Below are positions 1 through 60,368 of a stretch of 60,368 bases of DNA, in pieces. A program made the position numbers and the translations under genes. The stretch comes from an uncultured archaeon. Lineage in GTDB: Archaea > Asgardarchaeota > Hermodarchaeia > Hermodarchaeales > Hermodarchaeaceae. The notes under the pieces were generated by a model that was not told the DNA's origin, searched no databases, and saw only the letters and a program-made list of their open reading frames with translations. Within the stretch, counting starts at the first letter, position 1. Each line of letters opens with the position of its first letter. The stretch lies in contig CAYFXC010000006.1 in assembly GCA_964347045.1 (NCBI GenBank), forward strand, positions 40,047 to 100,414. The letters run 5' to 3'.

Positions 1-1190
1 TTCATCTCATTCTCTCAATACGGACTCCCTTTTTCTGGAAACGATTCTTCATCAAACTCAAAGATGGAACAACATCGCGAATCAACTGGTTGAAATTTGC
101 CCAAAGAGTTACAGGATGGTTACTTTTTGGGTTGGCCATAGTAGTCATAATCACCGGTATTCAATGGTATGGCTTTGCCATCAATGACTTAGTCCCCTTC
201 CTCTACCACGTCCGCATCGACCTTTTTATGATAATTCTCATCATGGTGCATGCCGTTATTGGAGCAAATTTCGCTCTAGTCCGAAGACAGATTCGAGGAC
301 CATGGACTACGGGGTTACTATTAACAATACTCATTATTGCTTCTTTTGCCATCATCAATATCGATCAAATTGGCTTAAACGGAGAAACACTTTCGGGTGG
401 GGGTAATGGTCCAAACCGAGCCGCACTTATTACCTTGGATGGAGAAACCTACACCTTTGATCCAACGCTTATCCAGACCGTGCGCCCTGATATTTTCCAA
501 CCAAGACACTTCTCGATATTTGATATACTCGTTGATTTGGATAATTCAGGCCAAATTGCATTAGAGTATCACTTTGCAGCAGACATGAACACTCACGTCG
601 TCGACTCAATTAATGGACACCCCCATTGGTGGTACCATGTCTACTACGATGGAGGCTGGTTAGAACCGAACATTTTTCGAATGGACCATTATCCCTGGAA
701 GGAACGGTCAACGGTTCTAATAGTCAAAGAAGCAGAAGAGCGACTCAATGATCATTACGAAATTTTTCGTGCAGAAACCACACGAAAAATAGCAATGGGA
801 AACGAACTAATCGTTCCCCAGGTACAAATTCGAGGGCACACATTTGATATAACTTTCACCAACGTCTATGTCACAGCCCATAATCTTCGCAACGATACCT
901 TTCAAAACGGCGTCATAACCGCCATCGATGTGATCATGTCCCTCGGAGACCAAGGACAACTAACCTATGAACTTCAATATTATTCAAGCATCGGCGAATA
1001 TGCCGATATCGTCCAAAGTTATTGGGTTGACGGTATCAACGAAGACAAGGCCTATGGCGGGTGTGGATTTGTTTATGAAGAGGGATCTTTTCAAGGACGA
1101 ATATTTGGAGGAAATCATATCCACATCCCTTCAGATTGGCGGATTCTAAACGCTCCACAATATGTCTTATGGTTTTGGATTTGTCTTTAA
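1..1190 (+). CDS. 5'-truncated membrane protein with C-terminal soluble region containing an internal duplication (DUF4430/transcobalamin C-terminal-like, tentative)
   Basis: Frame is open from position 3 (HLILSIRTPFFWKRFF...), so the start lies outside the window; 3+ TM segments, Gly linker, then two similar repeats. Confidence 0.7.
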   Translation, partial: HLILSIRTPFFWKRFFIKLKDGTTSRINWLKFAQRVTGWLLFGLAIVVIITGIQWYGFAINDLVPFLYHVRIDLFMIILIMVHAVIGANFALVRRQIRGPWTTGLLLTILIIASFAIINIDQIGLNGETLSGGGNGPNRAALITLDGETYTFDPTLIQTVRPDIFQPRHFSIFDILVDLDNSGQIALEYHFAADMNTHVVDSINGHPHWWYHVYYDGGWLEPNIFRMDHYPWKERSTVLIVKEAEERLNDHYEIFRAETTRKIAMGNELIVPQVQIRGHTFDITFTNVYVTAHNLRNDTFQNGVITAIDVIMSLGDQGQLTYELQYYSSIGEYADIVQSYWVDGINEDKAYGGCGFVYEEGSFQGRIFGGNHIHIPSDWRILNAPQYVLWFWICL

Positions 1191-1469
1191 CATCTTAACA
1201 TATGTTAAATGTATTACCATCTAGAGCAAACGATTTTCCAAGGAATCAAAGTTGAATCAACAATTTGACAATACAGGCACATGCTAGCAATACTAAATAG
1301 AACTTTACCCGTTGAAAATCCGTTCAAAGCAGCGACTTTAAAATCGATGGCGATATCTCACGTATACGAATCTACTAATAAAAGTAGGAAAGAACGAACC
1401 CAGCTTCATGATTACCAACAAGTGATTTTATCAAAATCCCTATCAGCTCAAAATATCACTATTTAATGA

Positions 1470-2294
1470 TTAACCCCCAGGACCTTCATACCTACGACGC
1501 CCTCGACTCCAAACGATTCGAGCCAAGATCCAGAGAATTACGAGCCAAATAATGATGAGAATGGTTATAGGAAGCATCTGCTCAGGAAGATAGTATCCTT
1601 GCAGGATGATTGCTGGGATATAGTAACAGTATTGAAAGGGAAGGAGACTGAACACAAACTGTAATGTGGGTGGGAAGAAGCTCAGGGGAATAAGTCCACC
1701 ACCAGCAATAATCATTAAGAGACTGAGTAGGTTTCGGAGCCACCAATGTCGGTTTATCCAGAAAGTTCCTAATGACATTGTGAAGACCAGCAAGAAAGCA
1801 ACTAGGTATGCGACGATGAAGAATGGAATGAAGAGTAGAAGATTGTAAAGGGTTGGCATTGGAAGGGGGATGAAGAGCATGGTTATCAGGTAGGTAACGC
1901 TTCCGAAAATCATGTAGAGGATGGAACGGGGAAGTTCACTGAAGAATCTGAATCCTGAATAGTCGATGGGCTTTGAGAGATAGGAAACTAGGGGTCCCCG
2001 ATCGATGTCCTTCTCAATTTGTACGCTCAACCGCCAACGAGGAAGGGCCCGAGCGATGATAAGAGCAATGAATAGGTAGCTAAGGAGCTCATGGTAGGTA
2101 AATCCTCCAAGGATAAATGTCCCGGTTAACAACCCTGCTTGAAGATAAACTATCCAATATACAAGTGCTAAGGCAATAATCTGAGCGGGAAAGAAGGCAA
2201 AGTGGGTTAGGAAGTCTGTGGTATACTGGCGGAAGTTCTTGAAGGAGATACGCGCAACTGCAAGATAACTTTCAAAACGTGATCGATTTACCAT
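1470..2294 (-). CDS. ABC-2 family exporter permease (DUF990/ABC2_membrane_6 type)
   Basis: ~6 TM; G-L.SYL.KP and GGGLIPLSFFP motifs; ends GRRRYEGPGG; ATG at 2294 lies just after the upstream gene's stop. Confidence 0.85.
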   Translation of the reverse strand: MVNRSRFESYLAVARISFKNFRQYTTDFLTHFAFFPAQIIALALVYWIVYLQAGLLTGTFILGGFTYHELLSYLFIALIIARALPRWRLSVQIEKDIDRGPLVSYLSKPIDYSGFRFFSELPRSILYMIFGSVTYLITMLFIPLPMPTLYNLLLFIPFFIVAYLVAFLLVFTMSLGTFWINRHWWLRNLLSLLMIIAGGGLIPLSFFPPTLQFVFSLLPFQYCYYIPAIILQGYYLPEQMLPITILIIIWLVILWILARIVWSRGRRRYEGPGG

Positions 2295-2299
2295 TCTTG

Positions 2300-3130
2300 T
2301 TATCCTCCCACGGGCTGGTATCGTTTTAGTCCTCGACTCCACGTGATTCGAAGAACCACCAACCACAGAATCACAAGCAGCATTGCAATTACGATGTAGA
2401 ACAAAGCAGGTGCAAGTGGAATCATGTTTAACATAATCATCGTTGGTACAGTTGAAATGAAGATCACAGGAAAAATGAACAAGAGGAAGTATTGGACACC
2501 TAATGGCATTATGTCAATTGGCATGCGAGAAAAATTGTATTCCAGTGCATCTGAGACTTCAAGCAATCCTTCATTTCTACCAATCCAGAAGGCTAGGCAG
2601 CATAAACACGCCCATAGCAAATACAATGCGGCTTGCCCAAGAAATAGAGCTAGTGCCCCTAAACCAATACTGAAAGGCGTCACGGGTAGGCCAAATGTAA
2701 TGACAGATAGTCCTAGCATAACTCCTCCAACCACGAGTTGAACGAGTCCCCCGGCCCAGAACGAGGTTGTAAGAATTTGGAAGAGTGATCCTGCTGGGCG
2801 GATTTGAAAAGTTTCGATGCCGATTTCCGTGATATACCAGTGAATTTCCCAGATGCCCATCCAAAAGAACGCTCCAAAGCCCCAGGCTACTTCGGTCATA
2901 CCGATGAGGAAGGTGAGTTCGCCTCTTCCCCAAATAGCCCAACCAAATCCAGTGAGAATTGGGATTTGATATGTTATGACTCCCCAGAAGAGAAGGTACA
3001 TGACAAGATTGACTGCAGTGCTGAAGAATGCTCCAAAAATCTGAATTTTGTTCTCTGAAATCCGAAGGAAGGATAGGCGGATATAATCTGGCAGGAGACG
3101 TAATTGGCGCATAATATCTCTTGAAGCCAT
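2300..3130 (-). CDS. ABC-2 family exporter permease (DUF990 type)
   Basis: ~6 TM; IRP motif, FSRMPIDIMP, ends GLKRYQPVGG; operonic with ATPase. Confidence 0.85.
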   Translation of the reverse strand: MASRDIMRQLRLLPDYIRLSFLRISENKIQIFGAFFSTAVNLVMYLLFWGVITYQIPILTGFGWAIWGRGELTFLIGMTEVAWGFGAFFWMGIWEIHWYITEIGIETFQIRPAGSLFQILTTSFWAGGLVQLVVGGVMLGLSVITFGLPVTPFSIGLGALALFLGQAALYLLWACLCCLAFWIGRNEGLLEVSDALEYNFSRMPIDIMPLGVQYFLLFIFPVIFISTVPTMIMLNMIPLAPALFYIVIAMLLVILWLVVLRITWSRGLKRYQPVGG

Positions 3131-4180
3131 TTATATCATCTCCGTTATCTGGCTGAGTGGGCGTTCTTCGTCACCGAAGATTTCACGGATGATATCTTCG
3201 AGGTTGGGTTCTGTGACTTCAATATCGTCAACAGAAAGCAGTGTCATTGCGTTTTGAAGAAGGTCACACACGGGGAGTTGATCTTGGTCAATGCGGAGTT
3301 CGACTTGTCCGTTGTTAACTTCAATACTAATGACACCTGAAAGGTCGTGGAGTCGCTGTTGCCATCCTTTGATATTTTCTTTTTTATAGAGAATTCGGAC
3401 TTTGCGTTCGTTGCTCCATTGGCGTTTGAGTTGTGTTTTAGGTCCGTCGAACCTAATATTACCTCGACTGATAAGGATGATGCGGTCCGAGAGCTCCTCA
3501 ACATCTCGCATGCTATGGCTGCAGAGAAGAACGGTGACATTCTCTTCTCGGTTAACCCGTCGAATGAAGTCACGGATCCGCTTTTTAGCCACAACATCTA
3601 AACCCACAGTGGGTTCGTCGAGGAAGATCACCGCTGGTTGGTGGAGCAACGCAGCGATGAATTCGCACCGCATCCGCTCGCCTAATGAAAGGCGTCGAGG
3701 AGCATTATGAAGGTGTTGCTCTATTTCTAGTATTTCGGTGAACTCTTTGAGGCGTTCATCGAAGACTGGTTTTGGGACATTGTACATCTTCTGGTAGAGT
3801 TTTAGGCTCTCGAGCACTGGGACGTGTGTCCAAAGGAGTGTGCGTTGGCCAAACACCACCCCATACCGCATGGCACATGTGATGCGGTTATGGTAGGGAT
3901 CCATGCCAAACAGTCGGACTTGTCCAGATGTCGGGTGTAGAATCCCGCTGAGCAACTTCACCGTGGTGGATTTGCCTGCCCCATTGGGTCCAAGCAGGGC
4001 TACGCATTCACCAGGGTGAATATCAAAACTGACGTTATCGAGTGCGTGGATGATCTGCTTTTCACGCTTAAGGAATCCAGCAAATCGTCGTGCGGCTCCT
4101 TTGCGTGGTCGGTGCAGGGGTTTGGTGTAAACCCGAACTACATTTTTGATTTGTGCTATTGGTTCTTTATTTGGGGGCAA
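3131..4180 (-). CDS. ABC exporter ATP-binding protein (DrrA-like)
   Basis: Walker A GPNGAGKST, signature LSLGERMR, Walker B FLDEP, H-loop. Confidence 0.95.
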   Translation of the reverse strand: MPPNKEPIAQIKNVVRVYTKPLHRPRKGAARRFAGFLKREKQIIHALDNVSFDIHPGECVALLGPNGAGKSTTVKLLSGILHPTSGQVRLFGMDPYHNRITCAMRYGVVFGQRTLLWTHVPVLESLKLYQKMYNVPKPVFDERLKEFTEILEIEQHLHNAPRRLSLGERMRCEFIAALLHQPAVIFLDEPTVGLDVVAKKRIRDFIRRVNREENVTVLLCSHSMRDVEELSDRIILISRGNIRFDGPKTQLKRQWSNERKVRILYKKENIKGWQQRLHDLSGVISIEVNNGQVELRIDQDQLPVCDLLQNAMTLLSVDDIEVTEPNLEDIIREIFGDEERPLSQITEMI

Positions 4181-4222
4181 GGCTAAGCCTCCGTTGGTTT
4201 TTGTGGGAGTTACAAGTGTTAG

Positions 4223-4237
4223 TATAAAAATATTTCT
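4223..4237 (-). promoter_or_regulatory. BRE/TATA-like promoter of the ABC operon
   Basis: Minus strand AGAAATA-TTTTTATA about 43 nt upstream of the start at 4180. Confidence 0.55.
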
Positions 4238-4461
4238 AAAAGAAAAAACGTTTAGTTAACCTTATTTGGACTCGTCTTGTCGCATCGAATTTTGCGAACC
4301 TTCCCGTCTCCGACATTCAAAGATCCATCCAAATAAGCAATTAGCAAAAGATTCGCCAATCTCACTATCCACATGGCGAAAAGGGCTATTTATCCTGCTT
4401 AAACAATTCCACCGGATATGCCTCAACAGCGAATAGCCTAAGCTAGATTAAAAATATTTCT
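4225..4461. repeat. Copy A of ~240-bp diverged intergenic repeat, bounded by 13-bp direct repeat TAAAAATATTTCT
   Basis: Co-linear similarity to 4920-5169 (e.g. identical AGATTCGCCAATCTCA); DR at 4225-4237 and 4449-4461. Confidence 0.85.
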
Positions 4462-4919
4462 CCCTTGGGTTTACCTCATGGAACAAATGCTAATTGTTTG
4501 TAAAAATGGAGTCAACGGATCTGCGTAGACTTTGAAATAAAGAAGCCTTTGATGGTCACTTTCAGGCTATTGCAGCAAAGATGCACTTCTTCCCTGGTAA
4601 CAAGGATAAGTGGCAATGGAGATTATCGGAAATCCGTTACTATTCGAGTCATTTCGACTCAGTTTCAATATTACTGGCATCCTGGAACATTTCACTTGTC
4701 AGCGCTACGAAACAATGATCATCACAGCTTGACAAACTTAACGTGTTACAAATGGATTCGGGTTGCGCCCTCCTGAAACAAAGCGTTCAGCGACTCACAT
4801 TTTTGCTATCTTGTTTTCCTTTCGTTTTTGGGCCATTTCCTGGTTCCCTCCAACTGTATTGTCAACCTGAAACCCCTCTAGGGTTCTTAGTTGCGAGGAA
4901 GTGAAGCCAAAATTTAATA

Positions 4920-5169
4920 TAAAAATATTGCTATAAGAATCAGCGTATATTTAATCTATTGTGGACTACCCCAGTCGCGTTGAAACTCGCGATCATTTCC
5001 CCTATTCCGAACCTAGTATTTACCATTCTATCACTCCAATCAAAGGTTCTGAAAAACAGATTCGCCAATCTCAGTATGGACTCAGCGAACGGGCGAGTGT
5101 ATACAAATTAAGAAGCCTCATTGGATACATCTCAGCCTCGAATTGAAATCCTAGACTAAAAATATTGCT
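4920..5169. repeat. Copy B of ~240-bp diverged intergenic repeat, bounded by 13-bp direct repeat TAAAAATATTGCT
   Basis: Co-linear similarity to 4225-4461; DR at 4920-4932 and 5157-5169. Confidence 0.85.
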
Positions 5170-5178
5170 GGATATTGC

Positions 5179-5970
5179 TCACTCACGGCGTTGACATATA
5201 CCGAAGGATAAATTCGCATGAATGATAAAACCAAGCCTTCTGTAGATGCGTATAGCATTTTGATTTTCTGATTCCACCATTAAAGTCACATATCGATACT
5301 TTGAGAATAAATCATTAATTACTGAGCATAACACGCTGGTGCCATACCCGCGGTTCTGATATTTGGGAAGAGTAATCAAGTTCCCGATTACTGATACTCC
5401 AGGACTTACCGGGTAAACTCCAATGGTGCCGCATATAGAAACCAGTTTCGATTTTTTCCTGATTCCATAAAACGGACCGACAGAGAGTTGAGACGGATTC
5501 CAAGCACCTGCAAATGTACTTTGATAAAAGGCATCTACTTCGATAAAATCGGTAGCGGAAAGTTTGACGGTACTGTGAAGTTTGGGCATTTGATACCGAG
5601 ACTCTTCAAGGTTCAAGAGTAAAAACTCGCCCTGCGAGAGAAATTGATAGTATTTCTCGACAATAGAACGGTGTTCTGGTGGTACAATGGCAAAAACCGA
5701 AGGGTATTCCATGCTCGCAATAAGTTGTTCCACTACTTTAGGTCGACCTCGCGTGAAAAAGCTATACAATCCTCTCCCTCCTTTATAGACAATAAGACAG
5801 CCCGCTAGTTTATTGTTCTCACGAGCAATGAACCAATCATTGGAGTCCCACGCCAAAGTAAAATCAAATAATGGTAACCCATTCAATGGAATATCCTTTC
5901 TAAGGTAATCTTCTACTTCTTTTATGGGCTCTAAAAGAGGCTGAACCTCAATAGACATGATAAATTTCAC
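5179..5970 (-). CDS. GNAT family N-acetyltransferase (FR47-like C-terminal domain)
   Basis: Motif A QNRGYG, N..AIRIYRRLGF. Confidence 0.9.
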   Translation of the reverse strand: MKFIMSIEVQPLLEPIKEVEDYLRKDIPLNGLPLFDFTLAWDSNDWFIARENNKLAGCLIVYKGGRGLYSFFTRGRPKVVEQLIASMEYPSVFAIVPPEHRSIVEKYYQFLSQGEFLLLNLEESRYQMPKLHSTVKLSATDFIEVDAFYQSTFAGAWNPSQLSVGPFYGIRKKSKLVSICGTIGVYPVSPGVSVIGNLITLPKYQNRGYGTSVLCSVINDLFSKYRYVTLMVESENQNAIRIYRRLGFIIHANLSFGICQRRE

Positions 5971-6022
5971 TTTACCTTTTTACCTGAAAGGAATCTTAGA
6001 GCCCTTTGAAAGCGATAGAGGG

Positions 6023-6679
6023 CTAGGGGAGTTGGAACTCGCCATCTTTTTCTAATACCACGACACGGATGGTTGAATTCGATTCAACCTTATCTTTGAA
6101 TTCAGAGACACCTTTATCCCAAGTATGCATGGGAATTGCTACCCTGGGATTAATTGCAATTGCGGCATCTGCACCATCGTCATTTTCCATAGTATAAGTG
6201 CCACCCACAGGAAGCAGGGCTACATCAATAGATCCAAGATTTTTCATTTCTGAGATGAAATCAGTATCACCGGCATGGTAGATATTCTTTCCCTCTGCAG
6301 TAACAATGTAACCAACGCCCAAGCCCTTTGGGTGAAAAGGCTGCCCTGGAGATCGAAATCGAGTTTGGTTATAAGCTTCAACGGCACGTATTCGGATATC
6401 TTCAACTTCCTTTTCTTCTCCAGCTTTCAACGAATAAACGGTTCCTCCGATTTTTTCTGTACAATCAGCAGGAGCAATAACCACAGTCTGATCACCGCGA
6501 ACGCTCTTAATCTTCTCAGGATCACAGTGATCAGAATGAGAATGAGTAGCTAAAATAATATCTGCTCGTTCTTGAGGATTAGCCGCCTGTTCAAGGTCAA
6601 TATATATGATTTTGTTATTAACTTTAATTTGGAAGCTAGCATGTGCTAGCCATTTAATGACAACAGACAATTGAACCAC
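6023..6679 (-). CDS. MBL-fold metallo-hydrolase (Lactamase_B_3/UPF0173-like)
   Basis: THSHSDH, YHAGDT, IPMH. Confidence 0.92.
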   Translation of the reverse strand: MVQLSVVIKWLAHASFQIKVNNKIIYIDLEQAANPQERADIILATHSHSDHCDPEKIKSVRGDQTVVIAPADCTEKIGGTVYSLKAGEEKEVEDIRIRAVEAYNQTRFRSPGQPFHPKGLGVGYIVTAEGKNIYHAGDTDFISEMKNLGSIDVALLPVGGTYTMENDDGADAAIAINPRVAIPMHTWDKGVSEFKDKVESNSTIRVVVLEKDGEFQLP

Positions 6680-6853
6680 TCAGACTGTAGAGAGGCAATA
6701 GGGCTATTAAAATCCTAAGTTGCATCATAAATTCCAACATGAAGATGATTACACTAGTTATTGGTATGCTTTTTTATGCTGATATATAACCCTAAGAAAG
6801 CTATAGAGGCTCAAACCTTGCGAGCTTCGAGCAGTATTGGATGTTGTGCTAAT

Positions 6854-7420
6854 ATGCCGGAAGGTCCCGAAAAAGTAACAGTCCCTTTAAATCAATCAAT
6901 TTACATGCTTCATCCTTATAACGCAACACTCGTATCTTCTAAAACCAAAGATGGACAAAACAACGTATTGACAATTGCTTGGATTATACCGACAAGCGTT
7001 AATCCCCCACTTCTGACCATGAGTATCCGAAAGGGTCGGTTCTCTTACAAAACGATTCAAGAAACGGGCGAGTTTGTTGTCAACATTCCAACCTTTGATA
7101 TTGCAGAGAAAGTTCTTCGTGCAGGACGTATGACTGGAAAAGACATCGACAAGTTTGCTGAACTCTCTTTCACTCCTAGAAAGGCAAAAATGGTTAATGC
7201 ACCGTTGATTGAAGAATGTGTAGCCCATCTTGAATGCAAAGTATGGAAGACCTTTGAAACCGGTGACCATGATCTGATTGTTGGTGAAATCATGGCAGCT
7301 CGAGTAATTGATGGATATTTCTCAAGAACCTGGGACATTACAAAGTTTCGACCCTGTCAACATACTGGAAAAGAATTCTTTACGACATGCAGCCTTGAAG
7401 CTATTGAAATTAAATTCTAG
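6854..7420 (+). CDS. Flavin reductase family protein (flavoredoxin-like)
   Basis: N...IAW, PP, GEFVVNIP, AP.IEEC.AHLEC, GDH motifs; start taken at MPEGPE. Confidence 0.9.
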   Translation: MPEGPEKVTVPLNQSIYMLHPYNATLVSSKTKDGQNNVLTIAWIIPTSVNPPLLTMSIRKGRFSYKTIQETGEFVVNIPTFDIAEKVLRAGRMTGKDIDKFAELSFTPRKAKMVNAPLIEECVAHLECKVWKTFETGDHDLIVGEIMAARVIDGYFSRTWDITKFRPCQHTGKEFFTTCSLEAIEIKF

Positions 7421-7494
7421 CACTTCTCATTTGGTAAACGAAGTTTCCTCTTCATATTTAATAAAGCTAAAAAGTGGCTTATGTCCGTGAAACG

Positions 7495-7746
7495 ATGACA
7501 GACGAAAAAGAAACAAGACCCATTAGTCTAAAATCACGCCTGTATGCCAGTTTGATTTTCTTAATCATATTCGTTGTTATAGTGACTATATGGACAATTT
7601 TCTTTTCCCCCGATTTTCAACCCAATGAAAATTTGGTAACGCTTCTAATTTTCTTTCTTGTCTTTGCAGGGCTAGCCATGCTTCCGTGGCTTCCTCTATT
7701 ATTCCCCCGTGAACCACCAGGTGGTCCACCCCTGGAAGATCTTTGA
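7495..7746 (+). CDS. Small two-TM membrane protein
   Basis: Two hydrophobic helices, Pro-rich tail; TATA-like TTTAATAA upstream. Confidence 0.6.
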   Translation: MTDEKETRPISLKSRLYASLIFLIIFVVIVTIWTIFFSPDFQPNENLVTLLIFFLVFAGLAMLPWLPLLFPREPPGGPPLEDL

Positions 7747-7848
7747 AAAGATAGGTCTTTTGCTATTGAGGAGATATGTGTAGGATAGATTATGTAGCAG
7801 AATTTCATATAAGAATTAGTAAATCCAGAGCTCTAGGAAGTGTGATGG

Positions 7849-8553
7849 TTGACTAAAGTTTTTACTATAAATGGAAGCCCTCGAATGGAGAAAGGCAATA
7901 CGGCTAAGATTCTATTTCCATTCATTGAAGGTATGAAAGATGCAGGAGCAAAAACGGAAATAGTGTATGCCAAACAGCTGAAGATCAATCCGTGTATTGG
8001 TGATTTCCAATGTTGGTTTGAAAAAGTTGGTGAATGCATCCACAAAGATGATATGCAGACAATTTACCCTAAACTACGAGCAGCCGATATTCTTGTACTA
8101 GCAACTCCGGTGTATATCCCTCTACCGAGTGCCATGCAAAAGTTCCTTAATCGTCTTCTCCCCATTGTCGAACCATTGCTTGAATTCACCGAGGGGCGGA
8201 CTCGAGCCCGATTCCATCAGGATGTAAAGATTAGCAAAATTGTACTGGTTGCGTCTGGAGGCTGGTGGGAAAAAGAGAACCTAAAAACTGTCACCCATAT
8301 TGCAGAGGAAATTGCATCAAATACATCAGCTGAGTTTGCAGGGGCAATTATCCGTCCACATGCTGGACAAATGAGAAATTTCCCACACGAAGCTGCAACT
8401 GTATTCACAGCAGCTAGGCAAGCAGGCCAGCAACTAATTACAAAAGGTAAAATCGCTGAAGAAACGCTCCAACTCATTAGCCAGCCTTTGATTTCAGAAC
8501 CCGAGCTCCGTAATCAGCAAAATCAAGCTTATCAAAATGCAAGGAATAAGTAG
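7849..8553 (+). CDS. Flavodoxin family / iron-sulfur flavoprotein-like (NADPH-dependent FMN reductase fold)
   Basis: NGSPR..GNT, C-x2-D-x2-C-x7-C, DDM, ATPVY. Confidence 0.88.
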   Translation: MTKVFTINGSPRMEKGNTAKILFPFIEGMKDAGAKTEIVYAKQLKINPCIGDFQCWFEKVGECIHKDDMQTIYPKLRAADILVLATPVYIPLPSAMQKFLNRLLPIVEPLLEFTEGRTRARFHQDVKISKIVLVASGGWWEKENLKTVTHIAEEIASNTSAEFAGAIIRPHAGQMRNFPHEAATVFTAARQAGQQLITKGKIAEETLQLISQPLISEPELRNQQNQAYQNARNK

Positions 8554-8568
8554 ACATTTACAGACCAA

Positions 8569-9042
8569 TTAGTGGGATTCGAGCTTCTTTAACTCATTTT
8601 CCACTTCACTCAAGGCATCATTCATGCGATCACGGATTTGAAGCAAAAACATCTTTCGCTCCCTGGGTTCTAATTGCTCTAAGAGCATTCTAGGCATCTG
8701 CTGGAAAGGGAGACCTGATGTGGTGCTCATCAGTTGAGAAATCATTTGTACCATTTGTTCAACTTGTTCTCTAAGAAAGGTCTTCCCAGCTTTTGTGATA
8801 GAGTATATGGTTCGTTCTACTTCACCTTTGTACTCCTTCTGACTAGAAACTAACTGTTGTTCTTCAAGATCGCCTAGTGTGTTATAAAGAAGCGAATGAG
8901 ATGGTACCCAAGCGCCTCCCGTCTGTTCCTCGATCAATTTCATGAGTTGATAACCATGCATAGGTGTATCACTGAGCATACGAAGGATTGAAATGCGTAG
9001 CAATACGCCCTTAGGTCGCTTAAAGAACGGCGGGAAAGCCAT
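8569..9042 (-). CDS. PadR family transcriptional regulator
   Basis: HGYQLM, LY..L..LE, Y.IT..GK; divergent from ABC pair. Confidence 0.9.
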   Translation of the reverse strand: MAFPPFFKRPKGVLLRISILRMLSDTPMHGYQLMKLIEEQTGGAWVPSHSLLYNTLGDLEEQQLVSSQKEYKGEVERTIYSITKAGKTFLREQVEQMVQMISQLMSTTSGLPFQQMPRMLLEQLEPRERKMFLLQIRDRMNDALSEVENELKKLESH

Positions 9043-9146
9043 AGTATTAATGAATTCCGAAAGCTTATATATGTTTGTTAATTTCATGTCTTTCAGAGTC
9101 ATAAAATAATTGAGACCTACCGCTATTCTTCAAACCGGTGAAAACC

Positions 9147-9923
9147 ATGACTGTAATCCCACCAACCCACCCCGAAGAGGCGTTGAACGCCCTTTATGAT
9201 TACCAATCCCGAACCTCGAAATATATTATTGAAGCAATAAAACTTTGTAAAACCTATCAGATGGGCCCAATAGAGGTTCAAGCTGTTCGAGGAGTCAACC
9301 TTCAAGTTAATCGTGGTGAATTCCTCGTAATACTTGGCGTTTCGGGTAGTGGTAAATCAACCCTCTTACATTTGCTTGGAGCACTAGATCAACCCACAAG
9401 TGGTAAAGTGTTCGTGGAAGGACTTGACCTATCGACGCTAGACCACAATCAACTCGCAGATGTCCGACTTCGACGAGTGGGGTTTGTGTTCCAATTCTTC
9501 AATCTAATGCCACAGCTCACGGCCCAAGGAAATGTTGAATTGCCTCTTAAATTCGCGGATGTTCCGTCAACGAATTCCCACAAACGGGCACGCGATCTCT
9601 TGACACGAGTAGGACTGGGTGAACGGCGAGATCATATTCCATCAGAACTGAGTGGTGGCGAACAGCAACGAGTTGCAATCGCACGTGCACTCGCTAATAA
9701 CCCACGCATCATACTTGCTGATGAACCCACAGGAAACCTTGATACAAAGACAGGGGCGGAGATTATTTCATTACTACGCCAGTTAAACCAAACCCAAGGC
9801 CTTACCTTAATTGTTGTGGGCCATGACCAACGATTAACAACCGTAGCAGATCGGGTCATTGAGATGCGTGACGGCGAATTTGTAGGTGAAAGAGAAGGAG
9901 GAAGACAGGTGAAGAGTCTATGA
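9147..9923 (+). CDS. MacB/LolD-type ABC transporter ATP-binding protein
   Basis: [43 protein letters not shown]. Confidence 0.95.
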
Positions 9924-11194
9924 AATTCAGAAATATAATGAGTCTATCATACACGAATATGCGACGACGAAAAACGCGTACGGCCCTCACAACCTTGGGA
10001 ATCATAGTGGGCATTATGGCTGTTGTATCAATCTCGGCGCTCAGCGGTGGCTTTGAAACCCAAATCAATGCTCAACTGATGGAAGGTTTGGATATGGACA
10101 TCCTTACTGTTTTACCGGGTGGGGGAATTCTTGGAGGAGGAGGATTGACTACGTTTTACATTAAGGATTCGTACACCATTCAAAATATTACAGGTGTTGA
10201 GGCAACCCTACCTTTTTCTCAATCAGGTATTGCAGTCTATAATGAGACAGGGGGTACACTTGATACTCGACTAGTAGGTCTGAACATCACCGATTTAGAA
10301 GCTACATACGGTCATAGAATTACATTTTCGAGTGGAGATTATCCAGATCCAGGAGACAATGAAACGTGTATAATTGGTTATCTGCAAGACCCAGTAGCCA
10401 GTGCTGGAGACAATGTAACAATCGAAGTCTTAGTTAGAGGAGACCTGGGATTTGCATTCATAAACTACTCATTCATTGTAGGCGGCGTTCTCGATGAAAT
10501 TGGATCCTCAGGAATGCTTCCTTTCGATCGCTCGGTGTTCATACCATTAGATACCTACCAGAACATCTTCAATACCGAAAACATCGATAGCATCCTTGTC
10601 AGAATCTCAGACCCCAACCAAGCTGATACTATTGCAGACGAAATTAGTACTGCCTTTGAAGATCAGGTATATGTACTTGTACCAACTGCCATTATCGATA
10701 CAGTAGCAGGGGTGTTTAATATTATGGAAATATTCCTACTTGCGATTGCTTCAATCGCATTACTTGTAGCGGGTATATCCATTTTGAATATCATGCTCGT
10801 ATCGGTTATGGAGCGCACTCGTGAAATTGGCATCATGAAAGCATTAGGCGCAAAAGATCGAACAATTCTCAGTCAGTTCCTCTCCGAAGCAGTTCTTCTC
10901 GGAATCATTGGAGGAATTGTAGGGATTCTCGTTGGTTTCGTACTTGCCTACGGAATGGGTTTGATGCTTCCTGCATTGTTTAGCGGAGGATTTGCGGATA
11001 GTTTCGGTGGGGGGAACGGTGGCGGTTTTGCTGGATTCGGCGGAAGTAGCAACTTCACACTCACTCCAATATTACCGCTTGAGACCATACTCATTGCCAT
11101 TGGATTTGCCATCTTTGTTAGCGTCGTCTTTGCGCTATATCCTGCGCGAAAAGCAGCCAAGCTGGATCCTGTGAAAGCGCTTCGTTATGAGTAG
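9920..11194 (+). CDS. MacB/FtsX-type ABC permease
   Basis: [43 protein letters not shown]; ATGA overlap. Confidence 0.95.
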
Positions 11195-11222
11195 TGTTTC
11201 AATTCTTAATACCCATTTCGCG

Positions 11223-11264
11223 CGATGCTGAAAAAAACGCGTCAGCATCGGGTTTTTCTCTTTT
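11223..11264 (+). terminator. Stem-loop plus T-tract terminator
   Basis: CGATGCTGA-N10-TCAGCATCG followed by GGTTTTTCTCTTTT. Confidence 0.7.
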
Positions 11265-11363
11265 AACCGTAAACCCGTTCTAAGCCTTTTATTATAGACA
11301 CTTAATATAATATATAATAATTTAAATATAGAGGGATTACAAGAAATTGTAAGGTTCAGCTCC

Positions 11364-12044
11364 TTGACGTCAACAAGCAAACTCTCCACGCTAATCAGCG
11401 GTACACGTCGCAGGATTCTGGAGTATTTACTGAAATCCGATGTGAACGCCGTCACTCTTGCAGAACTACTTAACATTAACATTAGTGCCATACGAAGTCA
11501 TCTTGACGTCTTGGAAATTGCTGGGCTCGTCTCCTCACGTCACGAACATGCAAACCGAGGTCGACCCAAACGCATCTACTTTCTAACGGAGCTAGCGTAC
11601 AGTCTTTTTCCAAATCAAACAAATAAAGTCTTTTCAGCGCTAATACAAGCCATTATTCGATCTTTTGATATGAAAACGACCAACTCTCTCATTCGCCGAG
11701 TAATAGCACAATTATGGCAAGAAATACTCCCTGACAAACCTAGTGGAAGTCTACAAGATCAACTTGCCTTCATTGTCCAAGCACTGGATGATTTCGGATT
11801 CTATGCTTCGCTAGAATCAATAAAAGACCAATATGCAATTGTGATTCGTAACGACGTTTTCCTTTCTGCATTATCCACCCTCCCCAAGGCTCAGGCAGTT
11901 TATTTTCGAAAAGAATTCTGGAATCGGTTGAGCCGCATTGTAGAAGGAATACACATTCGATTAGCAGAACCCCCAGACCCAAATCAGCATGGTTTTCGTG
12001 TTCTAGTAAAGGAGAAAAAGGGAGTAAGGAATCATGTCAATTAG
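11364..12044 (+). CDS. Winged-helix (ArsR/SufR-like) transcriptional regulator
   Basis: TRRRIL..L, LA..L.I..SAIRSHL..LE..GLV, RGRP..Y.LT. Confidence 0.82.
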   Translation: MTSTSKLSTLISGTRRRILEYLLKSDVNAVTLAELLNINISAIRSHLDVLEIAGLVSSRHEHANRGRPKRIYFLTELAYSLFPNQTNKVFSALIQAIIRSFDMKTTNSLIRRVIAQLWQEILPDKPSGSLQDQLAFIVQALDDFGFYASLESIKDQYAIVIRNDVFLSALSTLPKAQAVYFRKEFWNRLSRIVEGIHIRLAEPPDPNQHGFRVLVKEKKGVRNHVN

Positions 12045-12402
12045 TAAAATTAAGAAAACCGTCGTGAAAGACGATAAAATTAGTGACCGCCTTCTCGAAA
12101 TCGGGAGGGATTATTTATCAGGTCAAACACTTGCCGCGTTGATGGAGCTGGCAAATGTTGGCCCAGTAAAGTTCTCGGATGCCTTCTATGTGCTTGATAA
12201 GCTGGGACCTTCCTTGAACCGTCGTGAGCAGCGCCTTCTTTTAGATCTGCTCACTGAAGTGGTAGTTCTCAGCCAATGTGACGTTGGAATGGATAAACAT
12301 GTACTACGTGATTATCTGAAGAAACGAATTCGCAACAGCGGGAACTTTGGTGAATTTATTTTTCAGATTATCCAACAAATCAATGGGCTCCACCACACCT
12401 GA
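12034..12402 (+). CDS. Hypothetical helical protein, coupled to upstream regulator
   Basis: 122-aa ORF overlapping the upstream stop by 11 nt, GGAG RBS. Confidence 0.65.
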   Translation: MSISKIKKTVVKDDKISDRLLEIGRDYLSGQTLAALMELANVGPVKFSDAFYVLDKLGPSLNRREQRLLLDLLTEVVVLSQCDVGMDKHVLRDYLKKRIRNSGNFGEFIFQIIQQINGLHHT

Positions 12403-12508
12403 TCTCACATCCCACTTTCAGCAATAAAAAAATCGGAAAAGAGCCGCGATATCATAAGGTTAAAGGCTCACTCAGCTGTGGAATATGCACGTAAAATGTG
12501 ATTTTACC

Positions 12509-13759
12509 ATGCGTTATGAAGAAATTAAAGCTAAGACTTTGTTGTCAAAGTTCAGATATGGAGATGCCTGGTTTCACAGCAATCGCTCTATGAACTCATA
12601 TCGAGGCTGTGAACATGGGTGTGTCTATTGTGACGGCAACTGTCAATATTATCGCATTGATAACTTTTACACTCATATTCGTATCAAAAAAAACGCCCCA
12701 TTAATTCTCCAGAAGGAATTAGAAAGAGCTAAGTTTCGGTCGCACAGCAAGATGGAATCCGATACTCTTGTCCGTTTTATAGATAACAAAGAGGCTTCAA
12801 AGTTATTGGATCAAGGACCGCGGAAAATCATTATTGGTATTTCTGGAGGGGTATCGGATGCCTACCAACAAGCAGAAGAAAAGTACCACATCACTCGACA
12901 AGTGCTGGAAACTCTTTATGATTTTCGATTACCTGTCTTTATATTAACGAAATCCAATCTTGTGCTAAGAGATCTTGATTTATTAAAGGAGATACATAAA
13001 CAAGCCTTTGTAAGCGTTTGTTTTAGCATCACGTTACATAATGAAGACACGAAACAAATTTTTGAACCAAAATCATCAGCCACCTGGGAAAGGTTCGATG
13101 CTTTAAAGCAAATCCGAAAAGCAGGATTATACGGTGGCGTTATGGCCTACCCAACTATCCCAACTATCGGTGATAATCTAGAAAATATGCGAGGACTAGC
13201 TACGGACGCAAAGCGAGCTGGCGCAGAATTCATTATGTTTGCTGGAATGACACTCAAACCAGGACGTCAAAAAGAATATTTTTTCAATGTGGTTCGCCAC
13301 CGAACCCCTGAAGTGTTTGATCGTTTGCAACAAATCTATGCGAATAATCATACCTATGGACATCCCATCCATGAACTTTTACCTGTAAATCCGCAAATTC
13401 AAGGTCGAAATGTGTGCAAAGAAATTGGAATATCTGATCGTTCCGTACGTCATGGAATCCCAAGTGAACCAAAAGCGAACATCCAAGTCATGAATAGACT
13501 TCTTGACCTCGTCTACATGCGCTCAATGATACTTGGAAAACCCAAGAGAACGTGGGAATCATTTCAAGAAGTCGCCATAAAAATTGAGAAAATCCAAGAT
13601 GACGTCACCGAACTCTCCCAACAGGGTCTTTTAGAAGAACACTTAGAAATCAGCTCTAAAATGGCTGGAGTGATAGAAGAAATTCTGAAACAGGATACAT
13701 TTGAAGCATTAACAAAAACCCAATTAGAAATCGATGCAATTGGAGAACAATTGACGTGA
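12509..13759 (+). CDS. Radical SAM protein, spore-photoproduct-lyase-like family, with C-terminal HhH (Pol X 8-kDa-like) region
   Basis: N.YRGCEHGCVYC, SDAYQQAE, LTKS.LV.RD.D.L, FEP. Confidence 0.88.
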   Translation: MRYEEIKAKTLLSKFRYGDAWFHSNRSMNSYRGCEHGCVYCDGNCQYYRIDNFYTHIRIKKNAPLILQKELERAKFRSHSKMESDTLVRFIDNKEASKLLDQGPRKIIIGISGGVSDAYQQAEEKYHITRQVLETLYDFRLPVFILTKSNLVLRDLDLLKEIHKQAFVSVCFSITLHNEDTKQIFEPKSSATWERFDALKQIRKAGLYGGVMAYPTIPTIGDNLENMRGLATDAKRAGAEFIMFAGMTLKPGRQKEYFFNVVRHRTPEVFDRLQQIYANNHTYGHPIHELLPVNPQIQGRNVCKEIGISDRSVRHGIPSEPKANIQVMNRLLDLVYMRSMILGKPKRTWESFQEVAIKIEKIQDDVTELSQQGLLEEHLEISSKMAGVIEEILKQDTFEALTKTQLEIDAIGEQLT

Positions 13760-14078
13760 ATCAAGGCTAATTGTACAATAGGGTTTTAACGAAAAAATAA
13801 TTGGAAACAATAAAAAGAGACAGCAAAAACAGATTCTTACGCAATAGAGAAATAAATTCCGATACACAACAGTATCGGAGCGGGTCGAGATATCAGAGGA
13901 TTGTTGGTACTGTGGGAATACAGTCGAACATGACAAACAAAATCGATGCTCAAAATGTCATACCCAACTATCACGATTTGACTTAAAACTTCGTATTATT
14001 GAAGAAGCAGATGAATCCTTAGAATTACCAGCACAAATAACTGAGCAACGGGACCCGATTAAGAAGAAAGAGGCAGAT

Positions 14079-14660
14079 ATGGCAACTCAATTTCATAAAT
14101 GGTTGAAAGAGAAGGAACTTCTACCTGGTGGCTATACAATTACTTCTCAAGATGCATTGGTAAGCGATTTATCACGTCGAGATTTTGGTTTGAAACTTCT
14201 TTTAGTTGCTGAAAAAGAATTGGACCTCATCCCCCTTTTACAACGATCAGGATTTGAACTTTGTAACACAGATTATCGAGCAACTCTCGGGTTCAATCTA
14301 TCATTTCGAGACTATGAGACCTCTGATTATCGAATTCGAGTCATGGCATGGAATGTTCTTCCGCCACACATATACTATTTTTTGTCTCATTATGGCGGAG
14401 CTCATGGAACTTTACTAATATTTGATATTTATAAGACGCAAAATTTAGATCGAATATCCTCCCTTCATGATTTAGTGAAAGACATCAATGGCGATATTCC
14501 AATTGCACTTGTGGGCCATAAACCCAATTTATCCGGAAAGCGAAAATTTACGCAAAAAGCTGCCCAGTATATCGCAGAACAGTTAGAGATTCCCTATCAT
14601 GAAACTCAGGACCCTAGGGGTCCCACTTTAGATCCTGTACTAATAGAGCTACTACCTTAA
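14079..14660 (+). CDS. Ras/Rab-fold small GTPase homolog with degenerate G motifs
   Basis: KLLLV..., YRATLG, AWNV, YGGAHG.LLIFDI, PIALVGHKPNL, IPYHET track the Rab pattern; P-loop absent. Confidence 0.75.
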   Translation: MATQFHKWLKEKELLPGGYTITSQDALVSDLSRRDFGLKLLLVAEKELDLIPLLQRSGFELCNTDYRATLGFNLSFRDYETSDYRIRVMAWNVLPPHIYYFLSHYGGAHGTLLIFDIYKTQNLDRISSLHDLVKDINGDIPIALVGHKPNLSGKRKFTQKAAQYIAEQLEIPYHETQDPRGPTLDPVLIELLP

Positions 14661-14694
14661 ATGGTCAATTTCGCACGTTATTAGCATCTCCTTC

Positions 14695-14726
14695 ACTTCA
14701 TTATGAAATGAAGTCGATTTTTATTT
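14695..14726 (+). terminator. Hairpin plus T-rich tract between convergent genes
   Basis: ACTTCATT-ATGA-AATGAAGT then CGATTTTTATTT. Confidence 0.5.
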
Positions 14727-14794
14727 GATAGCAGAATAGTGACTCGTCTACTAAGGCGTGGTTAAGAGGCTAACCTTTTCGGGAATTCCAATAG

Positions 14795-15604
14795 TTAGGT
14801 CATTGCTTGCTCTTTTAGAGACTTGGGCATTTTTTCAATAGCATATCGGAGTGCCCGCCGAGGCATCTTGTCCTTATTACTCATTACATATTCAAAGACC
14901 TGATCTTGAAAATATTTGGTAGCTTCCTTAAGCATCCAGCCATAGCCATTTTGAACATACTTCCGAGGATCTAATAACATGGTATTTGCAACATCAAAGA
15001 TATACTCAAGATGCGCTTCCCGACGTAGACCGTAAATTAACGAAACAGCAGCTGCACGGAGAATCCATGGATTCTCTGAGACCGCCCAACTCTTCACATG
15101 ATGAGTAAAATTGGGGAAAGTGAAAAAGAAGAACCCCATCGTATGGGTACAAAAGTCATCGACGCCACCCCACGTTGATAGGTAAAGTTTTGTCCATCCC
15201 TCAAATATGGAGAAATGTCGGGGTTCAAATTGTTTACGAATCCGAAATGACCAGTCGAAGGCAATGGTCCGATACTCCCAGCTCCACTGCTTCAATAAGG
15301 TATTACAAAACGTTAAGATTGTATCCACGTTTCGCAACCCTTCTGTTCGGAGCTCTTGAAAGAGTTTCCCGCTTACTTTCCGAACCATCGGCACATCGAG
15401 GGCTGCCACCCGTAATCGGCGATGATAACTTGGAGAAAGGGAAATGGGCACGAAGTAGTACAGGCCTTTATATCCTGTAGAAAAGTCTTCATACCAATCC
15501 ACCTTCTCAGCTTGCGCTATGACGTCAGGATATCGATGTGCTTCTCGACTGATTTCTAGTAGAGCATGTTTAATTTTGGTCACAATGCCATCCTCTGATA
15601 CCAT
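14795..15604 (-). CDS. DNA alkylation repair protein (AlkD-like HEAT-repeat glycosylase family)
   Basis: TWGGVDDF, SENPWILR, YVQNGYGWMLKE, RYAIEK; GGTGA RBS before ATG 15604. Confidence 0.88.
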   Translation of the reverse strand: MVSEDGIVTKIKHALLEISREAHRYPDVIAQAEKVDWYEDFSTGYKGLYYFVPISLSPSYHRRLRVAALDVPMVRKVSGKLFQELRTEGLRNVDTILTFCNTLLKQWSWEYRTIAFDWSFRIRKQFEPRHFSIFEGWTKLYLSTWGGVDDFCTHTMGFFFFTFPNFTHHVKSWAVSENPWILRAAAVSLIYGLRREAHLEYIFDVANTMLLDPRKYVQNGYGWMLKEATKYFQDQVFEYVMSNKDKMPRRALRYAIEKMPKSLKEQAMT

Positions 15605-15694
15605 TAAACGTTCACCACCTAGCCATATTCGATTCTGCTCTGTCAAGGACCAACATCCTTTATTTAAGATGAGGAGTAAGGAATTTGGGTTCAT

Positions 15695-16579
15695 ATGGGG
15701 CAAAGGGATTTGGAATATGCATATGAACGGTTCAAATTCGACCGAAAGATCATCAAACCCTATGACGATGAGATGGCGATGGTAAGCCGAATCCAGGGGT
15801 ATGAGGCACATTTCTTCCCTTGGTCAATATGGATATTTACTGCCTTAGGGAGCGCTAGCCTGTTCTTTAGTTGGGGAATCATGGTTTCAGCGAATCTCCT
15901 GATTTCGGGTTCCATATTTTCCTGGATAATCATTGATTTAGTTACAATGCTTTTCTTACTCCTGGCGATTATTCTTGGTGTGGGGTCCTTTTTCCTCCGA
16001 AGAAAGTACATGGTCGTTTCAATTGCGGGGATATCACTTCCACGAGTTTTGGGAAGTAATCACAATATTCCTTGGCCCTCAATCCGTCGAATCACCTTCG
16101 ACGTCAAAGGATTATTACAAGTAGACCTCATCATCGAACATGCTCAGCGGAAAACAAAAACGAATCTCAGCTACTATACGAATATCTATCTGGCTGGCGC
16201 TAAAAAAGAAATCCGATTGATCCGTGTTCTTCAAGCCTATCTTCGATTTCGGGTCTACCGTCAAGATGTCGAGCCCATACGACGGCAAATCAAGAGAGAC
16301 CAGACAATAACGCATGGGCTCCCTCAGATTGTCGCAGGCATTCTTGTTGGATTATGGTTCCTTGTAACGCGAGGCTTGATGTATCTCTTTGGATGGCTGC
16401 TTATCATCCCTGGCCTTGTAATGGGCCTACCTCTTTCGTATCTAACCTTTATCGTGGTGGGTATTTACCAAAAAAAGAGATGGAATAGTAGAGTTCGAAA
16501 TGTAATGGTCGCTTGCATCTTCGGAATTGTTGTGTGTTCTCTCACAATCATCATGATGATTGTGCCACTCCTTCCGTAG
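15695..16579 (+). CDS. Hypothetical multi-pass membrane protein
   Basis: 2 TM + soluble PH-like segment (IPWPSIRRI) + 3 TM. Confidence 0.65.
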   Translation: MGQRDLEYAYERFKFDRKIIKPYDDEMAMVSRIQGYEAHFFPWSIWIFTALGSASLFFSWGIMVSANLLISGSIFSWIIIDLVTMLFLLLAIILGVGSFFLRRKYMVVSIAGISLPRVLGSNHNIPWPSIRRITFDVKGLLQVDLIIEHAQRKTKTNLSYYTNIYLAGAKKEIRLIRVLQAYLRFRVYRQDVEPIRRQIKRDQTITHGLPQIVAGILVGLWFLVTRGLMYLFGWLLIIPGLVMGLPLSYLTFIVVGIYQKKRWNSRVRNVMVACIFGIVVCSLTIIMMIVPLLP

Positions 16580-16767
16580 CGGTGCAGCTGTCAAGCAAAC
16601 GCGTTCTTTGCACCATCTAACCATGCATTGAACTGTTTCAGAATTCTACCCTCAGCCGTGGACGTCATTCCAGTGACGAAGAATCCCAGAGCAGGAACAC
16701 CAAGGGCTATTGTCAAGGGGAGAGGAGATGTAGTGCATTTTTTCTTAATGGCAAACATTAATATAGA

Positions 16768-16811
16768 ACTATTCTATTACTAGAATAGTAGTATTCTATT
16801 ATTAGAATAGT
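16768..16811. promoter_or_regulatory. Two tandem 22-bp palindromic operators upstream of PadR
   Basis: ACTATTCTA-TTAC-TAGAATAGT (perfect) and AGTATTCTA-TTAT-TAGAATAGT, ending 8 nt before ATG. Confidence 0.8.
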
Positions 16812-16819
16812 GATAAAAT

Positions 16820-17380
16820 ATGACCAAAACCAACGAATTAACCCGATCCGAAGTTGCTATTCTCAGCCTCCTCAGCGAAGGTGAACAACACGGCTATGGA
16901 CTCAACGAAGCCATTCAACAACGCGGATTCCGTAACTGGACCAACATCGGCTTCTCCTCCATCTATTGGATCCTCAACAGAATGGAAAAAAGCAAACTTA
17001 TTACTAGTCGGAAAGATCCCTCTAAGAAAGGACCTGATCGCAAACTCTATCGCCTAACTAAAAAAGGTCGAACGGCCCTACTCGACTCTATTAGGACCTC
17101 GATCTCGATTCCCGAACATCAACGAACCCGTGTCGACTTGGGAGCCGCATACGTTGAGTTGTTGCCCCGCGATGAAGCAATACAGGGCTTTGAGACCTAT
17201 CGCAAAACGCTGCAGGAGCGTCTTGATGGCATCGCTGCAATACGTAAAGCGCAAGAACCGCTCCCCTTTGGCGCTGAAATCATTTTCGATCATGGAATCA
17301 TCAAGGGGAAAGCTGAGCTTGAGTGGGTGGATGGTGTACTAGAACGGTTGAAACATCAACAGGAGCCTGAACTAGAATGA
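16820..17380 (+). CDS. PadR family regulator with C-terminal helical domain
   Basis: HGYGL, FSSIY..L.RME, GP.RK.Y.LT.KG, AELEW. Confidence 0.92.
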   Translation: MTKTNELTRSEVAILSLLSEGEQHGYGLNEAIQQRGFRNWTNIGFSSIYWILNRMEKSKLITSRKDPSKKGPDRKLYRLTKKGRTALLDSIRTSISIPEHQRTRVDLGAAYVELLPRDEAIQGFETYRKTLQERLDGIAAIRKAQEPLPFGAEIIFDHGIIKGKAELEWVDGVLERLKHQQEPELE

Positions 17381-18528
17381 GTAACCGTTACATCATCAGT
17401 GACTTTAACATATTTGGTGGACTACACTGCGGAACTAGTGCGGTCCGAAAAATCTTTCTTTACAATGAGTTGCCCATCACCGAAGAGATGCTCTTTGACC
17501 TTGGAGGTGGAATTGGTTTCATTTACTGGTATGTCAAACAGATGCCCGCACCCATGGTTGGAGGACGTGGTGGAGGTCGCTATTTCATTGAAGACGCAGC
17601 TCGGCGAGCAGGAGTCACCCTCGAAGTGTTGCGAACAACAAGCAGTAAAAAGGGTCATGCTTGGCTAATGGAAAAGTTAGCACAAAATGAACCTGCGGTG
17701 ATATATGCGGATATGGCTTTCCTCCCCTACATGGGAGTAGGCGAAGATGCTCACTTTGGCCAACACGTCTTCGTCGTTTATGGCGTCGATGAGCAAGAGG
17801 ACGTGGTGTATATCTCGGACCGGGCTCTAAGAGAAATAACAGTAACAGTTGATGAATTGAAGAAGGCAAGAGCCTCAAAGTTTCCACCTTGGCCCCCACA
17901 GCATGCTATCTTTAATTTTCACCTCCCGAAGAAATTGGTCATAACCAAAGACATGGTAATAGAAGCAATGCAGCAAACCGTTGAAAGAATGCTGAACCCG
18001 TCGATCCGAAACATCGGATTGAAAGGAATCGAAAAATGGTCGAAGCTCATCGTCAAATGGCCAATCCTGTTTCCCGGCAAGAAGCTCTTGGATGCCCTCT
18101 ATCAAGGGTTCATCTACATCGAAACGGGAGGAACAGGAGGAAGTGCATTTCGACCCATGTTTGCCCGATACCTGCAAGAGATATCGGAACAATTCTCGAT
18201 GCCGGGATTAGATGCAGTGATTGCTAAGTATGAAGAGGCAGCACGTGTTTGGAGTGAGGTTGCTACTCTCTTGCTCCCCGATGAGTACCCGATGCTCAAG
18301 TGTGCCCGTGAACTCATAGTCGAACAAAATCGCATTAGCGAAGAACAGCCGCCTGGCGCAACCGGAAAACTACATGCAATGAATCAATAATTCGAATTAC
18401 AAATCGATGATATTCTAGCGGAGGTGGCAAAGGCACCGAAGTTTCTGCCCATCGTGCAACAATGGATAACCCAGCTCTATCGGGTGGAAAAAGAAGCGAT
18501 AGAACTACTCCAAATCGTGATTAACTAG
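17377..18528 (+). pseudogene. BtrH N-terminal / DUF4872 protein with in-frame TAA at 18388-18390
   Basis: HCGT, LGGGIGFIYW, DM.FLPY, FGQHVFVVYG, GTGG..FR..FARYL; after the TAA, 45 more in-frame codons end YRVEKEAIELL, matching the paralog C-terminus. Confidence 0.75.
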
Positions 18529-18540
18529 GAAGGATTTGAA

Positions 18541-19155
18541 ATGGAGAAAGTAGATCATAAGAAAATCTTAAAAGAATTTTATAAACCAGGTCGAAAACCG
18601 GTCATCGTTGATGTACCGGACATGCAGTATCTGATGATTGATGGGAAAGGCTATCCAGGGACCTCAGTAGAATATACGCAGGCAATGGAAGCCCTCTACC
18701 CTATGTCATACACATTGAAGTTTGCTCTGAAAAAAGTAAAGATTATCGATTATACGGTAATGCCGTTAGAGGGCCTCTGGTGGGCAAAGGATATGGAAGC
18801 ATTCGTCATCGATGCTCGAAAAAACGAATGGCGCTGGACCTCAATGATCATGCAGCCCCCTGAAGTGACCCAAGACCACTATCAGCAGGCAACCGAAGCA
18901 GTTCGGAAAAAGAACGCCCCCGTTGCACTCTCAAAAATGCGGTTGGAAACATATCACGAAGGTGTTTCTGTTCAAGTGATGCATATTGGCCCCTTCTCTG
19001 AAGAGGGCCTGGTTATCGAAGCTATGCATCAATATGCTTTTGACCAAGGCTATGAGCTTCGTGGAAAGCACCATGAAATCTATCTCAGTGATCCTCGTCG
19101 TACAGCACCAGAAAAGTTGCGAACAGTAATTCGCCAGCCAATCAAGAAGGTGTAG
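18541..19155 (+). CDS. GyrI-like small-molecule-binding protein (cyclopropanoid cyclopropyl hydrolase-like subfamily)
   Basis: MPLEGLWW, HIGPFSEE, HHEIYLSDPRRT.PEKLRT.IRQP. Confidence 0.9.
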   Translation: MEKVDHKKILKEFYKPGRKPVIVDVPDMQYLMIDGKGYPGTSVEYTQAMEALYPMSYTLKFALKKVKIIDYTVMPLEGLWWAKDMEAFVIDARKNEWRWTSMIMQPPEVTQDHYQQATEAVRKKNAPVALSKMRLETYHEGVSVQVMHIGPFSEEGLVIEAMHQYAFDQGYELRGKHHEIYLSDPRRTAPEKLRTVIRQPIKKV

Positions 19156-19361
19156 TCATCAGAGTCCTCGAACTTAAGTGAGTCATGAGTAAATACTCGA
19201 GTTTAAAAAAATCTGAACCAAAGACTTCAGAATTTTCAATATTTCATTCCACTCGCAGCATATTTCCTCATAACCCTGTTGCCAGAAGAATATATCCTAC
19301 AATTTACTGTACTTATCTTAGTTGTTTCCAATCATTAAGATTGAAGTTGTGGTCAAATAGA

Positions 19362-19577
19362 ATGGTAAAATGCTCCAATTGTGGTGAAGGAATCACTGGA
19401 AAAAGCTATACTCGATTGAAGTACAAATGGCTCCGGAAAATGATAGTACCCGTAAAATATTGTAAATACTGCTATTTGGAAACAAATGATGATGCCTATA
19501 GTATTCCACCAGGTTTGGTTATTGCATTCAGCATGGTTGCAATATATCTCGTTCTCCTCATAATCTTATTCAGCTAG
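19362..19577 (+). CDS. Small Zn-finger protein with C-terminal TM anchor
   Basis: CSNC...CKYC then hydrophobic helix; start MVKCSNC. Confidence 0.6.
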   Translation: MVKCSNCGEGITGKSYTRLKYKWLRKMIVPVKYCKYCYLETNDDAYSIPPGLVIAFSMVAIYLVLLIILFS

Positions 19578-19712
19578 CATTCAACTAGACAAGTACGCAT
19601 TAAACCTGAACCGTCCAGTTCGTAACTATGCCTTATAGTATAAATTTGAGGTAATTTTCTGAACTTATCGGGTGCCGTGCAATTATATTTGAAAAATAAT
19701 GTAACAAATCCT

Positions 19713-20480
19713 ATGCCATTATCAAAGAATATGAAAATCATCATCGCAGTTGTAACCGTGGCTACTGTCGCAATAGCAGTACCCGCAATCGGATTTTCAT
19801 TGATTAACACTAACGCCATACATTTCACACTTTTGGAAAATGCTGGGGTGATGATTGAGGTAAATGGCTTTCGGGTATATGTGGATCCCACTAACCTTCC
19901 TGACAGTTACGGGAATCTTCCTGCAGATGTTGTCCTTGTCACTCATCCCCACCTTGATCATTACGATGTGGCATCAATCAATTTAATCCAAAAGGAAACA
20001 ACAGTGAATGTGTTCCCAGCAAGCATGCCCCTAGAGATTGCTAGACATCACGGGCAAGGCGTACAACCACGAGACGAACTCCAGGTTGCATCAGTTCGCC
20101 TTACTGCATTCTTCATGTACACTTTTGATATTGAAGGGGGAGACGCAAGTCATCCCATCGGAGAGAACTATACAAGCTATATCATCGAAATTGGTGGTTT
20201 GACCTTCTTCCATGCGGGTGATTCAAAAAATATCCCTGAATACAGTGAGTTACAGGGAACAATTGATGTTGCCTTGCTACCCTTGGGTCCTGGATGCCAA
20301 ACAATGTTTAATCAAGAAGTAGTTGATGCACTAGAAGTGATTCAGCCGCGGTATTTCGTACCAATCCATTATGCAGAAGGAGCTAACATTGAGTGGATCG
20401 CCACATATGGACCTCAGTGCACAATGTGTCAAATCATAAATCTAGCTTACTGGCAACCAACGAATTTTCTTCCTGAATAA
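19713..20480 (+). CDS. Exported/membrane-anchored MBL-fold metallo-hydrolase
   Basis: N-terminal hydrophobic helix, THPHLDH, FHAGDS, VPIH. Confidence 0.88.
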   Translation: MPLSKNMKIIIAVVTVATVAIAVPAIGFSLINTNAIHFTLLENAGVMIEVNGFRVYVDPTNLPDSYGNLPADVVLVTHPHLDHYDVASINLIQKETTVNVFPASMPLEIARHHGQGVQPRDELQVASVRLTAFFMYTFDIEGGDASHPIGENYTSYIIEIGGLTFFHAGDSKNIPEYSELQGTIDVALLPLGPGCQTMFNQEVVDALEVIQPRYFVPIHYAEGANIEWIATYGPQCTMCQIINLAYWQPTNFLPE

Positions 20481-20745
20481 TCCTCAGCTTCAATAGCTCA
20501 AATGGCTGAGTGACATCATCGGTTAAACAGATTCAGAAAAGCTGTGACCCGTTCAAAGCAAGTGGACTTTGAAAATCCCAAAATAGTTCTAACTATCATT
20601 ATACGTTAATATGGTAAAACATCTCTATTGTCGGGACCTTTTTTTATTAGATTTATAAAAATGGATTAAGCTTTTATCATAGTTCAAGAGTATGTTCTCA
20701 ATCGTTGAGAAAGACCCCTGAGAACTAAATCACTTAATTGGGAAA

Positions 20746-22074
20746 ATGAGTACAATGGAACCACCTGAACCAGATCAACACACTTTTCGAAGTTATCTTA
20801 TTTTCTGGGGTGGCCAATTGGCTTCTTTGGCAGGAACGAACATCGTTACCTTCAGCCTCACCTGGTGGATCACAATTCAAACTGGTAGTGCGTTTTTCCT
20901 TGGAATTTCAGCGTTTTTTGCGTTTGGGAGCTTCATTCTAATTACACCTATCGCCGGAGTCTTGGTGGATCGATGGTCACGAAAAAAGGTCATTATTATC
21001 GCCGATAGCCTTTTGGCTCTATTGAGTTTTATCCTCGTCATTTTCTTCTTTCTAGGAATCGCTAATATCATCCATGTACTGATCATTCAGCTCATTGGAG
21101 GAATGGTGGGAGCCTTCCATGCCATGGCAGTTCAAGCCATTATTCCAATAATGGTTCCCCGTAAACACCTGACTCGTATGAATAGCTTGAATTATTTCGC
21201 GACGGCGTTGATTCAAACGGTCGGTCCAGCAATCGGAGCGTTAGTGTTTATTCTATTATTTGGTGAGATGGGACGTATTCTACTCATCGATATTACAACA
21301 TACATTATTGCAGTTATTCCAACTATTTTTGTCTACATTCCCGCGGTTCGGATAAAAACTCCTGTAGATAAACCTTCATTCAGACAGGAATTTTCAGAAG
21401 GCCTAACCTTCATCAGAACTCGTTCTGGGCTACTCACCATGCTGATCCTGTTTGCCATTACGAATTTTTTACTTCCTCCTATCTTCATATTGCTTCCCCT
21501 ATATAGCACCATAATTCTTGCAATTGGAGACGTTTCGTTAGCAATTGTGTTTCTTGCTGTCTTGTTGTCCTTTCAAAGTGGGAGTATGATGATTACCTCA
21601 GCTGTTATGATGGTCTGGGGTGGATTCAAACGTAACATCATCGGAGTTTTTCTAGGTATCTTCTTTGGTGCCCTCGGTATGGTTATCCTTGCCTTAACAC
21701 CACCAGGTATTTTCTGGATTGCCGCATTTGGCGTCATTCTAATCGGCTTCACTATTCCCATTGCCAATATTTCCAGCCAAACCATCTGGCAAAAAGTCGT
21801 TCCCCCTGAAAAAATGGGACGAGTCTTTTCAGTCCGAACCACAGTTGCTCAGTTCACAGCACCCTTTGCTTTCCTCGTCGCAGGTATCCTTGCGGAGCTA
21901 TATTCGATTCCCCTAATTTTTATCATATTTGGGTCAACTTTGCTAGCCGTATTGCTAATCTCATGGATGTTTACCGGTCTACCACAGGTTGAAAAACAAC
22001 TCGAAAAGGATGAAATAAAACCCGTTGACGAAACTAATCAGACTAATGAAAAACCAGTAATCGAAGGACAATAA
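20746..22074 (+). CDS. MFS transporter (Mef/MFS_3 efflux type)
   Basis: 12 TM, GVLVDRWSRKKV motif A, Q..VP.EKMGRVFS. Confidence 0.92.
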   Translation: MSTMEPPEPDQHTFRSYLIFWGGQLASLAGTNIVTFSLTWWITIQTGSAFFLGISAFFAFGSFILITPIAGVLVDRWSRKKVIIIADSLLALLSFILVIFFFLGIANIIHVLIIQLIGGMVGAFHAMAVQAIIPIMVPRKHLTRMNSLNYFATALIQTVGPAIGALVFILLFGEMGRILLIDITTYIIAVIPTIFVYIPAVRIKTPVDKPSFRQEFSEGLTFIRTRSGLLTMLILFAITNFLLPPIFILLPLYSTIILAIGDVSLAIVFLAVLLSFQSGSMMITSAVMMVWGGFKRNIIGVFLGIFFGALGMVILALTPPGIFWIAAFGVILIGFTIPIANISSQTIWQKVVPPEKMGRVFSVRTTVAQFTAPFAFLVAGILAELYSIPLIFIIFGSTLLAVLLISWMFTGLPQVEKQLEKDEIKPVDETNQTNEKPVIEGQ

Positions 22075-22170
22075 CAGAGCTAGCTAGAAAGGCTTGCGAT
22101 ATCTGAAACAAATCAAGGGATTTCTTTTCTAGGTACAAAAGTTTTAGGCGGGAAATACATGGTTTGATGT

Positions 22171-22782
22171 ATGACAGAATTTCTAAATGTGTCTGTCCAG
22201 AATGGTCAACTCGTGCCTTTGGGGCATGAGAAAGTTGGAACAACCATTGATGAAGTAAAATTTGAGGGGACTACTGGTCGCCTTGCACTATCAGATATAC
22301 GACTTGTGTGGTATAAACTCGAGAAACCAAAAAGGGGAGGCTTGTTCGGCGGGTTTGCTAAAGCGCTAGCTGTCGGTGTGGCTGGATCAGTAGCAGCAGA
22401 TGCCGCCCGTCGTCATGGGGGTTTTGTTGGTGGTGCTCTTAGTAGAGGTATCCGCCACGCTACCCATGCTACGGCGACAGCTATAGTTATTGACACACTA
22501 TCAAGTAACGATATGGTCGCACGTGGGAAAGGAGGCGTCGCAGAATCTCTAGCAATACCACTTATGGTCATCGATAATATCGACAGCCCGAAGAAAAAAC
22601 TCGTCATTACGCTATCTAGCGGAGAAGATATCGAGTTTGAAAGTAAAAAACCGCAAATGTTTGCGGTCGTTGAGGCTCAAATTGAAGCAGCAAAAACTAA
22701 GAATAAATGCCCATTTTGTGGTACACATGTCCCGTCTGGTGATACCCATTGTCCTCATTGTGCTGCACCTGTAAAAAGTTGA
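22171..22782 (+). CDS. PH-like domain protein with Gly/Ala-rich insert and C-terminal zinc ribbon
   Basis: GRLALSDIRLVWY, CPFC...CPHC. Confidence 0.7.
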   Translation: MTEFLNVSVQNGQLVPLGHEKVGTTIDEVKFEGTTGRLALSDIRLVWYKLEKPKRGGLFGGFAKALAVGVAGSVAADAARRHGGFVGGALSRGIRHATHATATAIVIDTLSSNDMVARGKGGVAESLAIPLMVIDNIDSPKKKLVITLSSGEDIEFESKKPQMFAVVEAQIEAAKTKNKCPFCGTHVPSGDTHCPHCAAPVKS

Positions 22783-23010
22783 CCTACAACCTCATCAACA
22801 GCGCCAGTGACTGGACCGACCACGATGCCAAGTAGTATGCCTTCCATGCCATAAGTTCAAAGTCAACACTGAAACAAAACTGTACCAATCAGTGAACAGT
22901 GTACACAATGTGGAACACCACTCATTGCTCACTGCGCGAACAGCGGATCTGAGCTTCCACTTTTCATGTATCAGGGCAAATTCCGTCCAAAAAGCGAATA
23001 TAAACTGACC
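22783..23010 (+). pseudogene. Decayed in-frame C-terminal extension (Pro/Thr linker + double zinc ribbon) of the preceding gene
   Basis: Same frame: PTTSSTAP...MP*VQSQH*NKTVPISEQCTQCGTPLIAHCANSGSELP...KFRPKSEYKL. Confidence 0.7.
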
Positions 23011-23218
23011 GAACAAAAAATCCCAAAAAACCTGTCTTTTAGAAATCGTTCTATAAAATGGGCAGTCTTGAAGAATTTAAAAAAATTTCAATCGTTTCTT
23101 TACACCGATACAATTATTATAGCCATTTCCGTAATCAGCGGTAAGCAAAAAGCGATTCTTCCTATCCAGCGGGAATCGTTTCACTTTGCTCAAAATACGA
23201 ACTAAAGTGAGATTAAGA

Positions 23219-25501
23219 ATGAAAAAGATAACCTTGAAAGCAAGCCTTTTGATAATCAGCTTACTAGTGTTTAACTTTGGGTTGCAAAGCCCTTTCCTAC
23301 CTATTGTACAGAGGAATGAAGGCGCACCTATAGTTTCTGCAATTTTAGCTCCGGTGAATAGCGTAACAGCATTTAGCGTCAATGCATCTGATCCAATTGA
23401 ATACTTTGATGTTCCGATTTTGGAACCTGGTGTATACAGCATGAATGTGAGCTGCTATACAGACTCTGGATTACCAGCACCAGGCCCCGGTGTCACTGTC
23501 GATTTTCTCTATTCAATGGAAATGTGGTATCCTCATATTGGTACGGTTCCAGGATTCCAATCCATGGCATCTGCTGGTTGGTGGCCCCAGAATGAAAACG
23601 AGACACGAGGGTATTTCTTTGAAGAGGTCGCTGTTATGCCCGGTGCCTTCCGAATCGAATTCACACTCACTAATACCGATCCTGATGACCAGATGAGTGG
23701 AAATGTCACTGTTACCCAGGAACTGGCGTTTTCGATGTTGCCTTATGCCCAACCGTTGGGTCAGAATTCAACCATCAGCTTTTCTCAAGACAATTCTTGG
23801 ATGGGTCTTCGGGTTAATTTGCCTGAAAATGGCCTATACAACATAACGGCTTTTAGCGCAATGAATTGGTCAACAACCGGAGGCTGGGTTGGTGATGCAA
23901 CCTTTAGACCATTTGATGATGTCATGCTTATCGAGCTAATTCATGGCAGATATGACTACTATAATGATCCCTGGCATATGATATCCTACAATATTCCAGC
24001 AGGGGCAGACACTAATGGTTCCACTTGGGGACCGGATTTCAGTCTAGCTCCGATGGAAGCCGGTGATTACTATCTACTTGGCAATGCCGAAGACTTCGAA
24101 TTCCTTAATGGTTCATTACTTGAGTTTACCTTCAATATTTCCCCAATACCAACACAAATCCTCTATCCCAGTGTACCACTTCAGCTTGCATTCAACACCA
24201 CGCCCAACGTCTATGACACCTACATTGCCGTTACTATTCCAGAAGGTCACTACTTCAGTTCCTACTTTTCCAATCCGGTTGGTCAAAACTGGACTGTGAT
24301 GACATATGATGCATGGACAGGAGCCTATTCAGGTCCCATGTTCCAAACATATGCCGATCCTTCTGGTTTCTATATAGACCAAGAAAACCTTGAACGCGGT
24401 TGGGTTACAGAGGTGAGTATGGGAGGATTTCCAGCACCGGGTCTCGTTGGTGATTGGAATACCGATTGGTGGACGGCAGATGCCACCTATTCGATCTATG
24501 TCAATGGTACAAATGTCGGCGCCATTCCACCTGGTGGATTGGGGGCATTGAGCCGATTCAACACCTTCTATTTCCGTGTCCTCGCGATCCCAACCGGAAC
24601 TCCCAATACGACATTTCATATCGATGCAAACTTCGAAATTACCCCATTCCCTGAATTGACCGCCAGTGGATTAACCTTTGACTTCAACAGCACCATTGGA
24701 CCCTTTTACCATATCTTTCAAGTACCTCAAGCCAGTGGGGCAATCTATAAGGTCAACGCCCTTGCCAGCAATTACACCTCAACCGGTACTATCGCCCTTG
24801 AAGATTTAGAGCAATCTAAAGAGTACGAAAACTGGCAGTGGATGGGAATGTTCCTCGGAAGTCCACTTGCATATGGCGATCCAGCTGCGGGTCCAGGAGC
24901 TTCGATGAATACGAATGACACTGCAACCTTAACCTATGTCTCTGTTAAAGATTTCATGAATTATCTGTGGGTTCAAGGACCTGGAATGGTTGGGGGTGAT
25001 ATGACCGAAGGTAATGTGTCGCTTGAAATTACACCATCCACACCATACTTCATTGGCACTGTGGGTTCAGCAACAGTCGCAGAGAAACAGTTCGCTAGCT
25101 ACACCTTCAACGTTGCAGCTGGTACTACTTACTATTTCGAGTTTACACTGAAACCGGATGGAGAGGAGGCCGTTGGTTACTTCCTTGATCCCTTTGGTTA
25201 CTCACCCTTCGTAACTAGCGGGTTTTTCGACCTTTTCATTGCAGTTGCAACCACATTGCCATTTAGTACGACCTACACTGGTACTTTCACTGCAAGAATG
25301 ACTGGTAGAGTTAGTCTCGTTATAGTGGGAGGAGGACCCATAGGATCAATGATTGAGAGTCCTGTTGAATTCTATATCGGTATTGTGACTCCACCGTTTT
25401 CGATGCCTATGATCGCCGCAATTGTACTAACCGCAATCATCATGGTAGTTGTAGGTATTTTTGTGGGCTACTTAATTACTAAACGTCGCTTCCTACCATA
25501 A
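23219..25501 (+). CDS. Large secreted surface (S-layer-like) glycoprotein with C-terminal TM anchor
   Basis: Signal peptide MKKITLK..., beta-rich acidic ectodomain, ~18 N-x-S/T sequons, TM + KRR tail. Confidence 0.8.
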   Translation: MKKITLKASLLIISLLVFNFGLQSPFLPIVQRNEGAPIVSAILAPVNSVTAFSVNASDPIEYFDVPILEPGVYSMNVSCYTDSGLPAPGPGVTVDFLYSMEMWYPHIGTVPGFQSMASAGWWPQNENETRGYFFEEVAVMPGAFRIEFTLTNTDPDDQMSGNVTVTQELAFSMLPYAQPLGQNSTISFSQDNSWMGLRVNLPENGLYNITAFSAMNWSTTGGWVGDATFRPFDDVMLIELIHGRYDYYNDPWHMISYNIPAGADTNGSTWGPDFSLAPMEAGDYYLLGNAEDFEFLNGSLLEFTFNISPIPTQILYPSVPLQLAFNTTPNVYDTYIAVTIPEGHYFSSYFSNPVGQNWTVMTYDAWTGAYSGPMFQTYADPSGFYIDQENLERGWVTEVSMGGFPAPGLVGDWNTDWWTADATYSIYVNGTNVGAIPPGGLGALSRFNTFYFRVLAIPTGTPNTTFHIDANFEITPFPELTASGLTFDFNSTIGPFYHIFQVPQASGAIYKVNALASNYTSTGTIALEDLEQSKEYENWQWMGMFLGSPLAYGDPAAGPGASMNTNDTATLTYVSVKDFMNYLWVQGPGMVGGDMTEGNVSLEITPSTPYFIGTVGSATVAEKQFASYTFNVAAGTTYYFEFTLKPDGEEAVGYFLDPFGYSPFVTSGFFDLFIAVATTLPFSTTYTGTFTARMTGRVSLVIVGGGPIGSMIESPVEFYIGIVTPPFSMPMIAAIVLTAIIMVVVGIFVGYLITKRRFLP

Positions 25502-25526
25502 GCTCATTTATGGATCCAATTCCGAA

Positions 25527-25570
25527 AGAAGGGGGTAAAAAATTCCTTAGCCCCCTCCTCTCTTTTTTAC
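25527..25570 (+). terminator. Stem-loop plus T-tract terminator
   Basis: AGGGGG...CCCCCT then CTCTTTTTT. Confidence 0.6.
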
Positions 25571-25682
25571 AAAATTGTTAGTTCTTTATTTTGGATACCA
25601 ATGATTTGAAACTGTAATTAATCCAATGACGATTCACTTTCTTCCCAGTTTTATACAAGTAAATTACTCTATAATTACAAGG

Positions 25683-26420
25683 ATGATGTCTGTGACAATT
25701 AGTGAGGAACTTAAGGCAATTGAACAGCGACTGGAGAAGGAAGGTGATACTGAAGCGGTTCGAAAAGAATTCTGGAGAATAGTTGGAAAAATCAAGCGCA
25801 TGGATCCTGATAAGCTAGATGAGGCGACAATTGAGAAAGCCTCAGACATCCGAAATCACTTATTCAAACAGAAGGTTGTTTTGAGCCTTGGAAAAGGATT
25901 AATCGTATTTTTCCTCATCGCCCACCTCACATTTGTATGCTTTCTTTGGACACTCCTTTATTTTGAGATAATAATCTCGCTGTTCGTTACCCTCCCACCA
26001 TTTATTCTACTCATTGTGCTGAATGGCATCATTTTGGTGTTATGTCTTTTCATTGTCTATGGGATTTATCCGTGGGGGCGGTACTTGGGAGGTGTGATTG
26101 CCCGAGTGAAATTCGAAGGGTTCTATCGTTATTCTCCGGTTGAACTGGGTCTGAAAATCGAATACACCAGTTATTTACAAACGACTCAAAGTCGTCGGAA
26201 ATGGGTCTTTGGATTCCCAATTCTCGTGGTCTTTGGATATCTTTTGGTTCTTCTAATCATTTCTTGGTGGCTGAATTATACAGGAATTTGGGCACCACTT
26301 TTCCTTGTCAGTGGTTTTGGAATATTTTACTTGATTATCTATTATAAGAAAACAGGCGAACTCTATCGATTTATACGTGAACTCAGGATTGAGCGCGAAT
26401 TGGAACCAAAAACAAAGTAA
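25683..26420 (+). CDS. Hypothetical membrane protein
   Basis: N-terminal helical domain + 4 TM; LKIEYTSYL motif. Confidence 0.7.
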   Translation: MMSVTISEELKAIEQRLEKEGDTEAVRKEFWRIVGKIKRMDPDKLDEATIEKASDIRNHLFKQKVVLSLGKGLIVFFLIAHLTFVCFLWTLLYFEIIISLFVTLPPFILLIVLNGIILVLCLFIVYGIYPWGRYLGGVIARVKFEGFYRYSPVELGLKIEYTSYLQTTQSRRKWVFGFPILVVFGYLLVLLIISWWLNYTGIWAPLFLVSGFGIFYLIIYYKKTGELYRFIRELRIERELEPKTK

Positions 26421-26441
26421 CGAAATAGGGAGTGGAATTTT

Positions 26442-27407
26442 ATGAAAAAACTTGAGAACCTGTTCTTCAAACCCTACTTCGTTTCACATCTTGGATGTTT
26501 AGGTGGCTGCTTTGAGTATTATGGATTGGATATATCGAAACCATGGCTCTTCGGAGCCACTGGCCACGGTTTCATCATTAACATTGCAACAGACATGTGC
26601 CCAAGTGGACCCACGGCTTGGAATACATCGATGATTCTTCAGCTAGCACAAAATCTTGGAGCAGAAATCGATGGTATCATAGCCTGGAAAACGGATGCTG
26701 ATTTTTCGAAAAAACAGAAAGAGGCTTGGAATTTCATTCGGAAAGCCATTGACAATAATCAACCGTGTTATGGCTGGCAAATCGGTGATATTCATGATTT
26801 TGACATCATCTATGGATATGATGATGACGGGTATTATTACAACGGGTACACCAGCGAGGAAGGAAGTGGCCCAATAGCATGGAGCAAAGTTGGAACCACT
26901 GGTGTTACACTATTAGAAATGTACCGAGTCAACCGCATACGACCCACAAATCAAAATGCAATGGTTAAACATGCGTTTCAACTAATCCTGAAACATTCTC
27001 AGAACCCTAAAGAGTGGATTCAGTATCCAAAGTACAAATCAGGGCTAAAAGGCTTTGACCAATGGATGAGCGCAATTGAATCTGGTAGCGCAGTTTCATT
27101 TGGAAATGCATACAACGCTGCCGTGTGGGCTGAATGCCGAATCATGGCAGTAGAATTTCTGAAAGAAGCACAAGAACGGCTTGGACCCAAACATAACCTC
27201 CTTTTTGAGAAAGCGATTGGATACTATGATGCTGTTGCCCGAAACCTAACAAAATTGACCGAGATGTATCCATTCTCACCCCAACTCCCAATGGACCCAA
27301 TTGGACTGAATGATCGCACCCAAACGTGTATCGATATTTTGAAAGGCGTAAAAGAAGCGGAGGCGAAGGGATTACAGACTTTAGGAGAGCTTATTGAAGT
27401 TCTTTAG
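26442..27407 (+). CDS. BtrH-N/peptidase-C39-like fold protein
   Basis: WLFGATGHGFIINI, CPSGPTAW, IRKAIDNNQP, IYGYDDDGYY, W.ECR..A..FL. Confidence 0.6.
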   Translation: MKKLENLFFKPYFVSHLGCLGGCFEYYGLDISKPWLFGATGHGFIINIATDMCPSGPTAWNTSMILQLAQNLGAEIDGIIAWKTDADFSKKQKEAWNFIRKAIDNNQPCYGWQIGDIHDFDIIYGYDDDGYYYNGYTSEEGSGPIAWSKVGTTGVTLLEMYRVNRIRPTNQNAMVKHAFQLILKHSQNPKEWIQYPKYKSGLKGFDQWMSAIESGSAVSFGNAYNAAVWAECRIMAVEFLKEAQERLGPKHNLLFEKAIGYYDAVARNLTKLTEMYPFSPQLPMDPIGLNDRTQTCIDILKGVKEAEAKGLQTLGELIEVL

Positions 27408-27421
27408 ACGCATGCGATAGT

Positions 27422-27570
27422 TGCCAAATGACCCAGTTTATGATATAGGGAGCGGCCCAAGATTAATAGAAATTATTGTTTGATACTCGGTTATTCCAAC
27501 AGGATCGTTAAACCCAAAGGTGTAGTATTTGCTATGGGTGAGTGCACTGAAGCATACGTCAACCAAGCCT
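27422..27570 (+). pseudogene. Possible remnant of a class I SAM methyltransferase
   Basis: LPNDPVYDIGSGP (motif I-like) then, frameshifted, RIVKPKGVVFAM. Confidence 0.3.
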
Positions 27571-27715
27571 TTTGGCACATCAAAATGCTGCCTTCAAAAA
27601 AACAATCTACCTCAACCCCAATTTACCACTTTGGATTCTTCCTCAAAATTCTGATTGAATGTTAAGCATTTTAATGCCGTTACATACTGATATCGTCAAA
27701 GATGGTGTTCAACCA

Positions 27716-29368
27716 ATGAGTGCGGACCAGAAGTTTGATACTCTAAAAAATAAGATGTATGAACGGTTCTACAAAACGTTTCCAGAGATTGCTAGCCTAC
27801 TTGGACTTCATGATCCGTTTGATAAGCAATTTTCAAAAGGTGATTTAACAACAGACCGTGAAATAGAGAAGATGTTGGAAGAATCTGTTCATCGTATGAA
27901 TGAAACAATCGATTTTGATTCGCTAAGTGATTTGAACAAAATCGACTGGCAAGTCTTGGAAAAAACTCTTGACTTATGGAAATTTAAGTTACACGAACAA
28001 CGCCAAGCGGAATTGAATCCTGAGGGATTCAACCTAATTGGCGCAAGTTTATTTCTAATGATTTCAAGAGACTATGCTCCCTTGCAAAAACGGATGGAAG
28101 ATGTGCTTGCAAGGCTTGAAGAGATTCCCAGATTTCTCAAGGAATTCCAGACACGATTTGAAAACACCCAGCCCGTGAAGTTATGGACTGAGATTGCTAT
28201 CGAAACCGCCCAACAAATGCCAGGACTTTTCCAATTTCTTGCAGTATTAGGAAAAGGGCAAATCCCAGATAAACTCCAAGATAAATTGGAAAAAACTGTG
28301 GCAGCCCTTGAAAAACCTCTCAAAGAGCATCTAAAATGGCTTCAAGAACTTCAATCGAATACAATAGAAGAGTGGGCGCTAGGGAAAAAGCGATTTGAAA
28401 AACTTATTCAGCTCCGAGGCTTGGGAATGACTTCACAAGAAATCCTACAATTTGGTATTCGATCTCTCAAATCCCTTAAAGAAGAACGATCCCGAATCGC
28501 GAGCCAAATTGATTCAAGCAAAAGCGTTGAAGAGGTTATGATAGATATTACGAAAGATAGTCCAGAAACTTTCGATGAAGCATTACTAGCAACCCGCACT
28601 GCTATGGAAGATGGGAAGCAGTTTGTTATTGAAAATGACCTTGCTACTGTTTATGAGGAAAATAAACTCTATGTCAAAGAAACTCCAGGCTTCCTTGCGC
28701 CCCTGATTCCGTTTGCCGCGTTGATACCTCCTTCCCGGTTTGACGATCCAAAGATTGGTATTTATGTTGTCACACGCCCCAAAGATATGGCTAACCTGAG
28801 TAAGAATCTGAACAACCCTAGTATTCGGAATGTTGCTGTTCACGAAGCGTTCCCCGGTCATTTTTTACAGGGATCAGCTTCAAATCGAGGATCGTTAGTC
28901 CCTCTTCTAGGTACGACGCTTACCGACCTAGGAGTCGAAACTGTTGAGGGCTGGGCTCATTACTGTGAAGAGTTGATGATGGAACTTGGATTCGTTACTG
29001 GTCTTGAAGCTAAGATGGTCCAACTTACTGAAGCTATCTGGCGGGCAGTACGCATTATTGTAGATGTGCAACTAGCACGTGGTGAAATGACCTTCGATGA
29101 AGCTGTGAACATGCTGATGAATGAAACAGGACTGTCAAAAGAGGGCGCTGTTGCTGAAGTCCGCTGGTACACCCTGTCACCTGGCTATCCTTTATCTTAT
29201 TTATTTGGAAAACACTTGATTTTACAATTACGCGAGGATATCAAACATATGATGGGAGATAAGTATTCAGAAAAATTCTTTCACGACACAATCACAGCAA
29301 ATGGTTATTTACCCATAACTTTACTCAGAAAGGTGTTTGACCAAGAATTTTCGAAAAATGAATCCTAG
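27716..29368 (+). CDS. DUF885 family protein (putative zinc metallopeptidase)
   Basis: HEAFPGH, EGWAHYCE, WRAVRIIVD, EV.WY...PG..LSY..G. Confidence 0.92.
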   Translation: MSADQKFDTLKNKMYERFYKTFPEIASLLGLHDPFDKQFSKGDLTTDREIEKMLEESVHRMNETIDFDSLSDLNKIDWQVLEKTLDLWKFKLHEQRQAELNPEGFNLIGASLFLMISRDYAPLQKRMEDVLARLEEIPRFLKEFQTRFENTQPVKLWTEIAIETAQQMPGLFQFLAVLGKGQIPDKLQDKLEKTVAALEKPLKEHLKWLQELQSNTIEEWALGKKRFEKLIQLRGLGMTSQEILQFGIRSLKSLKEERSRIASQIDSSKSVEEVMIDITKDSPETFDEALLATRTAMEDGKQFVIENDLATVYEENKLYVKETPGFLAPLIPFAALIPPSRFDDPKIGIYVVTRPKDMANLSKNLNNPSIRNVAVHEAFPGHFLQGSASNRGSLVPLLGTTLTDLGVETVEGWAHYCEELMMELGFVTGLEAKMVQLTEAIWRAVRIIVDVQLARGEMTFDEAVNMLMNETGLSKEGAVAEVRWYTLSPGYPLSYLFGKHLILQLREDIKHMMGDKYSEKFFHDTITANGYLPITLLRKVFDQEFSKNES

Positions 29369-29392
29369 CAGAATTCAGTGATAATACACAAA

Positions 29393-30130
29393 TTAGTATA
29401 TGCCTGGAAAAAGCCGGTAGCGTGTTTGTTCTATATAGTTGTCATATCCTTCAAGTTCTTTTCCTAGTGCTTGATCTTCTTTGTTTGTTCGATAGATAAA
29501 TGCGAAAACCATTATGATTCCTAGAAAGAAAGCCCACCACGAGGATAGGAGCAAGGGTGTTCCTAGATAGTAGAGGATTTGACCAAGATACCCTGGGTGG
29601 CGTACCCACCGATATGGACCTTTCGTGATGACACTATGATAGCGTTCCTTTTGAATCACCATCATCCCTTGAAAGAAGGGATTTGAAACCATAGCCCACC
29701 CGAAGATACCCTCACCAACCATAATGAGCCCGAGCCCACTAATGACCAGCCACAATGGAACTGTAAATGGAAAAAGAAACCAAATTCCAAAGACTTCTTG
29801 ATAATCGAGTCCAGCGAAGATGGGAATCAGAATGAATAATGGCACATACATTACGAAGAAGATTTTATCGTATGGAGGCATGGGTGCTTTTCGCATGGCT
29901 TTTACTGGAGCTCCACGAATGTTGAGAAGGCTAGGATTTTTCCTTGCCATAGCGAGCATGAAGACTGCAGAAAAGATGAGTAGGAAGGTAATGTAAAGCC
30001 AGGCATTGAGCCAGAGTTGGAATCCCGCAGAAACCCAGAGAAGGACGGCAATAAAGAGAACAAGGGTAAATTCACGGATGATACTATTAACTCCATACTT
30101 GTTGATGGATTTAGAAGGAGTAATTGACAT
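29393..30130 (-). CDS. Isoprenylcysteine carboxyl methyltransferase/PEMT family membrane methyltransferase
   Basis: NPFF, GPYRWVRHPGY, ED..L..EL.GY..Y...RYRLFP. Confidence 0.9.
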   Translation of the reverse strand: MSITPSKSINKYGVNSIIREFTLVLFIAVLLWVSAGFQLWLNAWLYITFLLIFSAVFMLAMARKNPSLLNIRGAPVKAMRKAPMPPYDKIFFVMYVPLFILIPIFAGLDYQEVFGIWFLFPFTVPLWLVISGLGLIMVGEGIFGWAMVSNPFFQGMMVIQKERYHSVITKGPYRWVRHPGYLGQILYYLGTPLLLSSWWAFFLGIIMVFAFIYRTNKEDQALGKELEGYDNYIEQTRYRLFPGIY

Positions 30131-30148
30131 TGAAGTATTCCTCCAATT

Positions 30149-30787
30149 CTAACTATTATCACCTATTTCTTCCTTCTTTCGAAATCGGGGAAACAAGCGT
30201 CCAGTTTGCAAAATGTACTTTTTGTATTCATCCCCAAACTGGTCGATGAGCATGGCTTCTTCCTGGGGAATTCGGGTAACAATGAAGAGCGTCATTAGAA
30301 TCCATCCGATGAAGAAGAAGAGATTTGTTGAGATCAGAAACCAAGTAAAGAAGTAGACGAGAGTTGAAGTATACATGGGATGTCGAATATAACGATACGG
30401 ACCCTCTGTGATTAATGTGTGCTTGTCTTGAATAGTCAATATCTTTGAGAATTCACGGCCCAAAGTTACATGGACCCACCAGAAAGCCATTAACGAAACG
30501 AACCCAAGGATTACTCCGATCCAACGGACCCAATCAGGAAAGGGTAACTGTAGCCATGGAAATAAAAAGGGAAAAAAGAGGTAAAGAACAAAGGCGATGA
30601 CAATAAAAATTCCAGCGAACGTTCCAATTGTTAGAGATAGACGACTCTCATGTTCAAAGGATTTTTTCATCAGTTCTCGCATTGGCTTTTTTAATTCAGG
30701 GGATTTTAGCTGATAGTATATACGAATAATGAAGAATCCAATAATGATTATGAAGAAGAACACGAGAAAGATTAGGTCCCCGTTCAT
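30149..30787 (-). CDS. ICMT family membrane methyltransferase
   Basis: LG.EFS, H.LIT.GPYRYIRHPMY, EE..L..QFG.EY..Y. Confidence 0.9.
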   Translation of the reverse strand: MNGDLIFLVFFFIIIIGFFIIRIYYQLKSPELKKPMRELMKKSFEHESRLSLTIGTFAGIFIVIAFVLYLFFPFLFPWLQLPFPDWVRWIGVILGFVSLMAFWWVHVTLGREFSKILTIQDKHTLITEGPYRYIRHPMYTSTLVYFFTWFLISTNLFFFIGWILMTLFIVTRIPQEEAMLIDQFGDEYKKYILQTGRLFPRFRKKEEIGDNS

Positions 30788-30840
30788 CTAGATCGACCTC
30801 AAGTTTTTTTAAAGAAGGATCCTTGCTTCTTTATACATTT

Positions 30841-30870
30841 TGGTCAGTTTTTTGACTGACTGGTCAGTTA
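30841..30870. promoter_or_regulatory. Palindromic TetR-type operator between divergent genes
   Basis: ACTGAC-TG-GTCAGT (30855-30868) plus a repeated half-site TGGTCAGTT at 30841; TTTTTATA follows. Confidence 0.7.
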
Positions 30871-30918
30871 CTTTTTTATACTATGAGTTTATTTTAGAAC
30901 AACTAATTGGTGAGCAAA

Positions 30919-31569
30919 ATGCCACGCGTCCTTCAAGATTATAAAATTCGAGCTAAGAAACGCATTGTTGAAGCAGCCATTACCGTCTTTGCGAAAAAAG
31001 GGTATCACCAGACAAAAATGACAGATATTGCCAAGGAAGTCGGAGTGAGTAAGGGTACACTGTATCAGTATTTCAAGAGTAAGGAAGAGTTATTTCGGGC
31101 AGTTGCTAAAATTCCGTTTGAAAAAATTGAAGAAGAACCACTCTCTCACCTTCTCGAATCAGGGAACCTGCTAGACATCAGTACGAACACGTTTTATGAT
31201 AAGTTATGGAGTACTCCGTTGTTTTTCTCTGAGACTAGCTGGCCACCTAGTTTAATGTTTGAGATTGTTTCAGAAGCTTCAAGAAACCCTGAATTGGCGA
31301 ATTCACTTCAATTCAGGTATGACGAAGCACTTTCATATCTGAAGAAATTCTTTGAGGATCAAAAGGACAAAGGGATAATGCGTCGGGAAGTAAACACCCA
31401 TAATTTAGCAATGGGTCTCATAGCGTTACAGGATGGGTTACAAGGCTACGAGTTATTCGGCATGAAGCGTTCTGAAACCGGAAAAACTTGGTCTGAGATT
31501 TCAAACATCCTTCTTCGAAGTGTAATGGCGAATAAAGCCAGTCGTGATGATTATAAATCTTCGAAGTAA
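30919..31569 (+). CDS. TetR/AcrR family regulator
   Basis: I..AA..VF.KKGY..T.M.DIA.EVGVSKGTLYQYF.SKEEL. Confidence 0.95.
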   Translation: MPRVLQDYKIRAKKRIVEAAITVFAKKGYHQTKMTDIAKEVGVSKGTLYQYFKSKEELFRAVAKIPFEKIEEEPLSHLLESGNLLDISTNTFYDKLWSTPLFFSETSWPPSLMFEIVSEASRNPELANSLQFRYDEALSYLKKFFEDQKDKGIMRREVNTHNLAMGLIALQDGLQGYELFGMKRSETGKTWSEISNILLRSVMANKASRDDYKSSK

Positions 31570-31627
31570 AGGTAGGATTATAAATCCAGCTTGAATTTAA
31601 GAGAAAAGACTAGAGGAGCTCCAAAAA

Positions 31628-33082
31628 ATGAAGGGTGAAGTTTTAAAGAATTACATTAACGGACGCTGGATCGCCTCTAAATCGAAGGAATTTCGCGATA
31701 TTATCAACCCAGTTACGGGCGATGTACTCGCGAAGGTTCCGATGTCCACTGCTGAAGAAACCAATCAGGCTATTGCTGCAGCCAAAATAGCCTTTAGGAA
31801 ATGGAGATCCACTCCCGCGCAAACACGGATTCGTTATCTGTTTCAGTTCCGTGATGCGGTTGAAGAAAATTTTGAAGATTTGTCCAAAGTGATCACAATT
31901 GAACATGGAAAAATCCTCGATGAAGCCCGAGGGGAATTCCGTCGCACCATTGAAAATGTGGAAGCGGCGGCGGCAATACCTTACCTTCAGATGGGTTATA
32001 ACTTTGAGGATATTGCTAGCGGAATAGATGAAATATTAATCAAACAACCATTGGGAGTGTTTTTCTGTGTTGCACCATTCAATTTCCCTGGCATGGTTCC
32101 AGCCTGGTTCTGGCCTTACGCGATTGCCTGTGGAAACACCTACATTGTGAAACCCTCTGAAGTAAAACCGATTAGCCAGGCCAAGCAATTTGAACTCATT
32201 GATGAGATTGGTTTTCCAAAAGGCGTACTTAACCTTGTACATGGTGGACCCACCGTAGTCAATACGTTAATTGAAAGCCCAGATACTGTTGGCATGTCCT
32301 TTGTTGGGTCTACAAAAATTGGTAGATTGTTATACAAAAAATGTGGAGAACACGCCAAACGAGCTCAAGCTCAAGCGGGTGCTAAGAATTTCCTAACTGT
32401 CATGCCAGACGCAAATATTGAACGGACGGTTCCAAATCTTATGGGTTCGTTCTTTGGTAATTCCGGTCAGCGGTGTCTAAGTGGAGCAGTGCTGCTTGCT
32501 GTTGGTGATGCATACGATCCTCTAAAAGAGGCTGTCCTTGACGCAGCGAAGCGCTTGATTGTCGGAAATGGGTTGGATGAAGGTGTCCATATGGGACCTT
32601 TAGCCACCGAAGCCGCATTGGAACGTGTGAGAAAGTACATTGAACTTGGAATTAAAGAAGGAGCAAAACTTCTCCTTGACGGCCGGAGTGTGAAGGTTCC
32701 TGAACATCCGAAAGGCTACTTTATTGGCCCCTCGATTTTTGACAAAGTCACTCCTGAAATGACAATTGCAAAAGAAGAAATCTTTGGACCAGTAATGTCG
32801 ATTATCCATGTGAAGGATTTGGACGAAGCAATTGAAATCATCCACCGTAATCCCCATGGAAACGCTTCGTCGATTTTCACATCGAGTGGAAAGTGGGCCC
32901 GTGAGTATCAATATCGTGTCCGTGCGGGTAATATCGGGATAAACATTGGTGTCGTTGCCCCGATTGCGTCATTTCCATTTTCAGGAATGAAGGATTCCTT
33001 CTTTGGCGATTTGCATGGACAAGGAAAAGATGCTGTGGACTTTTTCACTGAGAACAAAGTCGTAATTACTCGATGGTTCTAA
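31628..33082 (+). CDS. mmsA: CoA-acylating methylmalonate-semialdehyde dehydrogenase
   Basis: PFNFPGMVP, KPSE, SFVGST, GAKN, GQRC, EEIFGPV, FSG.K.SFFGD. Confidence 0.92.
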   Translation: MKGEVLKNYINGRWIASKSKEFRDIINPVTGDVLAKVPMSTAEETNQAIAAAKIAFRKWRSTPAQTRIRYLFQFRDAVEENFEDLSKVITIEHGKILDEARGEFRRTIENVEAAAAIPYLQMGYNFEDIASGIDEILIKQPLGVFFCVAPFNFPGMVPAWFWPYAIACGNTYIVKPSEVKPISQAKQFELIDEIGFPKGVLNLVHGGPTVVNTLIESPDTVGMSFVGSTKIGRLLYKKCGEHAKRAQAQAGAKNFLTVMPDANIERTVPNLMGSFFGNSGQRCLSGAVLLAVGDAYDPLKEAVLDAAKRLIVGNGLDEGVHMGPLATEAALERVRKYIELGIKEGAKLLLDGRSVKVPEHPKGYFIGPSIFDKVTPEMTIAKEEIFGPVMSIIHVKDLDEAIEIIHRNPHGNASSIFTSSGKWAREYQYRVRAGNIGINIGVVAPIASFPFSGMKDSFFGDLHGQGKDAVDFFTENKVVITRWF

Positions 33083-33105
33083 CGGGAGACAAATGAGGGA
33101 ACCCA

Positions 33106-33537
33106 ATGGATTTAGGAACGACAAGTGCCGTTATCACTTTCGCAATCGAACTAGACACAAAATCACAAATCTACTATGAGAGGGTTTTGGAAGCGAGCAA
33201 CGATTCCAAACTTCTAGAAGTATTAAATGTCATGCAGAACCATCAAATTAAGCGCAATAAACGTTTACAACGCTTCCGACGAGAACTAGTTACTGAAATG
33301 ATTCTTGAGCCAATCCATGGATTCACCCGAGAGGACTACAAATTAGATATCGAAATAGTCCAAGGATTGGATATGAAGAAAATTGTATCGGCCTTGTTAT
33401 TAATTGAGGAGAACATGAGACGCTATCTGATTACTGGGTCGGAAAAAATCAGTTTTCTCCCTGAATTAAGCGAACAGTTTCAACTCCTTGCTAAAGATGT
33501 TGAAGCTAACATTCAAGCCCTTAAAGAAATACAATAG
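33106..33537 (+). CDS. Ferritin/rubrerythrin-like helical protein
   Basis: FAIELD....YYE; EMILEPI.G; four-helix pattern. Confidence 0.6.
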   Translation: MDLGTTSAVITFAIELDTKSQIYYERVLEASNDSKLLEVLNVMQNHQIKRNKRLQRFRRELVTEMILEPIHGFTREDYKLDIEIVQGLDMKKIVSALLLIEENMRRYLITGSEKISFLPELSEQFQLLAKDVEANIQALKEIQ

Positions 33538-33608
33538 ATATTCCTAACCCCAAAATACTAAATAGAGAAATCATCACTATTAGAATTCAAGTGGATGGTG
33601 TACGGGGG

Positions 33609-34319
33609 ATGGATGAAGAAGAATTTCGGAAATTCCTAAAACTTGGCGGACGAAAAACACATACTATTGAAAATGTTGTCAGAATCGTTCGCAGCTATGA
33701 AGCTTATTTGCAAAAGTTTGTAGAAGGCAAGACCCTTGACAACGCAACTTCTAATGATTTAGATGCGTATGTTGAGTGGTATGAAAAAGAAGAAGCGAAG
33801 TCAGCAAAAAGGCAGTTGTGGGGCATTCGGTACTATTACCGATATAAAGGCAACAGAATAATGATAACCTGTGCAAATGAGTTACGCGAGGAACGGACGT
33901 TAAAGACTCGGATTCCTTTTCGCCTAAAGGATTTCAGAGATGTCAATCCAGAGTATATAGCAAAGCTTGAGAATGTTGGCATTCGGGATGTCACCCAAAT
34001 GCGCGAGAAGGGAGCCACTCATGCACAACGGGCTAATCTAGTAAAAGAAACCGAGATTCCTGAAGAGGCTATTTTAGAATTGGTAAAACTATCGGATCTT
34101 GCTCGTTTGCCAGGGGTCAAAGCAATTCGTGCTCGTTTATATTATGATGCAGGAGTAGACACTCTCGAAAAAATGGCGAAATGGAATCCGGATGCACTTC
34201 GATTAATGCTGATTGAGTATGTAGAAAAAACTGGGTTCGAAGGCATGGCACCACTCCCTAAAGAAGCGGCAAACGCAGTGAAAGTAGCTAGTGAGTTACC
34301 AAAGGTCATTGAATATTAA
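33609..34319 (+). CDS. DUF4332 (HhH) domain protein with integrase-SAM-like N-terminus
   Basis: L...GI, LSDLARLPGVKAIRARLYYDAGVDTLE; N-terminal F..FL...G...HTI..Y...L. Confidence 0.75.
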   Translation: MDEEEFRKFLKLGGRKTHTIENVVRIVRSYEAYLQKFVEGKTLDNATSNDLDAYVEWYEKEEAKSAKRQLWGIRYYYRYKGNRIMITCANELREERTLKTRIPFRLKDFRDVNPEYIAKLENVGIRDVTQMREKGATHAQRANLVKETEIPEEAILELVKLSDLARLPGVKAIRARLYYDAGVDTLEKMAKWNPDALRLMLIEYVEKTGFEGMAPLPKEAANAVKVASELPKVIEY

Positions 34320-34401
34320 CCCAAGAAAAAGCATTTCCGCTAAATAAATTCTAATAGACCATCAATTCTTTATCCAATCAATATTCCTAAAAGAATACAA
34401 A

Positions 34402-35079
34402 TTATTTGAGGCTTCGCCTTCGCTGATACATGACTATTACAATTATTAACATTATCAACACAACAAAACCAATGACGATGAAGATTTGATATATAGTTGG
34501 TGAAGACGCAGATGGCTCAAAGAGATTGGATAGCGCTATTTTTCGATAGTGCATGTCAACACCAAAGCCATACGCACTAAACAGGGGATTTTGCTCAAAG
34601 TATCCTATAACCCCAGGCTGCACAAACGCTAACTCTTCATCAAGATTCATTATTACTACCTGAGTGTAGTCACGGTCATACCAAAGATAGATGTCACGGT
34701 TTACACAGTCAAATACATTACTGTACTTTGTGGCATATATTCCGTTTTGATGTACAGCATCGAGAACGTCGCGACATGAGTCAACCGTAAGGTTATCTTC
34801 TGCAGTGATGGCAGTTAGCATGGACATAGCTGTGCTATACCGCCAACAATCATAGACATCCCTTGTTGAATCAGCTACATTGATATTTGTGGAGACTAGA
34901 CCGGAATCAAACCCGATTCGAGTGAATGCGATTTCATCATCATCACCAGCACTAACCACAACGGCGTCACCTGTAGCATCGGCAAAGTGTAACTGATAGT
35001 TCATAGATGAACCTATTGTGTGAGTGAGAAACCAATCAATCACTTCATCTACAGTGGCACATTCCCACAAGATCTGGGT
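34402..35079 (-). pseudogene. N-terminally truncated C45/Ntn-hydrolase family protein with C-terminal TM anchor
   Basis: ILWECATVDEVI, HFADATGDAVV, STN, CWRY..A, TKYSNVFD; in-frame TAA at 35082-35080 and no N-terminal catalytic Cys region. Confidence 0.65.
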
Positions 35080-35166
35080 TTATTATTTGGATTCAAGATA
35101 AACCAACGGACAGAACCGTAACAACCTAGCTGATAATGATACTTAGTTATCTATTGATTCCAGAGA

Positions 35167-35682
35167 TTAAGACCATTCGATCCGCTTACAGTCACAAGCA
35201 CGAAGCTGCATGGTCAATTCTCCCAAATGATAGGTGTTGTGCCTAATGAGGTATTGAAATTTCTCAAGAACCGAAGAAAGCCAATCAAAACCATCCTTTT
35301 CTAGCAATTCTTTATCAGAAACCCGTTTGAGATAATTTTCAATGTAGTGTGCAATGTCATTAAGGAAGACTAACATATCCCCTTTCCCAATCATCTTTGC
35401 GGCTTCCTTGTGCGAGATACTTTTCCACCAATTGACCTTCCCAAGACGTGCGCCCCATTGCATTCCATTGGGTGTTTCACGAGCATAAAACTCCGCGGCT
35501 TCAATAATATGATAGATACGGAGTGAATAGAACCATTTCTCATCACCTTTAACACCATGAGCCCAATGTTCTTTGGAGATCTGTTCAATTGCCTGGCGAG
35601 TCATCGCCCACATTCCTCTAAATTGACGAGCTAGACCAAAGGCAATTCGGCTCTTGAACTCAGACTCTACAAGCTTTGACAT
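35167..35682 (-). CDS. DinB/YfiT family protein
   Basis: YHII.., Y.IRHNTYHLGEL. Confidence 0.8.
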   Translation of the reverse strand: MSKLVESEFKSRIAFGLARQFRGMWAMTRQAIEQISKEHWAHGVKGDEKWFYSLRIYHIIEAAEFYARETPNGMQWGARLGKVNWWKSISHKEAAKMIGKGDMLVFLNDIAHYIENYLKRVSDKELLEKDGFDWLSSVLEKFQYLIRHNTYHLGELTMQLRACDCKRIEWS

Positions 35683-35758
35683 AATATCACCTGAAGGTGC
35701 TATAACGATTCAAACACTTTTAAATTTTGAATGGGAAGGAGTTTAAGGGAAATCCTCT

Positions 35759-36283
35759 ATGTCCGCTAGACAACATCTCCTAGCGATTCTTTTGCTTCCT
35801 TTCACTGGAATTGTGTTCATTCCATTCGTCCTACTCACCCTTTCTATTTGGACAGGATTTTCCTGGATGTTCTTGTATCCCGTTAATTTTCTAACCCTCA
35901 TCCTTGGATGTATTTTCATCATCCTTGGACTTATCATGCTAGGTAAAACGAACCATGATTTTGCGCGGGTGGGGAAAGGCACTCTTGCCCCATGCGCGCC
36001 GACCCGGCATTTTGTAGCGGTGGGATTGTACCGATATGTTAGGAACCCCATGATTCTTGGCGTGTTGTTGACGCTTCTGGGTGAGACCATTATCTTTGGA
36101 TCTGTACTCATTTTCATTTGGTTGATGCTCTTTGGAGTGATGAATCATATCTGGTTTGTTCTAAGGGAGGAACCAGAGCTTGAACAGCGGTTCGGAAATA
36201 AGTATCGACAATATAAAGCAAATGTACCCCGTTGGATTCCTCGCCGACACCCTTGGAAGCAAAATTCAACCCCAAACGAATAA
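35759..36283 (+). CDS. PEMT/ICMT family membrane methyltransferase
   Basis: GKGTLAP..PT, G.YRYVRNPM, EEP.L..RFG..Y..Y...VPRWIP. Confidence 0.9.
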   Translation: MSARQHLLAILLLPFTGIVFIPFVLLTLSIWTGFSWMFLYPVNFLTLILGCIFIILGLIMLGKTNHDFARVGKGTLAPCAPTRHFVAVGLYRYVRNPMILGVLLTLLGETIIFGSVLIFIWLMLFGVMNHIWFVLREEPELEQRFGNKYRQYKANVPRWIPRRHPWKQNSTPNE

Positions 36284-36355
36284 CAGGTGGAATGAAGCAT
36301 CATATAAGCTCCACTCCCAAATTTCATCCAATAGATTGTATTAGGTTCAATTCTA

Positions 36356-37924
36356 TCAACTGGATTTTTTGCTCAGTTGATTTGGATCAGCTGAAGTTAA
36401 TGGTTCCTTGAGTTTTTCGTTGATTTGAGCAGGTATTTCCACGGGAATCGGAAGTTCTGGAACGCCCGCCTCAGGGATCCCTGGAATATCATCGGAAACT
36501 TCACCTAGCACTTCTTCAATAGATTCATCTCTAGGAATGGGATATTGAAATCCTTTGCGAACAAGAAATGCTCCTGCTAATGCAACCAATGCAGCAATGA
36601 CCAATACAATGGGAAAGCCAAAAACTGGTAATAACTGACTTATGAGAAAGATTAGGGGGATTGAAAGGAGGAACGCAATTGTCGGACGAAGGCTATACAT
36701 GCAATTACGGATGCGATTAGGAAAGACATCTAGCATTACTCGTCCATTGAGCACTTCGGTAATTCGACCAATAGAATCACTGCCAACGAAAAGGACCCAA
36801 ATCAAAATTATTGGGATAATCGATGCTATGGGTAATGTGATGAATGGCATTGTGGTAAACGGAATAAAGACACTTATGAATTGAGCACCACTTTCTGGTG
36901 GTGGAAAAATCGCAGTAAATGCCATGAGCCCCATGAAAAAGACAAAGCTTCCAAATTGAATAAAGCGCAATCGCGGAATCCACTTGACAGGGTCGAAACG
37001 CTGAGACACAATACCACTTCGTTCTTGACTAACAACCATTGGAGCAAACATTGAGGTTCGAAAGGTTGAAACAGCAACATCACTTAGCAAATATCCAAAA
37101 TAGAGTGGAAAAAGAAGGATTTCCCACCAGACAATACCGATTGCCCACATGAGCATCTCACCTGCCATCGTGAAAGTTACAAATCGCGAAGATCCCATAA
37201 ACTGAATCCCATCTTTTAGTAATCGCCCATATTCTCGGAAACCAGTTCGTTCTTCTTGTTGTTTTCGGGCCCCTGGAAGGTCCCGAATGAAGATGAGAGC
37301 TAGAACTGCGAGGATGATAAAGAAAACTGCTTGGAGTTGGAATACCCAAGATCGCCCTAGAATTAAGGCGAATAAGCTGCCAGGAATGAGGATCAATGTG
37401 GAGATGAGTTGGAACACCATCCCGGCTCTCGACCAAAAGACGCCGTATTCTTTTCGCTCTTTATCATTGGGTCGGGCTACTCGGTAGTTGTTATCAAACC
37501 ATGCAGCCATAGCACCACTTTCTTGGGAGGCACCAAGCCCCATGAGCGTATAGATGATCACAAAGATGATGAAAGGAACGAATACGACAGAGACGGCATA
37601 GGCTGTAAGCCAGAACGCAATACTATAACAGATAAGGGCGGAGGCTATGATCCACCGTTGGCCAATCCAGTCACCAAGCCCTCCTGTGGGATAATCTAAA
37701 AGAGTTTGAACCACAATCCGAAGAATGACGAGCATTCCGACCATCGCCATGCCTACGAGATAGTTCCCACCTCCAAGGACGGTTGCGATGGAAATCATCC
37801 AAAAGGTTGTAGAGATCTGGAAAGCAAGTGACCAAGCGGAGCCTAAGAGCAAGACCACTGAGGCTAACCGTGTTGCATGTGGTGATGGTTTGGTGAATCC
37901 CAGCATTCGACTGAACCGGCTCAA
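36356..37924 (-). CDS. MFS transporter
   Basis: DYPTGGLGDWIGQR motif A, SGA..AWF, ~12 TM, Pro/Glu-rich tail. Confidence 0.85.
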   Translation of the reverse strand: MSRFSRMLGFTKPSPHATRLASVVLLLGSAWSLAFQISTTFWMISIATVLGGGNYLVGMAMVGMLVILRIVVQTLLDYPTGGLGDWIGQRWIIASALICYSIAFWLTAYAVSVVFVPFIIFVIIYTLMGLGASQESGAMAAWFDNNYRVARPNDKERKEYGVFWSRAGMVFQLISTLILIPGSLFALILGRSWVFQLQAVFFIILAVLALIFIRDLPGARKQQEERTGFREYGRLLKDGIQFMGSSRFVTFTMAGEMLMWAIGIVWWEILLFPLYFGYLLSDVAVSTFRTSMFAPMVVSQERSGIVSQRFDPVKWIPRLRFIQFGSFVFFMGLMAFTAIFPPPESGAQFISVFIPFTTMPFITLPIASIIPIILIWVLFVGSDSIGRITEVLNGRVMLDVFPNRIRNCMYSLRPTIAFLLSIPLIFLISQLLPVFGFPIVLVIAALVALAGAFLVRKGFQYPIPRDESIEEVLGEVSDDIPGIPEAGVPELPIPVEIPAQINEKLKEPLTSADPNQLSKKSS

Positions 37925-38254
37925 TTATTTCCACCAATGGTATTCGATTTTTCGTATTGAGTTTGGCATCTATGCCTGAGCATATTAAAGGGAGACTCAC
38001 TAAACGAGGTCACCGATTGTGACTAGCCAAATTTCGGTTGTGGTTTCCCCGTGATGGTTCGATGGATCGAATCAGACAAAGTGAGTTCATCGAACGACCT
38101 AATATTCTCAGTTAGCGAGAAGATACTCTTGAACTATGATATAAAACTTTCCATTAAAGGAAGGAATATATGAACGTTCAAATCAAAAAGACTGAGAAAC
38201 TAACCGTTGAAAACAGTTCCTCTATTTCCTCAAAAAAAAGGACGGAGACGCATT

Positions 38255-38713
38255 ATGACTGAAATGATTTCAGCTATGGATTGTACAAAACAAGTCCGCC
38301 GAATGGGAAATCTCTTTGGACTACTCTATTATCACTTTGCAAAAACTCTCATCGAAGAATTAGGAGTTGAAAATGGTAAAAAACTCATCAGGAAATCTGT
38401 TCAAAGCTTTGGCGCTGAGCGTGGACGAGTGATTCGTGAAAAGGTTCTCGCAGAGGGGCTGGAATTATCGATTGAGAACTTCTTCAAATTCCATTGGTTG
38501 CCCACATTAGGTTGGGAACACGACGAGAAAGGAGTGATCTACTGTAGCTATGCAGAACCATGGATTGAGCGTGGTGAACACGAACTAGGTAAATTATATT
38601 GTGAAATTGATTTTGCGAAAGTTGAAGCCTATAATCCTAGAATTCGTGTGAAACGAGACACTACGATCTTAAACGGAGAAGCCTGCTGCTCATTCACCTT
38701 TGAGGAGAAATAA
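38255..38713 (+). CDS. L-2-amino-thiazoline-4-carboxylic acid hydrolase family protein
   Basis: FG.ERG, CSYA..W, YCEID, T.L.G...C.F. Confidence 0.8.
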   Translation: MTEMISAMDCTKQVRRMGNLFGLLYYHFAKTLIEELGVENGKKLIRKSVQSFGAERGRVIREKVLAEGLELSIENFFKFHWLPTLGWEHDEKGVIYCSYAEPWIERGEHELGKLYCEIDFAKVEAYNPRIRVKRDTTILNGEACCSFTFEEK

Positions 38714-38716
38714 ACT

Positions 38717-39262
38717 ATGCAAGTGCTGGGTGTTGTAGGAAGCCCTCGACGGGGAGGAAATACAGAGACTCTCGTTGACGAAATCTTGGATGGAGCAAAA
38801 GAAGGCCGAGCTGAAGTTGGAAAAGTAATCCTTGATGAACTTGATATTCGTCCTTGTAAGGGATGCTTCGCTTGTTCAAAAACTCATCAATGTGTGCAAG
38901 ATGATGATATGAATATGGTGATAGTAAAATTGCAGCAAAGTCAAGCGTGGGTGTTAGGAACACCGATCTATTGGTGGGGTCCATCAGCTCAATTCAAGGC
39001 ATTCTTAGATAGATGGGTTTGCATATCTCGGACCATCTTTCGAGGAAAACTTGTAATTCTTGCAATTCCCATGGGAGGAGGTTCAGAAAGTTATGCTCGT
39101 CACACCGTAGCTATGTTTGAAGACATATTCCGGTACCTAGGTCTTAATCATATAGCTACAATATTAGCTCCTGGATCGGATAATCGAAACGCAGTACGTA
39201 ACTCACCCAGCATAATTGAAAAAGCTCGCCGAATAGGAAAAGAAACAACTAATAAGTATTGA
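38717..39262 (+). CDS. Iron-sulfur flavoprotein / flavodoxin family
   Basis: GSPR.GGNT, CKGCFACSKTHQC, DDM, GTPIYW, KAFLDR. Confidence 0.9.
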   Translation: MQVLGVVGSPRRGGNTETLVDEILDGAKEGRAEVGKVILDELDIRPCKGCFACSKTHQCVQDDDMNMVIVKLQQSQAWVLGTPIYWWGPSAQFKAFLDRWVCISRTIFRGKLVILAIPMGGGSESYARHTVAMFEDIFRYLGLNHIATILAPGSDNRNAVRNSPSIIEKARRIGKETTNKY

Positions 39263-39293
39263 ATCCCGCACCAAGTTGATGGAGGGAGTTGAT

Positions 39294-39806
39294 GTGGATT
39301 CGACATCACTTAGTTTCGAGTTTAGCTGTGATATTAACGAGCTTAGGGAATATTATGAATCCGTCCGTGAATGATTTACCGACTTAGAAATAATGCTATT
39401 TGAGCAAGATCCCAAGCAGTTGATTGTTTGGCGCTAGAATAACGAGATTGTTGCACATGCATTCTGGCATAGATCATCAACAGATGAGCAGCAGAAAGGC
39501 AATCCACGAAATGCGGAGGATAAAGCGATTTTACAAGAACTTTTCGGAGGTAAAAGCGAGTTAGTGGAACTTCATGAGGTTTGGCTTAGGAAAGAAAAGA
39601 GGGGCAAAGGTTACGGTCAGGAGTTTTTTGAATTCTTTGAACGTTTCATGAAAACTAGGCACTATACTGAAATTGCATATTACGCCTACTATCCAGCTGC
39701 ACTCAAAATATGTCGAACTCGTGGTTACAAGGAGGCATGTTGTCTTTATCAACCTGGTTTTGAAGGACACACTGAGAAGACCTATGTATCTCAAATGACA
39801 TTATAA
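39294..39806 (+). pseudogene. GNAT acetyltransferase interrupted by two in-frame stops
   Basis: GGAGGGAG RBS, GTG 39294; TGA 39372, TAG 39435; LIVWR*NNEIVAHAFW and ELHEVWLRKEKRGKGYG in one frame. Confidence 0.75.
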
Positions 39807-39883
39807 TTTGTTGTTCTCCATACGTTTGGAGAATAGGCATATCTAAGACCTAGTGCGGTGAAATTCTTCAGAGGTGGCTTATT

Positions 39884-40741
39884 TTGAAATTCTTTTTAGC
39901 TGGATTAGGTAACTGGTTCAAAGATTATGCACTCATTGAGAAAGCCGTTAAAGAAGCCGATAAACTTGGCTTTGATGGAGCATTAATGCCAGATCATTAT
40001 ATGTGGGGCCAAACTGAATGGATGCGGCGCTCCGATGCCAATTCTACATTAGAAACGTGGATTGCCTTATCTTACCTTGCAGGAAAAACTGAGCAAATTA
40101 AGTTGGGAACATTAGTTACGCCGATTCCATTTCGCCCACCCAGTCTTATGGCAAAGATGGTTTCAACCCTCGATGTAATTTCTAATGGTAGAGTTATATT
40201 TGGTGTTGGCGCAGGGTGGTCGCAAGTGGAGTTTGAAGGATATAGTGAATGGAATGAGCCTAGGGTTCGTGTAGATAAAACCGAAGAAGGGATCAAGCTA
40301 ATGATTATGCTGTGGACTCAAAACGAAGTATCCTTCAAAGGTCAATTCTATCAAGCTAAGAAAGCGGTATTAGATCCCAAACCTGTTCAACAGCCTTATC
40401 CTCAATTGTTATTTGGTGGCAGAAAACACCGGATGCTTCGACTTGCTGGAAAGTATGGAGATATCATCTTTATTCCTCAATTTGGTGAAGGAGAGCCCTA
40501 TGTTGAAAGAAAAAAGATTGTTGTGACCGCAGCGAAAAAAGCGAAACGCGCAGAAAAAATTACCTTCATGGAAGGTCCAATGATGACCAAAGGGGCATAC
40601 AACTCTGAGGAATTTGTCAAGCACGTTGAAGCAGCCAAACAATCAGGAGCGAGCTATTTTCTCACATCATTACCACGAAACGAGAAATTCATTGATTCCA
40701 TACAACTTTTTGCCCAAGATGTAATACCGTCATTCAAATGA
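39884..40741 (+). CDS. LLM class flavin-dependent oxidoreductase (probably F420-dependent)
   Basis: GFD...PDH, LGTLVT...R.P...AK...TLD..SNGR...GVGAGW, PKPVQ.P. Confidence 0.92.
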   Translation: MKFFLAGLGNWFKDYALIEKAVKEADKLGFDGALMPDHYMWGQTEWMRRSDANSTLETWIALSYLAGKTEQIKLGTLVTPIPFRPPSLMAKMVSTLDVISNGRVIFGVGAGWSQVEFEGYSEWNEPRVRVDKTEEGIKLMIMLWTQNEVSFKGQFYQAKKAVLDPKPVQQPYPQLLFGGRKHRMLRLAGKYGDIIFIPQFGEGEPYVERKKIVVTAAKKAKRAEKITFMEGPMMTKGAYNSEEFVKHVEAAKQSGASYFLTSLPRNEKFIDSIQLFAQDVIPSFK

Positions 40742-40865
40742 GAGTCAGTATACTACGCAGCATTCACTCGAAATATCCCTGAATTCAAATATATAGGCAA
40801 GCATTTGAAGAGAAATGGTTGTATGAATTAGCCAAACAAGAAATGTATCAGGTTGTGTTATTAGA

Positions 40866-41786
40866 GTGGACATCATTGACAAAGGCATTCTTAATGCGCT
40901 CCAGAAGAATTGCCGAGTTTCGTATGAAGTTATTGCAAAAAATCAGGGAATATCAGCCAACGCGATCAAACGACGGGTGGTGCGATTACAGAAATCAGGT
41001 GTTATAAATCGATATGTCGTTCGGTTGAGCTGGAGCATGGTAGGAGCGCACCCTCTGGTTATTATAGTGTATTCAAACAGATCTTATGATGACGATGAAT
41101 TCATGGAGCAAATTGGTTCTCATCCTCTAGTTCATAGGGTACAATTTGATTCATGGGGATCAGCCGTGTTGAGGGCTAGCTACCGAGATGGAAGCGATAT
41201 TCTTCAACTTAGCGATTTTCTTCAATCTATTGAAGGGGTGAATGAACTTGAAATACACCCGGTGCCTTGGAAACGAGGAGAACACACCACTCTGTCGAAC
41301 CTACAGCTGAAGGTTTTAGCTCAAATAACGAAGAATGCCCGGATGCCGATTTCTCGCATCGCGTCGGAGTCAAAATTAACCGCAAAACGTGTTCGGAATA
41401 TTCTCTTGCAACTCTATGAAAGTCAGAGTGTATTGTTCACTACAGATATCGATCTTTCTGTAGGTGATGGCAACATGATTTCTTTTCGAATTTCTTATCA
41501 ACCAAAAATTATCAAACCTAAAGATGTCATGAATCCCCTTAAAGAAGAATATAAAACCGAATTCTGGAGAGGATGGTATTCTTCATCTCAAAACTTGATG
41601 TGGGTTGATTTTGTGATAGATAATGTGCGTGATGCAGAACCCATTTCAAAACGTATTCGAATGATGCCTGGTTTGAAAATAGAGAACACTATTGTGCCCT
41701 ATCCCATTCGATGGTTTAATGGGTATCGAGAAACCCGAATGACGGAGATACTGCGCGAAGCAGGTTTACTCAAATCCTCAAAATAA
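40866..41786 (+). CDS. Tandem Lrp/AsnC-type winged-helix regulator
   Basis: Two units: D..IL..LQ.NCR.SY..IA and L.VL..I.KNARMPIS.IA. Confidence 0.85.
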   Translation: MDIIDKGILNALQKNCRVSYEVIAKNQGISANAIKRRVVRLQKSGVINRYVVRLSWSMVGAHPLVIIVYSNRSYDDDEFMEQIGSHPLVHRVQFDSWGSAVLRASYRDGSDILQLSDFLQSIEGVNELEIHPVPWKRGEHTTLSNLQLKVLAQITKNARMPISRIASESKLTAKRVRNILLQLYESQSVLFTTDIDLSVGDGNMISFRISYQPKIIKPKDVMNPLKEEYKTEFWRGWYSSSQNLMWVDFVIDNVRDAEPISKRIRMMPGLKIENTIVPYPIRWFNGYRETRMTEILREAGLLKSSK

Positions 41787-41791
41787 GCATC

Positions 41792-41887
41792 ATTAGCCAG
41801 AATCCTTCTTCTTCATCTTCTTCTTAGAAAAATAGAATTATTTTGTTCTTTCCTATAACGAAAAACAAGAAGAAGGATTGGTTGATT
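41792..41887 (+). other. Long intergenic hairpin (13-bp perfect inverted repeat)
   Basis: AATCCTTCTTCTT (41801-41813) / AAGAAGAAGGATT (41867-41879) with nested inner stem. Confidence 0.65.
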
Positions 41888-41956
41888 AATGAGTTAGATT
41901 TATGCCCGCGGTTAAAATCCGGTTTTAGTAGTTTGAAATAAATTGGTGGAAAATTC

Positions 41957-42457
41957 TTGACATTAGTTGATGTTTTGTTAAGTCGAAGAAGCATTAGAGA
42001 TTATGATAAGAAAGATATTCCCAAAGACGTGTTAGATCAAATTCTTGAGGCTGGTCGATTGGCTCCTTCGGCGGCCAATAAACAGCCGTGGCACTTTATC
42101 GTTGTGACGGATGAGGAAATTAAGAGAGAATTGTCGAAAGGGTTGTTTAGCCGATTCATTAAGGATGCTCCAGTGACAATTGTTGGGTGTGCACATAAGG
42201 ATCGGATTGCAGGAAGATGGTCTATAATTAGCACGACAATTGCCTTGCAAAACATGGTAATAGCTGCCTGGGCATTAGGAGTGGGATCCTGCTGGATTGG
42301 AGCCGTTAGTGAAGAAAAGGTCCGAAAATTACTTGACATTCCTGATAACTATAATGTTGTTGCTCTCATTCCATTTGGATATCCTGCAAAAACTCCTGGA
42401 CCTAAAAGAAAGAAGTCACTTGAGAAAATCACGAGTTTCAATAAGTTCTCGAAATGA
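41957..42457 (+). CDS. Nitroreductase family protein
   Basis: RRSIRDY, APSAANKQPWHF, GVGSCWIG, GYP. Confidence 0.93.
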   Translation: MTLVDVLLSRRSIRDYDKKDIPKDVLDQILEAGRLAPSAANKQPWHFIVVTDEEIKRELSKGLFSRFIKDAPVTIVGCAHKDRIAGRWSIISTTIALQNMVIAAWALGVGSCWIGAVSEEKVRKLLDIPDNYNVVALIPFGYPAKTPGPKRKKSLEKITSFNKFSK

Positions 42458-42524
42458 ATAGCAACTGAATCAGTGCTGTTGCAGGAGTAGTCTGTAATGA
42501 AAACCCCTACTGTCTATCATTACT

Positions 42525-42568
42525 TTGTTCAGTAATATTAGAACTATTGTTCAATTTTTACGAAACAA
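42525..42568. promoter_or_regulatory. Two tandem 22-bp imperfect palindromes (TTGTTC-N10-GAACAA consensus)
   Basis: TTGTTC-AGTAATATTA-GAACTA and TTGTTC-AATTTTTACG-AAACAA upstream of ArsR-GyrI gene. Confidence 0.6.
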
Positions 42569-42612
42569 ATAAAAGGGAATATCATACTCTTCTAGCTTGC
42601 TGGGATCTTCTC

Positions 42613-43500
42613 ATGAACGAGTTAGCTGTTGAAACTGCTTGGAACGTGGCGGGAAAACTTGGAAAGGACTTAGCCGTTGTGCTGGGCGCACTCGCGAATG
42701 AAAAACGGCTGCGTGTTCTTTCAGCATTGCTCGTTCGCCCTCGATTGTTTAGCGAGCTACGTGAGCTCACAGAGTTGGCAAAAACGGCGTTATCCCATCA
42801 TCTGGGGTTGTTGTTGAATGCTGATGTCATCAAGCAAACTGGTCGAGGTCGATACGAAATAACCCCTGATGGACAACAGATACTTACCGTCATTAGTTCT
42901 GCATACATTGAGTCAGCACGATATGATGAATTGAAAACGACTCAGACAAAGCGGTACATCGAGAAGATCTATGCGCTACGAAAAGAGAAGGAGATCGAAG
43001 ATTTGTTCGTACAAGTTGTTGAGCTCGAACCCATGCGCGTAGCCAGCGTTCGAGCCTTTAGTGGCTCGCCTGAAAATGATGCCTGGGAAAAAATGCGTGC
43101 ATGGGCTGAGCCCCAAGGATTATTGGATGACTTGACTAAACACCCGGTGTTCGGATTCAATAACCCGAATCCATCACCAGGTCAAAAGGAATACGGATAT
43201 GAGTTTTGGATCCGGATGGGTGCCCACTTTAAAGGTGAAAGTGAAATCGAAGCCAAGGATTATGAAGGTGGTCTGTTCGCAGTCACAACATCCAAGATCT
43301 GGGAAGAAATGCACTCAGACTTCGGGAAAGAACACGAGTATCTGGAATCGTGGAAAAAGCTCGTGGACTGGGTGATTCTTAGCAAAAAATATGAGATGGA
43401 TGAATCTCGACAGTGTCTCGAGAAACCACATGACCCGAATGCAACCTTCAAAGAAATGGTTCTGGATCTATATCAACCCATTAAGGAGGTTAAACGCTGA
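42613..43500 (+). CDS. ArsR-type HTH regulator fused to GyrI-like effector-binding domain
   Basis: LANEKRLRVL, FSEL...K.ALSHHL; LEPMRVAS, PE.DAW, FGFNNP.P, YGYEFW. Confidence 0.88.
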   Translation: MNELAVETAWNVAGKLGKDLAVVLGALANEKRLRVLSALLVRPRLFSELRELTELAKTALSHHLGLLLNADVIKQTGRGRYEITPDGQQILTVISSAYIESARYDELKTTQTKRYIEKIYALRKEKEIEDLFVQVVELEPMRVASVRAFSGSPENDAWEKMRAWAEPQGLLDDLTKHPVFGFNNPNPSPGQKEYGYEFWIRMGAHFKGESEIEAKDYEGGLFAVTTSKIWEEMHSDFGKEHEYLESWKKLVDWVILSKKYEMDESRQCLEKPHDPNATFKEMVLDLYQPIKEVKR

Positions 43501-44039
43501 TGGTCGATCTATCACAAATCCGATTTGCAGAAGCAACGAAAAACGATATTCCTGCAATGACTGAAGTGATGACACGAAGTTTTAATGATGATTCAAAACG
43601 ATTTAGAGGAGAACCGGAAGGGGGACCAAATGGATACAACAATGGAGATTTCTTCCGACAATGGATGGATCCTGGAGATTGCTTTAAAATAATGCTCGGT
43701 GAAAAAATAATCGGAGCATTCATCGTTTTCAAGGACTATCCTCAAAAAGGCTCGAATGTTCTAGGAACAATTTTCCTTGATCCGGAGTACCAGAATCAGG
43801 GAATCGGGACATTTGTCATGAATCATGTGCACCAAACATATCCCGCGAACCATTGGATCCTTGATACCCCCGAATGGCAAACTCGAAATCATCACTTCTA
43901 TGAGAAACTCGGTTATAGGAAGGTTGGCGAACAAAAAGAGCCCCATGCGGGATTTACGCTGCGTATTTATCAGAAAGATATGAGTGGGTCCGCAAAGGGT
44001 GGTGGAAAGCGTACTTTTTTCCGATGTCTAATAATATAG
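43500..44039 (+). CDS. GNAT family N-acetyltransferase
   Basis: IFLDPEYQNQGIG, LDTP.W..RNHHFYEKLGY. Confidence 0.92.
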   Translation: MVDLSQIRFAEATKNDIPAMTEVMTRSFNDDSKRFRGEPEGGPNGYNNGDFFRQWMDPGDCFKIMLGEKIIGAFIVFKDYPQKGSNVLGTIFLDPEYQNQGIGTFVMNHVHQTYPANHWILDTPEWQTRNHHFYEKLGYRKVGEQKEPHAGFTLRIYQKDMSGSAKGGGKRTFFRCLII

Positions 44040-44239
44040 TAGAATCACTTTGCCACCAGACTCTCTGATTATATAGGAGAGCCGCCTAGTGATTAGGGAG
44101 TCATCAATTGGCGGTATAGCTGGTCTGAAGGCGTTTCAAACCTATGGTAAAACGTTGGATAAAAAATATGGAAAACCGGCATTTCGATATTTTGCTGATA
44201 TCGATATGCGGCTATTAGCTGAAACTTAGCTAGAAATTT

Positions 44240-45571
44240 TCACTTCATTGCGGCTCGAAGAGCCTGTAGAGCCGTTTTTTCAGCCTTATAAACTTCATGG
44301 AATCGAACACTCAATTCTTCAAGAAGAGCCAACAGTTCACGATCTGAGAGCGATTGTTTCTCTATGAATTCTTTTCTATTTGTTTGAATCCGTCTACCTA
44401 ATACCTCAAGGGTTTTTAATGCTGAACTCCCATGAACCTTGAAGGTATTGTGCCATTCAAGTGCGGCTTGGCGAGCATCTAGCAATTCGGGAATATTATC
44501 ATGAAGCGCAGTTGTGCCAATTTCATCCCACATGATGCCAATATCAGAAAATTGTTGGGCAATCGTTCTAAGATCAGGTTTATTTATAATATTACTTGCC
44601 TCTTCGAGGAAATCGGCATAGGAGGAACGAAGAGCACCACCATCACTATTGTAGAATGCAATTTGAGCATGGAGACGACAAAGAGTATCAAATAGTTGCC
44701 ACGGTTCATTGAAGAGAGTGAGCCATCCACGCTTACTTTGGAAATCACCGATACTCTTTGCCATGGCTAACCAAGCCTCAACGCGTAGGTGTGCACCAGA
44801 TACTACAGCTTTGTCGTGAAGGAGACTTGATATACAGTCATTGATTCCAAGACGGATGGCTTTGTTTAAATCTGGTACATTTTTCGGAAATCCAATGGTG
44901 TAGGCAGCGTTTTTCCAACCTTTGATTATACTTCGCGAATCAGTTAGTTGCGGAATAGTAATGGTATGGGGTTGATTACTGAAATCAGTTAAGTAGACCT
45001 GATTATTGTCTTCATCAATTCCGTAAACAGTGGCTAGATGTCCTGAAATCCATGAATAGGGCAAGGAAAAGTAGGGGAGAAACGAGACAAATTCGTCGTA
45101 TAGTAAGGGCGGATAGAAGTCAGGATTTTGATGAAACCGGTCATTTACTTCTTGGCGTGAACTAAGGCTATGCCAAATTGAAAGTTGAGTTATCACAGGC
45201 TTCCCTGTTTGAAGTGATTCGCGGAGGAATTGGTCTGCGCGTTCCCGGCTCGTGGTTTCGTTCTTGGTGAGAGGAACAGCAATCCGAGTAGTTATTTTTC
45301 GTAAGAGTGCATCTTCGTTCTTTTCAAGGTAGTTCTTTACATGGTGATACCGTAGATAGAGCTGATATTTTCTTGGACGAGAGTCATCAATACCTTTGAA
45401 AGCCCAGGTGGCATACTCAGCACCTAATCCACCTCCAATACCCATAAGCAAAGCTTCGGTGTACGGTTCACCACTGTGAGGTGAGACAATGTTGTAAAAG
45501 TCTAGGATGCCCCTGACTGCACCCGTAACACGTTCAGTACACCCAAAATGGTGAAACCCGTCGATTAACAT
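44240..45571 (-). CDS. BtrH N-terminal / DUF4872 protein
   Basis: PHSGEPYTEALLMGIGGGLG, LPY, GHLATVYGID, GGALR..YADFL.EA. Confidence 0.82.
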   Translation of the reverse strand: MLIDGFHHFGCTERVTGAVRGILDFYNIVSPHSGEPYTEALLMGIGGGLGAEYATWAFKGIDDSRPRKYQLYLRYHHVKNYLEKNEDALLRKITTRIAVPLTKNETTSRERADQFLRESLQTGKPVITQLSIWHSLSSRQEVNDRFHQNPDFYPPLLYDEFVSFLPYFSLPYSWISGHLATVYGIDEDNNQVYLTDFSNQPHTITIPQLTDSRSIIKGWKNAAYTIGFPKNVPDLNKAIRLGINDCISSLLHDKAVVSGAHLRVEAWLAMAKSIGDFQSKRGWLTLFNEPWQLFDTLCRLHAQIAFYNSDGGALRSSYADFLEEASNIINKPDLRTIAQQFSDIGIMWDEIGTTALHDNIPELLDARQAALEWHNTFKVHGSSALKTLEVLGRRIQTNRKEFIEKQSLSDRELLALLEELSVRFHEVYKAEKTALQALRAAMK

Positions 45572-45656
45572 AACAAATAGGGATATTGAGGATTGTCGTA
45601 GAAAAGCATGATGGGCAAGTCATTGAAAAAGTGATAAAACAAAAAATCAAGTGTCT

Positions 45657-45700
45657 AAAAAAACAGAGTTAGAGGCTAGAAGGAAACCTTCTAGCCCTCT
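45657..45700 (-). terminator. Stem-loop terminator of the 45718-46164 gene
   Basis: GGCTAGAAGG-AAA-CCTTCTAGCC, with T-tract on minus strand. Confidence 0.75.
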
Positions 45701-45717
45701 ACTTGGACTGTGAATGA

Positions 45718-46164
45718 TTACTTGTTTTGTTTGTAAAGACTTTCAACAAAGGGTCCAAAACCCTTCTTTCGTGCTTCAAAGTCTTTTTTCTCTTCACCCT
45801 GATCTTTGCACCGTTCGGCTTTGAAGAACCATTCAAGTTTCTTCTTTGGATTATCAGGGAGGGTGTGCTTGACTTGGATTTTGTCTTTGTAGTTGTTGAA
45901 TTTATCGATATTAGCCCAAGGAATGAACCCTGCGAGTGCACCAGCAGCCATAGAAACAAAGCTGACTTCAAAGATTCCGGTTTTAGCGGCATGAAAGGCG
46001 ATACCTTGATCAGTAACCACAACATAGCCGGATTTTTTGTGAGCACCCATTCCACGCTTAAGTACTTCAGCACGGGTCGTATAAAGAACGCTCGCACTTT
46101 CTGGGATGAGTTGCTGAAATCCAGGATCTAGTTGATCTACTGGAATGTAGAGATGTTCGGACAT
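45718..46164 (-). CDS. Hypothetical protein, PH-like fold suspected
   Basis: GYVVVTDQGIAF and FIPWANI beta-strand pattern, C-terminal helix. Confidence 0.6.
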   Translation of the reverse strand: MSEHLYIPVDQLDPGFQQLIPESASVLYTTRAEVLKRGMGAHKKSGYVVVTDQGIAFHAAKTGIFEVSFVSMAAGALAGFIPWANIDKFNNYKDKIQVKHTLPDNPKKKLEWFFKAERCKDQGEEKKDFEARKKGFGPFVESLYKQNK

Positions 46165-46374
46165 ATTGATATCCCCATTCGCCACATTTCTATGATGGTA
46201 TTTAAGACGTCAGTCCTGTTTTAGAAAAGCTTCTAAGATATTGAGGTTCTCGTAATTAAATAAAAGTGCCATATTACTTTTAGCCTGGTCTGTGTTCGAT
46301 TTTATACGCCTAAAGAGATTGATTAGGCACTGGAAAATTCAAGTATTTAGTCATCCTATACAGGGGAGATAGTC

Positions 46375-49300
46375 ATGGATATCCGGGTCAAGGGTGCACA
46401 TGAACATAACCTCAAGGATATTGATGTCCAATTTCGTGATGGACTCACTGTAGTCACAGGTGTTTCTGGTTCTGGTAAAACATCCTTAGTCTTTGACACG
46501 GTATATCATGAAGCTCATCGACGGTTTTTGGATATCTTCTTGTATGGTCGCGGTGGACAACGCTTAGCTCCTGCAAAAGTAGAAACAATTACTGGGCTTG
46601 GCCCCACGATTGCTGTTGGACAAAATTTACTAAATCGAAACCCAGCATCAATCTTAGCAACGGCATCAGGGCTTCATCCGTTCTTTCGGCTACTTTATAC
46701 GAATTATGGAGTGCGCCATTGCTTGTATTGCGGTGAACCATTAGCTGTGTTGACAGAAGATGAAATCATTGAGCAATTATCAACACTAGCCAAAATGGAA
46801 CCTTTGGAAGTATTCGCACCTTTGGTCCAAGGCGTATATGGAAGCCACAAAACACTCTTAAATTTATTAAATAACCAGTTTGAACAAAGCCAAATCATCA
46901 TAGACAACAGAAAATGGGATGATAAAAAACTCGAAGCATCTCAACCTCATTCAATTGTAATAAAAATGGGCACCATTGATTCAACGAAATCGACTAAACA
47001 AGTGCGTGAGCTCATCAAAAGGGCGAACGCGTTAGGAGCCGGATCCATTCGAGCACATAGTAAAGAACGCAGTATCACGTTGGCAACTACACAAATTTGT
47101 AATGTATGCGGGAAAGGCTTCCGTGAATTACGGTCACCATATTTCAATCAATCGTGTCCATATTGTAAGGGAAAAGGATGTGATAGGTGTGACAATACCG
47201 GAATGCACCCTCAAGCTGCTTCCGTGCGGTGGGAGGAAATGCGACTCCCTGAACTCCTATCACTCTCTGTAGAAGAGGCATCATTATTATTCTCAAAAGT
47301 AACCCTACCATCTTCAGCCACACGATTAAGTTATGAAATTCAAAGGCGACTAAGTGCTTTAGAACGAGTCGGACTTGGATATCTTCATTTGAATCGCTCT
47401 GCGCCTACACTCTCTCGAGGAGAATCCCAACGGGTTCGATTAGCTATCTCTCTTTCGAGTAGATTAGAAGATATTTTACATGTGTTAGATGAACCGACGA
47501 TAGGACAACACCCAGCAGATGTTGCCCATTTTCTCCCAGCATTTCGAGATCTTGCAGGTCCAGTCATTTTCGTGGAGCACGATCGTGTTGCTGCTGCATC
47601 GGCAGATATGGCTATCGATTTGGGTCCTGGAGCGGGAAAAGATGGTGGAAAAGTAGTATTTGCTGGGTCACCGAAAGAACTCTGGAAACAGAAATCAGCT
47701 ACGGGTCGATATTTCAGTCTTCAGGATCGAGTTATGAGACCAGAATTGCGTCCACCACCTGTGTCATTTCTTAGCATCACTAAAGCCAATCAGCATAATC
47801 TCAAAAACATTGATGTTAAAATTCCGATCGGACGAATGACTGTAATCACTGGCGTCTCTGGCTCGGGTAAAAGCACTCTTGTCGAATATGTCCTGGTTCC
47901 TTCGCTAACTAAGAATGAAGCCATTGGATGTAAAAGCATTGATAGTCCAACAATCAAACCAATCTTGGTTGACCAGAGCCCCATTGGTCGGAATCCAAGG
48001 TCCAATCCGGCAACATATACGAAATTATCTGAAATCATTCGGGATTTGTTTGCAGAAACAACAGGATTATCAAAATCACATTTTTCCTTCAATCGCCCGG
48101 AAGGCGCCTGTCCCACTTGTAAGGGCATTGGGGCTAGCGAAATCAAAATGCAATATCTGCCTTCAATTTGGTTGCCCTGTTCGGATTGTGATGGACAACG
48201 TTTCAGTCCGGAAATTCTATCTGCTAAAGTGGATTTCAATGGTGAACAGCTGTCTATTGCTGATTTCTACGCTCTCCCGATTGCTGAAGTTGGAGAACGA
48301 CTCGAACAATCTGAATACATAACCTCTACTCGCCGCCAATCTGCACATCGAATGCTTAAAGCCCTAAACGATGTGGGACTCGGATATCTTGAGCTTGGAC
48401 AACCATCTCCAACCCTTTCAGGGGGAGAAGCTCAACGAGTGAAATTAACTAAATTCTTGGGTCGTAATAGATTGGCCAATCAGTTAATTGTCCTTGATGA
48501 ACCATCCACGGGTCTCCATCCTCAAGATCTTGATGGTTTGATTACTGTTTTAGACCGCTTAGTACGGCATGGCGCCACCATTCTTGTTGTTGAACATAAT
48601 ACAGATTTCATCCGAGCCGCTGACTGGATCATTGACTTAGGTCCAGGGGCTGGGCCAAAAGGTGGCAAAGTCCTCTTTGCTGGTCCACCAGAGGATCTTT
48701 TTGATGTAAAATCTTCCCTTACTAGTCAAGCCCTACAAGAAGAAAAGCGGGTTAAACCGCGTCCAATTTCGAAGACCGTGGTTGACATTGAACCGGTAAT
48801 ATCCATTCGAAACGCTCGAGCAAATAATCTGAAAGGTATAGATGTAGATATCCCAAAAGGCACACTTACTGTGATCACAGGTATATCTGGATCGGGAAAA
48901 TCGAGTCTTCTGCATGATGTGCTGCAAGCCGAAGCACGACGTCGGTATCTGGAAACCCTTTCAATGTATGAGCGGCAAGGACTCCGAGAAGGTCCAGAAG
49001 CCTTGGTGGATTCCATCACTGGATTAGGCGTCACCATTACAATAGCACCACACCGTGCTCACCTATGGAGCCACATCCCACAGTTCACTCGCCGTAACAG
49101 TGTCGGTGCACTAACCGAGATTAGTTTTCATCTAGCAAACCTGCTAGCCGCAATAGGAAATTGTGTATGCCTAGATTGCGGAACTATGATGAACCGCGAA
49201 GAAGAATGGTCCTGTCCAAAATGTCATACAACAGCACCAATTGCAAAACCTCAACACTTCTCTTCAACTCATTGGACCAGTTCGTGTGATAAATGCAGTG

Positions 49301-51300
49301 GCCTAGGTGTCTTGCATATCCCTGAACCGGAAAAACTCATCGTGAAACCGGATAAACCACTCTGTGCGGGGGCTATGTGGTCACCCGGCTATTGGCCTAA
49401 AACCTATCTATGTAAAGATCAACCGATCATCCCAGAGCTAGGAAAACAGTATGGATTTGATCCCTACAAAACACCATGGAAAAAAATGTCTAAGAGAGCA
49501 CAAGATGCTTTTCTGTATGGAGATGATAGAACCTATCAATTTACATATATCAGCAAATCAACAGGCAAGTTGAAAGGAAAGGAACGCCAAACGAAATGGA
49601 CTTGGCGAGGATTCTATCGAGAAGATAGCTGGATTTTTACCTGGGACATTCACGGGACTTACACCAAAGAAATTGTTTGCACCGAGTGTAATGGAGCAGG
49701 GCTACGCCCTGAATTCTTGGCAGTTACTCTTCAAGGGAAGAACATGTTTGAATTGAATGAGATGCCCCTCACTGAACTCGAAGATTTAGTTACAGGGCTT
49801 CCAGCCCCACCACCCGACATCCCAATGATTGATACCAGTATGCAAATTATTCGACGTCGGTTACGATTTCTACGACAGGTCGGAATCGGTTATCTTCATC
49901 TAAACCGTCCAACAGGAACGCTCTCAGCAGGTGAAGCCCAACGAATACAGCTTGCTAGCTTACTCGGAAGTAGATTGACTTCTTTAACGATTCTCGTTGA
50001 TGAGCCTTCACGGGGGATGCATCCCACAGAACTTGAAGCGCTTATTGAAGCACTTCAGGAACTACGTGAAGAGGGTAATACTGTTATTGTTGTGGAACAC
50101 GATCTTCTGTTCATTCGGGCTGCGGATCACGTCATTGACTTAGGTCCTCAGGCAGGGACCTTGGGTGGTGAGCTTGTTGCAGAAGGAAAGCCTACGGATA
50201 TCGTTAAAGCAAACACAATAACTGGGAAATGGTTGGAAAAACAAAGGAAGAAAGTGTCGTTGATGGAAGGGGGGCTAGATCAATGGATGGATTCTACAAA
50301 TCGACGCACACCCAAAGGATGGATTATCGTTAAAGGTGCACGTGCCAACAACTTGAAAGGAGAAGAGGTGCGAATTCCGCTAGTAAACCTAGTTGGGATT
50401 TGTGGCATATCCGGTTCAGGAAAAAGTACACTCCTTATTGACACTGTTGGACGAGCACTGGTCAAAAAACTACACTCCTCATCATTTGCCCGAGAACCCC
50501 TTGAGCCCGGACCATTTGATTCAATTACCAATAACCCGACACGGACCTTCATTGTAGATCAGTCAAGACGAGGAATTCAGAGCCCGGCAAGCTTTCTGAA
50601 TCTGTTCCGACCTATGATCAAACTCTTTCTAGATAGTGATGATGCACAAGCTTTAGGATTTGGAGAAAAAGAACTCACCCAAGGTTGCTCCGTCTGTAGG
50701 GGCCGCGGCTACTTGCGATTGGACATGGGATTTCTCCCCAATGAACTTGTGGAATGTGAAACATGTAGGGGAACGGGATATCGACCGGAAGCATGGGAAG
50801 TCAAGGTTCATGGTGTCGCTCTACCTGATATCAACCGAATGACACTCGATGAGATTCATAAACTCTTTCGAAATGAGCCCAGCATTACGACACCTCTTAG
50901 AATCGTGCGAGAGGTTGGATTAGGATATCTCGTTTGGCAACAACGAACCTATTCGCTTTCTGGTGGTGAAGTGCAACGGTTGAAAATTGCCAAAGAACTT
51001 CTAAAAAAGGCTAAGGAACCAACACTCTACATACTTGATGAACCCACTGTTGGACTCCACATGGAAGATGTAGCACGACTCATCTCAGTACTCAATAAGC
51101 TTGTAGATGCAGGACACACAGTTGTGATAGTCGAACACCATCCCCATATGCTAGCTTCGTGTGATTGGATTATCGAACTTGGACCGCGCGGAGGACCAGA
51201 GGGAGGAAAAGTAATCGCAACAGGCACACCGGAAGATATTGCTAAGAAGAACACGCCGACAGCACCATATCTTAGTGAGATTTTGGAGGTGAAATCATGA
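46375..51300 (+). CDS. uvrA: Double-length UvrA-family ABC ATPase (four NBDs)
   Basis: GA.E/ANNLK, four Walker A ([24 protein letters not shown] x2), LSxGE.QR x4, DEP x4, DQSPIGRNPRSNPATY, CxxC Zn sites. Confidence 0.9.
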   Translation: MDIRVKGAHEHNLKDIDVQFRDGLTVVTGVSGSGKTSLVFDTVYHEAHRRFLDIFLYGRGGQRLAPAKVETITGLGPTIAVGQNLLNRNPASILATASGLHPFFRLLYTNYGVRHCLYCGEPLAVLTEDEIIEQLSTLAKMEPLEVFAPLVQGVYGSHKTLLNLLNNQFEQSQIIIDNRKWDDKKLEASQPHSIVIKMGTIDSTKSTKQVRELIKRANALGAGSIRAHSKERSITLATTQICNVCGKGFRELRSPYFNQSCPYCKGKGCDRCDNTGMHPQAASVRWEEMRLPELLSLSVEEASLLFSKVTLPSSATRLSYEIQRRLSALERVGLGYLHLNRSAPTLSRGESQRVRLAISLSSRLEDILHVLDEPTIGQHPADVAHFLPAFRDLAGPVIFVEHDRVAAASADMAIDLGPGAGKDGGKVVFAGSPKELWKQKSATGRYFSLQDRVMRPELRPPPVSFLSITKANQHNLKNIDVKIPIGRMTVITGVSGSGKSTLVEYVLVPSLTKNEAIGCKSIDSPTIKPILVDQSPIGRNPRSNPATYTKLSEIIRDLFAETTGLSKSHFSFNRPEGACPTCKGIGASEIKMQYLPSIWLPCSDCDGQRFSPEILSAKVDFNGEQLSIADFYALPIAEVGERLEQSEYITSTRRQSAHRMLKALNDVGLGYLELGQPSPTLSGGEAQRVKLTKFLGRNRLANQLIVLDEPSTGLHPQDLDGLITVLDRLVRHGATILVVEHNTDFIRAADWIIDLGPGAGPKGGKVLFAGPPEDLFDVKSSLTSQALQEEKRVKPRPISKTVVDIEPVISIRNARANNLKGIDVDIPKGTLTVITGISGSGKSSLLHDVLQAEARRRYLETLSMYERQGLREGPEALVDSITGLGVTITIAPHRAHLWSHIPQFTRRNSVGALTEISFHLANLLAAIGNCVCLDCGTMMNREEEWSCPKCHTTAPIAKPQHFSSTHWTSSCDKCSGLGVLHIPEPEKLIVKPDKPLCAGAMWSPGYWPKTYLCKDQPIIPELGKQYGFDPYKTPWKKMSKRAQDAFLYGDDRTYQFTYISKSTGKLKGKERQTKWTWRGFYREDSWIFTWDIHGTYTKEIVCTECNGAGLRPEFLAVTLQGKNMFELNEMPLTELEDLVTGLPAPPPDIPMIDTSMQIIRRRLRFLRQVGIGYLHLNRPTGTLSAGEAQRIQLASLLGSRLTSLTILVDEPSRGMHPTELEALIEALQELREEGNTVIVVEHDLLFIRAADHVIDLGPQAGTLGGELVAEGKPTDIVKANTITGKWLEKQRKKVSLMEGGLDQWMDSTNRRTPKGWIIVKGARANNLKGEEVRIPLVNLVGICGISGSGKSTLLIDTVGRALVKKLHSSSFAREPLEPGPFDSITNNPTRTFIVDQSRRGIQSPASFLNLFRPMIKLFLDSDDAQALGFGEKELTQGCSVCRGRGYLRLDMGFLPNELVECETCRGTGYRPEAWEVKVHGVALPDINRMTLDEIHKLFRNEPSITTPLRIVREVGLGYLVWQQRTYSLSGGEVQRLKIAKELLKKAKEPTLYILDEPTVGLHMEDVARLISVLNKLVDAGHTVVIVEHHPHMLASCDWIIELGPRGGPEGGKVIATGTPEDIAKKNTPTAPYLSEILEVKS

Positions 51301-52340
51301 CCTGGGCGCCGTTACTTCTTGCAGATCCGTCACCAAGCCTTCGGTTACTTGTCTTACGAGACTTATTGAATCGCCCCGAATCTGATGAGGAAGTCCAAGA
51401 GCTTCGAAAACTCCAACCGAGTGACCCAATTGTAGAGAAATTCCTTGCACTTCAAGAGAAGGATGGCTCCTTCAGAAGTGGAGAAGGAGGAGGTGCAATT
51501 CTAGGGCGAATTCGCATGACCGCTCAAGCCCTCATGGGTTTAGGTTATTTCGGATTAGGCCCCAAGCACCCCGCGATTAGAAGAGGAGCTGAATTTCTTT
51601 TCGCGCAACAGCAAGCTGATGGGTCATTTCCAATGATAGCACAAGGAGCAGTATTGGATGGAGGACAAGCAGCAGATGTGAAGTACCATGCGATACCGGT
51701 TCAAACTGCCTTACCCCTCATAGGACTAGCGTGGGTAGGATATGCAACGGATTCACGAGCAGAATTAGCCTATGAATGGCTCCTTAACGAAGAACTCTCA
51801 GAGGGAGGTTGGCCTTCAGGTCGCCACAAGGACAAATACATTTTTGCGGCAGGATATCGCCGCCTCCCGCATTCCAAATTCGGCTGTCGCACCAACACCA
51901 CAGCAGCCGTCAGTGCATTGGCATTACATCCTACACGACGCACTAGTGAACCCGCACGACGTGGTCTGAAAAAACTACTCGCCCAAAAACAACGCCCAGC
52001 ACACACCCTGGGATTTGAGGTCGCACGGATTGTCGGCGCCGAACCCCCACGGGGCGGCTTCACCTATTTCAAACGCTATGATGTAGCACAAATACTTGAC
52101 CTAGCCTGGCGAATCGGAGCCAACATGGACGACCCCCGCATCGCTGACAACGTCAAATTTGTCCAAAAACTACAAGGCCCCTATGGACTCTGGGAATACC
52201 CACGATACCCCGAAGTCACCCGATGGATAACCTTCGATATCCTCCGATCCCTAACCCACCTAGACCAAAACACTAACTGGTTCAACACAGAACCCCCAAC
52301 CCCCTTCCAACCCTACCCCAAAAAACCACCACGGTTCTAA
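51297..52340 (+). CDS. Prenyltransferase/squalene-cyclase repeat (alpha/alpha toroid) protein
   Basis: QW-like repeats LQEKDGSF, QQADGSF, ELSEGGW, LQGPYGLW; ATGA overlap with uvrA-like gene. Confidence 0.75.
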   Translation: MTWAPLLLADPSPSLRLLVLRDLLNRPESDEEVQELRKLQPSDPIVEKFLALQEKDGSFRSGEGGGAILGRIRMTAQALMGLGYFGLGPKHPAIRRGAEFLFAQQQADGSFPMIAQGAVLDGGQAADVKYHAIPVQTALPLIGLAWVGYATDSRAELAYEWLLNEELSEGGWPSGRHKDKYIFAAGYRRLPHSKFGCRTNTTAAVSALALHPTRRTSEPARRGLKKLLAQKQRPAHTLGFEVARIVGAEPPRGGFTYFKRYDVAQILDLAWRIGANMDDPRIADNVKFVQKLQGPYGLWEYPRYPEVTRWITFDILRSLTHLDQNTNWFNTEPPTPFQPYPKKPPRF

Positions 52341-52410
52341 CCACGCCCCCACCAACCCCCTCAACACCCAAAGGGGGGTGGGGTCACACAGGGGGAGGGG
52401 GAAAAAAGCA
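52341..52410. other. C-rich/G-rich hairpin and G-quadruplex-like tract between convergent operons
   Basis: CCCCAC..CCCCCT / AGGGGG-GTGGGG pairing; G6-T-G4-N7-G5-A-G5 at 52373-52401. Confidence 0.6.
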
Positions 52411-52460
52411 ACAGCAATACTCCCATGATTCTTCATCTTCCGACTCCTTCTTCTACTTGG

Positions 52461-53009
52461 TTATAGTTTTGATATAATATTATTAGCAAATAGTGCTGCA
52501 TTCTCTAAATCCTTGGAGTTTGGGTGCGTTCTAACTTCAGAAAGGTATTCCGCCCATTCATCATCGGATACTATGATTTCACGATGAATGAACGCTTCAA
52601 TTGGCGCTGATGGAGCCCCCATACAATGGAAATATCCAAGAAATCGTATTCTTTTTTCTTGACATTTTCTCTCAAAAGTAGGAACACATTTCCCAGCCCA
52701 TTGTGCGAATAATTCCTTTCGCCTTGCAGTATGATCAGGCGTAAAAGTGGCGTGGGTGAAGAATCCAGCTATTTTAAATTTTGGATGGTGAGGGAGGTTG
52801 TCTAAGAACCGAATAAATGGACGTGCAAGATCTGCATCATGGCAGCTTGACCCAAGAAATAATACATCATAAGAAATGAGCTCATCAGATGAAACATCTT
52901 GAATCTTACTAAGTTTCACTTCATTGTCCGCGGAAACCGCTTTATGAATTGCTTCAGCAATCTTTTGCGTGTTCCTAGTTTCGCTGTAATAGGCGATAAG
53001 AATTTTCAT
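52461..53009 (-). CDS. Flavodoxin domain protein
   Basis: YYSETRNTQKIAEAI, YD.LFLGS, F.C.G, HP...DL..A..FA. Confidence 0.85.
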   Translation of the reverse strand: MKILIAYYSETRNTQKIAEAIHKAVSADNEVKLSKIQDVSSDELISYDVLFLGSSCHDADLARPFIRFLDNLPHHPKFKIAGFFTHATFTPDHTARRKELFAQWAGKCVPTFERKCQEKRIRFLGYFHCMGAPSAPIEAFIHREIIVSDDEWAEYLSEVRTHPNSKDLENAALFANNIISKL

Positions 53010-53055
53010 GAAGTCAATATGAATTACAAGTTAATAAAATCAATGAAATCTGAGT

Positions 53056-53982
53056 CTATTCGTTTAGCCCACGATCCCAGTATGCCGCATTCACCCACTG
53101 GCTGATAAATTGATCAATATCTTTAGGATAGGTGTAATCAAGCTTTTCTGCTACCTCTTTTGCAATCCAACGAAACAGTTGCATTGTATTTGCCAGCGCT
53201 TGCCACACATCATCCTCATCGTAATGCGCAAACGCCCCTCTTAGATCTGCAATTATCCGGGGGTCAGCCCACCTCTCTAAGAACCTCCCTCGAAACCACG
53301 TGTCATGAGTCTGACCTTGATTTACTTGTGCATGCCACTCGATCATAGGTAGAAGACTCCGACTCTTCATAAAAGAGTCTAGACAGCTCTTTCCTTCCCA
53401 AAGTTCACCGCGGCGAAGTTTCTTGGCAGCCCAGACAGCATGGTACCAAAAATCATGAACTCTTTCAAGATATTCATGTTCTGTTGGAAAATCTGGTGGT
53501 GGAACCTCAATCGTTTTGAATTCTTTGAGAAAGGCATCCATAACACCGTCCTTGTCAACTAATATCCGGATTCCTCGACCAATAATATTGGCATTTTCCT
53601 TTACAAATTCGGGAGTAATACCCTGTTTCTTTGCTTCTAGAACAAAACGAAAAGGCTCAACAGCAAAATCCACGTCTAAACCATTATCAAACAATACACG
53701 ACGCTCATAGTTATCCCCTGATCCAACAGCGATGGGTTCAACAAAAGTAATTACTGGATTTCCAAACTGGCTGACCCACTCTCCAGAATCTAGGAGAGTT
53801 CGTGGTTTAGTCGAAAAGATTATGATATCGAGATCGGACCATCTATCAGCTGGAGTTTTCGTTCGGGCATAGGAACCCACAACATAGGCCAATCGAATGT
53901 GGTCTTGAGTTTTTGCCCATTTAATGAATTTCCTTTCGACACTTTTGTAGAATTTAATGATTTCAGATTTGTCTAACAGCAA
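53056..53982 (-). CDS. Aminoglycoside 6-adenylyltransferase (ANT(6)/AadK)-like nucleotidyltransferase
   Basis: GSYAR...DRWSDLD, VLF..G.DVD, LVDKD, FW......K.L.RGE, GRFLE.W. Confidence 0.85.
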   Translation of the reverse strand: MLLDKSEIIKFYKSVERKFIKWAKTQDHIRLAYVVGSYARTKTPADRWSDLDIIIFSTKPRTLLDSGEWVSQFGNPVITFVEPIAVGSGDNYERRVLFDNGLDVDFAVEPFRFVLEAKKQGITPEFVKENANIIGRGIRILVDKDGVMDAFLKEFKTIEVPPPDFPTEHEYLERVHDFWYHAVWAAKKLRRGELWEGKSCLDSFMKSRSLLPMIEWHAQVNQGQTHDTWFRGRFLERWADPRIIADLRGAFAHYDEDDVWQALANTMQLFRWIAKEVAEKLDYTYPKDIDQFISQWVNAAYWDRGLNE

Positions 53983-53992
53983 TTAACCACCC

Positions 53993-55039
53993 TTATAATC
54001 TTTCAAGAGCTTGTATGAGAAACTCTCCCTCTCGATTAAGCCATTGCTCAGCACCTTCACGAAACATTGGATGTGCAAACCAAGAATTCACCGCATATAG
54101 CATAGCAGTCGCATGCCAGGCACCAATAAATAGGTCCAAATACTTCCATTGGGATTTCGGCATCGGACGGATCTCCGTATATCCCTCTAATAGGGCCTTT
54201 AGTATTGGTTCGCGTGTCTCGATATCTTCGAGTTCAGCTACTGAAATAGCCAAATCATAAATCCAATAACCATAGGCGGAGTCGTCAAAATCAATGGGTC
54301 GCGTATCTCCTTGATACCAGAGAATATTAGTATCCAAGCATAAATCAGCATGAATCAAGCCATAAACATCTGACCCTTTACCTAAATCATTCATAACAAT
54401 ACGAACCTGATTAGTAACAAGATCGAGGGGTTCTCGATAATTTTTAGGTATTGCCTCCCAGAGTTTACTTGCGGGAAATTCGAATAGTCCACCATCACTG
54501 AAGAGTCCTTCCCAATCATAGTGAATCCGTGTGAAACCTTTTGGTGGTGTCCAATGAACAGCATGATTGTGTAATTGTGCTGCGATTCGACCAAGTATCT
54601 TATAATGATGTGGAAGAATTTCTTTAGGGGTTTTGCGTCCTTTTACCCAACGTAGAAGTGTTGCATTTTGAGGGGATGGTATTCCTGGGACATCAGTAGT
54701 GGTTACAAGCTCACCTTTGTTATTTTGAATAGGTTCAGGCACAATTAGGTTTGTATCTTGAAGGAGGGCTTGAAGCCAGAGTAATTCCGATCGAATAGCA
54801 TCAGTTGTTTGATATTTTGGTTGGTGTAAACGTAAGATGTAGTGATTTTCCCAAAATCGTCCATCCTCTGGTTCGCTTGGAGCACACCTAGAGGTGTCCA
54901 CTTGATAATGGGCGTTGCCGGTATAGTCAATGAATTTCAGCTTCGCGTTTGATAGATTATAGGCATCCAGAGCCGCTTGGGCTTGTTTCCTTAAACGCTG
55001 AATCCGACCTCGTGCTGTGAGTTCATTGAATGACTTCAT
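53993..55039 (-). CDS. APH/homoserine-kinase-II family phosphotransferase
   Basis: I.SEL.WL, GLIHADL...N, IDFDD..YG...YD. Confidence 0.9.
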   Translation of the reverse strand: MKSFNELTARGRIQRLRKQAQAALDAYNLSNAKLKFIDYTGNAHYQVDTSRCAPSEPEDGRFWENHYILRLHQPKYQTTDAIRSELLWLQALLQDTNLIVPEPIQNNKGELVTTTDVPGIPSPQNATLLRWVKGRKTPKEILPHHYKILGRIAAQLHNHAVHWTPPKGFTRIHYDWEGLFSDGGLFEFPASKLWEAIPKNYREPLDLVTNQVRIVMNDLGKGSDVYGLIHADLCLDTNILWYQGDTRPIDFDDSAYGYWIYDLAISVAELEDIETREPILKALLEGYTEIRPMPKSQWKYLDLFIGAWHATAMLYAVNSWFAHPMFREGAEQWLNREGEFLIQALERL

Positions 55040-56190
55040 TTTTCGATTTTCACCTCACAAGTTAGTTCGAAGAAATCAGCTAACCGGATTGCATCAAGAC
55101 TAACATCATCTAGTTGAGATTTGGAAAGAGGATTAAAGGGCTCGATTATGAGGTTGATTTTCTTGGTAGTGCGTTTCTGGTTCCAAGTCCCGATTACTTT
55201 GCCTTCTTGAAGAAGGACCGGGGCAATCCATGCAGCCTTCTTGAAAACCAAATTGTAGTGTGATTCGTCAACAATATGACTTTTGTCTTTATGTCCGAGA
55301 AGAAAGATATCAAAATTCGGTAATAGGCGAACTGGTCGTGGTTCAATCTGAGTTTCCAAGAGTTTGTTTAAATCGTCTTGGAGAATCAAGAGAGGTTTCC
55401 CATTTAGTCTGACTTCAGCTAGTTTATGCAGGTTTCTTTCCCAGATTGAATTGACTATGGTCATTTTAAGTCCTGCCCAGGTAGAGAAATCTTGGGGAGT
55501 AGCAGGACCATAGCTTTGAAGATAATTCATTAAAATCGTATCTTCTGCTGTTTCTTTTTCAATCTCTGGTTGAATAGGGAGCCATTGATTAGTCAATACT
55601 AGTGATGCTTTTCCATTCAAATAGGGACCAAAGCAGGCTTTCCCCTCATACGCGAGGAGTTTTGTTACAATATAGTATCCTGTATCTACCCAAGGACGAG
55701 CGTCATTTCCTATCTCTTTTGCGACATGATTTGCTACTTCATCCTTGGTGGCCGGTCCATCTGCAAGGACATCCTCAATTGCATTAAGAATTGCTTCGAA
55801 ATCATGTTGAGACGGATCAAATTTTGCTACTTCACCAAATTCTCGAATTCCACGTTTTTCGAGCCAGGTCTTATGTTGTGCTATTCGTGGTTCGATTATT
55901 GCCTTCAAATAAGCTACAAAGTCCTTGGTTGCGAGATAGTGGGCTGTGCCACGCATACACCAAGTGCGAAGGATTAATTTGGAGGTCCAAAGTGCGTTTC
56001 TAATATCTTCTGGTTTGAGATTGTCAATTCGTGCCCATAGCTGAAGATTAGCTGCTGCAGGCATTTGAGCTTGAATCCCACAGACTCTTGAAACCACTTG
56101 TTCGAGGTCGTTTGAAGAAGCTCTCTCAGTTAAGAAATGGCGATCCATGCGAAATCCATTGATTTGTTCTTGAGTAACTTCAGTTGCCAT
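55036..56190 (-). CDS. AlkZ/YcaQ (HTH_42) family DNA glycosylase, QxQ type
   Basis: GIQAQ, RTWCMRGTAH, YL..YGPAT..DF..WAGL, LLP.FD.FLLG, G.V.GTW. Confidence 0.9.
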   Translation of the reverse strand: MATEVTQEQINGFRMDRHFLTERASSNDLEQVVSRVCGIQAQMPAAANLQLWARIDNLKPEDIRNALWTSKLILRTWCMRGTAHYLATKDFVAYLKAIIEPRIAQHKTWLEKRGIREFGEVAKFDPSQHDFEAILNAIEDVLADGPATKDEVANHVAKEIGNDARPWVDTGYYIVTKLLAYEGKACFGPYLNGKASLVLTNQWLPIQPEIEKETAEDTILMNYLQSYGPATPQDFSTWAGLKMTIVNSIWERNLHKLAEVRLNGKPLLILQDDLNKLLETQIEPRPVRLLPNFDIFLLGHKDKSHIVDESHYNLVFKKAAWIAPVLLQEGKVIGTWNQKRTTKKINLIIEPFNPLSKSQLDDVSLDAIRLADFFELTCEVKIEK

Positions 56191-56331
56191 CCTGTGCACC
56201 TAGAGAAAAAGCAATGAGGGCTAGAATCTGTATTACTTATTGATAGCCTTTATGTCATGAAGAAGTCAAGAATGAAGATTGGATAAACATTTCAAGATAC
56301 CAATACATAAGATAGGATAACGTGAGCCAAC

Positions 56332-57099
56332 ATGCCATCCCTTCGAATTGCTTTTGTTCATTCAGATACTGAACGAGCCACTAAAGCCTATGAAACACTA
56401 ACTACCCAGTATGATTTCGTTCCTGTTGAAGAGGCAGAAATCGTTGTGGCACTTGGCGGCGATGGCTTCATGCTCCGGTGCTTCCATAAATTCGTGAACC
56501 AAAAAGTTCGAGTTTATGGTATGAACCGTGGAACCATTGGTTTCCTTTTAAATAAATACCAAGAAGATGAGCTCCTAGAACGTATTCAGGCTGCTAGGGA
56601 GGAACATATCTATCCATTGAAAATGACAGCACAAACAGGTGATGGGAAAATACATAATGCTATCGGCTTCAACGAGGTCGCCATCATACGGCAATCCCAA
56701 CAATCCGCCCATATCCGCGTCTCTATTAACGGCAAAGTGCGCCTTGAGAATCTCATTTGTGATGGCATTCTGGTTGCGACGCCAGCAGGCAGTACGGCAT
56801 ATAATTTGTCTGCACGAGGTCCAATTATACCAATTGGATCGAATGTCTTAGCATTAACACCCCTCAATCCTTTTCGCCCTCGACGTTGGAATGGTGCATT
56901 ACTCCCCCAAACAGCTATTTTTGATTTTCAAATTCTTGACCATGAAAATCGCATTGTATCCGTATCTGCTGACTTTGACGAAGTAAAATATCCAATCTCA
57001 GTAAAGGTCCAAGAAGACCAATCCCAGTTTGTAAAAGTATTATTTGATGAAGGACACTCGCTGGAAGAACGCATTATCCAAGAACAATTCATTCAATGA
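56332..57099 (+). CDS. nadK: NAD kinase
   Basis: LGGDG, GTIGFL, NE, DG..VATPAGSTAYNLSA. Confidence 0.95.
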   Translation: MPSLRIAFVHSDTERATKAYETLTTQYDFVPVEEAEIVVALGGDGFMLRCFHKFVNQKVRVYGMNRGTIGFLLNKYQEDELLERIQAAREEHIYPLKMTAQTGDGKIHNAIGFNEVAIIRQSQQSAHIRVSINGKVRLENLICDGILVATPAGSTAYNLSARGPIIPIGSNVLALTPLNPFRPRRWNGALLPQTAIFDFQILDHENRIVSVSADFDEVKYPISVKVQEDQSQFVKVLFDEGHSLEERIIQEQFIQ

Positions 57100-57197
57100 A
57101 ATCGATCTCTAATTGTGCTCTAATTCGGATAAGCAGCGAGTGGGCTGAAATATATATATTGAATTAGCTGCGTATCCTTTGGTTTAGGGTGATGTAA

Positions 57198-58964
57198 ATG
57201 GTGTCGATTACAGATGTAAGTGTTAAAGCCGCACTATCAAGTCCTGATTTAATAACAATTGATAATATCTCTGCTCTTGCAAAAGGTCATGGTGGATTGA
57301 ATATTGCTGCCATGGTTGCGTCAAACGCGATTGCAAAAGAACTACTTGAGGGTAGAGATATCCAATTGCTACCCGTTAATAAACCTGAGATTGAAGCCGA
57401 CATTGTAATAAGGAAAGGTGTGGAGGCAGCAAAATTAGCTGGTGCGATCCCTGCAAATGCAGCTTTATTGACAGCCTCTTTGGTGTATCTTGCTGGAGCT
57501 AATGCACGAGTGGGCTGTCCAGGGGGTAATCGAAAATTAGGTGCAAGTGCACGGATGATCGCAGGTGCTGATAAAGGAGGAGTCATGCTAATTCCGGCAG
57601 GAAAATCTACCAACAAGATTACCGCGTTCCCTGCGGTGCACGCAATCCATCATGCGATGATGGAAGGACGGCTAACAAAAGTTGAGGGATCAAAGCTCCC
57701 AGGAGGAGTTGGTGGCCCCTTTTACGGTCATGGTTCCCTGGGAGAAGACTTCGTCTTTCCAGAATTAACCGAAAACATCGCTCGAATTGGCACTGAAGCC
57801 ATGATAAATGCCTATTCTGGCATGGGAATGAGACCAAATGAGTTCATGTCATCAATTATCGCAACGGCAGCCGCGATGGAGCTTATTCATCCTGATGCTG
57901 AATTTGATGTAGAAGAAGAGGGGGTGTGGTCACGAACGGATACATCCTTAATGGCAGGTCGAGTTGCAGCAAAAACGGTTGGATTCCCTGATAAAATTCA
58001 TCTTCGTGGTACGAATGAAGAATTTGATACAGCCCGGTTAATCGCAGATCTTGGGATGATGTTTAAGGATATCGGGACACCAACAGTTGTCGGTATAATT
58101 GCATTTCAAGAGATTTTTGCCTGTTTCAAAGAAAGTGCAATATTAGGAACAGGGGGAAGTGGTGGACCACGGTGTGGACCACAGGTACACCAAGGAGTGG
58201 CAGATTGTGCAATTATTTTACGGGTCTTGGCTCAAACGAAATCAGTGGAGAATGGCATCAGAGCCGTAAAGAATAACAAAGCAACATTTATCGACCCTGA
58301 GATGGCCATGGTTGCAGCAAATACAATTGCGAGAAAAGCGGATCAAGTTCTTTCAGGACCTATTACAACTGCACTGATCCAAGCAACTGAAGAGGAGACA
58401 CATAAAGCGCTAGCCAGTAGAGCAGAAGAAGCCTTCAAAAGAATATCCGCAGGCGAAAGACTTGCCGACGTGGTGAAGCACTTTGAGGATATCCGAGTGA
58501 GGAATGTTGAGGCGGGTACTGCTAAGTTCTTCGGACAGAGAATGGGTAAAAAGATCGAAATTAGTGTGAAAAAGATTCAAGGAGGAGCGAGAAGACCCGA
58601 TGACTTTTCGAGAAAATACTACGGATTCGATATTGACGCAGATATTGAAATCACTGTTAATGGAAAGAAAGTTTTAGTAGAGGGACTTTCTCACAAAGCC
58701 ATCCCTGATGCGGTTTTGAACAAGAAAAAGGAACTCCTTGAAGTCCTTCCAATAGCATCGGCAACAGTTCATGAGCTTATGGTTTCTCCCCATACGATAA
58801 TGAACATAACAATTCCAGTTGCCGTTGCCTCAGCAATGAAAACGCTTTCTCCCATAGATGCAGCACGGGAGGCAGAAGATGCAGCCTATATTACTGCTTC
58901 CATTAAAGGGGCAAAATCAAGAGCAAAGAAAGTAGGAGAGCTTACTCTGAAATTAATGAAATAG
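57198..58964 (+). CDS. Uncharacterised 588-aa Ala/Gly-rich helical protein
   Basis: Long ORF, GGTGA RBS; conserved-looking blocks GNRKLGA, YGHG.LGED, ELIHPDA, KDIG.PTVVG. Confidence 0.8.
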   Translation: MVSITDVSVKAALSSPDLITIDNISALAKGHGGLNIAAMVASNAIAKELLEGRDIQLLPVNKPEIEADIVIRKGVEAAKLAGAIPANAALLTASLVYLAGANARVGCPGGNRKLGASARMIAGADKGGVMLIPAGKSTNKITAFPAVHAIHHAMMEGRLTKVEGSKLPGGVGGPFYGHGSLGEDFVFPELTENIARIGTEAMINAYSGMGMRPNEFMSSIIATAAAMELIHPDAEFDVEEEGVWSRTDTSLMAGRVAAKTVGFPDKIHLRGTNEEFDTARLIADLGMMFKDIGTPTVVGIIAFQEIFACFKESAILGTGGSGGPRCGPQVHQGVADCAIILRVLAQTKSVENGIRAVKNNKATFIDPEMAMVAANTIARKADQVLSGPITTALIQATEEETHKALASRAEEAFKRISAGERLADVVKHFEDIRVRNVEAGTAKFFGQRMGKKIEISVKKIQGGARRPDDFSRKYYGFDIDADIEITVNGKKVLVEGLSHKAIPDAVLNKKKELLEVLPIASATVHELMVSPHTIMNITIPVAVASAMKTLSPIDAAREAEDAAYITASIKGAKSRAKKVGELTLKLMK

Positions 58965-58997
58965 CCTGAATCAGTTTACACAAATCTTTGTTGTTGA

Positions 58998-59501
58998 GTG
59001 AAGTCAATGTTGATTATCACAGCTTTGGATGACATATCGGGTGAAACCGTAGCGTATGTCATCGATTTATTGCTTGAACAGGGAGCCAACAATGTTCATG
59101 TCTCTCAGACGGTGACAAAAAAGGGGCGAACGGGTCTCCTCTTCTTTATTGATGTGGATAAGGAAAATCTGGAAAGAATCAGCGAGATAATAATGACAGA
59201 ACTTGGATCTACCGGATATAATGTCATCGACACACAACATGTTCATAGCCAAAGCAAAGTTGCCAAACATAAAATCATCATCAAAGCAGAAGAGGAGAGC
59301 CTCAATGAAACTATTCGAATAACATCATCATATTCTCTAAAAGGGGAACTGGTGAAAATCGATCCGAGGCCTGAAGATCTAAAGAGAATAATTAAATGTA
59401 CTGAAAAGAAACTTGGGATTAATTTACCCTTTCGCGAACTCAAAAGAAAAATTATGAGAAATCCCCCCCAAGGAAACGAAGATATAATTTTAGAATTGTA
59501 G
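58998..59501 (+). CDS. Stand-alone LarC C-terminal-like domain (DUF111)
   Basis: LDDISGE...Y....L...GA.NV......KKGR.G, ELGSTG; lacks His-rich LarC N-terminal region. Confidence 0.75.
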   Translation: MKSMLIITALDDISGETVAYVIDLLLEQGANNVHVSQTVTKKGRTGLLFFIDVDKENLERISEIIMTELGSTGYNVIDTQHVHSQSKVAKHKIIIKAEEESLNETIRITSSYSLKGELVKIDPRPEDLKRIIKCTEKKLGINLPFRELKRKIMRNPPQGNEDIILEL

Positions 59502-59796
59502 TTTTGAAATTTCCCATTGATGGATTTCCAAAGTAGGCCCAACTAGTTCTTGACAAACCGTATCATAGGCGTGAAGGCTAATTATGTGGCAGTTCATAAA
59601 CATAATAAAATTGTTCATATTTACTCCGATGAATTAATAACTGCATAAATCGCTAATCCCATTGCGAGAATAAAGACGCAAGGCGCCTCTGAAAGCCCAG
59701 TAAGAAGAAAAATTCCGCCTAGAAAAGAGATCCCATGATCAGTTCAGCTGAAATATGAAATTTTATTGCAACTGGTTCTGTTTTTAATTCAGATAC

Positions 59797-59890
59797 TTTT
59801 TTAATAATTTATTAATTAATTATTAATTAATTATTAATATTTAACTTATTAATTTAAATTAAAACTAAAACAAAAAATATAAAAAATTCA
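59797..59890. repeat. AT-only tract with 11-bp tandem repeat TTATTAATTAA
   Basis: 59797-59844 has no G/C; units at 59809, 59820, 59831 (partial), 59846 (partial). Confidence 0.75.
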
Positions 59891-59919
59891 TTATCCTAAA
59901 AAAATTAGTGATTCAAAAC

Positions 59920-60368
59920 ATGAGCAGCACTACTGAAAGATGGTTTTGGCTTGATTGGCTTAGAGTTATTGCAATGGGCACGATTTTTTTATATCACAGT
60001 GGAAGACCCTTTATCTTTATTCCATGGCACATTACAAATTCCGGACCACCAGATATGGCATTTACAATCTCGAATATCTTCGTGACAGGATGGATCATGC
60101 CGCTCTTTTTCACAGTCAGCGGGATAGCGACTTACTTCTCTCTATCACGGAGGAGTCCTGGGCAATATGCTAAGTCGAGATTTCTACGATTGATGGTTCC
60201 CTTTATTTTTGCTATGTTTGTAGTAATTCTCCCAGTACATAGTTACTTTGATGCTGTATTCAATGGTTCCTATACTGGATCCTTTATTGAATACTACTTT
60301 TGGATTTACTTCCTTTATGCTTTCCCTTTCGATTTTGTCCCCAAGCCGACCTATTTTGCTATAGCAAA
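59920..60368 (+). CDS. Acyltransferase-3 family (OpgC/MdoC-like) membrane acyltransferase, 3'-truncated
   Basis: Translated by hand (absent from ORF track): MSSTTERWFWLDWLRVIAM..YH..., W.MPLFF.VSG, RF.RL.VP. Confidence 0.85.
   Translation, partial: MSSTTERWFWLDWLRVIAMGTIFLYHSGRPFIFIPWHITNSGPPDMAFTISNIFVTGWIMPLFFTVSGIATYFSLSRRSPGQYAKSRFLRLMVPFIFAMFVVILPVHSYFDAVFNGSYTGSFIEYYFWIYFLYAFPFDFVPKPTYFAIA

Follow-up and report, generated by a model that had tools for sequence, protein, structure and literature searches.

A single open reading frame from an uncultured archaeon of the Hermodarchaeaceae encodes two UvrA units in one chain, each of which has lost a different accessory domain, and is followed directly by a gene for an (alpha/alpha)6 toroid protein. 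The two genes have been inherited together across archaea and bacteria. They lie in a window of 60,368 nucleotides, the whole stretch of DNA that was analysed. The best explanation found for the tandem UvrA (P0001) and its toroid partner (P0123), one that is held with as much doubt as confidence, is that they form a two-gene DNA-surveillance module that works independently of UvrB and UvrC and in which the asymmetry of the UvrA2-UvrB1-DNA intermediate appears to be hard-wired.

For decades, work on UvrA has dealt with a symmetric homodimer, and it is an open question how a sensor with two equal protomers selects one strand and finishes with a single UvrB. Cryo-EM work of 2025 answers this question with a transient asymmetry between the UvrA protomers (PMC11985968). 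In the P0001 family such an asymmetry seems to have been fixed in the sequence, as if by a natural experiment, which would make the family well suited to tests of the division-of-labour model. Beyond this, the pair, with its obligate and highly conserved toroid protein, is a sign that sediment Asgard archaea, Bathyarchaeia, Chloroflexota and others may protect their DNA by a route that has not been described.

A tandem UvrA with complementary domain losses

The model TIGR00630 matches both halves of P0001, and the chain as a whole has four Walker A, four Walker B and four signature motifs together with twelve CxxC motifs, which follow one another in the order expected of UvrA. The features of the locus are as follows.

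46375..51300, + strand: tandem UvrA gene P0001, an intact ORF of 1641 aa plus stop, from the ORF list and translation
46375..48729, + strand: half 1, aa 1-785, with NBD-I, UvrB-binding-like domain, signature I, NBD-II, signature II and third zinc module
46732..47097, + strand: UvrB-binding-like domain of half 1, aa 120-241, between CLYC 116 and CNVC 242
47155..47190, + strand: collapsed second zinc module of half 1, CPYC-x4-CDRC, aa 261-272, where the insertion domain is gone
47410..47424, + strand: signature I of half 1, LSRGE, at aa 346, with R348 in 119/119 family members
48730..48798, + strand: linker between the halves, aa 786-808, roughly 20 residues of variable sequence
48799..51297, + strand: half 2, aa 809-1641, with NBD-I, insertion domain, signature I, NBD-II, signature II and third zinc module
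49030..49110, + strand: half-2 NBD-I, stretch around the degenerate Q-loop, aa 886-912, including 7 inserted aa
49168..49224, + strand: collapsed first zinc module of half 2, CLDC-x11-CPKC, aa 932-950, where the UvrB-binding domain is gone
49285..49689, + strand: insertion (DNA-clamping) domain of half 2 with its flanking CxxC pairs, aa 971-1105
49921..49935, + strand: signature I of half 2, LSAGE, at aa 1183, with A1185 in 117/119 family members
51297..52340, + strand: partner gene P0123, encoding a 347-aa (alpha/alpha)6 toroid protein, with its ATG overlapping the UvrA stop codon (ATGA at 51297-51300)

In a three-way alignment with the canonical UvrA of the same genome (P0002), the insert of half 1 was assigned as the UvrB-binding domain and that of half 2 as the insertion domain (aa 975-1101 for the domain proper), and the accessory domain that each half does not retain was seen to be cleanly excised. 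Pfam places UvrA_inter at aa 127-228 (E 4e-5, 23.8 bits against a cut-off of 23.3) and UvrA_DNA-bind at aa 985-1064 (E 4e-7), and the half-2 insertion domain can be aligned to 3zqj/9ga5 with HMMER. A third zinc module is present in each half, with CxxC motifs at 579/602 and 1438/1461, and its hairpins are kept in both.

The initial annotation had described one chain in which two UvrA units have lost complementary domains, with one UvrB-binding-like domain in half 1 and one insertion domain in half 2. This layout is confirmed by the alignment to P0002, by Pfam and by its fixation in 119 homologues, and neither half retains both accessory domains. The CxxC spacings it gave for half 1 also held, with 122 residues between CLYC 116 and CNVC 242 and 4 between CPYC 261 and CDRC 269. 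In half 2, the 127 residues between CDKC 971 and CTEC 1102 agree with its count, whereas CLDC 932 and CPKC 947 are separated by 11 residues rather than about 9. The altered signatures were correctly noticed: LSGGE is the usual signature I in non-family UvrA units (38 of 46), so LSRGE and LSAGE are real deviations, but the label "proximal" was wrong, as in the nomenclature of UvrA signature I helps to build the distal ATP site.

The kinship with UvrA extends to predicted structure. An AlphaFold2 model of half 1 (pLDDT 90, pTM 0.85), in which the UvrB-binding-like domain has a confident alpha/beta fold, matches UvrA structures at Z 45, with 775/800 residues aligned to the UvrA chain of 3uwx (945 residues), and the class II structures 2vf7 and 7sh1 at Z 43.

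The 119 full-length homologues, which are 59-76% identical, come from MAGs of Asgard archaea, Bathyarchaeota, Chloroflexota, Acidobacteriota and Desulfobacterota. CxxC spacing and layout are the same in all of them, and, with the shared signatures, this means that the layout of P0001 is not due to chance. At all four ATP sites, no variation was seen among the 119 sequences in Walker A (with its Lys at K35, K499, K842 and K1350 of P0001), the Walker B DEP or the H-loop His, and the Q-loop Gln is invariant in three of the NBDs, but not in half-2 NBD-I. All four Cys of the collapsed CPYC-x4-CDRC module are at least 90% conserved, and Y1011 in the half-2 insertion domain, the equivalent of M. tuberculosis UvrA Y323, is kept in 118/119 members. 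The lowest conservation in the family is found in the linker (aa 791-808, mean majority fraction 0.38), and the least conserved folded region is the UvrB-binding-like domain of half 1 (0.58). Among canonical-like UvrA units, only the Cys and three Gly/Ala columns of the docking domain reach 75%, which makes it too variable for a comparison of UvrB contacts.

[quoted passage not shown] All four positions are basic in the canonical UvrA of the source genome, while half 1 of P0001 keeps one and half 2 none, as mapped across an indel-rich stretch. With most of these residues lost, DNA may be held differently or more weakly by P0001.

In a FastTree phylogeny, the half-1 sequences form one clade and the half-2 sequences another, each with a support of 100, and the inner topologies of the two clades agree, from which it follows that the fusion of the halves is old. 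Internal duplication was considered as the origin of the double gene and rejected, since the halves are not sisters in this tree, the only one made, in which the basal branches are weak (support 43).

The toroid partner and its linkage to the tandem UvrA

The product of the downstream gene is a basic protein (pI 9.45) with QxxDG[FW]-type repeats and a conserved, disordered C-terminal tail. It is matched by Pfam SQHop_cyclase_C (PF13243) with E 1.3e-8 and 34.7 bits against a cut-off of 26.1, and its model (pLDDT 80, pTM 0.84) is a single (alpha/alpha)6 barrel with QW-type repeats that resembles squalene-hopene cyclase 1gsz at Z 15.7 and the thioester domains of C5, TEP1 and C4 at Z 14-15. The catalytic DxDD motif is absent from both the partner sequence and the family consensus, and the NCBIfam cyclase models score far under every cut-off (21.5 bits against 431 for TIGR01507). 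The CGEQ thioester motif is likewise absent from the partner, in which the sole invariant Cys, C197, lies in G-C-R-T-N-T-T; H192 and H211 are invariant as well. As modelled, the fold gives no hint of DNA chemistry. A search of the ESM Atlas with the partner returned only its own family, and at E 1e-8 there was no homologue among 72,556 plasmids.

A scan with motifs specific to the P0001 subfamily gave 42 named loci, all from MAGs. The toroid gene lies directly 3' of the tandem UvrA in 40/40 testable species-representative loci, and the same pair was found with differing neighbours in Bathyarchaeota, Chloroflexota, Anaerolineae and Acidobacteria. Across the loci the identities of the two proteins drop in step, from 76/81% to 44/45% (UvrA/toroid). 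In at least one lineage the two genes have been fused in frame: P0247 is a natural UvrA-toroid fusion of 1846 aa in which both ends at the junction are trimmed. No third conserved gene stands beside the pair in the 42 loci; a gene cluster that at first appeared to be one, at 28 loci, consisted of antisense shadow ORFs inside the UvrA gene. The pair is also never adjacent to uvrB or uvrC in these loci.

Within the window, an operon of an AlkZ-like glycosylase, an APH, an ANT(6)-like protein and a flavodoxin converges on the pair, and at two other loci a nitroreductase and an old-yellow-enzyme gene stand beside it.

Anti-phage defence was rejected as a role for the pair: in PADLOC the UvrA drew only generic ABC matches, and the partner none.

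A possible role in DNA surveillance and its alternatives

In the UvrA2-UvrB1-DNA complex of M. tuberculosis (Genta et al. 2025, PMC11985968; PDB 9ga3), the protomer on which UvrB docks is the one with its insertion domain released from the DNA, and the insertion domain of the other protomer holds the flipped lesion, with Y323. Docking of UvrB and engagement of the insertion domain are mutually exclusive within one protomer (PMC11985968). In a surveillance module built on this plan, the two halves of P0001 would cooperate in an ATP-driven sensor for DNA that is distorted or carries adducts, each half with its own fixed task. The insertion domain, present only in half 2, would be the lesion-holding "recognition-ID", and the sole docking domain, in half 1, would recruit one effector molecule, most likely the toroid partner rather than UvrB. 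The initial annotation had interpreted the layout as a built-in asymmetric sensor, and that interpretation is partly supported.

A further proposal can be put forward only tentatively, namely that the pair is a self-contained DNA guard that does without UvrB and UvrC, its single insertion domain finding a lesion or a DNA-bound compound and handing the site to the toroid docked on half 1. If true, a protein of terpene-cyclase fold would be a new kind of DNA-repair or detoxification factor, and the family would be an argument from nature for the "division of labour" model of the UvrA protomers. To our knowledge, the alpha/alpha-toroid fold has never been linked to DNA repair before.

The distribution of uvrB and uvrC bears on this role. 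As the initial annotation stated, neither gene lies in the window, but the source genome does have a canonical uvrB-uvrA-uvrC cluster, on contig C5. In five chromosome-level Bathyarchaeota MAGs (CP070765, CP070730, CP070754, CP070828 and CP070679), the pair is present and uvrB was not found, nor was it found in three less complete relatives. The search for uvrC and canonical uvrA covered one of the five, CP070765 (1.51 Mb, one contig), which has no uvrB, uvrC or canonical uvrA. Carriers among the Hermodarchaeota, Chloroflexota and Acidobacteria do have uvrB, so that UvrB could still be used there. This occurrence of uvrB in the source genome and several carriers was counted against a UvrBC-independent module, as were the weak conservation of the docking-like domain relative to the other folded parts, the loss of most signature-II basic residues and a partner fold that lacks any hint of DNA chemistry.

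The leading alternative, to which we give perhaps half the weight of the surveillance module, is tolerance of drugs or genotoxins of the DrrC/Ecm16 kind, in which the fused UvrA would find DNA bearing an intercalator or a bulky natural-product adduct and dislodge the compound with ATP, while the cavity of the toroid would bind, sequester or modify it. It differs from surveillance mainly in the substrate and in the role of the partner. The class II protein Ecm16 confers echinomycin resistance without UvrA, UvrB, UvrC or UvrD and depends on its ATPase, and half 2 of P0001 has the class II layout; the module is found without uvrB, and the terpene-cyclase-like fold of the partner is of a type that typically encloses hydrophobic ligands. 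Tolerance would also suit the genes that follow the fusion P0247 (a DrrA-like ABC ATPase, an ABC2 membrane protein and a GNAT), the AlkZ-like/APH/ANT(6)-like/flavodoxin operon, and the nitroreductase and old-yellow-enzyme gene. However, neighbours vary across phyla with no third gene conserved, no biosynthetic cluster was seen, the partner has no DxDD motif and no known ligand, and the carriers are anaerobic sediment MAGs.

It is improbable that P0001 forms no intramolecular pseudo-dimer at all, its halves being separate UvrA-like units of which at least two chains join in a larger complex, or its target being something other than duplex DNA. The loss of most canonical DNA-binding residues of signature domain II would be accommodated by such an arrangement, as would the best PADLOC match, the ABC ATPase mad3 (E 2e-119 over 8 stretches), which fits a generic ABC similarity. 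Against it, one domain has been lost per half, in complementary fashion and family-wide, and the trees of the halves are congruent, which argues that the halves work as one unit; moreover, the insertion domain is present with the conserved Tyr, neither half has lost its third-zinc-module hairpin, and PADLOC gives no match for the partner.

Also improbable is an accessory damage sensor for canonical excision repair, in which the docking domain of half 1 would load one host UvrB and the toroid would be a regulator, for although uvrB-uvrA-uvrC is present in the source genome and in Hermodarchaeota, Chloroflexota and Acidobacteria carriers, and the docking-like domain of half 1 is a homologue of the UvrB-binding domain, this is opposed by the five Bathyarchaeota MAGs with the pair and without uvrB (CP070765 also without uvrC), by the 42 loci in which the pair never stands beside uvrB or uvrC, and by the divergence of the docking-like domain, so close to its Pfam cut-off.

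Comparison with known UvrA classes and partner folds

P0001 shares with class I UvrA (TIGR00630/NF001503; 2r6f, 3pih, 3zqj, 3uwx, 9ga3, 9gxk) the core of two NBDs with signature domains and three zinc modules per half, each module with four Cys, two of the modules being reduced to stubs in P0001. It is about 39% identical to the genome's own UvrA, and both its single docking domain and its single insertion domain have their homologues in class I. It differs in being a double unit of which each unit misses one accessory domain, in having LSRGE/LSAGE in place of LSGGE and one degenerate Q-loop, in the replacement of most signature-II DNA-binding basic residues, and in being paired every time with a toroid gene. 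The summed TIGR00630 score of 1386 bits exceeds the cut-off of 729.8, but in the genome search the individual matches (549, 504, 153 and 102 bits) each fall below it, and the true uvrA reaches 1367. Class I proteins work with UvrB and UvrC, whereas this module occurs in genomes without uvrB (the five MAGs, with the absence of uvrC seen in CP070765, where it was checked).

Class II UvrA (D. radiodurans UvrA2, DrrC, Ecm16; 2vf7, 7sh1) resembles half 2, which likewise has the insertion domain and no UvrB-binding domain. Those proteins, however, are single-length homodimers with neither docking domain nor toroid partner, while half 1 of P0001 has the reverse layout and the chain is of double length. 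The Chlamydia-type double UvrA (NF001885/PRK00635, a 1809-aa model) gives P0001 only 928 bits against a cut-off of 3054, matching aa 268-933. Other tandem UvrAs, among them full tandems (one of 1916 aa) and double class II forms, also have two UvrA units in one chain, but either the first half, at least, has both domains or the docking domain is missing from both halves; they branch apart from the P0001 family in the tree, and the one inspected has no toroid gene downstream. Tandem UvrAs are abundant in metagenomes, where nearly all of the top 150 representatives are 1550-2340 aa long, and public data show them in several further architectures, so that a double-length chain is by itself nothing out of the ordinary.

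No described class with the layout of P0001 was found among the HMM models or in the searchable literature, which names only class I and class II and does not describe the UvrA-toroid pair. A 2008 review by Goosen and Moolenaar is said to list further UvrA classes. The partner has the toroid fold and QW-type repeats of class II terpene cyclases such as squalene-hopene cyclase, from which, with their two barrels, it differs as a single 347-aa barrel without DxDD, and it shares the toroid fold, but not CGEQ, with the thioester domains of alpha-2-macroglobulin and complement.

A mechanistic parallel for the surveillance module is the M. tuberculosis intermediate, in which one protomer docks and the other clamps; P0001 has exactly one of each of these domains, on different halves. 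For the UvrA of M. tuberculosis, a symmetric homodimer, being asymmetric is a transient state and the recruited protein is UvrB, whereas the asymmetry of P0001 is built into the sequence.

Domain layout of the double UvrA

Two overlapping genes are at issue, one for a tandem UvrA (P0001, the double UvrA; half 1, aa 1-785; half 2, aa 809-1641) and one for a smaller protein (P0123, the partner), together called the pair.

46375-51300, + strand: double UvrA gene, one uninterrupted reading frame of 1641 codons (ORF and translation)
51297-52340, + strand: partner gene, 347 codons, its ATGA overlapping the UvrA stop at 51297-51300

The double UvrA gene is genuine and intact, and its conservation is strong. 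It encodes Walker A motifs at aa 29, 493, 836 and 1344, four Walker B motifs, LSxGE signatures at aa 346, 681, 1183 and 1528, and 12 CxxC motifs; both halves are matched by the NCBIfam UvrA model, and UvrA structures are the best solved relatives (E 1e-192 or better). At the end of the 189-nt region 5' of its start (46186-46374), a GGGGAG 6 nt before the ATG resembles a ribosome-binding site.

Domains were assigned by aligning each half to the canonical UvrA of the source genome (P0002, 992 aa, contig C5). In half 1, zinc module 1 (C116/C119 ... C242/C245) encloses 122 residues that align to the UvrB-binding domain of P0002, and zinc module 2 is collapsed to CPYC-x4-CDRC, so that the insertion domain is missing. 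Half 2 has zinc module 1 collapsed to CLDC-x11-CPKC and zinc module 2 (C971 ... C1105) enclosing 127 residues that align to the insertion domain. Pfam places UvrA_inter at aa 127-228 and UvrA_DNA-bind at aa 985-1064. Half 1, modelled with AlphaFold2 from a 38-sequence alignment (pLDDT 90, pTM 0.85), contains the docking-like domain as a confident alpha/beta unit and, in the structural comparison proposed by the initial annotation, matches UvrA structures at Z 45; 775/800 residues align to the UvrA chain of 3uwx (945 residues). The evidence confirms one docking-like domain (half 1) and one insertion domain (half 2) per chain, as had been read from the CxxC spacings, which held overall apart from small differences.

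Conservation and ancestry of the two halves

Among the best 120 matches listed, 119 are full-length (1617-1689 aa), with 59-76% identity over the whole length. The CxxC spacing is identical in all 119, and no member departs from the four Walker A motifs, the DEP of the four Walker B motifs or the four H-loop histidines. Variation along the alignment is greatest in the inter-half linker; of the folded parts, the docking-like domain has the lowest conservation. Three nucleotide-binding domains have an invariant Q-loop glutamine; in NBD-I of half 2 the loop is degenerate, with a 7-residue insert. R348 (LSRGE, half 1) is present in 119/119 members and A1185 (LSAGE, half 2) in 117/119; since 38/46 UvrA units from outside the family have LSGGE as signature I, both are fixed deviations. 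The initial annotation had termed these signatures altered and proximal: the alteration stands, but the ATP site that signature I completes is, by UvrA nomenclature, the distal one (PMC7835731).

In a quick FastTree phylogeny of 71 UvrA half-units, whose basal branches lack resolution, the half-1s of the family form one clade and its half-2s another (support 100 each). The matching inner branching of these separate clades indicates that the fusion of the halves predates the spread of the family. The two clades are not sisters, and both fall outside canonical UvrAs as well as tandem UvrAs of other types; half 1 and half 2 of the double UvrA share 35% identity, and each shares about 39% with P0002.

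The toroid partner and the genomes that carry the pair

The partner (pI 9.45) is modelled as an (alpha/alpha)6 toroid (pLDDT 80, pTM 0.84); its nearest structural matches are squalene-hopene cyclase (Z 15.7) and, at Z 14-15, the thioester domains of C5, TEP1 and C4. Set against class II terpene cyclases such as the former, it shares QxxDG[FW] repeats and lacks DxDD; set against the thioester domains, it has a similar toroid but no CGEQ motif. Its invariant G-C-R-T-N-T-T motif belongs to an invariant stretch, GYRRLxHSxFGCRTNTT (aa 186-202, with H192, C197 and N200), and the tail (aa 326-347, PFQxYPKKxxRF) is conserved, basic and poorly ordered in the model.

A scan by motif, with each species represented by one genome, yielded 42 partner loci, every one from MAGs; their labels are Hermodarchaeota or Promethearchaeota, Odinarchaeota, Bathyarchaeota, Anaerolineales, Dehalococcoidia, Chloroflexia, Desulfatiglans or Desulfobacterales, and Acidobacteriota. 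A UvrA tail lies directly upstream in all 40 testable loci, most with the same overlap. Two chromosomes (one Bathyarchaeota, one Chloroflexota) and two contigs (one Anaerolineae, one Acidobacteria) have the partner gene behind the double UvrA amid otherwise unrelated neighbours, and clustering of all flanking ORFs of the surveyed loci found no third conserved gene. Partner identity, 71-83% in the best 119 of 1764 matches (the window's own protein excluded), exceeds UvrA conservation, and the two identities drop in parallel from locus to locus. Four longer proteins join both in frame. One, the natural fusion P0247 (1846 aa), occurs on two contigs with both junction ends trimmed and is therefore not explicable as a simple frameshift error; P0246 was discounted as a genuine fusion, its gene being otherwise fragmented on its contig.

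In L028 (4001-12216), genes for a DrrA-like ABC ATPase (PF13732), an ABC2 membrane protein and a GNAT lie behind the P0247 gene, a set that recalls the drrAB/drrC daunorubicin-resistance genes. In the window, an operon converges on the pair (52461-56199, - strand: flavodoxin, streptomycin-adenylyltransferase-like PF04439, aminoglycoside-phosphotransferase-like, AlkZ-like DNA glycosylase PF06224), and an ArsR-HTH/GyrI-like regulator and a GNAT lie upstream (42547-44039, + strand); this neighbourhood is not conserved in other phyla.

The source genome (2.58 Mb, 83 contigs, 89% complete) does possess uvrB and uvrC, noted initially as absent from the window: they adjoin uvrA on contig C5, so that the double UvrA is a paralogue there, not the sole UvrA. 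It occurs in 13/14 genomes of the genus and 16/18 of the family and is rare elsewhere in the phylum. In Bathyarchaeota the pair is patchy (7/41 relatives). CP070765 (1.51 Mb, one contig, MAG completeness not given) has the pair, and uvrB, uvrC and canonical uvrA were not found; nor was uvrB found in the Bathyarchaeota 'chromosome' MAGs CP070730, CP070754, CP070828 and CP070679 (completeness not given), which also carry the pair, or in three less complete relatives of these. The module is thus independent of UvrB/UvrC, at least in those hosts. Only one Bathyarchaeota genome, CP070835, was found to have uvrB along with two canonical uvrA; its partner is truncated (L055 6001-6906; aa 46-347) and has no double-UvrA tail beside it, which may be a decayed module. 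The finding is better framed as a two-gene module able to work without UvrB or UvrC.

Comparison with known UvrA systems

No description of the family or the pair was found in the literature searched, which did not extend to key older UvrA reviews. The double UvrA is not class I, given a single accessory domain in each unit and single-unit scores below the cut-off, nor class II, because of its double length and the reverse layout of half 1, and it fails the Chlamydia-type double-UvrA model (928 bits vs 3054). In a survey of 1.84 billion representatives, with layouts assigned among P0249-P0398 by a rough CxxC-spacing rule that left many sequences unassigned, tandem UvrAs of 1550-2340 aa proved abundant, in at least four layouts. 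About 10 representatives share that of the double UvrA; others have both domains in both halves, only the insertion domain in both, or both in the first and only docking in the second, this common form being probably the Chlamydia type. A 1916-aa tandem UvrA from the same phylum (L024 4499-10249, G021:C24) has both domains in both halves and, unlike the double UvrA, has an unrelated repeat protein rather than a toroid encoded after it.

A mechanistic parallel comes from the M. tuberculosis structures of UvrA2-DNA, UvrA2-UvrB1-DNA and UvrA2-UvrB2-DNA by Genta et al. 2025 (PMC11985968). In these, a 'recognition' insertion domain grips a flipped base, with Y323 stacking in, and a second serves as 'support'; a protomer cannot, for steric reasons, dock and clamp DNA at once, and the first UvrB goes to the docking domain of the protomer with the released insertion domain. 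By HMMER alignment, Y323 (in a chain carrying a 21-residue tag) corresponds to Y1011 of the double UvrA, present in 118/119 members. A caveat concerns DNA binding: of four basic signature-domain-II residues reported essential for it in M. tuberculosis (R725, K735, R737 and R743; R744, R754, R756 and R762 in P0002), half 1 retains only R556, plus a His, and half 2 none. The degenerate Q-loop sits in half 2, which has no docking domain, and might, we conjecture, fit the reported coupling of the proximal ATP site to UvrB and DNA interactions (PMC7835731). By inference from this parallel, the halves would pair inside one chain, and the toroid partner would dock on aa 120-241 of half 1. The distribution of the UvrA2-UvrB1-DNA complex is built into the double UvrA: half 1 has the docking domain but lacks the insertion domain, and half 2 is the opposite.

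Follow-up and report, generated by a model that had tools for sequence, protein, structure and literature searches.

UvrA proteins of class I (TIGR00630 / NF001503; structures 3uwx, 2r6f and 3zqj) are single units of ~940 amino acids, in which two ABC modules with their Zn modules and all ATPase motifs are accompanied by both a docking domain and an insertion domain. UvrA ranks among the best-studied sensors of DNA damage, and to our knowledge UvrB and Mfd are its only protein clients.

Class II (IIa) UvrA proteins such as DrrC, Ecm16 and MtrX are paralogues that are found besides the canonical UvrA, they are ATP-dependent and they act without UvrB or UvrC (PMC9328131). Ecm16 provides drug resistance for which its ATPase activity is required and for which UvrA, UvrB, UvrC and UvrD are dispensable (PMC9328131), and uvrA-like genes mark the gene clusters for DNA intercalators (PMC10413001). 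The class II proteins are found in actinomycete biosynthetic clusters and are single-unit homodimers of ~750-850 amino acids, which have kept the insertion domain, have no docking domain and have no dedicated partner.

The window analysed here, a stretch of 60,368 nucleotides from contig CAYFXC010000006.1 of an uncultured Asgard archaeon of the Hermodarchaeaceae, contains a pair of genes on the forward strand that shares features with both classes. The first (46375-51300) encodes a protein of 1641 amino acids and the second (51297-52340) one of 347 amino acids, both being supported by an open reading frame and its translation. An earlier note on this DNA had described them as a double UvrA and a partner of cyclase fold with QW-like repeats and no DxDD motif, and both descriptions hold. 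The larger protein is a single-chain UvrA pseudo-dimer with two UvrA units and four ABC ATPase sites. There are four sets of Walker A, signature and Walker B motifs and all four ATPase sites are intact; alignment to the canonical UvrA of the same genome showed that Walker A, Walker B, signature and H-loop are complete in both halves, and the ATPase motifs are kept across 62 orthologues. Its TIGR00630 score of 1386 bits is a sum over both units, with the separate stretches scoring 548.7, 503.9, 152.7 and 101.7 bits in a genome search against a cut-off of 729.8, such that neither unit reaches the class I threshold alone.

The alignment also revealed complementary deletions, with half 1 having no insertion domain and half 2 no docking domain. 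The UvrB/Mfd-type docking domain of half 1 (46708-47094, amino acids 112-240; PF17760, 23.8 bits) is modelled by AF2 with a pLDDT of 92.5, and its best Foldseek matches are 3uwx_A (the UvrA-UvrB complex, TM 0.83), 3fpn_A and 4dfc_B. It is gap-free in the 62 orthologues and is the least conserved and fastest-evolving structured part of the protein. The insertion (DNA-clamping) domain of half 2 lies at 49300-49689 (amino acids 976-1105, with PF17755 UvrA_DNA-bind at amino acids 985-1064) and has 29 of its 130 positions at least 95% conserved among the same orthologues. In the alignment the two units are joined by a variable linker (48760-48810, amino acids 796-812), which has the lowest conservation of the whole protein, with a mean top-residue frequency of 0.36. 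As a result of these complementary losses the double UvrA has a single docking site and a single clamp.

Each half has the layout of a class I UvrA as regards its ABC modules, Zn modules and ATPase motifs, with a docking domain of the same fold in half 1 and an insertion domain in half 2, whereas the two domains that a class I protein carries in one unit are here split between the units of a fusion. Unlike class I uvrA the gene is unlinked to uvrB and uvrC and is always coupled to the toroid gene described below. The layout of class II UvrA matches half 2, but the double UvrA differs from class II in the single docking domain kept in half 1 and in its obligatory toroid partner. Two other long forms can be compared. 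The chlamydial-type long UvrA (NF001885, ~1800 amino acids) is also a duplication within one chain, yet the present protein scores 928.3 bits against that model's cut-off of 3054, and the ~1920 amino acid double UvrA of some Asgard genomes consists of two near full-length units and has no toroid gene within 6-8 kb.

The two genes are joined by an ATGA stop/start overlap (51297-51300), in which the ATG of the partner (51297-51299) precedes the TGA of the UvrA gene (51298-51300), an arrangement by which the partner is translationally coupled to the UvrA gene. A Shine-Dalgarno-like GGAGGTGA is found within the 3' end of the UvrA gene (51285-51292), 7 nt before the partner ATG, and the sequence at the junction is ...GGAGGTGAaatcATGAcc; the overlap and the internal ribosome binding site had both been reported in the earlier note and are present as it described them. 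Of 62 non-redundant orthologous pairs, 58 have a 4-nt overlap between the UvrA stop and an ATG, GTG or TTG start and 48 have GGAGG no more than 16 nt upstream of the partner start, a recurrence that is far beyond chance. The same note had the genes end at a shared hairpin. A C-rich/G-rich inverted repeat (52347-52383, C5ACC...G6TG4) does lie between the convergent genes or operons, and its MFE fold has a stem of 12 pairs. This region folds no better than shuffled sequences (z = -0.88) and archaea do not as a rule use hairpin terminators, thus the repeat carries no weight and a function for it is not supported.

Of 35 Asgard loci, 34 have a UvrA gene immediately upstream of the partner and in the same orientation. 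So have 77 of 80 loci drawn from species-representative genomes, which cover at least seven phyla, among them Asgard, Bathyarchaeota, Chloroflexota, Desulfobacterota and Acidobacteriota. The exceptions are two loci at contig ends and one truncated remnant, and the few double UvrAs found without a partner in 201 sampled Asgard genomes are contig-end fragments. When the 813 ORFs of the 80 loci were clustered the double UvrA and the toroid were the only widely shared clusters, there being no third. The proposal of a dedicated two-gene system is thus borne out by neighbourhood co-occurrence in two domains of life. That the pairing is uncharacterised, as was also claimed, agrees with a search of one literature library in which no paper on it was found, nor any relevant one on double or class III UvrA.

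Pairwise identities of the UvrA and the partner are strongly correlated (r = 0.94); a domain-wise mirror-tree comparison of the partner with the UvrA sub-domains gave no discrimination between them (r 0.74-0.90). In the UvrA tree the genus of the window groups with Anaerolineales, Desulfobacterales, Acidobacteriota and Bathyarchaeota with 100% support, apart from the other Asgard clades. Together these patterns indicate that the double UvrA and the toroid are inherited and transferred together, including between archaea and bacteria. Searches of PLSDB (plasmids), INPHARED (phages) and IMG/VR (viral contigs) turned up no relative.

In the AF2 model the partner folds with confidence as an (alpha/alpha)6 toroid (pLDDT 85.3, pTM 0.88). 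Its best structural match by VIA-align is squalene-hopene cyclase (Z 15.4), followed by complement thioester domains (Z 13.6-14.6), and the Foldseek match has an E of 5e-5; both searches returned generic toroid matches only, without a functional assignment, and NCBIfam and the ESM Atlas likewise gave only generic cyclase-repeat labels. It scores 34.7 bits against Pfam SQHop_cyclase_C (PF13243, cut-off 26.1), a match that rests on QW-like repeats (Q..DG.F/W) at amino acids 48-176 only, and these repeats match those of 2sqc. The scores for PF00432 (prenyltransferase; 16.1 against 26.5 bits) and TIGR01507 (21.5 against 431.1 bits) are below the cut-offs. Whilst toroid fold and QW-like repeats are shared with squalene-hopene and other class II terpene cyclases and with prenyltransferase beta subunits (PF13243, PF13249, PF00432), the cyclases are two-domain proteins of ~630 amino acids with a DxDD motif and the partner is a single barrel from which D-x-D-D is absent. 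Neither a helicase or nuclease motif nor a known glycosylase motif was found in profile searches of the partner, and it has no membrane-associated features (maximum hydropathy 1.35).

Furthermore, the partner differs from the cyclases and prenyltransferases in having a signature and a basic tail of its own. Its family comprises 65 clusters at E <= 1e-30 among 1.84 billion representatives, and the most conserved motif of this family is GYRRLPHSKFGCRTNTT (amino acids 186-202), giving the family signature GYRRLxHSKxGCRTNTT. The segment GYRRLPHSKFGCRTNT (51852-51899, amino acids 186-201) forms a basic loop or hairpin that is followed by an invariant cysteine at the start of a helix. Residues G186, Y187, R188, S193, G196, C197, R198 and T201 are invariant, C197, within GCRTN, being the only invariant cysteine. 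At the C-terminus there is a basic tail, ...EPRTPFQxYPKKxxR[FY] (52281-52337), which is conserved across phyla and is modelled with a pLDDT of 57-63. A thioester of the complement type at the cysteine was considered and rejected; the complement and alpha-2-macroglobulin thioester (TED) domains have a similar fold, but the partner has no CxEQ and its cysteine is mid-sequence. A Zn site like that of protein prenyltransferases was also considered; the spacing of Asp, Cys and His does not fit one. We know of no case where the toroid fold has been linked to DNA metabolism. Small accessory proteins for specific DNA adducts do exist in the form of the alkyltransferase-like (ATL) proteins, which present lesions to UvrA; these however have a fold unrelated to the toroid, are translationally uncoupled from uvrA and feed canonical UvrABC.

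Paralogous toroids have also been found, one of which (25% identical) shares its operon with a class II UvrA, a methyltransferase, two BtrH_N proteins and a DUF3795 protein. It has C197, D152, R154, W172, D262, D279, R281, W299 and W310 in common with the partner. Other paralogues with the same pocket residues have no UvrA nearby and adjoin an aminotransferase. The paralogous toroids keep C197 but are missing GYRRLxHS and the basic C-terminal tail.

The genes around the pair differ between lineages. In the genus of the window the pair is convergent with an operon for an AlkZ-like glycosylase, APH, ANT(6) and a flavodoxin and has a BtrH_N/DUF4872 gene upstream; loci of Promethearchaeia run methyltransferase, class II UvrA, double UvrA, toroid and a glyoxalase/bleomycin-resistance VOC protein, and Thor-like loci run PadR, BtrH_N/DUF4872, double UvrA and toroid. 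Two AlkD-type DNA_alkylation genes were among the neighbours. In an unbiased census, a plain count with no control set, the 149 neighbours taken from 40 loci included no family of more than 10 members, and no biosynthetic gene cluster was seen beside the pair. The earlier note had suggested two possible functions for the partner, as a replacement of UvrB or in binding or modifying a DNA-bound drug. The identity of these lineage-specific neighbours would favour a role against xenobiotics or adducts, but their being lineage-specific has to be counted against the explanation that we prefer.

It would seem a little short of an even chance that the pair is a self-contained, horizontally mobile DNA-protection module that is independent of UvrBC, resembles class II UvrA and has a dedicated effector, and this is the reading that we favour. 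The double UvrA would scan duplex DNA and recognise distortion with the use of ATP, as is the case for UvrA of either class, and would then work 1:1 with the toroid instead of loading UvrB. The conserved Cys/Asp/Arg/Trp pocket of the toroid may bind or transform a DNA-bound genotoxic compound or bulky adduct, with the orthologue-specific basic hairpin (GYRRLxHS) and the basic C-terminal tail linking the toroid with either UvrA or DNA. Such a module would be functionally akin to DrrC and Ecm16 but with an effector of its own. Independence from UvrB is supported by five pair-bearing Bathyarchaeota genomes, including the closed chromosome CP070765.1, in which uvrB and uvrC were not found at E <= 1e-10. 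The genome of the window has a separate uvrB-uvrA-uvrC operon with the canonical uvrA at another locus, and since uvrB is present in 154 of the 201 Asgard genomes cooperation of the pair with UvrB is possible in most of them.

The toroid may dock on the UvrB-type domain. Against this, the domain (amino acids 112-240) is the fastest-evolving and its known ligands, UvrB domain 2 and Mfd D2, are not toroids. A more specific form of the favoured reading includes this docking and is rather doubtful: the toroid would be a new output module of UvrA that docks on the single docking domain and captures or removes an adduct or DNA-bound genotoxin via the helix-capping cysteine in its pocket. This would add a third branch to excision by UvrBC and the displacement of drugs by class II proteins, and the pair would be a resistance cassette circulating among anaerobic sediment archaea and bacteria.

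The retention of exactly one docking domain together with one co-translated partner could also be explained by a specialised form of excision or lesion verification, in which the toroid replaces UvrB, docks, verifies the lesion with its basic hairpin and thereafter processes it via its invariant cysteine or calls in a nuclease or glycosylase. Such a role is consistent with the persistence of the pair in genomes where uvrB and uvrC were not found, with the AlkZ-like and AlkD-like glycosylase genes that adjoin it in some lineages, and with an Arg-rich hairpin and a cysteine at a helix start that are reminiscent of DNA-probing elements. It is nevertheless unlikely in our view, as the toroid has none of the helicase, nuclease or glycosylase motifs mentioned above, its fold is without precedent in DNA repair and the pair has no conserved nuclease gene as a neighbour. 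The paralogues that have the same pocket away from UvrA, beside an aminotransferase, also suggest a site for small molecules sooner than one for DNA.

Somewhat less likely still is a toroid with no chemistry of its own that serves as a regulator, chaperone or assembly factor, for example as a brake on the ATPase or DNA binding of UvrA. The strict 1:1 coupling and co-evolution of the two proteins would be expected of such a factor, rare fusions of UvrA and toroid are known and the disordered basic tail could be a tether; many of the invariant polar and aromatic residues are however also found in the paralogues not linked to UvrA, a pattern usual for a ligand or active site and not for an interface alone.

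The module is small, self-contained, patchy and horizontally transferred, as might be anticipated for an anti-phage or anti-plasmid defence with the UvrA-like ABC ATPase as the sensor of foreign DNA and the toroid as effector. The double UvrA does match ABC-type models in PADLOC-DB 2.0 such as mad3, but these matches are generic and the partner matches none of the 5027 defence models. As the surrounding genes are not of the defence kind, no toxic or nuclease domain is recognisable in the partner and the plasmid, phage and viral-contig collections yielded no relative, we consider defence improbable. Finally, a chance or merely local adjacency of unrelated genes is scarcely credible and is refuted by conserved adjacency, overlap and co-divergence in two domains of life.

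The pair as a whole is an asymmetric single-chain UvrA "dimer" with one docking domain that is always co-translated with a fold not known to be linked to DNA metabolism, and it is retained even where UvrB and UvrC were not found; it may well protect DNA with no need of the usual repair partners. If the toroid is a client of UvrA it would represent a new effector branch of UvrA sensing and offer a natural example of the asymmetric states of UvrA that structural work now reveals. It would also suggest that unknown genotoxic compounds or adducts are of importance in the anoxic sediments in which the cassette passes between Asgard archaea, Bathyarchaeota and Chloroflexota. In one genome (L028) both genes of the pair are broken. 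Four metagenomic clusters, each with a single member, have UvrA and toroid in one frame; amongst these at least P0123 looks like a frameshift artefact, P0124 is a deletion join and P0125 is a clean in-frame join.

The double UvrA gene and the toroid gene directly downstream of it form a real, conserved and mobile two-gene module, in which a known sensor family is joined to an unprecedented partner. ORF calling and translation place the double UvrA (1641 aa) at window positions 46375-51300 (+) and the partner (347 aa) at 51297-52340 (+), the two ORFs overlapping by ATGA, with GGAGGTGA at 51285-51292, 7 nt upstream of the partner start. The sequence features listed when a two-gene system was first proposed here were all found in the window; of the "shared hairpin" there is a C-rich/G-rich stem at 52347-52383, but the region is no better folded than shuffles (z = -0.88). 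The source genome is an 89%-complete Asgard genome, and close homologues carry the labels Hermodarchaeota or Promethearchaeota.

The pairing proposed in the earlier note is conserved well beyond the window. Partner orthologues occur in five families among the 201 Asgard genomes sampled, and the double UvrA lies directly 5' of the partner on the same strand in 34 of the 35 fetched Asgard loci, the remaining locus being cut by a contig end. Using UvrA as the query on these genomes returned the same genome set, the few genomes with a double UvrA and no partner being contig-end fragments. When one genome per prokaryotic species was scanned 209 partner relatives were found, and for the best 80 of these the double UvrA is directly upstream in 77 loci, two others having no room and one being a truncated remnant. 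These 80 loci come from archaea (Hermod-, Thor-, Heimdall- and Promethearchaeota, Bathyarchaeota) and from bacteria (Chloroflexota, Desulfobacterales/Desulfatiglans, Acidobacteriota, Zixibacteria, Patescibacteria), and in several the UvrA frame is split by frameshifts or decay. The pair is co-inherited and co-translated: of 62 non-redundant pairs, 58 show a 4-nt overlap between the UvrA stop and a valid start codon, the two proteins diverge in step (r = 0.94 between their pairwise identities), and clustering of 813 flanking ORFs left UvrA and the partner as the only widely shared genes, the next cluster being present in 10 loci. At one locus (L028, G154:C4:232644-249678) the double UvrA is in pieces and the partner has an in-frame TGA, both genes seeming to decay together.

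The double UvrA scores 1386 bits against TIGR00630 as the sum of two UvrA units, each of which is singly under the family cut-off. Alignment of both halves against the canonical UvrA of the same genome revealed all four sets of Walker A, signature, Walker B and H-loop motifs as well as the Zn modules. The UvrB-binding region is retained in the first half (aa 1-~795), from which the insertion domain is cleanly deleted; the second half (aa ~813-1641) is the reverse, and Pfam agrees (UvrA_inter aa 127-228, UvrA_DNA-bind aa 985-1064). Residues 112-240, modelled in isolation with 34 orthologues, gave a predicted fold with pLDDT 92.5 that is structurally closest to the UvrB-binding domain of UvrA in 3uwx_A (TM 0.83) and 3fpn_A, with the UvrA/Mfd complex 4dfc_B also among the best matches. 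Given the complementary domain losses and this docking fold, the double UvrA is a single-chain pseudo-dimer, asymmetric and four-sited, that has a single docking site and a single DNA clamp. The ATPase motifs show no variation across 62 non-redundant orthologues, and the linker joining the units is variable; the docking domain, deleted in none, evolves faster than any other structured domain, with 14 of 120 positions reaching 95% conservation or more.

The AlphaFold2 model of the partner is a confident (alpha/alpha)6 toroid (pLDDT 85.3, pTM 0.88) whose structural neighbours are generic toroids, namely squalene-hopene cyclase (Z 15.4), class II terpene cyclases and complement thioester domains (Z 13.6-14.6). 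Cyclase-like sequence is confined to QW-like repeats at aa 48-176; the partner has no DxDD, and it scores under the prenyltransferase family cut-off. Existing annotations go no further than prenyltransferase/squalene oxidase repeat protein or hypothetical. The family is compact: a search of 1.84 billion representatives gave 65 clusters at E <= 1e-30, beyond which matches are generic cyclase repeats only. Its hallmark is GYRRLxHSKxGCRTNTT (aa 186-202), containing an invariant Cys at a helix start, together with a conserved, basic C-terminal tail, ...EPRTPFQxYPKKxxR[FY], of low model confidence. C197, D152, R154, W172, D262, D279, R281, W299 and W310 are common to the partner and its paralogues and may form a ligand or active-site pocket; the GYRRLxHS segment and basic tail are missing from the paralogues and could link the toroid to the double UvrA or to DNA.

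In the window's genome the pair is an addition to excision repair and not a replacement, since a canonical uvrB-uvrA-uvrC operon lies on another contig. Elsewhere, five pair-carrying Bathyarchaeota genomes (G202, G205-G208), one of them a closed 1.5-Mb chromosome (G202, CP070765.1), gave no uvrB or uvrC match at E <= 1e-10. In Asgard genomes uvrB is common (154 of 201), and there the pair may also cooperate with UvrB. We infer that the double UvrA would scan DNA and work 1:1 with the toroid in place of UvrB loading, the toroid binding or transforming a DNA-bound genotoxin or adduct. There is precedent in the class IIa UvrA Ecm16, which protects against echinomycin without UvrA/B/C/D and requires ATPase activity (PMC9328131), and uvrA-like genes are markers of biosynthetic clusters that make DNA intercalators (PMC10413001). 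Rival readings are a repair pathway in which the toroid would substitute for UvrB, or a partner that is purely regulatory. A defence system is the weakest, as the partner matches 0 PADLOC models, the neighbours are non-defence genes, and plasmid, phage and viral-contig collections yielded no relative. Literature searches for the pairing and for an asymmetric double UvrA found no paper on either. The function of this two-gene module is directly testable.

Phylogeny of UvrA places the window's genus among Anaerolineales, Desulfobacterales, Acidobacteriota and Bathyarchaeota (100% support) and apart from other Asgard clades; on this tree the cassette has therefore moved as a unit between phyla and between domains. 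GC is 0.45-0.48 across 48001-52000 (the 3' half of the UvrA gene plus the partner) versus ~0.40-0.44 in most of the window, which is consistent with a foreign origin. UvrA and toroid share one frame in four single-member metagenomic clusters, including a clean in-frame join (P0125), a deletion join (P0124) and one that appears frameshifted (P0123). Another Asgard family has a double UvrA of a different kind, ~1920 aa long and made of two nearly complete units (loci L138:6786-12545, L139:6499-12249, L140:6454-12216 (-) and L141:4865-10621 (-)), with no toroid gene within 6-8 kb of it; fusion of UvrA therefore seems to have happened more than once, the partner accompanying only the lopsided 1640-aa type.

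No third gene is constant beside the pair and recurrent neighbours are lineage-specific. In the window's genus an operon at 52461-56199 (-) converges on the pair, encoding a flavodoxin, a streptomycin-type adenylyltransferase (ANT(6)-type, PF04439), an APH-family kinase and an AlkZ-like DNA glycosylase (PF06224), the last kept beside the pair in same-genus loci. A BtrH_N/DUF4872 gene lies just upstream of the double UvrA (44240-45571, -), with a second in the window at 17386-18522 (+), and Thor-like loci run PadR, BtrH_N/DUF4872, double UvrA, toroid, with a relative of these BtrH_N genes directly 5' of the pair. In Promethearchaeia (L023:2-10402, L117, L121, L105) one strand carries, in this order, a SAM methyltransferase, a class II UvrA (833 aa), the double UvrA, the toroid and a 137-aa VOC protein of the glyoxalase/bleomycin-resistance type. 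The same methyltransferase and class II UvrA (834 aa; 75-82% identity) recur in one Asgard genus in an operon with a toroid paralogue that shares about 25% identity with the partner (L135:4793-11831, also L128 and L130), ordered BtrH_N/DUF4872, toroid paralogue, DUF3795, BtrH_N/DUF4872, SAM methyltransferase, class II UvrA; in this operon, separately from the pair, a toroid is juxtaposed with a UvrA paralogue for a second time. Other toroid paralogues adjoin an aminotransferase gene. Raw counts of 149 immediate neighbours from 40 pair loci gave no dominant family, and included three class II UvrAs, three methyltransferases, two AlkD-type DNA_alkylation proteins, two PadR regulators and some exporters. 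Finally, a 155-aa ORF between the BtrH_N gene and the double UvrA (45718-46185, -) has no Pfam match and is probably a real gene, as it retains 81-92% identity in all same-genus loci.
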